From the IMG/VR virus record IMGVR_UViG_3300032257_000064, positions 1 through 35,898 of that record: a stretch of DNA of 35,898 nt, one strand, 5' to 3'. Every line of letters begins with the position of its first letter. Position 1 is the first letter of the stretch. Made by a program: the position numbers and the translations under genes. The notes under the pieces are model-generated. The model was not told the DNA's origin. It made no database searches and saw nothing but the letters and a program-made list of their open reading frames with translations. Below, in pieces: positions 1 to 35,898 of the stretch. This DNA comes from a virus. Its lineage: Duplodnaviria > Caudoviricetes.

Positions 1-127
1 CAACAACGCATCAACAACCAGCACATGAGCCTGTGTTAGCACCAGGCTTTCAACAGACTGTGAACTGAGTGTTTCATCAATACTTAAAATATTGGATTGT
101 GTTAAATCTAAATTATCAACCGCTTGT
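1..127. repeat. Terminal direct repeat (circular assembly overlap), left copy
   Basis: 1-127 is identical to 35772-35898. 127 is a common assembler k-mer length, and an ORF reads in frame across the join. Confidence 0.95.
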
Positions 128-228
128 AATGACAAGCTGTTTTGTATTGACAACACAACAGAACCACTGGCCACATAAGATGATTCGCCAAGTGCTAATT
201 CACCTAGCGCGCTTTCGCCTATGCTCAT
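1..228 (-). CDS. 5' part of 22-aa-repeat fibre-like virion protein (continues across the join to 35241; 252 aa in total)
   Basis: ATG at 228 reads MSIGESALGELALGESSYVASGSVVLSIQNSLSLQAVDNLDLTQSN..., in frame with the 35241..35813 ORF through the terminal overlap. Confidence 0.8.
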   Translation of the reverse strand, partial: MSIGESALGELALGESSYVASGSVVLSIQNSLSLQAVDNLDLTQSNILSIDETLSSQSVESLVLTQAHVLVVDALL

Positions 229-231
229 TGT

Positions 232-696
232 TTACCAGCCAGCGGTTATGTCGTAATTAAATACATCACTAAACGTTGAAAAAGTATTTATAGTTATTTC
301 ATGAACATCTGACTGATCACGGATGGCAATCGTTTGTTGCATGGCCGCAAACATGACCGCAATTTCATTTTTTTCAATATCCGTCAATACCCGTTGCAGC
401 TCAATGGGATGATTGCCCGATGCTATGGCATTCAGTTCATTCATTCTGCCGTTATAGTTTGACTGCTTCCAATCCGGCAAAATTGAAAATATTTTTTCTT
501 GCGCCAATTTTTTAACGGCAAGTATTTTTTCTGCCTGTACAAAAGCCACCGCATTAAAGTTGTCAACAATGGTTTGTGCGGCCACGTCATCAGATGAAAA
601 CGGCACATTGTCACGCCATTCAAATTCAATACCTGCTTTTTCAATTTCATTAACCAGAACAGATATTTCATTTGGGTTAGCAGGAAAAGTAATCAT
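232..696 (-). CDS. Tail-fibre assembly chaperone-like protein (DUF4376-like)
   Basis: Follows a fibre-like gene with ATGA overlap. Helical C-terminus ending in a DITAGW motif typical of fibre-associated chaperones. Confidence 0.5.
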   Translation of the reverse strand: MITFPANPNEISVLVNEIEKAGIEFEWRDNVPFSSDDVAAQTIVDNFNAVAFVQAEKILAVKKLAQEKIFSILPDWKQSNYNGRMNELNAIASGNHPIELQRVLTDIEKNEIAVMFAAMQQTIAIRDQSDVHEITINTFSTFSDVFNYDITAGW

Positions 697-1529
697 AATT
701 CAATCCCTACATGCGGAGCGCCATAAGATGCGGTCACGCCACCTGGTGTTGCTGTAGCGGGTAAAGAGAAAGTGGCAGAATTTTCTGTATAACAACGATA
801 AGGATTGTTTGAACCATCAACCCCCAAAGGGCAAAGCACTTGCTGCGCGGCTTCTCTGATTGTCGGGTTAGAATCTGAAATATAAGCAATGAACCCCCAG
901 CCAGGTCTAACCGGTGTGACTGGGCACGTTTCCAGTTTGGTGCCTTGTGTCGATGCATCAATGTCAATGATGGTTTCAGTGACCTTGTTACCAACTGTAA
1001 AATCAGCTTTGGCTTCAAACCACCCGATTTTGATCCCTGCCGCCGCTGCCTCAGTGACCACGCGCAAAAACAACCCGTCAAAACTATCTGGATGACCTGT
1101 ATACAGAAACGGCGAATAATAAATTCGCAATGGAACCATTGCCAAGTTGGTTGAATCTTCACTGACATGCGCTGAAAAAACCCGTCTGGTTCCATAGGCC
1201 GATTGAATGCGGTGCGCAATCGGGGCATTGGTGTGTGACAAAGCCGTGATAATGACGTTTTTTGTGTTGGTGTTATTAAAATCAATCAACGCCGTTGTGT
1301 TGCTTGAATTACCCGTGACCAGCTCGCGAACCAATGTGCCGATTGCGGATAAATATCCAATTCCTTCTTCTTGTAATCCCGCAGCATCATCTTCAATCAC
1401 ATAAGACACGCGATGATTCAAGGGGTGTTTTTCACTGATACGATGACGTTTATTAACCGCTGTCAATCCAGTACAATCAAGCAGGCCAATATTGGCTGTT
1501 GTGGTTTCACGTGTAAAATCAGATAGCAT
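693..1529 (-). CDS. Virion fibre/appendage structural protein
   Basis: N-terminal ETTT...YVIED...EEGIG...LVR...SS...F...K.V pattern resembles phage fibre attachment domains. The C-terminal part is beta-rich. Lies in the late operon. Confidence 0.5.
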   Translation of the reverse strand: MLSDFTRETTTANIGLLDCTGLTAVNKRHRISEKHPLNHRVSYVIEDDAAGLQEEGIGYLSAIGTLVRELVTGNSSNTTALIDFNNTNTKNVIITALSHTNAPIAHRIQSAYGTRRVFSAHVSEDSTNLAMVPLRIYYSPFLYTGHPDSFDGLFLRVVTEAAAAGIKIGWFEAKADFTVGNKVTETIIDIDASTQGTKLETCPVTPVRPGWGFIAYISDSNPTIREAAQQVLCPLGVDGSNNPYRCYTENSATFSLPATATPGGVTASYGAPHVGIEL

Positions 1530-1531
1530 AA

Positions 1532-1783
1532 CTAATTAGCACCATTATCTTTATGTTTCAATAATTGTTCTTTGAACCATTTATCCTGACGCGCCATTGT
1601 TTTTTTATGCTCTAAATCAAATATCCTGATAGTGCGTTTGTGAAGATAATTCACCATAAAACCACCCACGCCCAATATGAAACCACCAATTACTGTTAAT
1701 AGCGTCCATTCATTAGCGGACAGTCCACCGATGACAACCATGCCGCTGCCGACGTATTGTGAACCCGTTGCCAAATCTGCCAT
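1532..1783 (-). CDS. Holin (HP1/S21-like small membrane protein)
   Basis: 83 aa with hydrophobic GLSANEWTLLTVIGGFILGVGGFMVNYLHK and a basic C-tail. First substantial gene after the Q-dependent promoter. Confidence 0.65.
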   Translation of the reverse strand: MADLATGSQYVGSGMVVIGGLSANEWTLLTVIGGFILGVGGFMVNYLHKRTIRIFDLEHKKTMARQDKWFKEQLLKHKDNGAN

Positions 1784-1824
1784 TTTTTATCCGAGCTAAT
1801 AAATTAAAAATATTATTTATTTAA

Positions 1825-1959
1825 TTAATGATCTTTTAAACTTTCCGTAACGCCAAACATTGAAACCATTGCATTGGCTTCAATCTCGGTTTCATTGTCA
1901 TCTTCAGATACTAAATCACAATCAAATAAATGAAATAAAAAATCTAATATTGCGCGCAT
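1825..1959 (-). CDS. Small 44-aa acidic ORF in late leader
   Basis: MRAILDFLFHLFDCDLVSEDDNETEIEANAMVSMFGVTESLKDH with AAGGA upstream. Below the ORF-track cutoff. Confidence 0.4.
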   Translation of the reverse strand: MRAILDFLFHLFDCDLVSEDDNETEIEANAMVSMFGVTESLKDH

Positions 1960-1983
1960 GATTTATATCCTTTCATTAGATGT

Positions 1984-2016
1984 AAAAAAGCCCCTCTGAA
2001 ATAAGTCAAAGGGGCT
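1984..2016 (-). terminator. Intrinsic terminator 2 of late leader
   Basis: AGCCCCT...AGGGGCT stem followed by a T6 run on the minus strand. Confidence 0.75.
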
Positions 2017-2075
2017 AACTACAATGTATGAAGGTAGCTTGTTAAAAGAAACCATCCCTGGAATCACTCGCGCAT

Positions 2076-2108
2076 AAAAAAAGCCCTGCTGGGGAACAGG
2101 GCTTTTTG
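2076..2108 (-). terminator. Intrinsic terminator tR'-like (potentially bidirectional)
   Basis: AAAAAAAGCCCTG-CTGGGGAA-CAGGGCTTTTTT hairpin just downstream of the late promoter. Confidence 0.8.
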
Positions 2109-2135
2109 AATTGGCAATAATAACAAGCTAACGTA

Positions 2136-2164
2136 TTTATAAACAATATCGGCTAGCCGGTCAA
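2136..2164 (-). promoter_or_regulatory. Late promoter pR'-like
   Basis: Minus strand TTGACC-17 bp-TATAAA, directly after the Q gene and before the terminators, as in the lambdoid layout. Confidence 0.65.
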
Positions 2165-2204
2165 CAGTAAAAAACAAAATAATTTAAAAAGTTTAAAACG
2201 TTAT

Positions 2205-2576
2205 TCACGCCACCTGTTCTGCCAGTAAAGCCAGCTGACCATCAACCCATGATTCAGCGCAATTAATAAAGTTTTTGCAGGTGGCCAGACTGACTTTCAG
2301 TTTGCTGGCCGCCGTTACTTTTGAATCCTTTTTTTGATACACCAGAATCAAAGCCTGTGACCATTTACCATTGCAGTTGGCCTGCATTCGTAACATGATT
2401 TTTTCAATCTCCCAGGCTTCAGGGTCATCTTGATACAATGGCGCGCTTGATCCGGTGTTTGCATTCATCATGGCTGACTGTGACGGATAGCCAAGACTTC
2501 TGTCTTGTGTCTTATCGAAATAATCACCCCAGTGAATTAAACGTTCCCTGGTAATCTCTATACTTTCACGCTGCAT
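2205..2576 (-). CDS. Late-gene antiterminator Q
   Basis: RLIHWG...LGYPSQS motif, C-terminal HTH and AESWVDGQL ending. Sits at the end of the early operon. ATG at 2576 preferred. Confidence 0.8.
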   Translation of the reverse strand: MQRESIEITRERLIHWGDYFDKTQDRSLGYPSQSAMMNANTGSSAPLYQDDPEAWEIEKIMLRMQANCNGKWSQALILVYQKKDSKVTAASKLKVSLATCKNFINCAESWVDGQLALLAEQVA

Positions 2577-2814
2577 TTTTACGCCCCTTTTCAAAATGTA
2601 CTTCACAAAATTGTTTTGCTTTATTCACCCGATCAAGATCAGAACCGGTTGAAAACGTTCTGATGATTTCATGTGGAAATTTAAAACACTGTTCATTTTC
2701 TTTAACCGGTGGCCAGACCACATAAACAAACGGTGACTGGTTATTCATCACTTCAATCAAATAACCTTCTGATGACCGGCTTCTGACATTACTGATCCGC
2801 TTCCATTTCATCAT
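2566..2814 (-). CDS. Hypothetical early protein
   Basis: 82-aa ORF overlapping the Q start, in operon orientation. Confidence 0.6.
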   Translation of the reverse strand: MMKWKRISNVRSRSSEGYLIEVMNNQSPFVYVVWPPVKENEQCFKFPHEIIRTFSTGSDLDRVNKAKQFCEVHFEKGRKNAA

Positions 2815-2824
2815 GCCGACCTAG

Positions 2825-3037
2825 ACAACCCAGCTTTTCAGGTTGGCAACACTTAAGCTGGTGATTTTATTTGTGTTTTCTAACCTAACTAACATAGATA
2901 ACCTATATTGAAATGGACATGTGCGCGCGCATATACGCGCAGACCCGTTGGCAAGGTCGGCAAGGTTGGTTTCACCCATAACCCGCAAGCCTTTCAAGCT
3001 GGACAACCTATCAAAACAGGTTGGCAAGGTTGGCAAA
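2825..3037. repeat. Probable replication origin: iteron-like AGGTT(G/A)(G/T)CA repeats in both orientations
   Basis: GGTTGGCAA-type copies near 2841, 2946-2969 and 3018-3037, and inverse AACC(T/C)A copies near 2826, 2881-2905 and 3004. They surround GTGCGCGCGCATATACGCGC and lie just downstream of the helicase gene. Confidence 0.6.
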
Positions 3038-3049
3038 TAACCCGTGAAT

Positions 3050-4489
3050 TTATTCATCATCTGGCATCGGTGGTTGTTTATCTTCTGATTTTTTTACAAA
3101 CTCCCAGCCATCTGGCCGAACATAAACGTGTTTTTGTTCACTCTTGCCTGAATCCGTTGTGATGGTTTTTCTTTTTTTGTGCCAGCCTAATGACTTCATC
3201 AGTGGTGCCACGCGGTTCTGATCCGCACGGTTTTGTGTGCCGGTATCCTTTCTGCACGCACTGATCAAGACATCATCACCGGTGACATAATCCCGATTAA
3301 GTGTCTTTAAAAAATCATCAATCGGGTATAACCACGGATCAACCTGAAGCCGGTCATCTTGTTCTTTGGTGAACACAAGCTGTTCATCTTCATCAGGCCA
3401 CCAGCGAATGTTTTGATCAAACTGATGCAAAGCTTCAGCCCATAACTGATCACGGTTGTCACGCGTCCACTGAAGATCAACATGACGACAATACACCGGC
3501 CAATAGCGCCGGTTTCCTGAATAGTCTTTTAAGTATTCATCCTGATTCGTGGTGCCAATAAAAACACACTGACGCTTAAAATCTTTTGGACTGTGACCAT
3601 AAGGAGGCCGGAACCGGTCACGCTTTTGAGAGAAAAACATTTTGGCCGTGTTGCTTTCTGCTTTATTAAAACTATCCAGTTCAGCCAGTTCAGACCCCCA
3701 GACCCCCTGAATATTTTGATAGGCATCTTTGTCACCTAATGGCAATGGCGCATCTGAATACCAGTCACCATACAAAATACTGACCACCTGTGATTTTCCT
3801 TTGCCCTGCTCACCTTCCAAAATCAGCACGTTGTCCATTTTGCACCCAGGCACCATGATGCGCGCCACTGACCCGATCAAAAACATGCTGCCCGCCATTT
3901 CTAAATAACGTCTGGCATCATCTGTGTCAGTGTCTGCCCCCATCGCCTTTTGTAAAAAAGATTTTAAACGCGGCTGACCATCCCAGGTCAGTTCTGCTAA
4001 ATATTCCCTGACCGGATGAAAGCGCGCTTTTTGTGCCACCACAACCAGTGCTTCCAGCACATGGTTTTTTGTAATGGTTAACCGGTAATTATGCGCAAAC
4101 CAGATGATGGTTCTGGCGGTGTCGTCATCATCCCATTCACCGGTTTGCATGTCCGGCATCGGGGCATGGTGTTTGACCACTCGATATGAAAAATCACAAT
4201 AGCCCAGCGCACCCTTCCAGCGTGGATCATTTCTTAAAATAATTTCAACGTTACCAGAACAAGGTTTTGTTCCACCGTCCTTAGTGCGCAACAATTCACC
4301 CATCCAGTTATCATCAGCTGGCGCAGCCTGTTCAGGGGGGTATTGTCCATATTGGCTTTCTACCCCATCAGCAGCTGTGCGCTGTGCGCGGTTTTGTGCT
4401 AAATCTAACGATTGAAAAATCTGTTGCTGCACCGCGTCAATGCCCTGCGTTCTGTGCAGATCATTGAAGTCTGTAAACTCATTACTCAT
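3050..4489 (-). CDS. VapE-family (SF3-like) replicative helicase/ATPase
   Basis: FHPVREYL, WDGQPRL, Walker A GEQGKGKS, FIGTTN and GNRRYWPV. N-terminal DFNDL remnant of a Toprim C-terminus. Confidence 0.92.
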   Translation of the reverse strand: MSNEFTDFNDLHRTQGIDAVQQQIFQSLDLAQNRAQRTAADGVESQYGQYPPEQAAPADDNWMGELLRTKDGGTKPCSGNVEIILRNDPRWKGALGYCDFSYRVVKHHAPMPDMQTGEWDDDDTARTIIWFAHNYRLTITKNHVLEALVVVAQKARFHPVREYLAELTWDGQPRLKSFLQKAMGADTDTDDARRYLEMAGSMFLIGSVARIMVPGCKMDNVLILEGEQGKGKSQVVSILYGDWYSDAPLPLGDKDAYQNIQGVWGSELAELDSFNKAESNTAKMFFSQKRDRFRPPYGHSPKDFKRQCVFIGTTNQDEYLKDYSGNRRYWPVYCRHVDLQWTRDNRDQLWAEALHQFDQNIRWWPDEDEQLVFTKEQDDRLQVDPWLYPIDDFLKTLNRDYVTGDDVLISACRKDTGTQNRADQNRVAPLMKSLGWHKKRKTITTDSGKSEQKHVYVRPDGWEFVKKSEDKQPPMPDDE

Positions 4490-5526
4490 GAAACCCCCAG
4501 CGGTTCAAAGTTCGGAAATATGGCCACGCCGCCCACGGCCTTGGCCGCCGCTTCTGCTTTTTTTCTGCCTGGGTTTTTTTCATTATTGACATCATCATCA
4601 CCACACACCGCAAACGCGCAGTCAGGGTGCTTTGATTTAAGTGCTTTAATCACTGGTAACAAATTGCCAGAATCAAACGCCACCGCGACGGGCAACTGCG
4701 TGGCCTGATGCAATGAAGCCCCCGTTGCATACCCTTCAACTTCCAGCGCGGTCTTTGGGTCAGACCAGTCACCCAGCAAGTGAAAGCAGCCTTTTTTACG
4801 GCCATTTTTTAAAAACGTTTTACCACCGCCCGACTGAATAAATTGCAAATTAAACAACACGCCGTTTTCATTTTGTAACGGCACCACAACGCTGCCTTTT
4901 TTGAAATACAAAAAGGACACTTCATTTCTGCGGTCACTATTAAAAAATTCATTGACAGGCTGCGCGCCCTGAAGGATTTCATGACGGTCTTCATGGGTGA
5001 TAACAATTAATGCACAGGGTAAAAATTTGATATTAAACGGTTTGATTTTTTTCTTATCTAAATATTCACTAGCCCCGCCCAGTTCTAATATGTCATTCCA
5101 GATTAACAGCGATACTTTTGACACCAGTTTTTGTTGTTGAATGACTTTCTTTTGTTCAATTTTATATTCTTTTTCGCGTTTCTTTTGCTGCGCTTTGATC
5201 TGTTGTTCACGCTGTTTTTTTTCTTCATCCGTTAATTGATCCGCTTCCATTTTAAATCCGTATTCTTTCGCCTTATAAATAAGGCTTCCAATGGTGGCGG
5301 TTTTCGATGACCCAAACGGCTTGATACTTTTCCAGACTGACAGCGCAGATTTTGCTTTGTAGTTGCTGGCGTTTTGTGACCACCGATCCCAGGCACCAAA
5401 ACCAGCTTCACCAAATTCTGATTTAATCGCCCCGCCCATACTGACCCACACTTCACGATCTGTGGAATCAATAAAAGACAAAGCATCTTCAGCCTGATCC
5501 AGTGACATAGTGAAATATTCTTTCAT
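4486..5526 (-). CDS. DNA primase (PriCT-2 + Toprim domains)
   Basis: DREVWVSMGGAIKSE...WDRWSQ...W.S PriCT-2 pattern. Toprim motifs EGYATGASL, AFDSGNL and GDDD. Confidence 0.9.
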   Translation of the reverse strand: MKEYFTMSLDQAEDALSFIDSTDREVWVSMGGAIKSEFGEAGFGAWDRWSQNASNYKAKSALSVWKSIKPFGSSKTATIGSLIYKAKEYGFKMEADQLTDEEKKQREQQIKAQQKKREKEYKIEQKKVIQQQKLVSKVSLLIWNDILELGGASEYLDKKKIKPFNIKFLPCALIVITHEDRHEILQGAQPVNEFFNSDRRNEVSFLYFKKGSVVVPLQNENGVLFNLQFIQSGGGKTFLKNGRKKGCFHLLGDWSDPKTALEVEGYATGASLHQATQLPVAVAFDSGNLLPVIKALKSKHPDCAFAVCGDDDVNNEKNPGRKKAEAAAKAVGGVAIFPNFEPLGVS

Positions 5527-5690
5527 GCTATACCCTTAAACAATAAAATAAATAAAACAGTGATCAGCAGATAATAACGACAATGAAAACACGCTATTAA
5601 TAAAAGACCCAGCAAACCAATCACCACATCACTGACATCAATAGCACCGTCAACAATGTCTTCAATAATGTCATCAAACGTTTTTTTCAT
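5523..5690 (-). CDS. Small 55-aa membrane protein
   Basis: MKKTFDDIIEDIVDGAIDVSDVVIGLLGLLLIACFHCRYYLLITVLFILLFKGIA. Its stop overlaps the primase ATG (ATGA) and it fills the operon gap. Confidence 0.6.
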   Translation of the reverse strand: MKKTFDDIIEDIVDGAIDVSDVVIGLLGLLLIACFHCRYYLLITVLFILLFKGIA

Positions 5691-5699
5691 ATCACGCCC

Positions 5700-5909
5700 T
5701 TAGTCTTCAAGCTGCCATTCATGACAATATTTTTCATTAGGCAATGGGCGGCGATTTAAAAAACGACACGGCCAGTGACCAAACACACTGGCTTCACCTT
5801 TTGAAGCGCACACCGCACAGCCCTGATCATGTTTTAATTGAATACGTTCTTCACGTAACAAATTAAATTCAGGGTTAGTGCCAATATATTTAGATTGAAC
5901 AACCGTCAT
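5700..5909 (-). CDS. Small Cys-rich putative Zn-binding protein
   Basis: CAVC...C...C pattern. Start uncertain (ATG 5909 or upstream). Confidence 0.55.
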   Translation of the reverse strand: MTVVQSKYIGTNPEFNLLREERIQLKHDQGCAVCASKGEASVFGHWPCRFLNRRPLPNEKYCHEWQLED

Positions 5910-5925
5910 GATGATCACCGTTTGT

Positions 5926-6135
5926 TTAAGCTGCTTTTTTTTCTGGCCACTTGTTAAACAGCCAGTATTCATTTTGAATAACAATCAATTTATTTTTTGT
6001 CATTACATGCAAAATACTTTCCAGCCCATCCGCATGAATTGAAAAGCTTTCATTAATCGCCTTTAACAACTCTTTAAACTTCATCGGTTTATTTGATAAA
6101 ATAGTTAATATGGCTTTTTGTTTTTCATTCATCAC
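5926..6135 (-). CDS. Small winged-helix-like DNA-binding protein
   Basis: MNEKQKAILTILSNKPMKFKELL...LHVMTKNKLI...YWL resembles a wHTH. Confidence 0.55.
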   Translation of the reverse strand: MMNEKQKAILTILSNKPMKFKELLKAINESFSIHADGLESILHVMTKNKLIVIQNEYWLFNKWPEKKAA

Positions 6136-6359
6136 GACACCAGAGAAAATTTCTTTTCAATAAAAAAACGATCCATATTTTTATTGAACACGCCCACCAA
6201 ATCCGGTTCATTTTTTTCAATCCGTTTTGTTGTCATGTAAGTGCTGGCAAATAACACATCATAACGATCAGATTTTTTAAACACGGCAACCGGTGAATCA
6301 GGTTCAGCCGCTTCAATTCTTTTTATTGCACCCGCTTTATTGCATAAACTCATGATCAA
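6132..6359 (-). CDS. Hypothetical early protein
   Basis: 75 aa, AAGGGG RBS, coupled to the next gene. Confidence 0.6.
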   Translation of the reverse strand: MIMSLCNKAGAIKRIEAAEPDSPVAVFKKSDRYDVLFASTYMTTKRIEKNEPDLVGVFNKNMDRFFIEKKFSLVS

Positions 6360-6379
6360 TCCCCTTTTTAATAAAACAA

Positions 6380-6943
6380 TTAGTCCGGTAAAACTTCCGT
6401 GATGGCTTGCTGCCAGCTGACCAGTTCAGCCAGTGACTTGTTAATTTCTTTTAATGCTTTTTTAGCGTGTGGCAAATCGTTGTCATCAATCACGCCGTCA
6501 GCGATCACCGGTGCCAGCGCTTCAATGGTGCCGCCGGTGGTTTTGAGTAATAACGCCAGTGAAAACACATTGTGTTCTGGGTCATTGTGTGGAATGGGTG
6601 CAGCCAGTAAATCATAACGCGCGGCCAGCTCTGCTTTTAAATTGCGCTGTCTTTCTTCAGGCAGTGCCAGCACAATGGGTTCTTCCAAATCAACCGGCAG
6701 TCTGGAAGTGGCGGCAGGTTTCATCATACGAAACAATAACTGTGCGTTGGCTTTCATGTCTTCAAACGCATCACCGTCTTCATGAAAACGAACCACGCGG
6801 GCTTTTTCATTTGTCACCCTGCCGTGATAAATATCTTTGACGTTATTTGCAAACGTCGCCTCACTGACTTTTTCAGCCATCATGAATTGTGTCACGTGCC
6901 GGATGATGGTTTCACTGCGCGGTTCATGAATATCAATATTCAT
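6380..6943 (-). CDS. CII-like / YdaT-like regulatory protein
   Basis: Downstream of cro. NAQLLFRM...LALP motif and C-terminal ADGVIDDND typical of CII-type proteins. ATG at 6943 with GGGG RBS. Confidence 0.65.
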   Translation of the reverse strand: MNIDIHEPRSETIIRHVTQFMMAEKVSEATFANNVKDIYHGRVTNEKARVVRFHEDGDAFEDMKANAQLLFRMMKPAATSRLPVDLEEPIVLALPEERQRNLKAELAARYDLLAAPIPHNDPEHNVFSLALLLKTTGGTIEALAPVIADGVIDDNDLPHAKKALKEINKSLAELVSWQQAITEVLPD

Positions 6944-7000
6944 TTTCTTTTTCCCCTGTTTATTTACACTTGAATTAACTTCAAAAAACAAAGATAAAAC

Positions 7001-7288
7001 ATGTATAAAAAATTCATTATCATTATTCACTTCAGTTTTAATGATTCATCCCAAATCATTGAACGTGGTGAAACCCTAAAAACCTGTTTAAAAAAACTGG
7101 GTAATTTTTACCCCGCTTTTGCGTCCGATCATTGTTTAAGTGTTTGTCTGAAAACAGATGATCATGCTGACGCTATTCTTAAACAGTTAAATCAAACCAC
7201 CCTGACCACATCGGACAAGGTGCAAATATTTGAACTGGCCAACAACAATGCCTTCCAGGGCTTCAGCCAGCTGGCGGTGTGGTTATGA
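7001..7288 (+). CDS. Antisense-oriented small protein, ferredoxin/Cas2-like pattern
   Basis: 95 aa with beta-alpha-beta pattern ...LKKLG...D.VQIFEL...G...WL. Converges with cro (stops 1 bp apart). Confidence 0.5.
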   Translation: MYKKFIIIIHFSFNDSSQIIERGETLKTCLKKLGNFYPAFASDHCLSVCLKTDDHADAILKQLNQTTLTTSDKVQIFELANNNAFQGFSQLAVWL

Positions 7289-7289
7289 T

Positions 7290-7559
7290 TCACGCCGCTT
7301 TACTTTTTGCCACACATCGCGGGCACGCACAGTTTTCACGCGGGTATAAATCCAGCCGTAATGCATGGCGCGACACGGTAAAGTCACAGACCTTTTCAAC
7401 CGGCAGCACATATTCAGCTGGTAAACGTCTTTTAAGCCAGTTTTTAACCACCATTGGCGACACGCCCAGCGCATCAGAAAAACGCTTTAAAGCGCCCCGT
7501 TTACTGGTCTTTTCACCAAAAAAATCAATGGCCTGTTGTAATGCGTTAGATTCATTCAT
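7290..7559 (-). CDS. cro: Cro/YdaS-like transcriptional regulator
   Basis: ALQQAIDFFG...FSDALGVSPMVVKNW...LPAEYVLPVE...VSRHALRLDLY is a YdaS/Cro signature. Divergent from the repressor. Confidence 0.85.
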   Translation of the reverse strand: MNESNALQQAIDFFGEKTSKRGALKRFSDALGVSPMVVKNWLKRRLPAEYVLPVEKVCDFTVSRHALRLDLYPRENCACPRCVAKSKAA

Positions 7560-7564
7560 AAACA

Positions 7565-7594
7565 ATTATAAACATAATGTTTATGGATTGTCCA
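7565..7594 (-). promoter_or_regulatory. pR-like promoter overlapped by an operator
   Basis: TGGACA-18 bp-TATAAT on the minus strand. The operator at 7568-7584 covers the spacer and -10. Confidence 0.65.
7568..7584. promoter_or_regulatory. Repressor operator (17-bp palindrome)
   Basis: ATAAACATAATGTTTAT, with near-identical copies at 7638 and 9767. Confidence 0.75.
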
Positions 7595-7637
7595 CACAAT
7601 TGCTACATTTTGTATATTGCTAACCGAAAAAAGGTAT

Positions 7638-7654
7638 ATAAACTTAATGTTTAT
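7638..7654. promoter_or_regulatory. Repressor operator over cI promoter/start
   Basis: ATAAACTTAATGTTTAT overlaps the TTGCTA-16 bp-TAAACT promoter candidate (7617-7644) and the cI start. Confidence 0.7.
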
Positions 7655-8114
7655 GATTGATGCACTAATAAAAGAGATTGAAGCCGAACTTGACCGCCTG
7701 GGCATGACCAAGCGTGATTTCTGTGATCAGGTCAACGAAGAACCCCAGACCTATAACAACTGGCGGGCACGCGGTGTGCCCAGTGCTAAACGCGCAAAAA
7801 TTGCCCGTCTGATGAACTGGGATTTTCAAGCCTTCAGTGAAGGCATCATTAAACCGGTCAGTCCCCAGGCCAACACAACCCCTGACGTGATCAATCTGGA
7901 TGGTGAGGAAAACGCGGTGTCAGTGATCGTTGAAATTCTGATTGAAACCCAGAATGAACTGATTGATGAAGGTATTTTGACAGCGCCTTTTGATCCCAAA
8001 TTGCTGGGCAAAATGGCAAAACAGGCTTATATCAACGCCGCCAAAAATAACCAGATCAACCCGCAAACCATCAAGGATGGCATTCGTTTTGCGGCGGCCA
8101 TGCAAGCCACCTGA
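7653..8114 (+). CDS. CI-like Xre-HTH repressor lacking an S24 peptidase domain
   Basis: N-terminal HTH (LGMTKRDFCDQVNEEPQTYNNWRARGVP...KIARLM), divergent from cro. The short helical C-terminus has no S24 Ser/Lys motifs. Start at 7647 or 7653. Confidence 0.75.
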   Translation: MIDALIKEIEAELDRLGMTKRDFCDQVNEEPQTYNNWRARGVPSAKRAKIARLMNWDFQAFSEGIIKPVSPQANTTPDVINLDGEENAVSVIVEILIETQNELIDEGILTAPFDPKLLGKMAKQAYINAAKNNQINPQTIKDGIRFAAAMQAT

Positions 8115-8229
8115 TCATTAAGGGTAAACCCTACAAATAAGCCGCCCATCAGAAGCCAGTGCTTTTTGTTACAAAACTGTTAAAAAATAAATTAATATAC
8201 ATCTTTATTTTTTTCCGTCCTGTTAAACG

Positions 8230-8937
8230 ATGTCTAGTTTTTCCCGTCGGATACAACAACTTATGGATGATACGGGGGCAGCTTCTTTTGAAGAACTGTC
8301 AAAATTTTCTGGACAAACCAACGCCGCTGATAAAATTTCAAAATCATCGCTTTATCGATGGGCGCAAAATGACCAAGTGTCTATTCGTTCGGCCAAACGC
8401 ATTGCAAAAGCCTTTTCATTAAATTGGCAATGGGTTTATTCCGGCACCCTGCCCATGAAATTTGACACCGTGTCAGACACCACCAATGAAAACCAGCAAG
8501 CACCGACACAGCCAGAACAAAACAATTCCGGCACACCATTAAGATTGCGACTGATCAAAGAAGTCTATAAATATTATGACTGGGAAATTGATTTAATAAA
8601 AAACACATACACTTTTCACAAGCAACTGATTGATGCAGCTGCGCGCCCCAATGAAACCCTGACCATTCCTTTGGATGATTTATTTCAATACATCATTGAT
8701 GAAGATCACAACACCGTGATTGAATCCCTTTCAGAGTGCATACACGATTTAGACAACAATATTTATTCCATTAACTACCGATACAAAACCGCTGAAGGCA
8801 TTCAAACCCGTCACTCTTATGCCATCGCTGAATTTGATGACTACACCCGCGCGGTAAAAATTATCGGCATATCGGTGCCCGTCCCTGTTAATGCAGCGTC
8901 AAAAAACGCGAATCAATTAGACCTGCTAACCGATTAA
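8230..8937 (+). CDS. Xre/CI-type HTH fused to a C-terminal PAS-like (PAS_3/PAC) domain
   Basis: HTH: FSRRIQQLM...ISKSSLYRW...RIAKAFSLNWQWVYSGTLPM, then a Q/N/T/P linker. PAS-like part: DWEIDL...F..YIIDEDH..V...L...YSINYRYKTAEG...RAVKIIG. Confidence 0.7.
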   Translation: MSSFSRRIQQLMDDTGAASFEELSKFSGQTNAADKISKSSLYRWAQNDQVSIRSAKRIAKAFSLNWQWVYSGTLPMKFDTVSDTTNENQQAPTQPEQNNSGTPLRLRLIKEVYKYYDWEIDLIKNTYTFHKQLIDAAARPNETLTIPLDDLFQYIIDEDHNTVIESLSECIHDLDNNIYSINYRYKTAEGIQTRHSYAIAEFDDYTRAVKIIGISVPVPVNAASKNANQLDLLTD

Positions 8938-9094
8938 AACCAGTTCCCAAAAATTCCCACCGCAAAGCGGCCTGTCACTGCCCTGCTTTTTTTGAAACTC
9001 TTTTGACACTTTAATGAGAACGCGGTTTAAAACAATTCTGTCCTGTGTATGCTGTCATGCGTTATTTTTCATAATAAGAAAAAGGAATAAAAAA

Positions 9095-9625
9095 ATGACT
9101 GATACAAATTACATAGACACCGTGGCTTTTGAATTTAAAAAACAACTGCACCAGCACAGCATGAAGGGGCAGTTAATTCAGGGCGCTAAAATTTTGGGGG
9201 CAGCCATCCTGTTGCTGGCATCATCTTACCTGGGCACCACCTTAAGCAGTAACAACTTGCAACACAGCAATGAACAACGCATCAGCAAAATCGAACTCGC
9301 TAATGACATCTATGAAAGCATTCCAGAAGATTTGAATATCACCATCATTAAACAAAATCAGATGTTGTCAGAGAGCCAGCAACACAAAGCCGAGATCATG
9401 GCCAAGCTGGATGAACTGGAACGCAACCAACACCAGCTAGCCTTTCAGCAAGAAACACAGATCAAGCTGGAAGCTCAACGGTTTGAAACCACACTGGCCG
9501 TGCAGGCCGAACAACTGCGACGTGAAAGACCCGTGAAACAGTCGGTTTCAAATCACACAGAAATTATTCAACTGAAAGCCAAAATCAATGAATTAGCCCG
9601 ACTTATCAAGGCCAAATCCATCTAA
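9095..9625 (+). CDS. Single-pass membrane protein with long coiled coil
   Basis: Hydrophobic GAKILGAAILLLASSYLG followed by Q/E/L-rich heptads. AAGGA RBS before ATG 9095. Confidence 0.65.
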   Translation: MTDTNYIDTVAFEFKKQLHQHSMKGQLIQGAKILGAAILLLASSYLGTTLSSNNLQHSNEQRISKIELANDIYESIPEDLNITIIKQNQMLSESQQHKAEIMAKLDELERNQHQLAFQQETQIKLEAQRFETTLAVQAEQLRRERPVKQSVSNHTEIIQLKAKINELARLIKAKSI

Positions 9626-9647
9626 AGCGCCCACCCATACCCCTCAC

Positions 9648-9672
9648 AAAGCCCAGTTCATGGGCTTTTTTT
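9648..9672 (+). terminator. Intrinsic terminator closing the immunity operon
   Basis: AAAGCCCA-GTTCA-TGGGCTTTTTTT. Confidence 0.85.
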
Positions 9673-9756
9673 ATGCCTTTTTTCATCAGCCAGCCTGCAA
9701 ATCATCAATAAATCAATACATAAATAAACAATAATCAACATTTTGGTGGTTTTTAT

Positions 9757-9786
9757 TTGACAGTAAATAAACTTTATGTTTATTAT
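9757..9786 (+). promoter_or_regulatory. pL-like early promoter with operator at 9767-9783
   Basis: TTGACA-18 bp-TATTAT. The spacer carries ATAAACTTTATGTTTAT, matching the cro/cI operators. Confidence 0.75.
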
Positions 9787-9821
9787 AGTTTATCTTATAT
9801 AAATATTTGAAGGTCACACCA

Positions 9822-10031
9822 ATGAGCGAACAGACCAGAAACATCAAAATGCCATTAACGGTGTCACTGTTTGAACTTGATGAATTTGCCAAAAAAATCA
9901 ACTGCGTGCTGCACATGAATGACGGTGAAATTTCATTGATCCGCAATCGCGCACCGATAAAAAAACAGCCTGAACTGAAGCTGGTGATTGACAACCGACC
10001 CGTCCAGCCAGCTGCTGACTTAATCGCATAA
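9822..10031 (+). CDS. Hypothetical protein, first gene of the pL operon
   Basis: ATG 9822 with GAAGG RBS. Confidence 0.55.
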   Translation: MSEQTRNIKMPLTVSLFELDEFAKKINCVLHMNDGEISLIRNRAPIKKQPELKLVIDNRPVQPAADLIA

Positions 10032-10033
10032 AC

Positions 10034-10309
10034 ATGACAAGCACCAACGCCGTCACCATCCAGCAAGCCGCCAAACAACTGGGCATGGGTCAGCGCAAAT
10101 TATTTTCATTCATGCGTGATAAGAGAATCATTTTTAAAGACAAGATAACCGGCTGCAACCTGCCCTTTTCACGCTTTGTTGAACAGGGTTATTTGGCCAC
10201 AAAAAACAGCAGCTGGGTGCAGGAAGGCATAGGTGAACGAACCAGCACAAAAACAATGGTCACAACCAAAGGGCTGTTCTGGTTACAAGATTTAATCAAC
10301 AACAAATAA
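10034..10309 (+). CDS. Antirepressor KilAC (ANT-C) domain protein
   Basis: IQQAAKQLGMGQRKLFSFMR...NLP...VEQGY...TMVTTKGLFWL. Confidence 0.85.
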   Translation: MTSTNAVTIQQAAKQLGMGQRKLFSFMRDKRIIFKDKITGCNLPFSRFVEQGYLATKNSSWVQEGIGERTSTKTMVTTKGLFWLQDLINNK

Positions 10310-10328
10310 ATTAATACTGGGGAAAAGT

Positions 10329-11198
10329 ATGATTACAGTGAACAGTTATTTTTCTGGGGGCGGTCTGTTTGACATCGGTCTTCAGCAGTCTGGGTTAGAC
10401 ATTCAACATTCATTTGAACTGGATGCCACTTGCTGCAAAGTGCAAAGTCATAATTTTAATAAAGACATTCAGCCAACTGATATTTCAGAAAAACTGGTAT
10501 TAACCGACACCGCCGGTGATGTGCTGGCCTTCACTTACCCTTGCACCAAATATTCAACCATTGCCAACATTCATGAAACGCGCACCGGTGATGATATGTA
10601 CCTGCACGCTTTGCGTCATACCGCCATTCACAACCCTGAAATATTTGTCTGTGAAAACGTGCCAGGTATGCGCGCCTTCCCGTTGGTGATGGAAGCCATG
10701 ACCAAGCTGCCCAATTATTACATCACAACAATTTGCCCGATTCAGGCACAAACATGGCTACCACAAAAGCGTGACCGCATCATCATACTGGCCAGCAAAA
10801 AACCATTCAGCTGGCGGCCACCGGTTTATAAAAACCCTAAAAAATTAAAAGACATTTTAGAACATGAGCCGCGCATCACTTACCCGAAAGCCATCACCGC
10901 GCGCATGAATGGTGAATACCGTGATTTACCCATCATATCTGACCCAGAAAAAAACGATCTGGCACCCACGTGCGTGGCGCATTACGCCAAAGATAAAAGC
11001 ACACGCCTTGTTAAAGATAAACGTTTCCCAATGGGTGTGCGGCCATACAGCGTGCGCGAATATGCACGGCTTCAGGGTGTGCCGGACTGGTATGAATTTA
11101 ATTGTTCAGACACTGCCGCTTATAAAATGATCGGCAATGGCGTGCCAGTAGAAATGGGGCGGTGGGTTGGTTCTGAAATCACGCGCTATTTTAATTAG
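10329..11198 (+). CDS. Orphan C5-cytosine DNA methyltransferase
   Basis: Motif I YFSGGG, catalytic PC (TYPC), ENV, QKRDR, REYARLQG and YKMIGNGV. Confidence 0.92.
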   Translation: MITVNSYFSGGGLFDIGLQQSGLDIQHSFELDATCCKVQSHNFNKDIQPTDISEKLVLTDTAGDVLAFTYPCTKYSTIANIHETRTGDDMYLHALRHTAIHNPEIFVCENVPGMRAFPLVMEAMTKLPNYYITTICPIQAQTWLPQKRDRIIILASKKPFSWRPPVYKNPKKLKDILEHEPRITYPKAITARMNGEYRDLPIISDPEKNDLAPTCVAHYAKDKSTRLVKDKRFPMGVRPYSVREYARLQGVPDWYEFNCSDTAAYKMIGNGVPVEMGRWVGSEITRYFN

Positions 11199-11212
11199 TC
11201 GGACATAAAAAA

Positions 11213-11419
11213 ATGAACACTGAAAACACTTTTTCACAACGCCCTGACATTGGTCTTTTATTTACCACTAACAATAATCAATGGCGCGTGACATCAACAA
11301 CCAACCGGTTTGTGATTGCCACGCGTTCAGACATTGATGGTGAACCATGCCGTGCCAGTGACGTTATTAAATTAAACATAAACAATTCAGATAAGGGAAT
11401 TCACCATGTCACTTTGTAA
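11213..11419 (+). CDS. Hypothetical protein
   Basis: Closely packed ORF in the plus-strand early operon. Confidence 0.55.
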   Translation: MNTENTFSQRPDIGLLFTTNNNQWRVTSTTNRFVIATRSDIDGEPCRASDVIKLNINNSDKGIHHVTL

Positions 11420-11756
11420 ATCATGCTTACAAGCAAACAGAACCTGCCCTGTTTATCCAATGACTAAAAGAAATTTATGCGTTGAATATTTAGCCAAAAA
11501 AACTGTGAACATGGTTCACAAAGAACCCGTTCATGATGCGTCTGCATCACCTTACAAACTGGTTAATAAACACTTTCTTGATGTGTTATCTGAAAATATA
11601 AAAGCACTGAAAGCAATGGTGCCGGTCTTTGATACAAAACTGCAAGCCAGACTCAGTGTCATGGAAATTGCACTAACCGATGTCATCAACACCAAAGACA
11701 ATATTGATCTGGATGAAACAGATTTTCCAGCACTGTGCAGAAGGCAGGTGTCATGA
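11406..11756 (+). CDS. Hypothetical protein with Cys-rich N-terminus
   Basis: CKSC...C...C pattern, AAGGG RBS. Confidence 0.6.
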   Translation: MSLCKSCLQANRTCPVYPMTKRNLCVEYLAKKTVNMVHKEPVHDASASPYKLVNKHFLDVLSENIKALKAMVPVFDTKLQARLSVMEIALTDVINTKDNIDLDETDFPALCRRQVS

Positions 11757-11971
11757 AAATATTAAGCGGCTTATTTCACGCAACATATACAGCACTGTTA
11801 GCGCTGGCCATTGTTTATGCAGTGATTGTTTATGAAGTGCCCGTTAAATGTATTTTATCAGTCATCATTATTTTAGTCATAGCCATTGTTATTTATATCA
11901 GTATTTATGCCGCGTTAATGCTGCGCAAATACACCAACAATCAGGGAAAAAATCATGATAAAAAGATATGA
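11753..11971 (+). CDS. Small two-TM membrane protein
   Basis: Two hydrophobic segments and ATGA coupling to the upstream gene. Confidence 0.55.
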   Translation: MKILSGLFHATYTALLALAIVYAVIVYEVPVKCILSVIIILVIAIVIYISIYAALMLRKYTNNQGKNHDKKI

Positions 11972-12311
11972 AATACTTATTGTTCATCAGCCAGCAATAC
12001 TGGCAAAAAACAACGTGTTTGAAATAACAAACATGAAGGTGCTGGCCGAAAATAAAAAGCTGATTGTCTTTGATAATGATCAATTCAAGATCATAGCAAA
12101 ACAAAAATCATGGATATACAGCCAAATAAACAAACCCACTATTGTCATTTATACAAATGATAGTTGTTATGGCAACTCTGTGAAATACATTCTTTACACC
12201 GACAAAAACAAACGCAACAGCACCATAAAAAAAGAAATAGAAAAAAAACTGAATGATAAATACGGCTGGTTAATAAAAGAACTAGACCTGAATTTCATCA
12301 CCAATAAATAA
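11955..12311 (+). CDS. Hypothetical protein (AT-rich, Lys-rich)
   Basis: 118-aa ORF in operon. Confidence 0.6.
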   Translation: MIKRYEILIVHQPAILAKNNVFEITNMKVLAENKKLIVFDNDQFKIIAKQKSWIYSQINKPTIVIYTNDSCYGNSVKYILYTDKNKRNSTIKKEIEKKLNDKYGWLIKELDLNFITNK

Positions 12312-12322
12312 AGAGGTAACAC

Positions 12323-12667
12323 ATGAAAGCCATCATTGATTTTTCAAACTGCAAACCTGCCATCAAAGAATTATTTTTAATGAATAAACTGGAATTGCCT
12401 GTTGAAATAAACATGGAAACCAACACCGCCACCATCATTGAGAGTGAGTGCAGCCCGCAATTAATTAATCATTGCCGGTTTCATTACAACCGAAAATTAA
12501 GAAAAGCAGAAGTGAAAGCATATAAAAGTTTTACCCGTTTTATCGGTGATAAAAAATTAACAAGAGAGATAAAAACAAACGGCATCAAAGCCGATGACCT
12601 GATTAAAACAATGCGCTTTGATTTGGAAAATATACCGTCAGGTGCTGCGCTCTACCTTGTGGGTTAA
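12323..12667 (+). CDS. Hypothetical protein
   Basis: GAGGT RBS, 114 aa. Confidence 0.65.
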   Translation: MKAIIDFSNCKPAIKELFLMNKLELPVEINMETNTATIIESECSPQLINHCRFHYNRKLRKAEVKAYKSFTRFIGDKKLTREIKTNGIKADDLIKTMRFDLENIPSGAALYLVG

Positions 12668-12671
12668 TGTC

Positions 12672-13019
12672 ATGAGTGAATTAAAAAACACTTTACAGGC
12701 CATTGCCAACATGACTGATGACAAACACATTGTTGAAATGATTGCCCGCTGCCTGATGCTTGCAATGGATCAGGATGAATTAATTGACGGGCTAGATAAA
12801 AAAACAAATACAGACATGAAAATAATCATCACTGAAAACAGTGTTGAAATGATAGGCGCTGATTTTGAAGTGGATCATGACAACATGATTGACTGGTCAT
12901 GCAGACTGTCTGCCCTTGAAGGTTGCGCGTGGGGTGTTAAACGGCTGGGTGAAGAAATGCAAAAGTCAGTCAGTTTTTACCGCACCGGCAAACCTGTTGA
13001 CAATATCGGTATTGAATAA
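12672..13019 (+). CDS. Hypothetical protein
   Basis: ATG 12672 just after the upstream stop. Confidence 0.6.
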   Translation: MSELKNTLQAIANMTDDKHIVEMIARCLMLAMDQDELIDGLDKKTNTDMKIIITENSVEMIGADFEVDHDNMIDWSCRLSALEGCAWGVKRLGEEMQKSVSFYRTGKPVDNIGIE

Positions 13020-13029
13020 AGGAAAAATA

Positions 13030-13530
13030 ATGGCTGAACAATTTGAACGTGAAACAAGGTATGCAGTTTTTAAAAACACTGACCTGAAATATCTATCTGA
13101 TGACGAACTGATGTTTTTAAACATCATTGCCAACCATATTCATGATGGGCGGCTAGAAGACAAAAAAGAACCGCTGCAATGTGCCGTGATTGAATCTGAC
13201 TGGTCAGTGCATGATGAGGCCTGGGCACTGATTGAAAAAGAGTTTAATAACGACAAAAAACCACCCGCAATAAATGGCCGCCGGTTTATGCCGTCAGAAA
13301 ATTTAAACAACATCACCAGTGACATGAAAGCACAATGCATCGGTGAATTTTCTATGGAATTAAAACACACCTGCACAGCCTGTTTTTATAATGAACCGGA
13401 TGAAAACTGTGAAGTGTGTGCTGGTGAAATAACTTACTACCAGAACCACGCGATTGACTGGACAACAACAAAAGATATTTATCAAAAAATGTTAGCCGCC
13501 AAACTCAACGAATTAAAAGGTGATGCATGA
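13030..13530 (+). CDS. Hypothetical protein with C-terminal CxxC...CxxC Zn motif
   Basis: AAGGA RBS. N-terminal ERETRYAVFK phage-type motif and CTAC...CEVC. Confidence 0.65.
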   Translation: MAEQFERETRYAVFKNTDLKYLSDDELMFLNIIANHIHDGRLEDKKEPLQCAVIESDWSVHDEAWALIEKEFNNDKKPPAINGRRFMPSENLNNITSDMKAQCIGEFSMELKHTCTACFYNEPDENCEVCAGEITYYQNHAIDWTTTKDIYQKMLAAKLNELKGDA

Positions 13531-14198
13531 AAGACTTCATTAAACGCAAAATACTATTAACACATGATGCAGTATTTCATGACTGTAACGGTGATGACTA
13601 TAAAATTAATGGCATCCGATCCAACAACAGCCACGGCCATGAAAAAATAAAACTGTTTATCGGTGATCATGAATTTATACTGACCAGCGATGATCACCAG
13701 GACATCAACGAACTGGCCAGTGCTGCATCAAACATGTTAATGGAATTAGCCTGCAACCCCTGCACCCTGCCGGTGGTGCCCGATCAAAACAAATCCGTGA
13801 TGCTGTCAGGTTCAGGCTTACCAGAATATGAAGTCAGCAGACTGATGGAAAAAAACAAAGATGCCATCGTCAACGCCACCCGTGAAGTATTCAGAACACA
13901 AGGCATTGCCTCATTACTAAACCCACTGGATAAATTCCCAGCACCGGCCACCACAAATGATAATATTGTCATCATTATCAACGCACCCACTTATGTATAT
14001 ATCACTAATAATATTAACGTCTTATCATGGCTGCGATTTTTTGGCTGCAATACATGGGTGCACAATGAAGTCAATATTGACCCCATCAAAAAAGGCATGT
14101 TGAAATTCTATTCTGATGATCACGTCAAAAAACTGCCCCAGCCAGCAGACGCGGTGATTGACTATCAAGCCGCAAAACTTGCGATTGTAAACAAATAG
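13527..14198 (+). CDS. Hypothetical protein
   Basis: 223 aa, ATGA-coupled, AAGGTG RBS. Confidence 0.65.
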   Translation: MKDFIKRKILLTHDAVFHDCNGDDYKINGIRSNNSHGHEKIKLFIGDHEFILTSDDHQDINELASAASNMLMELACNPCTLPVVPDQNKSVMLSGSGLPEYEVSRLMEKNKDAIVNATREVFRTQGIASLLNPLDKFPAPATTNDNIVIIINAPTYVYITNNINVLSWLRFFGCNTWVHNEVNIDPIKKGMLKFYSDDHVKKLPQPADAVIDYQAAKLAIVNK

Positions 14199-14207
14199 TT
14201 TAATACT

Positions 14208-14489
14208 ATGCACGCAAAATACTGGACAATTAAAAAAGCCGCCATCGAGACCGGCTACACCGAGAAAGCGATTTATCAAAAAATCTCTAAAGGTGAATGG
14301 CGTGAACACCAGCAATGGGTGTGTGCGCCGGACGGCAAAAAATTAATCATCATTGAAGGGTTTAATTCATGGGTGGAAAGTACGAAGGGGTCAGTGCTGC
14401 CAGTGCGTCCAGCATCAACATCAGTTTCACCTATAAAGGTCAGCGCTGCCGTGAAAAAATCAAACTCACCCCAACCGATGAGAATTTAA
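14208..14489 (+). CDS. xis: Excisionase
   Basis: YWTIKKAAIETGYTEKAIYQKISKGEW...APDGK.LI...FNSWVE winged helix directly upstream of, and overlapping, int. Confidence 0.85.
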   Translation: MHAKYWTIKKAAIETGYTEKAIYQKISKGEWREHQQWVCAPDGKKLIIIEGFNSWVESTKGSVLPVRPASTSVSPIKVSAAVKKSNSPQPMRI

Positions 14490-15553
14490 AAAAAGTCTAC
14501 CATCACCGGTGCGCCATTTTAGATGCCATTGCCCGTGGTGAATTTGATTATGCCGTCACGTTTCCCAGCTCAAAAAATAAAGCCCGCTTTGCTAAAACAC
14601 CAGGGGCGGTGATCACGCTGGAAACCTACCTTGAAAACTGGGTCACGGGTTTGACTGGTTCGTTAAAAGCCAGCACCGTGGCCGGATATAAAAAAATCAT
14701 TTTCAATCAACTGATTCCCCAGTTCGGTGACTTGCACGTGTCAGAATTATCACGCCGTCATGTCAAAGAATGGCTGGCCACCAAGACCGACATCACCGCC
14801 AAGACCCAGGGCAATCTGATCAGCCCGTTGCGTGAAGCCTTAAATGATGCAATGGATGATGAGCTGATTCAGACCAACCCCTTAGCAGGCTGGAAAATTC
14901 GCCGCAAACGCACCGGCCAGAAAGCCAAGGCCGCGCCGGTTGATCCGTTTTCATCCGATGAACGCGCCGCCATTTTGGAAGCCTGCCGTGATGAACAGTT
15001 TAAAAATTTAATCACCTTTGCGTTCTGGACGGGATTAAGAACCAGTGAACTGGTCGGTTTAAATTGGTCGCACATTGACTGGCACCGGCAAAGCGTGTTC
15101 ATTGATGAAGCCTTAACCGCCGCCGCCATCAAAGACGGCACCGGCCATGAAGACCCCAAAACCGTGGCCGGTGCGCGTGAAGTTGATTTATTGCCACCAG
15201 CCTTGGCCGCCATCAAAGCCCAGCGCAAATTTTCAGAATTAAAAGGCGCTGAAGTGTTTCAAGACCCACGCTATCAAGAGCGCTGGCAAGGTGATGCGCC
15301 GATCAGAAAAAGTTTTTGGACACCGGCACTGACCCGCGCGAAAGTGCGCTATCGAAAACCCTACACCACGCGCCACACCTTTGCGTCAATGGCACTGATG
15401 GCCGGTGAAGACATCCGTGCGATTGCGCGGATGCTTGGCCATATAGACTGGACATTCACCGCCCGCACTTATGCCCGCTTCATTCCAAATGATGCGCCGC
15501 GTTTAGGTGCTAAATTGTGCCCAGCCACAACAGGGAAAACAAACCATGAGTAA
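14369..15553 (+). CDS. int: Tyrosine integrase with N-terminal arm-binding domain (DUF3596-type)
   Basis: ISFTYKGQRCRE arm-binding motif. Catalytic TGLRTSEL, PKT, PYTTRHTFAS, MLGH and TYARF. Confidence 0.95.
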   Translation: MGGKYEGVSAASASSINISFTYKGQRCREKIKLTPTDENLKKVYHHRCAILDAIARGEFDYAVTFPSSKNKARFAKTPGAVITLETYLENWVTGLTGSLKASTVAGYKKIIFNQLIPQFGDLHVSELSRRHVKEWLATKTDITAKTQGNLISPLREALNDAMDDELIQTNPLAGWKIRRKRTGQKAKAAPVDPFSSDERAAILEACRDEQFKNLITFAFWTGLRTSELVGLNWSHIDWHRQSVFIDEALTAAAIKDGTGHEDPKTVAGAREVDLLPPALAAIKAQRKFSELKGAEVFQDPRYQERWQGDAPIRKSFWTPALTRAKVRYRKPYTTRHTFASMALMAGEDIRAIARMLGHIDWTFTARTYARFIPNDAPRLGAKLCPATTGKTNHE

Positions 15554-15821
15554 AACCTTTTCAATAGCCTGCACGCAATGTAAAAAACAGTTATGGATTG
15601 CCCAGGGTCATGGCTATCCGATACCAACAAAACTGAGTTTTTACAGCGGCGAACCTGAAACAATCGAAGCCTTAGAAAACTTTCTGATGGATCACTTCAA
15701 ACACCCGCTGATTTTTGATGAAAACTGTGAAAGCGACTTAATGGATTATGAAGACATGACCCCAGACGTGATGACCAACAGGCACGATTCGGGCACGGTT
15801 CCACGTGAAACGCCGCCCTGA
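15546..15821 (+). CDS. Hypothetical Zn-binding protein between int and attP
   Basis: CTQC...H..H pattern. Overlaps the int stop and has an AGGG RBS. Confidence 0.6.
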   Translation: MSKTFSIACTQCKKQLWIAQGHGYPIPTKLSFYSGEPETIEALENFLMDHFKHPLIFDENCESDLMDYEDMTPDVMTNRHDSGTVPRETPP

Positions 15822-15960
15822 TAGGGGTCAGCGCGGGTTCGATTCCCGCCGCCTCCACCAATTTCTTCAATAAAATCAACAGCTTACAGGGCACGGTTTT
15901 CAAATCGTGCCCCTGTATTGCCCTGTTTTCCCCTACGATTGGCACGAAATTGACACGATT
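15781..15960. promoter_or_regulatory. attP arm-type sites and IHF site
   Basis: G(G/A)CACG(A/G)(T/A) repeats near 15781, 15792, 15890, 15904 (inverted), 15941 and 15952. AATCAACAGCTTA at 15874-15886 fits the IHF consensus WATCAANNNNTTR. Confidence 0.7.
15832..15860 (+). other. attP core: 3' end of tmRNA (ssrA)
   Basis: CGCGGG-TTCGATT-CCCGC-CGCCTCC-ACCA forms a T-arm, acceptor 3' strand and CCA. CGCCTCC would pair with a GGGGGCG 5' end with a G3:U70 pair (Ala identity, as in tmRNA). No 5' half is present. Confidence 0.78.
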
Positions 15961-15977
15961 TATTTTGTGCGTTTGGG

Positions 15978-16015
15978 TTTCTGCGCGCCGCAGCCGCGCC
16001 TTTAGTAGTCCGATT
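15978..16015 (+). repeat. 38-bp inverted repeat, left
   Basis: TTTCTGCGCGCCGCAGCCGCGCCTTTAGTAGTCCGATT is the reverse complement of 16966-17003 with one mismatch. Confidence 0.95.
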
Positions 16016-16045
16016 TTTTCAGCCTAAAATAAAGGCAATAACCGC

Positions 16046-16075
16046 TTGCAACCCCCCACCATTGGGGCGTATAAT
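16046..16075 (+). promoter_or_regulatory. Sigma70 promoter of the radC cassette with a palindrome in the spacer
   Basis: TTGCAA-18 bp-TATAAT with CCCCA-CCAT-TGGGG at 16054-16067. Confidence 0.7.
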
Positions 16076-16125
16076 AAACACATCGGCAAGGCAAACCGCC
16101 CAGCCATAGACAACAGGTAAAAGCC

Positions 16126-16572
16126 ATGTTCACCAAAGAAGAAAAAAAGATCATCAACCAAGCCAAGAAAATTCTGAAAGACCACATCAGCCAACAACCC
16201 GTTCTTGAAAACCCTGCCAACGTGCGCGACTTTTTGCAGCTGCAATTTGCAGACCTTGAGCATGAAGTGTTTGCCGTGATGTTTTTAACTAACCGCCACC
16301 AGTTAATCATAATGAAAGAAATGTTCAGGGGCACGATTGATGGCGCGAGTGTTTACCCGCGTGAAGTGGTCAAGGAAGCTTTAAAAAGAAATGCAGCGGC
16401 GGTGATTTTTTCGCACAATCACCCCAGTGGTGACAACACACCATCAACGGCTGACCGCCGCATCACGGAGCGTTTAAAAGATGCACTGACACTGATTGAT
16501 GTGCGCGTGCTGGATCACGTTGTTGTCAGCATCAAAGGCACGGTGTCTTTTGCTGAACTGGGTTATTTATAA
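16126..16572 (+). CDS. radC: RadC-family JAB/MPN domain protein (short form, no HhH)
   Basis: EHEVF, FRGTIDGASVYPREVVK, HNHPSG, S.AD...T and VLDHVVV. Confidence 0.95.
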   Translation: MFTKEEKKIINQAKKILKDHISQQPVLENPANVRDFLQLQFADLEHEVFAVMFLTNRHQLIIMKEMFRGTIDGASVYPREVVKEALKRNAAAVIFSHNHPSGDNTPSTADRRITERLKDALTLIDVRVLDHVVVSIKGTVSFAELGYL

Positions 16573-16616
16573 TCACCACGGGGCTGGATCACCAGCCCCC
16601 AACCGGAGCCACTCCC

Positions 16617-16979
16617 ATGAGTGAACAAGCCGCAATTTATCAAACAAACAATGACGTGCCACTGACACTGGACGGTTTTAAAAACCTGCCCTGTGCGCTT
16701 CCTATAACGGATGAGCGCTACCAACGCCCCACCCCTGAACAAGTGGCGCAATTGATCAATCTGGCGGGCTGGTCGCAAAATGACGCGGCAAAACTGGTGG
16801 GGGTTAGCTGGGATACACGGCGCGGGTCATCCACGGTGCGCAAATGGAAAAGCGCCAAAGGCCACAAAGAACACCGTGAAATTCCCTATGCCACATGGCG
16901 GCTGCTGTTGATACTGGCCGATGTGGTCAGCACCCGTGCATCACTGGCGGCGATTTTAAAAAACCAATCGGACTGCTAA
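16617..16979 (+). CDS. KorC-like HTH transcriptional repressor
   Basis: PTPEQV...AGWSQNDAAKLVGV...STVRKW...IPYATWRLLL resembles the IncP KorC pattern (PT..EIR.VL..AGL...RTVRRW...IPYAAW), recalled from memory. Confidence 0.65.
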   Translation: MSEQAAIYQTNNDVPLTLDGFKNLPCALPITDERYQRPTPEQVAQLINLAGWSQNDAAKLVGVSWDTRRGSSTVRKWKSAKGHKEHREIPYATWRLLLILADVVSTRASLAAILKNQSDC

Positions 16980-17003
16980 AGGCGCGGCTGCGGCGCGCAG
17001 AAA
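16966..17003 (-). repeat. 38-bp inverted repeat, right
   Basis: AATCGGACTGCTAAAGGCGCGGCTGCGGCGCGCAGAAA. Contains the stop codon of the KorC-like gene. Confidence 0.95.
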
Positions 17004-17010
17004 ACCTGCT

Positions 17011-17346
17011 TTAACAATGCACGCGCTTCAAATCAAACGGGTTTAAAATATTGGCACACCACCAGTTTGCGCGCGCCAATCGCCAGCCGCTTGACTGGTT
17101 TTGGTGGCGCTGACAACGGTGTGTGAAAAACCATTCATGTGGCCGTTCACGAAAAAGCACAATGGCCACTGAACAATTAAACAGCACATTGGCCGCGCCG
17201 CCTATAAACAGCACCGGCGCAGCCAGCTTTTTCACCTTCTCTGATAAAAATTCTTTGTTGCGTTTCAGGTTCATGATGGCCAGATAATGCACCCAGGCAA
17301 AATAAAAAATAAACACCCCTGCCGCTAATAAATAAATTAAATTCAT
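17011..17346 (-). CDS. Conserved-type phage membrane protein
   Basis: Two hydrophobic segments and a W..C...L.PFD...HC C-terminus. AAGGA RBS. Confidence 0.7.
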   Translation of the reverse strand: MNLIYLLAAGVFIFYFAWVHYLAIMNLKRNKEFLSEKVKKLAAPVLFIGGAANVLFNCSVAIVLFRERPHEWFFTHRCQRHQNQSSGWRLARANWWCANILNPFDLKRVHC

Positions 17347-17428
17347 GCTTTTTTTCCTTTGTTGTGTAAAAAAAAGTAACGTTAAAAAATCGCGCCTGTC
17401 CTTACTCTGTCCGATTCACTCAAAACGA

Positions 17429-17457
17429 TTGTTTCGGCTAAATCAACTACCTATAAT
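17429..17457 (+). promoter_or_regulatory. Promoter for lipoprotein moron
   Basis: TTGTTT-17 bp-TATAAT upstream of the oppositely oriented gene. Confidence 0.5.
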
Positions 17458-17534
17458 GAAGACCATGATTCATACCGCTGAATGATCACAGCGTTTATAT
17501 TTAAGTCATGGATAGCAAACGGAAGGCAGGACAA

Positions 17535-18008
17535 ATGAAAACATTGTTGTGTGTATTGGCACTGATTATCATCACCGGTTGTGATGTCGATTCCAACAAC
17601 CACGGCTATGGTTTTGAATATGACACCATTACCAGCCTGGGCATTGAATACCGCAATGACGGCCATGATCAAAACGCCCTGACAGAAACTTTTTTAAATG
17701 ATCATTTTTTAAAGGTTTACAACTGCATTCGTTCTTATCAGTTATACAACAACACCCGCCCCGTTAATGAACCTGATTTTGCTATTAATTTAATGGTGGT
17801 CAGTGTCATGCAAATTGGCAACACCAGCAAAGAAGCCCAGCATTATTCAGACCCCAGTTTGATTGTGTTGCTGGATCGTGACAGTCCGTATCACACCACC
17901 AACACCGGCACCGCCTTAGACCATGAATACGTGCATTATATTTTGAAACAACTCACCGGCTGGTCATCACCTGAACATCATTCAGCCTATTTTAAATTGT
18001 GCGCTTAA
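17535..18008 (+). CDS. Lipoprotein with HExxH zinc-metallopeptidase motif (moron)
   Basis: Signal peptide and lipobox MKTLLCVLALIIITGC, motif LDHEYVH...H, AGGA RBS. Opposite strand to the tail genes. Confidence 0.7.
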   Translation: MKTLLCVLALIIITGCDVDSNNHGYGFEYDTITSLGIEYRNDGHDQNALTETFLNDHFLKVYNCIRSYQLYNNTRPVNEPDFAINLMVVSVMQIGNTSKEAQHYSDPSLIVLLDRDSPYHTTNTGTALDHEYVHYILKQLTGWSSPEHHSAYFKLCA

Positions 18009-18442
18009 AGTGCTAACGCGTTATTGATTTCGGTTTCATTGGCAGCTGACGCAATCAATGCTTTTTGTTCATCCCTTTTTTTTACCCGCGCCAACTTGGC
18101 AGCCGTGGCATCCATTAAAACTTGTTTGATTTGAGGTGGTGTGTATTGCCGCAACACCCCGTCAAACGTTTTGAACTCCTGATTGATTCCAGACATCACC
18201 GCGTTTGTTAAATCCTGAAGATCTTCAGGGTCAGCGGAATATTCAAAAGCGCCGGAAACAAACGGTTTTTTTAATGATTTTTTATATTGCTTTTCGATGA
18301 TCATAACCGCTTGCACCCGCAAATCATCCAGCATAAATGCCTGGCCTTTTGCGTCAGTCTTTAAGGTCACGTCAAAGCCGTTTTCAGCATCTCTGACAAT
18401 CACAGCATCAGCCGGTATAGGGTGTTTTTTATTAATAAACAT
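18005..18442 (-). CDS. Tail-fibre assembly chaperone-like protein (DUF4376-like)
   Basis: Follows J. YSADPEDLQDL...YTPPQIKQVL...I.SA pattern. ATG at 18442 with GGAG-free leader. Confidence 0.6.
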   Translation of the reverse strand: MFINKKHPIPADAVIVRDAENGFDVTLKTDAKGQAFMLDDLRVQAVMIIEKQYKKSLKKPFVSGAFEYSADPEDLQDLTNAVMSGINQEFKTFDGVLRQYTPPQIKQVLMDATAAKLARVKKRDEQKALIASAANETEINNALAL

Positions 18443-18444
18443 AA

Positions 18445-21400
18445 TTAAGGAGCCTGAAAAACAAACCATTCATTCAATAAAAGCGTAGCTGTGGCCGAAT
18501 AGATCGGCATGTAAACCGACAGCTCATAAGTGGGTGAACCCGTCAACAATGTCACATGATCATAAACCAGTGTTGTTGTCAGTTCCGTGGTGTTGTTGAT
18601 CACCGTCAGCGTGATCACGGTGCCATCTTTCACACAAATGAGGGTCAGGTCATCGCCGTTTGCAAAAGTGATTGAATAGGCCGATGTGTAAAGCGCCCCG
18701 CTGGTTCTTTTCCACACACCCAGCCTGCACACGCCGCCCGTGTAATCAAAAACAGCACCAAAACCACCATTGGCATCATAGCGGTTTCCAATGCCAACAT
18801 AGCCATCATAAGTGGCCGATAATCCGGCAAATATTGCCCGCGTTTTAAAACCCATTGTTTTATCAAAGTTGATTGGCACCACACGGGTGCTGATCGGTTT
18901 AACAAAATAACGCGTGCTGCTGTCATTGGCCGCTGACACAAGAACGCCGTCTTCATCAATCGTTGTGTTCGTTGATAAAAAACCATCCAGTGTTAAAAAA
19001 TCAATCCGGTAATAAAGCCCCGTGTTTGAAAAATAATCCACCGCATCAATCGGGTTGCCCCCCGCATCCAATAAATTGCCATCAACCTGCGCACCCAGGG
19101 TGGCATTGTCTGCTGGTTTACCTGCACCGCCCACGCCTGACCATTGCGCTGTGTTTCCCAGGTTCGCGCCATCGGTTAACTGGTTGGTGTTGGTGGTAAG
19201 GTTTGCATTATCTTGCGGTTTACCTGACCCGCCCACCCCTGACCATTGCGCGGTGTTACCCAGCCCCGCGCCATCGGTTAACTGGTTGGTGTTGGTGGTA
19301 AGGTTTGCATTATCTTGCGGTTTACCTGACCCGCCCACCCCTGACCATTGCGCGGTGTTACCCAGCCCCGCGCCATCGGTTAACTGGTTAGTGTTGGTGG
19401 TAAGGTTTGCATTATCTGCCGGTTTACCTGACCCGCCAATTTGTGATGACCAGTCAACCGTGCCCGATAAATCACCCGCCGTCACCGGACTGGGTGAACC
19501 CAGAATGCCGCCAATAGGATTACCAGGGAAAATATCAGAGCCGTTGCCGGTGGTGTCTCTGGCGATCAACCAATAGTATTTATTGGCCGTGGTGGGGTGC
19601 GTGAACGCGCCCACTCTAACGCCGCTTTCTTCACCGCCTTTGTCCGTGCCCACAATGGCTGACAAGGTGAAATTGTTGGTGCTGGCGGCGTGAATTTCAA
19701 CGTGTGAAAAATCCAGATCAACCGGATTGATCCAGTCAAGATGCACCGCATTGACACCAGACAACGCTGACAAAGCGGATGGTTCACCAGGGGCTTCAGT
19801 TTTGCCGACCACCACATGTGCTTTGGTGAACGGTGTTTTTGTTTTTCTGCCAAAGGCATTGAACGTGGTGATTTTTACCGTGTAACTTTGCTCATCTTCA
19901 GCCGGTGAAATAAAGAATTCATTATTGGTGCGACCATACAATGTGGTCAGTGTGGTGTAGTTGGTTTCACTGGTTTTTTTGTACTCAACAATATAGCCGG
20001 TCACGTACTCATCAACCGCCACCGCAATCACACCTTTCACGCGTGACACAATGCTGCCGTCTTTCATTTTCAACAGCGTTGCCGTGCCTGATGTAAACGC
20101 AATATCCGTGACGGTGCCAACGGTTAACGGGTTGTATAAAATCGAATCATTCGCGGGCACTTTTTCTTTTGGCAGTGTCGCATCATGATTGTCGCTGACA
20201 TAACCTTTGAGAAAAACACGCACTTCATTATTATTATTTAAAACCGTTTTATGAACTCTGAATAATTTATCAACCCAGCCTTTTTGAATCCGGCTGACTT
20301 TGACAATACTGCCCACGGTTAAATCAACTGCATCCCCTTGAATAATTTTATCTTCAACGCGGATGCCCGTGCGGCCACTGTCTAAAATCATGTCACCATG
20401 ACGCAATGCCCTGTATCGGTTATTTTCAAAAAGGTTGCCCACCACCTGACTGGATTCAATGCCGTTGTCTTCTGCCAGATAAACTGCGTTATCAATTTGA
20501 AAATTGGCTTTGCGGTAATTGATGCGCGGGTCATTAATCTCATAATAAATCACGTTATTTTTTTCAGTGGCTGACAACGGCATCACAGAAAATTCACCTT
20601 CTGTGTTGTTCTCGTCAATCGTATAGACTGACGTTTCATTGGGTTGTTGTAAAATCAAATGGTGCTGACCAGAATAGCGCGGGTAAAAAGCGCGCATGTT
20701 AAACAGCACTTTTTCAACGTTACTTTTCACGCTGTCATCAGTGGATATGGCACCGTTAAATTCATAACGGTTGATAGTGGATGGCGTTTCAGCATTATCA
20801 CCCACACCGGTGCCGTCATGGTCGGTGATCTGTTCATCACAACGATCAGCGCCGCTTTTAATCAGATCAAGATTGATTTTTGCGTCAGGTAAGTTTTTGC
20901 CATAGATCGGGTTTTTTGACAGGTCGTTAACTATTAATGCGCAGTTAGCTGACCACTCGGTGACAGACGTTCTGGGATCAAATAATTTTTTACCTTTAAC
21001 AATAAACGCCGGTTTGGGTTCGCCTGACCAGACTTCATCTTTGGCGTATTTTAAAACAACGTAACAGACCCCCGCGCCTTTGTGATTGGCCGTCCAAAGC
21101 GTTGGAAATTTTTCTATTAAAGTAGGATCAGCGGTTTGCGTGGCGGTGCCGTTATAAAAACCCACCACGTCAACCAGCCCTGAATAATTTGATCCGGTGT
21201 AGGGTTCACCGTTTTTGAAGGTAATATCAACCAGTGAATCACATTCCCCTTCACCCAGGGCATACACCACATATAAACTGGATGTTTCAGCGTCATCAAT
21301 GCGCCTGAACATCGGAATGCCTTTGGTGCGCGTGGTGCCGTACAGCACCGGCAGCCGCCTGAACGCTGACGGGTATTTGATCAGGTTATGTGATGCTTCC

Positions 21401-22104
21401 TGCTTGGCCATTGTCTGACCACCACCACCCCCCCCGCCGCCAAAAATACTGCCCAAGCCATCCAGAACACCGCCGATCAATTCACCGGCGTTGTTAAGCA
21501 AATCAGCGCCCGCATCAATCAAACCATCAATCAACGGGTTGCCGGTCAGCCCTTCATTGACGCTTTCCCAGTCTTCAAGCCGGTCATCGGTTACGCCGAT
21601 GTATTCAAAAAACACGTCCGTGTCATCACCGCTGGTGGCCTGATGCCCTTCCAGTGATAAAATGCGCCCGTTTTTTTGCTGCCAGTTTGCCCAGTGGCTG
21701 GCGCATTTCCAGCTGATGTCAGCCTTGCCGGTTTTCCAGTTTTCTTTTGACGGTGCGTTTTGAATGTAACCTTCCCAAACAATCTGCGCTTCATCCACCC
21801 CTTCCACATACAGCCACTGCGTGACTTCACGGTTCAGGTAATTTTCAGCCGTGGTCAGCGCGTGTTCTGCCAGTGATACACCGGACATGGGTATATCAAT
21901 GGTGCCAGGCACCATGCCCAGTTCATCACTTAAATCTGGCAAGATGCCCATCACTGAACTGGGCACAAAAACTTCACCACCGTGTGTGATGGGGCGGGGC
22001 GCAGTGGTAAATAATAACGGCGATGAAAAACCAAATTTAACCAGCCGGTATGTGGTGGCACCCGCTGCCAGTGCTGCCAAAGCCGCCGGACTAAAACCGC
22101 GCAT
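18445..22104 (-). CDS. Tail tip protein: hub-like N-terminus fused to J-like host-specificity protein with FN3-like domains and repeats
   Basis: LPVLYG, ALGEGE, VKGKKLFDPRT, VVGKTEAP and LDFSHVEIH motifs. 1219 aa, after Dit. Confidence 0.85.
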   Translation of the reverse strand: MRGFSPAALAALAAGATTYRLVKFGFSSPLLFTTAPRPITHGGEVFVPSSVMGILPDLSDELGMVPGTIDIPMSGVSLAEHALTTAENYLNREVTQWLYVEGVDEAQIVWEGYIQNAPSKENWKTGKADISWKCASHWANWQQKNGRILSLEGHQATSGDDTDVFFEYIGVTDDRLEDWESVNEGLTGNPLIDGLIDAGADLLNNAGELIGGVLDGLGSIFGGGGGGGGQTMAKQEASHNLIKYPSAFRRLPVLYGTTRTKGIPMFRRIDDAETSSLYVVYALGEGECDSLVDITFKNGEPYTGSNYSGLVDVVGFYNGTATQTADPTLIEKFPTLWTANHKGAGVCYVVLKYAKDEVWSGEPKPAFIVKGKKLFDPRTSVTEWSANCALIVNDLSKNPIYGKNLPDAKINLDLIKSGADRCDEQITDHDGTGVGDNAETPSTINRYEFNGAISTDDSVKSNVEKVLFNMRAFYPRYSGQHHLILQQPNETSVYTIDENNTEGEFSVMPLSATEKNNVIYYEINDPRINYRKANFQIDNAVYLAEDNGIESSQVVGNLFENNRYRALRHGDMILDSGRTGIRVEDKIIQGDAVDLTVGSIVKVSRIQKGWVDKLFRVHKTVLNNNNEVRVFLKGYVSDNHDATLPKEKVPANDSILYNPLTVGTVTDIAFTSGTATLLKMKDGSIVSRVKGVIAVAVDEYVTGYIVEYKKTSETNYTTLTTLYGRTNNEFFISPAEDEQSYTVKITTFNAFGRKTKTPFTKAHVVVGKTEAPGEPSALSALSGVNAVHLDWINPVDLDFSHVEIHAASTNNFTLSAIVGTDKGGEESGVRVGAFTHPTTANKYYWLIARDTTGNGSDIFPGNPIGGILGSPSPVTAGDLSGTVDWSSQIGGSGKPADNANLTTNTNQLTDGAGLGNTAQWSGVGGSGKPQDNANLTTNTNQLTDGAGLGNTAQWSGVGGSGKPQDNANLTTNTNQLTDGANLGNTAQWSGVGGAGKPADNATLGAQVDGNLLDAGGNPIDAVDYFSNTGLYYRIDFLTLDGFLSTNTTIDEDGVLVSAANDSSTRYFVKPISTRVVPINFDKTMGFKTRAIFAGLSATYDGYVGIGNRYDANGGFGAVFDYTGGVCRLGVWKRTSGALYTSAYSITFANGDDLTLICVKDGTVITLTVINNTTELTTTLVYDHVTLLTGSPTYELSVYMPIYSATATLLLNEWFVFQAP
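19101..19440 (-). repeat. Three-plus tandem 102-bp (34-aa) repeats in the tail tip gene
   Basis: GKP(A/Q)DNANLTTNTNQLTDGA(G/N)LGNTAQWSGVGG(S/A) three times. CCATCGGTTAACTGG recurs at 102-bp spacing. Confidence 0.95.
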
Positions 22105-22712
22105 TATAGACTTTCCTCAAGTTCGCATTCATAGCGGTATTTTTTAGGGTTGCTGGTGTTGAATTTTTGAATGGTGCCAATGAACGCCACTGAAAAACTG
22201 GGCTTGTTAACCACCACCGCATCATTATCAGCAAAGTCATCAATGGTTTCAGGGCGAAACGTCACCACCGTGTTGCCGTTTATATCGGTGTCTGAATTGC
22301 GGGTGATCTGATGCATTTTTGCCGATGATGCCACCGTGAAAAAATCATTGATTTTAAATTTGTCCACCACGTTTGGGGTTAAGCCATCAATTGAAAAAGA
22401 CGTGGCACCAGCGGGCACGCCACCAGGGGCATTCACTTTGGCCGTGGTTTCGGTAGCTAGACCCACGCCGCGATTATCCAGCGGGTACTGAAACTGAAAC
22501 GTTTCTGATGCGTCATTTTCCATTTGAAAGCCCCAGACAGGGGCAAAGGTATCAATGAACATGGGGGGAAACTTTAAAGCCAGCCGCCACAAATGGCCGC
22601 CTAATTTTCGCGCGTGCCGTCTGGCGGTGTTGGATGTGCCCACAAACGCATATTGTTCTGATTCAACATCAACTGTTTTGGGTATCGGGGATACAGGAAA
22701 TTGACCGGACAT
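22104..22712 (-). CDS. Distal tail (Dit-like) protein
   Basis: Between TMP and tip. W.L.L.FPPM and terminal ELEESL pattern. Confidence 0.65.
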   Translation of the reverse strand: MSGQFPVSPIPKTVDVESEQYAFVGTSNTARRHARKLGGHLWRLALKFPPMFIDTFAPVWGFQMENDASETFQFQYPLDNRGVGLATETTAKVNAPGGVPAGATSFSIDGLTPNVVDKFKINDFFTVASSAKMHQITRNSDTDINGNTVVTFRPETIDDFADNDAVVVNKPSFSVAFIGTIQKFNTSNPKKYRYECELEESL

Positions 22713-22772
22713 TCATCAGCCTTTAAAAAAGAGTTAAAAAAAAATGAAAATTAATTTGAAAAAAACAGAGAA

Positions 22773-24668
22773 CTAAAAAGCCATCGTGCGTTCATTCATC
22801 ATGTCAGTGAAGGCATTAAACAAGACCGCTTTGTTTCGGCTTACCCAGTCACTGATTTGTGAATCCGGTGCCATGTTCACGTTCACATTGAAATTATTGC
22901 CGCCCCCTTCACCAGGTTGCGTGGCATTGACTATGTTGTTTCTGACTTTCTCTGACGTACCAGAATCCAGCACCATTTCATTGCGCTTTAAAACAAACGT
23001 GCCTTCATTGGCCGCCCGATCCAGACCGGCATGCGCCTGACCGCCAAACGATTGCGCCCGAATTTTGGCCACCTGAAACAGACCTGCCGCCCCCTGTGCA
23101 GCCGCTAACGGAATATTGAACGGATACGGCACGGAAGCCATTGTTTTGGTCACGCCCAGATAGGTGTTAATTAATGCCTGCGAAATGGCCGCTGTTTTTC
23201 CCAGCTTAAATAGTTTTTTATTTTTGGAACCGGTCAGCGCGGCAATGTCACCCAGCGCGCCCTGCACCCCACTGATGGCAGCGGCTTTTCTTAAATCGTT
23301 TTGCTGTTTACTGAAACGGGTTTTGGCTTCCTCGTATTGCGTGTAATTCAGCAAGCCCTGTTGATAAGCGCTTTCAATGGTCAGTAAAGAATTGGTTTCA
23401 TGCTGCGCAATTTTTTCTTCTTTGGTCATTAAGGCCGCGTCCAGCTTGGCCATGTCGGCTGCAACCTGTTCATCTGTACCGATCACACCGGTGGCAACCG
23501 CACCGGCAACCGGTGCATCAATCGTGGTGGCCACGGTCACGGCTGCACTTTCAGCCGCCGCCGCTTTTACCTTGGCAACATACGCATCAATTTTGTCACC
23601 GGCCTTGCCGAGATTGCCCACCATTGACACCAGAGCATCACCTTCATCCGCTAACGACTGATTGAAGCCCTGGGTCATGTGATCCATTAATTCAGCACCA
23701 GCGGCAAATGATTTAGAACCTAAACCGATACTGGTCAATAATTTGTTGGTTTCGCCTGCCGCCTGATAAATTTCATTAAAGATATTGAGAACAGCCGCAC
23801 CCGCGCCAATCACCCCCACCTTCAGGGTCTGCCAGCCGACTTGTAAGCGTTCAACCGCCCACAACACACCCTTGACACCAAATAGCGCTTTATCCATTGC
23901 AGATGATGCGATGTTGCCAAAGCCGCCCGCATTCGCGGCCATCTGTAATAACTCTGAAGAACCGGCTTTGATATACGGCGACAATTCAACCGCCACGGAA
24001 TTGCCCACACCATCAATCAATGATGATGCGCGTTTGAATTCGTCATTGGCTTCTTTGACTTTAACCGCATCCACATTGTTCAGTGCCTGACCGGTTAAGA
24101 TGGCTTCCTGACTGAGTGTTTTTAATTTCGCCGCGTCATTGTCTAATAACGGAATTAACAGCGAAGCATCAGAAGCTAAGGATTCTAAAATCAATACCTT
24201 TTCAGACTGGGTGCCCACATCACCCATCGCCGCTGCAATTTTTAATAATTGCTGATCCGGTGACAGGTTGGCCAGATCATTCAAATCAAGATTTAATTTT
24301 TCAATGACATCCAGCGCTTCACCGCCACCGGTCAATAACGCATCACCGATTTTTTCACTGACATCTTTGAAAATGTCAGCCATCTTGTCACCTTCGATGT
24401 TCACGGTTTTGGCCGCGTGTTGCCAGGCCATTAATTCTTGCGCTGACATCCTAAGTGCTTGCGCATAATTAACCGCTTCCGTGGTCGCGTCTGCACTGGC
24501 TTTGGTCATAGCACCAAAGCCGCCCACACCGACTGCCGTTAACACCGCGCCTTTAACAGAAAAAACGGCCTGTTTAACAGAATCAAAATCTTTCTTGATC
24601 GAAGCTGCCGCCGCTGACACTTTGTTTTCAGCGGTGATAACAACTTTTTCAACAACTTTGCGCGCCAT
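22773..24668 (-). CDS. Tail tape measure protein
   Basis: 631 aa, Ala-rich helical, LSPDQQL motif and C-terminal AHAG...EMVL. Position fits. Confidence 0.9.
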   Translation of the reverse strand: MARKVVEKVVITAENKVSAAAASIKKDFDSVKQAVFSVKGAVLTAVGVGGFGAMTKASADATTEAVNYAQALRMSAQELMAWQHAAKTVNIEGDKMADIFKDVSEKIGDALLTGGGEALDVIEKLNLDLNDLANLSPDQQLLKIAAAMGDVGTQSEKVLILESLASDASLLIPLLDNDAAKLKTLSQEAILTGQALNNVDAVKVKEANDEFKRASSLIDGVGNSVAVELSPYIKAGSSELLQMAANAGGFGNIASSAMDKALFGVKGVLWAVERLQVGWQTLKVGVIGAGAAVLNIFNEIYQAAGETNKLLTSIGLGSKSFAAGAELMDHMTQGFNQSLADEGDALVSMVGNLGKAGDKIDAYVAKVKAAAAESAAVTVATTIDAPVAGAVATGVIGTDEQVAADMAKLDAALMTKEEKIAQHETNSLLTIESAYQQGLLNYTQYEEAKTRFSKQQNDLRKAAAISGVQGALGDIAALTGSKNKKLFKLGKTAAISQALINTYLGVTKTMASVPYPFNIPLAAAQGAAGLFQVAKIRAQSFGGQAHAGLDRAANEGTFVLKRNEMVLDSGTSEKVRNNIVNATQPGEGGGNNFNVNVNMAPDSQISDWVSRNKAVLFNAFTDMMNERTMAF

Positions 24669-24671
24669 GAT

Positions 24672-25391
24672 TTACCTTGCTGTTTTTAATGCAAAGGCCA
24701 GAGCCTTATTAAATTGATTTGAAAATTCACGCTTGATGGTTTTTTTGGCCACACCCTGAAAATCAAAGCGGGCTTTATAACGCGGGGCTTTCACAAAAAT
24801 AAACAGTAACGCCGCGCCGCCGTTTTTTAATTTGTTAACATCCCAGATGCCATGCACACCACTGATGATGCCGGAGAAATATTTGCCAGCGGTTCTGCCG
24901 CGTGGCGATCCTTTATAATCATTTTGTGCGCTGTCACGCTGGGCAGACAAACCCGATAATATTTTTTGAATCTGACCTTGCGAGACATTACCGGCCTGAT
25001 TTTTTTTAATAATGCGCGTCGGCACCGCAAACATATTGGCAGGCATCATGCCTTTTTCAATCAGCCGGTTTTCAAATCCTTTGTGCCGACGTGCCCCGCC
25101 CTTGATTTGTGCTTCAAGGTATTTTGAAACCGGTGTGCCTTTGTCGGTTTCATCCTTGACTTTGACTTCAGCAGACAAGCGGGCTTTGGTGGCTGGAATC
25201 ACAAACGTGGCATTTTTAGTGCGCGCGGTTGGACTATCAAACACTTTTTTAATTTCCCGATGTTCTTCCTTTTGCACTTCCTGTGCGGTTCGGGTCAATG
25301 CCAGTGCCGTGGCAAACGTGGTTTGCTTTGGCAGCTGTTTCATCAGCCGGTCAATATTTTTTGTTGAATATTTAACATCGACTGACATCAT
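24672..25391 (-). CDS. Tail completion / minor tail protein (gpZ/HK97 gp10-like)
   Basis: Basic protein with QTTFATALALTRTA...FDSPT..T and Y..RFDF motifs. Confidence 0.65.
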   Translation of the reverse strand: MMSVDVKYSTKNIDRLMKQLPKQTTFATALALTRTAQEVQKEEHREIKKVFDSPTARTKNATFVIPATKARLSAEVKVKDETDKGTPVSKYLEAQIKGGARRHKGFENRLIEKGMMPANMFAVPTRIIKKNQAGNVSQGQIQKILSGLSAQRDSAQNDYKGSPRGRTAGKYFSGIISGVHGIWDVNKLKNGGAALLFIFVKAPRYKARFDFQGVAKKTIKREFSNQFNKALAFALKTAR

Positions 25392-25396
25392 GACAA

Positions 25397-25540
25397 TTAA
25401 TCACCCTGTAATGATTCGATATAAACAACCCAGTATCTGTATTCATGCTCGGTCATTTCCAAAATTTCAGACACGGTTTTTTTGAGTCTATAGGCCAGAA
25501 AAAAAACTGTGTAAATTAACTGGTCGTTTTCGAGTTTCCC
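25397..25540 (-). CDS. gpT-like extension reached by -1 frameshift (gpGT)
   Basis: Slippery G GGA AAC at 25540-25534. The -1 frame reads KLENDQLIYTVFFLAYRLKKTVSEILEMTEHEYRYWVVYIESLQGD* and has no obvious RBS/ATG at its start. Confidence 0.8.
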   Translation of the reverse strand, partial: GKLENDQLIYTVFFLAYRLKKTVSEILEMTEHEYRYWVVYIESLQGD

Positions 25541-25875
25541 GCGTAATCGACCTCATCACTTTTCATGGTCTTGCGCATATCCATCACAATGTTTGACAGT
25601 TCTTCAGAAGAAAAATTGCGCATCAAAATCTGTTTATCAGCAACCGTGAAAAGCTTTTCACCTTCACCATTCATAAGCTTTCTGATAATTGTATACGCCA
25701 CCGTTTCACCATTAAAAACAGAATGCTTTTCAATCCAGTCTGAATCAGCCAGCGTGAACTGATTAAAAAAAACATCAATCCCCCAGGCTTCAACAAACAT
25801 ACTAAAAGTATTATTATCTTTTAGTATCTGATCAAAAATAGGATTTCTGTTTTTATCTTTTTTAGCTCTTGCCAT
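25516..25875 (-). CDS. Tail assembly chaperone gpG
   Basis: Between tail tube and TMP. GEKLFTVADK motif, and ends AGNSKTTS at the slippery site. Confidence 0.8.
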   Translation of the reverse strand: MARAKKDKNRNPIFDQILKDNNTFSMFVEAWGIDVFFNQFTLADSDWIEKHSVFNGETVAYTIIRKLMNGEGEKLFTVADKQILMRNFSSEELSNIVMDMRKTMKSDEVDYAGNSKTTS

Positions 25876-25894
25876 ACATCACCCCAGGGTAAAA

Positions 25895-26287
25895 TTAAAC
25901 AACCGTGTTTTCAGTCACAGCACCATTGCCTTCAACAGCAAAAGACGCTTCAACCATGCCATCAATCGCGTTGCTGCTTTCAACGCTAGTGACAACGGCA
26001 TTGCCTGAAAAATATTTATCACCCGATGTTTCACCGTAAGGGTAATAATTAAGCACCACTTCAGCACCTTCTGCCAATGCGCCCTGACCGGTTGTGTCAT
26101 CCGCATCACCAAACGCTTCAATATTTGCTGACCAGCTTTTTTGACCGGCAGCAATGGCTTTCCATTCATCCGCCAAATTACTCATATCAATCGTGTTGGC
26201 ACTTTTTGACATGCTCATGCCTTTTAATTCCAGCACCAAATTTGCACCAATTTTGACCGAACCTTCAGCCGCTTTAGTTTTCGCCAT
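25895..26287 (-). CDS. Major tail tube protein
   Basis: WK...AGQKSWS and FSGNAVVTS...VEASFAVEGNG are typical siphovirus tube motifs. Confidence 0.88.
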   Translation of the reverse strand: MAKTKAAEGSVKIGANLVLELKGMSMSKSANTIDMSNLADEWKAIAAGQKSWSANIEAFGDADDTTGQGALAEGAEVVLNYYPYGETSGDKYFSGNAVVTSVESSNAIDGMVEASFAVEGNGAVTENTVV

Positions 26288-26342
26288 GATAAAACCCTCG
26301 TTTAAGTTTTATAAAAAAATTACTGAATAAATAAGCTGTTTA

Positions 26343-26516
26343 TTATTCCGGCTTATTCGTTGAATTAGTTTTGACCGTTTCTTTCTTCACCGGTTTTTTT
26401 GCTTTTGATTTGTCGGTTGTATAGCCGCGATTCATCATTGTCTTTTCAGTTCCTTTTGATACCAGTACCGATGTTTCAGAATTAGGGTGAAACATTTCAA
26501 TTTGAGATTTGGCCAT
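26343..26516 (-). CDS. Small 57-aa basic protein
   Basis: MAKSQIEMFHPNSETSVLVSKGTEKTMMNRGYTTDKSKAKK... with AGGA RBS. Fills the operon gap. Confidence 0.6.
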   Translation of the reverse strand: MAKSQIEMFHPNSETSVLVSKGTEKTMMNRGYTTDKSKAKKPVKKETVKTNSTNKPE

Positions 26517-26527
26517 TTTTTTAATTC

Positions 26528-26977
26528 CTAATTAACGGTTGATAAATCATTTTCATTGACATGGTATTCAGCAAAATATGAAATTTTTGCCATGCCGTGT
26601 TTTTCCCCTGAATCCTGATCCAGTGAAATTTGCGTTCTGTTTATATAAAGATCATGCAACAGGCCGCCGTTTTTAATTTTTAATGAAGTATCACCGGCAA
26701 GCTGTTCTTCCACTTCCTGACAGATCAAATCAACTTCATCATCAAAGCCGTCACCGGCCAGAACATTGACTTCAATGATCACTTCCAGTTCACGTTTTTC
26801 ACTGCGCACTGAACCCATTGTTTCAAGTTCATTGTCTTCATCAACCGTGTAAACAGACAATGACGGCAAATCACGTTCAGGGTTAATGCGTGACGCTTTC
26901 ACGTTATCTTTTGTGGTGGTCAACCCCATCAATGACGCGGTGATTGCGTTTCTGATTTGTGTTCTTACGTGTGCCAT
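26528..26977 (-). CDS. Tail terminator (gpU-like)
   Basis: HVRTQIRNAI...LPSLSVYT..E...VDLICQEVE pattern and position. Confidence 0.75.
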   Translation of the reverse strand: MAHVRTQIRNAITASLMGLTTTKDNVKASRINPERDLPSLSVYTVDEDNELETMGSVRSEKRELEVIIEVNVLAGDGFDDEVDLICQEVEEQLAGDTSLKIKNGGLLHDLYINRTQISLDQDSGEKHGMAKISYFAEYHVNENDLSTVN

Positions 26978-27262
26978 TTATTTTGTTTCATCCAGAATTA
27001 TTGTGGTGATGCCCTGACCATCATGCACCCAGTGATTGACCGTGTATTTTTTACCCGACACAACCACGTCATCTTGTTCACTGATGCCCGTGGTGTGCGT
27101 GGTCGGCAAATCAATCACCGGTCTTTCAGCAATGATGTCTTGTGTGATGATTTCACGCTTGTCAAAAATAACGGCCACGTCAAGATTATTGATCGTGGCC
27201 ATTTCTGCAAAATCATCCGTGTCAAAAAAATCTGACACGTCGTCATCATCAAGAATTGACAT
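26978..27262 (-). CDS. Head-tail joining / head closure protein (gpFII-like)
   Basis: FFDTDDFAE...DGQGITTIIL. Confidence 0.75.
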   Translation of the reverse strand: MSILDDDDVSDFFDTDDFAEMATINNLDVAVIFDKREIITQDIIAERPVIDLPTTHTTGISEQDDVVVSGKKYTVNHWVHDGQGITTIILDETK

Positions 27263-27633
27263 CAGTCTTTGTTAATCTCAGACCAAGCCGCTTCCACTTC
27301 ATCAGCAGACACATCACCATCAATGATGGCTTTCACTGCTGACACTTTCGGTGCGCCGTTAGTTGTCCATAACGCATCATTGTTGTCATCAACTTCCATA
27401 ACGGCATTGATCAACGCTTCAAGACGTTCAGGATCAATGCCAGTGCTCACAACCACTTCTTCAACCGGTTCATCAACATCACCATCTTCAACGTCACGCG
27501 CTTTTTTGATGCCTTTTAAATAACGCGCATCAGATGCACTGACTTCAGTAATTGCGCCACGAATAATGCGCACGCCACTGGCAATGGTGGTGCGTAATAC
27601 TTTAATGCTTTCAAGTTGTTCTTCTTTCGCCAT
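27262..27633 (-). CDS. Head-associated accessory protein
   Basis: After the capsid gene. WTTNGAPKV...VSADEVEAAW HeH-like motif. GGAG RBS before ATG 27633. Confidence 0.6.
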   Translation of the reverse strand: MAKEEQLESIKVLRTTIASGVRIIRGAITEVSASDARYLKGIKKARDVEDGDVDEPVEEVVVSTGIDPERLEALINAVMEVDDNNDALWTTNGAPKVSAVKAIIDGDVSADEVEAAWSEINKD

Positions 27634-27648
27634 TTTCTTAAACTCCAC

Positions 27649-27681
27649 AAAAAACAAGGGATGAAAACACCCCTTGTTTTG
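27649..27681 (-). terminator. Terminator after major capsid gene
   Basis: ACAAGGG...CCCTTGT stem followed by a T-run on the minus strand. Confidence 0.7.
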
Positions 27682-27706
27682 TTAGGTTACAAACTGATTA
27701 TTTTTA

Positions 27707-29593
27707 TTAAACAGTCAACGCGTCTTGCATAGCTGCAAAGGATTGCGCGTGTCGAACCGCAACATCCATATCTTGCAACGCCACAACACGAATGCCACCA
27801 GACAGATTGTTTGTATATGGGTCAATCGTCAGATCAAGACCACCCCACATGCCAATAAATAAGTCTGCAAAGTTGCCAAAGATAAGCGCAGAACAAACAC
27901 CTGTGCTGGTTCCCTTATCCAGATCAGAAGGCACCTGATTTGTCACCAGGGCTTCATAACCATTCAGCGGCGTATTGCCTGCGCGGTTATCCCAAACACG
28001 TTCTGCATTAGAGCCAGAATCAACAAATGTTTTCTTCAGTTTGCCGCGTGTTTTAGCGTTCACTAAATACCGCAGAGAACCCATGTCAGCATTATCAATC
28101 GCCACTTCTGATTCAAGATCAACAACGTGATCCCAGCCAGGTGCCAAACCATTAGCACCGCCAGGCACATCACCAATGCCGGTTGTATTTAAAATACCGG
28201 TTGGTTCATTACCGATACCCGAACCCGCAATACATACGCGGTCAATTTCTAGCGCCATAGTTCGCGCCAGATCAGAACGAACAAACGCTTCAACATCCAG
28301 AGAAGATTGCAGCATTAACTTGCGGCTGAAGTCCGTGAAGGCACCCACGGTTTCAGGTGATAACGGCACCTGATCAAACGCTTGCTGGCTTTCAGTCGGG
28401 TTGCCATTCTCTGCCACCCAGTAAGCAGTTGCACCACCGGTTTGACGTGGAATCGCCAGATTCCCGTTCAAGTCTGTCAAGACCGTGGCCAGCTGCATCA
28501 TGAAGGCGCGGTTGCGCAGCATTTCAATGAAGCTGCCTGTCATCAAATCGGTTGAAACCGTGTTACCACCATCGGCAGCAACACCAACAGTTAAATCACG
28601 TTTTAATACATCAACCGGCACGGTCATGCCGCGTGATTCACGTTTTAGTTTTTCGCTGGCCGCCGCACTGACTTCCATTTCAAATTTCGCCGCTTCCTGC
28701 ATGCGATGATTCTGAGGATTTGCCAGCGCCTGAATGGCACGAACAAAACTAAAATTGCCAGCTTCACTGTCAGTCAAACCGATGTCTGGTGCATCCGCTT
28801 CAACGGCGCGCATATTATCAAGCTTTTCCAAAACAGCCTGACGCATGACTTCAACTGAACTGTTGTTTGCAACGTGTTCACGCGCCAGTTCATTCATGGA
28901 ATATTTGTCACCCATTGCCAGAATATCAGCAGCGCGGGTGCGTTCAGAATCAGCGCCGTGTTTGCGTTCATGTTCAGCGACCACTTCAACTTTTGCCGGT
29001 TTTGTATTTTCGATAACTTCAGGCATTTGTCTGCCCTCCTGTTTGTTTGTAAATTCAATAATTAGATCGGTTTTGTTTTCTTCAGCGCTACGCCCCAGGC
29101 CAACAGTGGTGTCAGCCGGAATTGAAACAACGCTGATTTCATACGGTTCCCATTCAATGACCCTGTACACATCAAGCCCGCCTTCATTGGTTTCTTCCAA
29201 TACAGAACGGATAGGTACATAACCCACTGAAATTTTTGTGCGGATACCCGCAACAACATCTTTAAAAATTTCAGAAGCCCGTTCACCTTCACCGAAGCGA
29301 ACCACAGCCCGCCCTTTGCGGTCTGCGTCAACTGAAACATTTTCTACAACTCCAACATGATCACGCGGATCATGATCAACCAGAAGCGCACCACCATCAG
29401 CCAAGCGGCCTAGCCTGATCGATGACGGTGAGTGATCCAGAATTTCTAAACCGAACCAGCGTTCAACCGGTTCTTCAGATGAAAAAGATATTTCAACCGT
29501 GCGCGCTTCTTCATTAACCGCATCACGTTTGAATATGGCCGACCGATAAAGCGGCGAAGTTTTAACTGTTTTTGTTTGCATCGCTGATGTCAT
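27707..29593 (-). CDS. Fused HK97-type prohead protease + major capsid protein
   Basis: N-terminus FSSEEPV, LLVDHD, ISVGY and EPYEISVVSIPAD. C-terminus WVAENG, EPTGILN and IFGNFAD. Start is 29593 or 29581. Confidence 0.92.
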   Translation of the reverse strand: MTSAMQTKTVKTSPLYRSAIFKRDAVNEEARTVEISFSSEEPVERWFGLEILDHSPSSIRLGRLADGGALLVDHDPRDHVGVVENVSVDADRKGRAVVRFGEGERASEIFKDVVAGIRTKISVGYVPIRSVLEETNEGGLDVYRVIEWEPYEISVVSIPADTTVGLGRSAEENKTDLIIEFTNKQEGRQMPEVIENTKPAKVEVVAEHERKHGADSERTRAADILAMGDKYSMNELAREHVANNSSVEVMRQAVLEKLDNMRAVEADAPDIGLTDSEAGNFSFVRAIQALANPQNHRMQEAAKFEMEVSAAASEKLKRESRGMTVPVDVLKRDLTVGVAADGGNTVSTDLMTGSFIEMLRNRAFMMQLATVLTDLNGNLAIPRQTGGATAYWVAENGNPTESQQAFDQVPLSPETVGAFTDFSRKLMLQSSLDVEAFVRSDLARTMALEIDRVCIAGSGIGNEPTGILNTTGIGDVPGGANGLAPGWDHVVDLESEVAIDNADMGSLRYLVNAKTRGKLKKTFVDSGSNAERVWDNRAGNTPLNGYEALVTNQVPSDLDKGTSTGVCSALIFGNFADLFIGMWGGLDLTIDPYTNNLSGGIRVVALQDMDVAVRHAQSFAAMQDALTV

Positions 29594-31136
29594 CGTCTTC
29601 TTCATCCTCTGTAAATGAAGAACCCGCATCAGGTGCGGGTTCATTGTGTGTCAGGTTTCTTTCTTTCAGCATTTCATGCCAGCTTTGAATTTCATCAAGC
29701 ACGTCTTCAGGGTCACGCCCTCTTTCCCTGATGACCTCTTGCGGGCTTGATATTTTATTTAAAAGCCCTTTTTCATGTGCGTTCATCATCTTCAATGGGT
29801 CAACCCATTGCCAGCGTCTGGGCTGCCAATTTGTTGCCTGATATTTTTCTTCACGTTTAAAATCAAGTGGTTTATTGTTAACGGTTAACGCTTGCGACAA
29901 TAGCGACAAATTCAACCATTCTGAAGCAACATTTTCACACAGACTTTCAACAACCCATTCTTGCAACAACATGTAGGCATCTTGTTCATCAAGCGCGCCT
30001 TTTCTTAAGCTGTTGAAATTAACCCCTTCCAAATCATTAGATAATGAATTGTAAGAAACACCCAGACCCATGCCAGATGTCGCACCACGCAATGACGTTT
30101 TCACAAAATCTTTATAAACAGCATTCGGGTGTTGAGGGTCTAATAAATTTAACTTGTAACCTTCAGGAGAAATGCCAATGGTGCCAGGTTCAAAGTCTTG
30201 CAGAAATTCACCTTCAGCATCTTTTTCAAGTGACCCGCTTAAATCAGGTGCGGGTGACTCACCTTCAATGCGTTCATAATTTGCAAAGGTTGCAGAACCC
30301 GCGCGACTGGCCACAAGTTCAGATTCTTCATAACCATCCAGCATGTTCAAGCGCATCAGGCATGAAGCCACCCAGGGAATGCCACGCGTTTGCCAGACCC
30401 ATTCAGGCAAATATTCATGAATGATTTCATCGGCTGGAATGCGCTGATATTTTCGACCCGTGAACGAATAATCATAATCGGTTTGTTTGGTGGTCAGCAG
30501 ATAATACGCAACCGGTCTGCGCCACTCATCAAGTTCAACACCCATCTGAATTTTATGGCCGTTTCTTAAATCAGTATTTAAGTCAACATCTAACAACTCA
30601 ACATCTAAAAACTGCAAAGCAAAACGAAATTTATTTTTTGTCCAGTTCCTGACTTTACGAATTAAAACTTCACCGTCACGCGCGCAGGTTTCAAGATATA
30701 ACTGTTGAACCATTATCCAGCTTAAACGCCCCGTGACATCACAAACGCCTTTTTTTCCCCAGTCTTTCCAGCCAAGATTCACTGCATCATTTGCCAGCTT
30801 GTCTTTTTTTCCGTCAGGGTCTTTTATGTTTGATTGCTTCACAATGCCTTTTGATCCAATCACGTTGGTTTTTAATAATGATAAAAACCTTTTCACATAA
30901 TCATTATTTTGCGCTTCATGTCGAGAACGCGCGCGCAGCTTTCGAAGGCCATTTCTGACATCAACATCAATGGGTTTTGGCATGGTGGCCATGCCTGATG
31001 TAAGACGTGACACCTGTGCTGAATTAAAAGACCGCTTGCCAGAACGTGAAGGTTTATAGTCTGCCATTCTCACAGCATCATCATTGGTCATGATGCCTTT
31101 TTCAACCAGCCGACCCAGCAATAATTTATCGGCCAT
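29562..31136 (-). CDS. Portal protein, lambda family
   Basis: LRARSR, DGEVL, GVELD..RPVAYY, QTRGIPW, DLEGVNFNSLR and WVDPLK. Confidence 0.93.
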   Translation of the reverse strand: MADKLLLGRLVEKGIMTNDDAVRMADYKPSRSGKRSFNSAQVSRLTSGMATMPKPIDVDVRNGLRKLRARSRHEAQNNDYVKRFLSLLKTNVIGSKGIVKQSNIKDPDGKKDKLANDAVNLGWKDWGKKGVCDVTGRLSWIMVQQLYLETCARDGEVLIRKVRNWTKNKFRFALQFLDVELLDVDLNTDLRNGHKIQMGVELDEWRRPVAYYLLTTKQTDYDYSFTGRKYQRIPADEIIHEYLPEWVWQTRGIPWVASCLMRLNMLDGYEESELVASRAGSATFANYERIEGESPAPDLSGSLEKDAEGEFLQDFEPGTIGISPEGYKLNLLDPQHPNAVYKDFVKTSLRGATSGMGLGVSYNSLSNDLEGVNFNSLRKGALDEQDAYMLLQEWVVESLCENVASEWLNLSLLSQALTVNNKPLDFKREEKYQATNWQPRRWQWVDPLKMMNAHEKGLLNKISSPQEVIRERGRDPEDVLDEIQSWHEMLKERNLTHNEPAPDAGSSFTEDEEDDDISDANKNS

Positions 31137-31137
31137 C

Positions 31138-31692
31138 TTAGAACCTCACCCTGATTTTATTTCCAGCTGCTTCACCGTTTTTAATACGTTCTGATTTCAG
31201 TTCTGCGTTATATAAACGCTGATAATGATTTTTCCAGTTAATTAATTCAGCCGGTGTTAATCGAGAAATAGATTTATCACCAATCGTGTAACTGGCCTGA
31301 TCCTTAGTGGCTTTCTTTTCAAAGACAGCTTCCAGCGCATCCAGCACTTTTTTCACATGACTGCGACTGTCAAAGCCTTTGGTTTGTGTTGCAAAATTCG
31401 GCTTGACTTCAAGCCGATTATTAACAACCTGATAACGTTCACCACCTTTTGAAACTGATGCCTGATAGTGATAAATTCCGTCTTTAAATTTTGCAGAATC
31501 AGCCGCACTGATCGTGATTAAATGCAAGCCGTCACCATTGTCAGTGGCCGTTACAAGTTGCTGATCACCGTCTTTTACAAACGCATAGGACAACACCCAG
31601 CCATCAGCCGGTAAATAATCAGGCAAAGACTTGGTGAATTTAACGGTGTTACCCGCAACAAATGCATCAGGTTCTGTTGTATTTATATTCAC
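31138..31692 (-). CDS. Head completion protein (gpW-like, extended N-terminus)
   Basis: Between terL and portal. SYTIGDKSISR...EL C-terminus. Confidence 0.6.
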   Translation of the reverse strand: MNINTTEPDAFVAGNTVKFTKSLPDYLPADGWVLSYAFVKDGDQQLVTATDNGDGLHLITISAADSAKFKDGIYHYQASVSKGGERYQVVNNRLEVKPNFATQTKGFDSRSHVKKVLDALEAVFEKKATKDQASYTIGDKSISRLTPAELINWKNHYQRLYNAELKSERIKNGEAAGNKIRVRF

Positions 31693-31695
31693 AAA

Positions 31696-33744
31696 TTATT
31701 TCCGGTGCGCGTTAATGTATCCACCGTTACGCCGTCTTGATTTAGCGCGTGATGATCGTTTAGTTTTAACTGGATTTTCTTTAACAGGTTTATCTTCAAC
31801 AACAGGTTCTTCAGCAAACAAATCAATCTGTTTAAATTTTGCTTCTAGGTCATCCCACTGCTTATCAGTCATCAAGTTAAGCCGCAAAGAACGTGATGCG
31901 TGCAATGACATCACACAACAATCAGTGCCTTCATTTCTGACCCCGCTTCTGAGTTGCCAGATTAATTTTTTTCTGACCTTTTTGTGTGGGGCTTTTACTT
32001 CTGCTAAAAATGTCTGCTCATAAAAATCAGCCCGAACTGTTTTATACCAGTGCATTCTGCCCGCACCGGAACCGGTCAGACTGATCCGGCCTTTATCACC
32101 AATCAATAAATCTTTTGCTTTGTGCGTGCCCACAATATAAATCTGAAGCCCGTACTTTGACGCTTTGGTGTTTGACTTACCGCGCGTATCAATCGCCTTT
32201 GGTTTGCTGAAAATCTCGCGTGTGCCATAGTCATTTGATGAACCTTTGACCGCCATCACGCCGCGTTTTTGTCTGGGTCTAACCCAACTATAAACCGCGT
32301 CTGAAGTCTGACCGTCAGATGAGTCTATTGAAACCGCCGCTATTCTTAACTGATAATTTTTTTCATGTTTAAAGGTTCTGAATAATAATTTATCCAGTTC
32401 AGACCAGACCGGATCAGTGATGTCGAGTGTATTTTTTTTAGCTGGTAATTCACCCCAGTAAACAAGCCACTGTTCTTCACCGCGACCATAAGCCCAGATT
32501 TGAACTGCTAACCGGTCATGCTGCACATCAACACCGGCCACCAACACAAGACCACCGGCGGGCACCGTCAGTTCTTCATAATCTTCAGCACGTTCTTCCA
32601 GTTCGTCCAGTTCAGGTGCGTTGCTTTCAATCTCGTATGGCAAACCCTTGCAAGAGTTTACAAACACAATCATGTCTTCATTGTCGCCGCTGTCTTGTTT
32701 CTTCAGCGCCTGAAGATAACGTTCAACCAGCCTGACCAGTTTTGACCCAGGGAATGGGCTGTATATTTCGTTGATATAAAAACCGGCGATGCCGCGTGAT
32801 TCAGTGGTTGCGATCCATTCGCCTTTTCTAACGTTTTTATTTTTCTGAAAATCCGTCCAGAGTGACCCGCAATGCGGGCACGCATAAGCCGCTGTGTCTG
32901 GTAATGCATCACCATAGATTTCATGATGCTGGTCTTGATCCGTTTGCCAGGTCACATTATCCCAGTCTAAAACATGGGATTCATGACAGTCATGACAAGG
33001 CACAAAAAATTTGCGCTGATCACTTTCCAAAAACGCCGCTTCAATCGTTGACACACCCTTGATGGATGGCGTGCCACCAAAGATCACTTTTCTTTTCGGA
33101 AATGTTTTGGTGCGTTCTTCCAGCAATTTAATGGCATCACCCTGACTGCCCACATTGTCTGCCGCGTCATCGGGTTCTTCAACAAACACAACCGGTGCCG
33201 GTGTTGACTTCACATTGCTGATACTGTTTGAACCGACCAGTTTTAAAAAACCACCAGGGAACCGCTTGAAGGTTTTGCGGTTGCCATCCTTTCTGGATGT
33301 AGTCACGTCAATGATATTTTTTAACCGTGGCGTTGCTGTCACCATCGGTTCAAATTTTTCATCAACGTATTCTTTGGCCGCGTCTGCTTTTGCAAACATG
33401 CCGACAATGGCGCTGGGGTCAATGTCAATTTTGCGGCCTAAATAATTATTTAATACACCATCCGTCCACGCCGCTTGCGCGGATTTCATAGCAACAATTT
33501 TCCAGTTGAATGGATCATCAATCGCTTCATGCATACCAGGCACCCACGGTGTCAGCTTGACTGAATACTTGCCAGGTATGGCTGAAGATTCCGGTGCCAG
33601 GTATCTGTATTTATTTGACCATTCAGTGATGGTCATTTTTGATGGCGGTGCCCATGCCTGATAAATTTCAGACATCAAACCATCAAGTGTTTTCTGGCAT
33701 TCCTCCTGAAAGGTGTTCAAGTGATTCATGAATATGGTCTTCAA
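31696..33744 (-). CDS. Terminase large subunit, lambda GpA family
   Basis: MKSAQAAWT (deviant Walker A), ERTKTF, TPSIKG, SDQRKFFVPC, GVDVQHDR and RNE..DC. Confidence 0.95.
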   Translation of the reverse strand: MKTIFMNHLNTFQEECQKTLDGLMSEIYQAWAPPSKMTITEWSNKYRYLAPESSAIPGKYSVKLTPWVPGMHEAIDDPFNWKIVAMKSAQAAWTDGVLNNYLGRKIDIDPSAIVGMFAKADAAKEYVDEKFEPMVTATPRLKNIIDVTTSRKDGNRKTFKRFPGGFLKLVGSNSISNVKSTPAPVVFVEEPDDAADNVGSQGDAIKLLEERTKTFPKRKVIFGGTPSIKGVSTIEAAFLESDQRKFFVPCHDCHESHVLDWDNVTWQTDQDQHHEIYGDALPDTAAYACPHCGSLWTDFQKNKNVRKGEWIATTESRGIAGFYINEIYSPFPGSKLVRLVERYLQALKKQDSGDNEDMIVFVNSCKGLPYEIESNAPELDELEERAEDYEELTVPAGGLVLVAGVDVQHDRLAVQIWAYGRGEEQWLVYWGELPAKKNTLDITDPVWSELDKLLFRTFKHEKNYQLRIAAVSIDSSDGQTSDAVYSWVRPRQKRGVMAVKGSSNDYGTREIFSKPKAIDTRGKSNTKASKYGLQIYIVGTHKAKDLLIGDKGRISLTGSGAGRMHWYKTVRADFYEQTFLAEVKAPHKKVRKKLIWQLRSGVRNEGTDCCVMSLHASRSLRLNLMTDKQWDDLEAKFKQIDLFAEEPVVEDKPVKENPVKTKRSSRAKSRRRNGGYINAHRK

Positions 33745-34162
33745 TTAAACTTTCATCGACATCAACACCGTATAGCGCTTTAAATTCAGCAGCTAACTTT
33801 GACGGCAGTGAAAGTAGTTCTATTCGCGCAGCTGAAACCATCGCCAAAATAGCCGGTTTAATTTCTTCAGCACTGATCAGTTCACCTAATTTTTCAGCGA
33901 TTTGAATTTCTTTTAATCGCGCAGATTGCTGCGCATCATTTGTGCGCGCACGCGTTAAAGATTTTTGATCATCACCACCACGGCCAGCGGCTTCAGTTCG
34001 TAGACTTTCACAATACTGATGCAACCAATCTGCCAGTGATTGACCAGCAATCAATGTGCCTTTATCAAAATGTGATTTAATCGCAGTCTGTGAAACACCA
34101 ACCAGTCTGGCAAAGCTTGATTGATTTGCTTTTGCGTTCAAGTTTTCAAACTCTGAAGACAA
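33683..34162 (-). CDS. Terminase small subunit (Nu1-like)
   Basis: NQSSFARLVGVSQ wHTH plus coiled coil and GELIS. TTG at 34162 with GGGG RBS preferred. Confidence 0.85.
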   Translation of the reverse strand: MSSEFENLNAKANQSSFARLVGVSQTAIKSHFDKGTLIAGQSLADWLHQYCESLRTEAAGRGGDDQKSLTRARTNDAQQSARLKEIQIAEKLGELISAEEIKPAILAMVSAARIELLSLPSKLAAEFKALYGVDVDESLIEDHIHESLEHLSGGMPENT

Positions 34163-34195
34163 ACTATAACCCCCTATACACCGCCACATCTGCAA

Positions 34196-34246
34196 AAAAA
34201 ACGGGGTGCGAATTACCCGTACTGGCTAACGTCCAGATAGTACCTT
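34196..34246 (-). other. Probable cos packaging region
   Basis: Non-coding gap just upstream of terS: AGGTACT...ACGGGTAATTCGCACCCCGT with dyad ACGGG/CCCGT. This is the usual location for GpA-type terminases. Confidence 0.45.
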
Positions 34247-34247
34247 T

Positions 34248-34625
34248 TTAATTGATGGCAGCATCTTCAATCATTACTGAATCAAACCATGTGTTCAGTT
34301 TGTTACCAGGCAACTGCGAATCATCATAGATTTCAACTTCTATCAGCGCACGACCTGACACAATGTTTTTAATTGAATCGGTTTCAGTCTCTGTCGTATA
34401 TTGTGAAGCGGCAGGGATCACCACGCGCACAACACCGTTTGGCCAGTCGTTGCCTAAATCCGTATTGACCAACGTCACCGGTGCTGACATCAATTGTTTT
34501 TTATCAGCGGTGACAATGGCGGCACGAACAGTGGCGCTGCCATTAATCGCCACGGCAGCAACACCACGCAACACCGTGCAGGTCTTGCCGGTTTCATCAC
34601 CAATGGTTATGACAGGTAGACTCAT
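34248..34625 (-). CDS. Virion accessory protein (BppU-N-like beta-sandwich)
   Basis: IGD...V...NGVVRVVIP...ALIEVEI pattern. Last gene before terS. Confidence 0.45.
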   Translation of the reverse strand: MSLPVITIGDETGKTCTVLRGVAAVAINGSATVRAAIVTADKKQLMSAPVTLVNTDLGNDWPNGVVRVVIPAASQYTTETETDSIKNIVSGRALIEVEIYDDSQLPGNKLNTWFDSVMIEDAAIN

Positions 34626-34628
34626 GCG

Positions 34629-34988
34629 TTAAACAGGATCAGCAATTTCATGATCCCATGCAGGGGCGGTGACCGTGCCACCACTGGTCAGCACTTGTGG
34701 TGTGCAGGTTGTCACCAGGATATTGGTGCCGTCATCAATCACCACGTGATTGCCGGTGCCTGATGTACTGATAGTCATGTCTGTTTGCTGTGCAACCGTG
34801 ACTTTGCGCCCTGACGTGTCACCATTGGCAATGGTAAAATCAGCGCCGGTGACAGCTACACTGGCCAAGGTTAAAGCCGCAACACCGGCTTTGTTTGCTG
34901 GTTCAGCTGAACAAATTGACAGCAGCGTGCAATTATCAATGGCCAACAAACCACCATCAATAAACGGATCATCCATTTTTTTAGCCAT
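34629..34988 (-). CDS. Virion structural/fibre subunit
   Basis: 119 aa, T/G/A-rich beta protein (GDTSGRKVTV...SGTGNH...GGTVT). Confidence 0.55.
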   Translation of the reverse strand: MAKKMDDPFIDGGLLAIDNCTLLSICSAEPANKAGVAALTLASVAVTGADFTIANGDTSGRKVTVAQQTDMTISTSGTGNHVVIDDGTNILVTTCTPQVLTSGGTVTAPAWDHEIADPV

Positions 34989-34992
34989 TGAC

Positions 34993-35229
34993 TTAAGCCT
35001 TTACTGTTGACGAAACTGATTGTGATGAATTGTCAATTGACAATTCTGCTTTTGAAAATGCCGGTGCCACATCATCCAGACCATCAAGACTGATGAAGCC
35101 TGCTTGATGATAGTTGTGAACATCATCATCACTCATGTCATCAAAGTTGTCTGAATCATGCGTGTTGTCTTTTTCAAATTTGTTGGTGCCGTGTAAGAAG
35201 CCACCATCAATAATCACTTTAAATTTCAT
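34993..35229 (-). CDS. Small acidic hypothetical protein
   Basis: AAGG RBS, operon packed. Confidence 0.6.
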   Translation of the reverse strand: MKFKVIIDGGFLHGTNKFEKDNTHDSDNFDDMSDDDVHNYHQAGFISLDGLDDVAPAFSKAELSIDNSSQSVSSTVKA

Positions 35230-35240
35230 GATAAAACCTT

Positions 35241-35898
35241 TTATTGAGTAGTCATTTTTCTAAAATCATCAGTGATGATCAACAAACGCTGATCTTTGCT
35301 GATGATCAGTAAGTGTTCACCGGTTGGCACGGCCAACCCGTTATTTAGCACCAAACTATCAAGTAGCTGACCGCATAACGTGTCATCAATCACCAGCACA
35401 CTTGACTGTGTTAAATCTAATTGATCAACCAGTACGGATTGATTCAGGTCTTGTATTGTCAATACATTGGCTTGTGATAAATCCAGCACATCAACTGACT
35501 GACCTGACAATGTTTCTTGAATCACCAATAGAACTGAATTTGATAAAATAACGTTGCCAGTGGTTTGCGTGCTTAATGATTCATCAACACTTAAAATATT
35601 GGATTGTGTTAAATCTAAATTATCAGAAGCCTGTGAAGATAAACTTTCATGAATCGTTAATTGACCAGCTGTTGACAAAACCAGATTATCAAGCAGCTGA
35701 CCGGACTGACTGTCATCAATCGTTAAAATATTGGATTGTGTTAAATCTAAATTATCAACCGCTTGTGATAACAACAACGCATCAACAACCAGCACATGAG
35801 CCTGTGTTAGCACCAGGCTTTCAACAGACTGTGAACTGAGTGTTTCATCAATACTTAAAATATTGGATTGTGTTAAATCTAAATTATCAACCGCTTGT
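35241..35898 (-). CDS. 3' part of 22-aa-repeat fibre-like protein (starts at 228 across the join)
   Basis: Nine ~22-aa units such as LSSQASDNLDLTQSNILSVDES, with a 132-bp higher-order DNA repeat. Confidence 0.8.
   Translation of the reverse strand, partial: QAVDNLDLTQSNILSIDETLSSQSVESLVLTQAHVLVVDALLLSQAVDNLDLTQSNILTIDDSQSGQLLDNLVLSTAGQLTIHESLSSQASDNLDLTQSNILSVDESLSTQTTGNVILSNSVLLVIQETLSGQSVDVLDLSQANVLTIQDLNQSVLVDQLDLTQSSVLVIDDTLCGQLLDSLVLNNGLAVPTGEHLLIISKDQRLLIITDDFRKMTTQ
35772..35898. repeat. Terminal direct repeat (circular assembly overlap), right copy
   Basis: Identical to 1-127. Confidence 0.95.

Follow-up and report, generated by a model that had tools for sequence, protein, structure and literature searches.

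A putative HTH–PAS regulator with a clamp-binding-like tail beside the repressor candidate of a temperate phage

Gene Order at the Locus

The window, the whole stretch of 35,898 nucleotides analyzed here, is a temperate phage genome of 35.9 kb that is 100% complete, has terminal repeats and contains an integrase gene. Its switch region has the order cro, divergent from a cI-like gene (gene 1), then an HTH–PAS gene (gene 2), a gene for a protein with a single hydrophobic helix (gene 3), a terminator and a pL-like promoter. The features are as follows.

6380–6943, minus strand: CII-like activator gene, context (phrog_4834, E 8.7e-25)
7290–7559, minus strand: cro-like gene (PF15943, 43.7 bits against a cut-off of 30; phrog_35, E 1.5e-11)
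7568–7584, unstranded: 17-bp palindrome, putative operator over the cro promoter, conserved in L007 and L003
7638–7654, unstranded: 17-bp palindrome, putative operator over the gene 1 start, conserved in L007 and L003
7647–8114, plus strand: gene 1 (alternative start 7653; 153–155 aa), at the cI position, with an N-terminal HTH
8168–8198, plus strand: promoter-like site before gene 2, GTTACA-N19-TAATAT, a consensus match only
8214–8251, unstranded: imperfect inverted repeat around the gene 2 start codon, arms invariant in 3/3 close loci
8944–9022, plus strand: control-like region before gene 3, with TTCCCA repeats and a three-unit array
9095–9625, plus strand: gene 3 (176 aa), with its own ribosome-binding site
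9648–9675, plus strand: intrinsic-terminator-like hairpin and T-run (hairpin and T-run at 9648–9668), conserved in L001 and L004
9757–9786, plus strand: pL-like promoter, TTGACA-N18-TATTAT, with the third putative operator (9767–9783) between its hexamers
10034–10309, plus strand: KilAC/Ant antirepressor-family gene in the pL-like operon, context (PF03374, 69.8 bits against a cut-off of 25.3)

The initial annotation had described three co-oriented genes between the cro promoter and the pL-like promoter, closed by one strong terminator. The three open reading frames are there (7647/7653–8114, 8230–8937 and 9095–9625), and so are the hairpin and T-run; a single terminator does not, however, imply a single operon, because both intergenic spacers hold conserved control-like elements, and genes 1, 2 and 3 probably have separate control regions. 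The cro promoter (−10 at 7570–7565, ATG at 7559) matches the consensus at 11 of 12 positions, and the cro-like gene is probably leaderless. No canonical LexA box was found near the switch or the Ant gene, which is uninformative on LexA control because the lexA-like gene of G001, the genome bin that contains the distant relative L008, likewise has no canonical box.

Conservation of the Locus

A search for conserved cI/HTH–PAS/membrane-gene synteny, proposed in the initial annotation, recovered the same order in four other loci, the most divergent at about 33% identity. Counted over the five loci with context, the surroundings of P0012 and P0013 being left out, the HTH–PAS gene is followed by the membrane gene in 5/5, the cI-like gene lies upstream in all four that reach that far, and cro is present in 3/3. 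The gene 2 family is small, with only seven members among 1.84 billion representatives, and these are not independent because several come from similar habitats; P0022, which is P0014 with a longer start, was excluded from the motif counts. L002 is this phage's own contig, and L005–L007 and L048 are the same phage as L001. L008 carries a different extra gene behind the gene 2/gene 3 pair.

Further scans added little. A tblastn search for cultured relatives among 50,697 phage records, with gene 2 and P0013 as queries, found none, and seven viral scans for further loci returned only the phage behind L001. The 97 genomes of G001's order yielded G001 alone, plus seven PAS-only matches in long open reading frames; in the class, a gene 1 profile matched one genome out of 400, with one more not scored. 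Two DNA runs yielded fragmentary contigs, which added no information.

Gene 1 and the Putative Operators

The palindrome ATAAAC-N5-GTTTAT, a pattern picked after the repeats had been inspected, occurs in exactly three copies (7568, 7638 and 9767) against 0.009 expected. It is retained in L007 (three copies) and L003 (two copies in the part covered). Gene 1 occupies the position of a Cro/CI-type HTH protein, divergent from cro and with putative operators on both early promoters, and its HTH gives weak profile matches. Palindromes flank the gene, and its recognition segment is invariant wherever the palindromes are. Four full-length homologues share 56–63% identity with gene 1 and an invariant EPQTYNNWR; one fragment is at 33%. 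We consider it highly probable that gene 1 is an operator-binding repressor. It is also likely that gene 1, rather than the PAS protein, is the master repressor: the putative operators overlap the gene 1 start, and the HTH–PAS gene, preceded by a promoter-like site of its own, takes an accessory place downstream.

The description of gene 1 as a CI without peptidase is borne out, as no Peptidase_S24 match (PF00717) was found anywhere in the complete genome, nor in G496. The C-terminal part of gene 1 is instead a conserved domain of ~70 aa that is not S24. Such repressors are common: in one survey, 210 of 271 predicted cI proteins lack the catalytic sites (PMC10432266).

A Predicted PAS Fold in Gene 2

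Gene 2 (8230–8937) encodes 235 aa with three recognizable parts.

8230–8454, plus strand: residues 1–75, Cro/CI-type HTH (phrog_8, E 1.3e-6; phrog_4, E 0.004)
8536–8874, plus strand: residues 103–215, PAS_3-type domain, from structure matches and homologue profile scores
8914–8928, plus strand: residues 229–233, beta-clamp-binding-like motif QLDLL, Q-phi-x-L in 7/7 family tails

The HTH is modeled as helical with pLDDT about 80, and its match to PF07022 (E 0.058) is below the cut-off. The peptides quoted in the initial annotation, one for the end of the HTH and four for the PAS domain, are all present (WVYSGTLPM at 68–76, WEIDL at 118–122, IIDED at 155–159, YRYKTAEG at 183–190 and KIIG at 210–213). 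Pfam returned no PAS domain for the protein of this phage at E ≤ 0.1, and a PDB sequence search with gene 2 alone gave chance-level hits only. Among its six homologues, two pass the PAS_3 (PF08447) cut-off of 25.6 bits, with 33.1 and 33.8, and the other four score 13.9–24.2. The suggested AlphaFold and Foldseek check agreed: two gene 2 models match PAS domains in the PDB, the best being 3mr0 (E 4.3e-6 and 1.8e-5), residues 100–222 compare with PAS_3 models in the Atlas at TM about 0.8, and strands and helices have pLDDT of about 80–90. Conservation within the protein peaks in the PAS domain, with a mean BLOSUM pair score of 2.22; the HTH scores 0.90 and the linker −0.34. That the C-terminal part adopts a PAS fold is, on these models and profiles, almost certain.

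What such a domain might sense is less apparent. The structures most similar to it, at 12–22% identity, are orphan PAS domains from kinases and cyclases, and the LOV flavin signature is absent from the gene 2 sequence, so that no ligand is indicated; the ligand-binding-domain family of MltR was not listed for the gene 2 protein or its six homologues in the Pfam scans. In a model that follows the initial annotation, the PAS domain would read a small molecule, redox state or light and the protein would flip the switch without SOS, with the membrane protein feeding in a signal and the tail incidental. The strong conservation of the fold and the genome without an S24 peptidase speak for it, Xre–PAS-like regulators can bind ligands, as MltR binds myristic acid (PMC3406030), and SOS-independent induction modules exist (PMC10432266). 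We nevertheless find this unlikely. Besides the lack of an indicated ligand, the palindromes go with gene 1 and its recognition segment, gene 2 has no divergent small antirepressor gene in the checked spacers, unlike TF-smORF modules, and the conservation of the tail in 7/7 members would be left unexplained.

A Clamp-Binding-Like Motif at the C Terminus

The C-terminal motif had gone unnoticed in the initial annotation. The seven distinct family members end in QLDLL, QMELL, QLELL, QLSLI, QMELEI, QIPLNF or QIKLKL, and all thus carry Q-phi-x-L plus a further hydrophobic residue on a flexible terminus, with tail pLDDT below 50 in monomer models. Among members 29–70% identical, the motif lies 8–13 residues past the last PAS strand and 2–6 residues from the end, and its BLOSUM score is 1.48 vs. 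−0.37 for the unconserved spacer before it. With search patterns written after the tails had been inspected, the core motif occurred within the last 15 residues of 0/130 other open reading frames of at least 150 aa, and a looser pattern in 2/130 of at least 80 aa and in 0.2–0.7% of tail shuffles per protein.

The consensus clamp motif is a pentapeptide QphixLF or a hexapeptide QphixLxL, with position 5 among the most important (10.64898/2026.05.27.728225). The strict forms are found in 0/7 and 1/7 members, respectively; QLDLL fits neither, and position 5 is L or I in the four closest proteins. The family alternates between penta- and hexapeptide forms with Q and L fixed. A model of tail residues 204–235 with the clamp of G001, the bin of the distant relative L008 and not the host of this phage, scored 0.61, and the best of three controls, which were unrelated proteins and not motif mutants, 0.01; among 157 solved complexes, 116 reached the mark used for this score, as did 2 of 215 mismatched pairs. 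At least 72% of the contacts are shared between runs, and the partner pLDDT is at least 48, the partner's own fold being uncertain. Tail residues 226 and 228–233 contact clamp residues 171–176, 242, 247, 320, 344–346 and 360–366, which we take to be the canonical peptide pocket. The score probably reflects likeness to solved clamp–peptide structures. From the motif and the model, we think it probable that the tail binds the host beta sliding clamp. Of 30 dnaN loci retrieved, 17 were aligned.

The tail could alternatively be some other short motif, such as a degradation tag, a contact for RNA polymerase or the repressor, or a self-association helix, with a PAS domain that only dimerizes and gene 2 acting on the immunity region as an ordinary second repressor or activator. 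Six of the seven members do miss the strict clamp consensus, one of the two AlphaFold models draws the tail as a low-confidence helix, and the four closest proteins likewise share an unchanged KNAN ahead of the motif Q. The interchange of penta- and hexapeptides around a fixed Q and L, however, fits known clamp motif variants, and the complex model places exactly the motif residues into one pocket, so that we regard this alternative as improbable.

A phage-encoded clamp was considered as the partner and rejected. Neither this phage nor the L007 stretch has a homologue, and such a clamp is therefore not a fixed part of the system; a clamp-like frame in L008 (PF02767, E 0.0013) is below the cut-off. 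The conserved clamp-binding-like motif suggests the host replication machinery as an input no less strongly than the PAS domain suggests a small molecule.

Control-Like Elements and Gene 3

The promoter-like site before gene 2 has a spacer of 18 in L001 and 17 in L003. The inverted repeat around the start codon, with a consensus fold of −6.7 kcal/mol and compensatory pairs at 1/10, is a candidate operator or RNA hairpin, and L008 has a different palindrome in its place. The region before gene 3 contains TTCCCA repeats at 8944 and 8954 and a TTTTGANAC array of three units with an 11-bp period (8990–9022), the unit having been chosen after inspection; the region is found in 4/5 loci and is absent from L008. 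These candidate target elements accompany a K-S-S-(L/F)-Y-R-W helix in the loci, and in L008 the helix differs and the elements differ or are absent. The 115-bp spacer upstream of gene 2 contains no opposite-strand small open reading frame conserved over the three aligned loci, and one behind the invariant gene 2 leader was discarded as not conserved when the same number of aligned loci was read by eye.

The membrane assignment of gene 3 holds in part: the protein (queried as 9098–9625, without the first Met) has one hydrophobic helix near residues 27–51, which is marginal here (Kyte–Doolittle 1.65; homologues 1.81–2.01) and is followed by a long polar, probably helical region. It belongs to no family in Pfam, PHROGs, NCBIfam or PADLOC, and its best ESM Atlas value of 0.84, to viral clusters, is a lead only.

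Lambda keeps rexAB between its repressor and the terminator and pL, and genes 2 and 3 could likewise be an accessory defense or exclusion module, acting in the lysogen against superinfecting phages and having no role in the switch. Gene 2 would then control gene 3 and, by occupying the clamp, might slow replication of the host or the invader. Their position downstream of the repressor and before the terminator and pL-like promoter, their joint occurrence in 5/5 loci, the hydrophobic helix of gene 3 and the toxicity of overproduced clamp-binding proteins (MuC, TnsE, TrfA) are consistent with this. Against it, genes 1–3 have no PADLOC match, P0013 giving only a weak one in its HTH region; the pair is fixed rather than swapped, the different gene in L008 lying behind it; and the HTH and its conserved flanking sites speak for regulation more than for toxicity. 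We rate this reading as rather unlikely, though less so than sensing through the PAS domain alone.

A Proposed Clamp-Coupled Accessory Regulator

Our best reading is that gene 2 is a predicted clamp-coupled accessory regulator, acting like MuC of phage Mu but unrelated to it; gene 2 has no match to the Mor/MuC family in Pfam or PHROGs. We tentatively propose that its HTH, PAS domain and clamp-binding tail couple target promoters to host replication, beside a master repressor, gene 1, without a self-cleaving domain. Gene 2 would be expressed from its own promoter and dimerize via the PAS domain, which may also hold a ligand, and its HTH would bind nearby, at the start-codon inverted repeat, the repeat array before gene 3 or both. 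Among its direct targets, gene 2 itself and gene 3 rank as the most likely. Clamp docking might license the protein to act on DNA during or just after replication, as with MuC; alternatively, it might keep gene 2 off its sites until forks stall.

A further step, that gene 2 affects the lysis–lysogeny switch itself, for example via the pL-like operon holding the Ant gene, seems possible and somewhat less probable than the coupling. It is doubtful that the locus is a RecA-independent input to that switch, a two-input gate reading the replisome via the beta clamp and a metabolite via the PAS domain and changing early-gene or antirepressor expression when forks stall or replication stops. For prophages with noncleavable repressors, a clamp-docking regulator, if real, would be a direct way of reading host replication without RecA or LexA.

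Comparison with Known Systems

The immunity region of lambda has the order cro, cI–rexA–rexB and pL, with three operators on the right and three on the left. The present locus resembles it in its divergent cro and repressor genes, palindromes on both early promoters, and two accessory genes, one for a membrane protein, before the terminator. It differs in a repressor without S24, in having two operators on the right and one on the left, and in accessory genes that no scan relates to rexAB and that have their own control-like regions.

In VqmA the PAS domain precedes a LuxR-type HTH, and the order in gene 2 is the reverse. Like the VqmA-phage/Qtip and TF-smORF systems, gene 2 is an extra phage transcription factor beside the repressor, there on an SOS-independent route, and many phages of the TF-smORF type have a nonautoproteolytic cI (PMC10432266). 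Those modules have a divergent small antirepressor and belong to linear plasmid-like phages (same source), whereas this phage has an integrase and no divergent small open reading frame. TF72 and TF63 (Silpe et al.) were considered as possible XRE–PAS proteins and set aside: the accessible text of the paper and preprint mentions no PAS domain and describes small HTH proteins, modeled as controller-type, whereas gene 2 has a predicted PAS domain (PMC10432266). MmyB and MltR are chromosomal regulators, mainly of actinomycetes, whose abstract mentions no clamp-like tail (PMC3406030); gene 2 has such a tail, and its homologues match PAS_3 instead.

No published protein combining HTH, PAS and clamp motif was found in the literature searched, where MuC (lytic late genes) was the only host-clamp-dependent family of phage transcription factors. 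In T4, gp55 and gp33 couple transcription to the sliding clamp gp45 through C-terminal clamp motifs, but as sigma-type factors of a lytic phage that encodes its own clamp (PMC9690074); no clamp-like gene was found in this phage. MuC comes closest, as a phage activator with a near-consensus clamp motif at the chain end that is required for clamp binding and late transcription (10.1101/2025.01.04.631326); for gene 2 the binding is predicted. The MuC motif is an N-terminal QHDLF, of the Mor/MuC form Qx[D/E][L/M]F, in a late-gene activator (same source), whereas that of gene 2 is C-terminal, behind a PAS domain, and its gene belongs to the immunity region of a lambdoid-type phage that integrates.

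A conserved cI-like/HTH-PAS/membrane-gene module

The record has a completeness of 100% and a terminal repeat of 127 bp. Among its products are a tyrosine integrase, excisionase, lambda-type terminase, portal, capsid, holin, primase and a Q-like protein. As the proteins that match its capsid and integrase at 40–49% identity come mostly from proteobacterial phages and a distant relative with the same module (L008) sits in a Gammaproteobacteria genome bin (G001), the host is likely gammaproteobacterial. Parts of the region occur in three DNA runs, listed as microbial mat metagenomes, and one of these may be where the record came from. The genes concerned are:

6380–6943 (−), CII-like gene, pointing away from gene 1
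7290–7559 (−), cro, pointing away from gene 1
7647–8114 (+), gene 1, in the cI position
8230–8937 (+), gene 2, HTH-PAS protein of 235 aa
9095–9625 (+), gene 3, membrane-type protein of 176 aa

The synteny for which the initial annotation suggested a search is present: the membrane gene comes directly behind the HTH-PAS gene in all five loci with context (the window and L001, L003, L004 and L008 from other phages), and the HTH-PAS gene is preceded by a cI-like gene in 4/4 loci reaching that far and by cro in 3/3, these counts covering the five loci. The observed HTH-PAS locus is real and, with L008 only ~33% identical, the module is, judging from this divergence, old. Behind the membrane gene, L008 carries on the opposite strand (1629–2228, −) a 199-aa lipoprotein-like gene with no family match, seen in this distant relative only. 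Just past the integrase, both the window phage and the phage of L001 (stretch L007) have a RadC-like JAB gene and then a 120-aa HTH gene (window 16126–16979, +; L007 18320–19173).

Gene 3 starts at 9095 with its own ribosome-binding site upstream and encodes one moderately hydrophobic helix (1.65–2.01 across four proteins). It had no family match in four libraries, one homologue giving a weak SlyX match below the cut-off, and gene order is its only link to gene 2. By their place in the rexAB position, genes 2 and 3 might form an exclusion or defence pair, a reading that we consider somewhat unlikely.

Probable repressor and operators

The palindrome ATAAAC-N5-GTTTAT occurs three times in the window, on the cro promoter, on the gene 1 start and in the gap separating the pL-like promoter hexamers, against ~0.009 copies expected under an order-2 model for a pattern picked after inspection. 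Because such sites are also present in L007 and L003, and because the EPQTYNNWR segment of gene 1 is unchanged in 5/5 full-length proteins, gene 1 is likely the master repressor. Its HTH is weakly backed by profiles (homologue P0008 versus phrog_4, E 0.006; profile versus an HTH protein, E 0.04). The C-terminal 70 residues, conserved down to 33% identity, are not an S24 domain, and S24 had no match in the window genome or in another genome, G496, whereas the identical search gave three in G001; the earlier description of a CI without its peptidase is thus borne out. Non-autoproteolytic repressors are common: they account for 210 of the 271 repressors in a set of linear plasmid-like phages (PMC10432266).

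Between cro and the CII-like gene, a 95-aa ORF on the opposite strand (window 7001–7288, +; L001 7353–7640; L003 2106–2393) has equal length in three phages and no family match. A terminator-like hairpin at 7273–7299 closes it, and it is a candidate for an unannotated switch gene or antisense unit. The element GGG(T/A)A(A/T)ACCC lies shortly after the gene 1 stop codon (8122–8131, the single exact copy in the window) and also in L001 and L003. The pL-like operon begins with Ant and then a C5 cytosine methyltransferase (window 10034–11198, +), likewise in L001 and L008. Upstream of the lexA-like gene of G001 (locus L050) there is no canonical CTGT-N8-ACAG box, so a different SOS box may be in use in that host group.

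The HTH-PAS protein

All gene 2 peptides cited in the initial annotation are found in the protein, and its N-terminal 75 residues match repressor PHROGs. For residues 100–222, PAS_3 clusters are matched both in features (0.97) and in predicted structure (TM ~0.8). AlphaFold models from 4 and 8 sequences (mean pLDDT 61 and 73) have a PAS-like strand pattern, and both match PAS domains in a structure search, as had been anticipated. In Pfam the window protein, taken on its own, lacks a PAS match, and 2/6 homologues exceed the cut-off. Among 1.84 billion representatives, 12 proteins matched: five HTH-PAS proteins, six large multi-PAS proteins and one unrelated. With P0003 and the window protein, the HTH-PAS family has seven distinct members, and the PAS is their most conserved part. 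Among viral structure models, matches span either the PAS or the HTH, and two further, longer matches are unnamed. That gene 2 is a ligand-gated switch, as first proposed, is compatible with the PAS fold; no ligand was pointed to by any result obtained, and we regard this reading as unlikely.

A clamp-motif-like tail

The seven family tails, QLDLL, QMELL, QLELL, QLSLI, QMELEI, QIPLNF and QIKLKL, lie 2–6 residues before the C-terminal end, behind a nonconserved spacer of 8–13 residues after the last PAS strand. Published motifs for the host DNA sliding clamp are QphixLF and QphixLxL (10.64898/2026.05.27.728225), and the consensus accommodates variation (PMC9690074). The core Q-phi-x-L is found in 7/7 tails, the strict pentamer in 0/7 and the strict hexamer in 1/7. 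With both search patterns drawn up after the tails had been seen, the core occurs within the last 15 residues of 0/130 other ORFs of at least 150 aa, and a looser tail pattern in 2/130 of at least 80 aa. The few strict matches would suit a tail with no clamp function, and the shared core speaks for the clamp; we find the former very doubtful.

Folding tail 204–235 with the G001 clamp (alignment of 17 rows) gave a score of 0.61 versus 0.01 for the best control. The model passes a mark reached by 116/157 solved complexes and 2/215 mismatched pairs, counts that are only rough for the alignments used here. At least 72% of contacts agree between runs, with partner pLDDT at least 48, and the confident contacts join tail residues 226 and 228–233 to clamp residues 171–176, 242, 247, 277–278, 320, 344, 346, 360 and 362–366, which we take to be the canonical peptide pocket. 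As many clamp-peptide complexes are already solved, passing the mark is evidence of resemblance and not of binding.

In the pL-like operon of L008, between Ant and the methyltransferase, a 204-aa beta-clamp-like ORF (3141–3755, +) matches PF02767 (E 0.0013, below cut-off), phrog_947 (E 8e-5) and phrog_3007 (E 2e-32). This ORF might serve as a decoy to which the HTH-PAS tail binds; no counterpart was found in the window or the L007 stretch. An early-operon protein of L007 (13025–13342, +; 105 aa) ends in QGDMFQHD, presumably a clamp-motif-like tail.

Control-like elements in the spacers

Control-like elements before genes 2 and 3 argue against a plain operon of genes 1–3. The spacer before gene 2 has GTTACA-N17-19-TAA(T/C)AT in three loci, in which an imperfect inverted repeat also surrounds the gene 2 start codon, without a Shine-Dalgarno sequence. 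This repeat, at 8214–8251 in the window, is invariant; its mismatches are symmetric and of pyrimidines, and one pair is compensatory. Its predicted RNA fold is weak (−6.7 kcal/mol; compensatory pairs 1/10), and it is a candidate operator or translation-controlling hairpin. The spacer ahead of gene 3 carries, in four loci, TTCCCA repeats together with an 11-bp-period array, whose score, for a unit picked after inspection, was reached by 0, 1, 0 and 0 of 300 shuffles versus 183/300 in L008. L008 has a differing gene 2 recognition segment, lacks these spacer elements and has a different palindrome before gene 2, as expected if gene 2 binds the elements, five loci being too few to establish this.

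Proposed role and comparison with known systems

We tentatively favor gene 2 as a clamp-coupled accessory regulator. It would be transcribed from its own promoter, dimerize through the PAS and occupy sites preceding gene 2 and gene 3, and its docking on the host clamp would gate its activity. A possible route from gene 2 to the lytic switch, if there is one, is the Ant gene of the pL-like operon, although that gene is itself under the third operator. The exclusion or defence pair and the ligand-gated switch are each compatible with clamp binding.

Searches of full-text literature (main texts and few subscription papers) turned up neither an HTH-PAS immunity regulator in a phage nor a lysogeny regulator that binds the clamp. 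An Xre-PAS-like regulator, MltR, is already known (PMC3406030), as are SOS-independent induction modules (PMC10432266 and a preprint). Clamp-coupled phage transcription is known from MuC and T4. The precedent for a clamp-coupled gene 2 regulator is MuC, whose motif is needed for clamp interaction and late transcription (10.1101/2025.01.04.631326). Each part is thus known singly, and the gene 2 HTH-PAS family is distinguished by its clamp motif.
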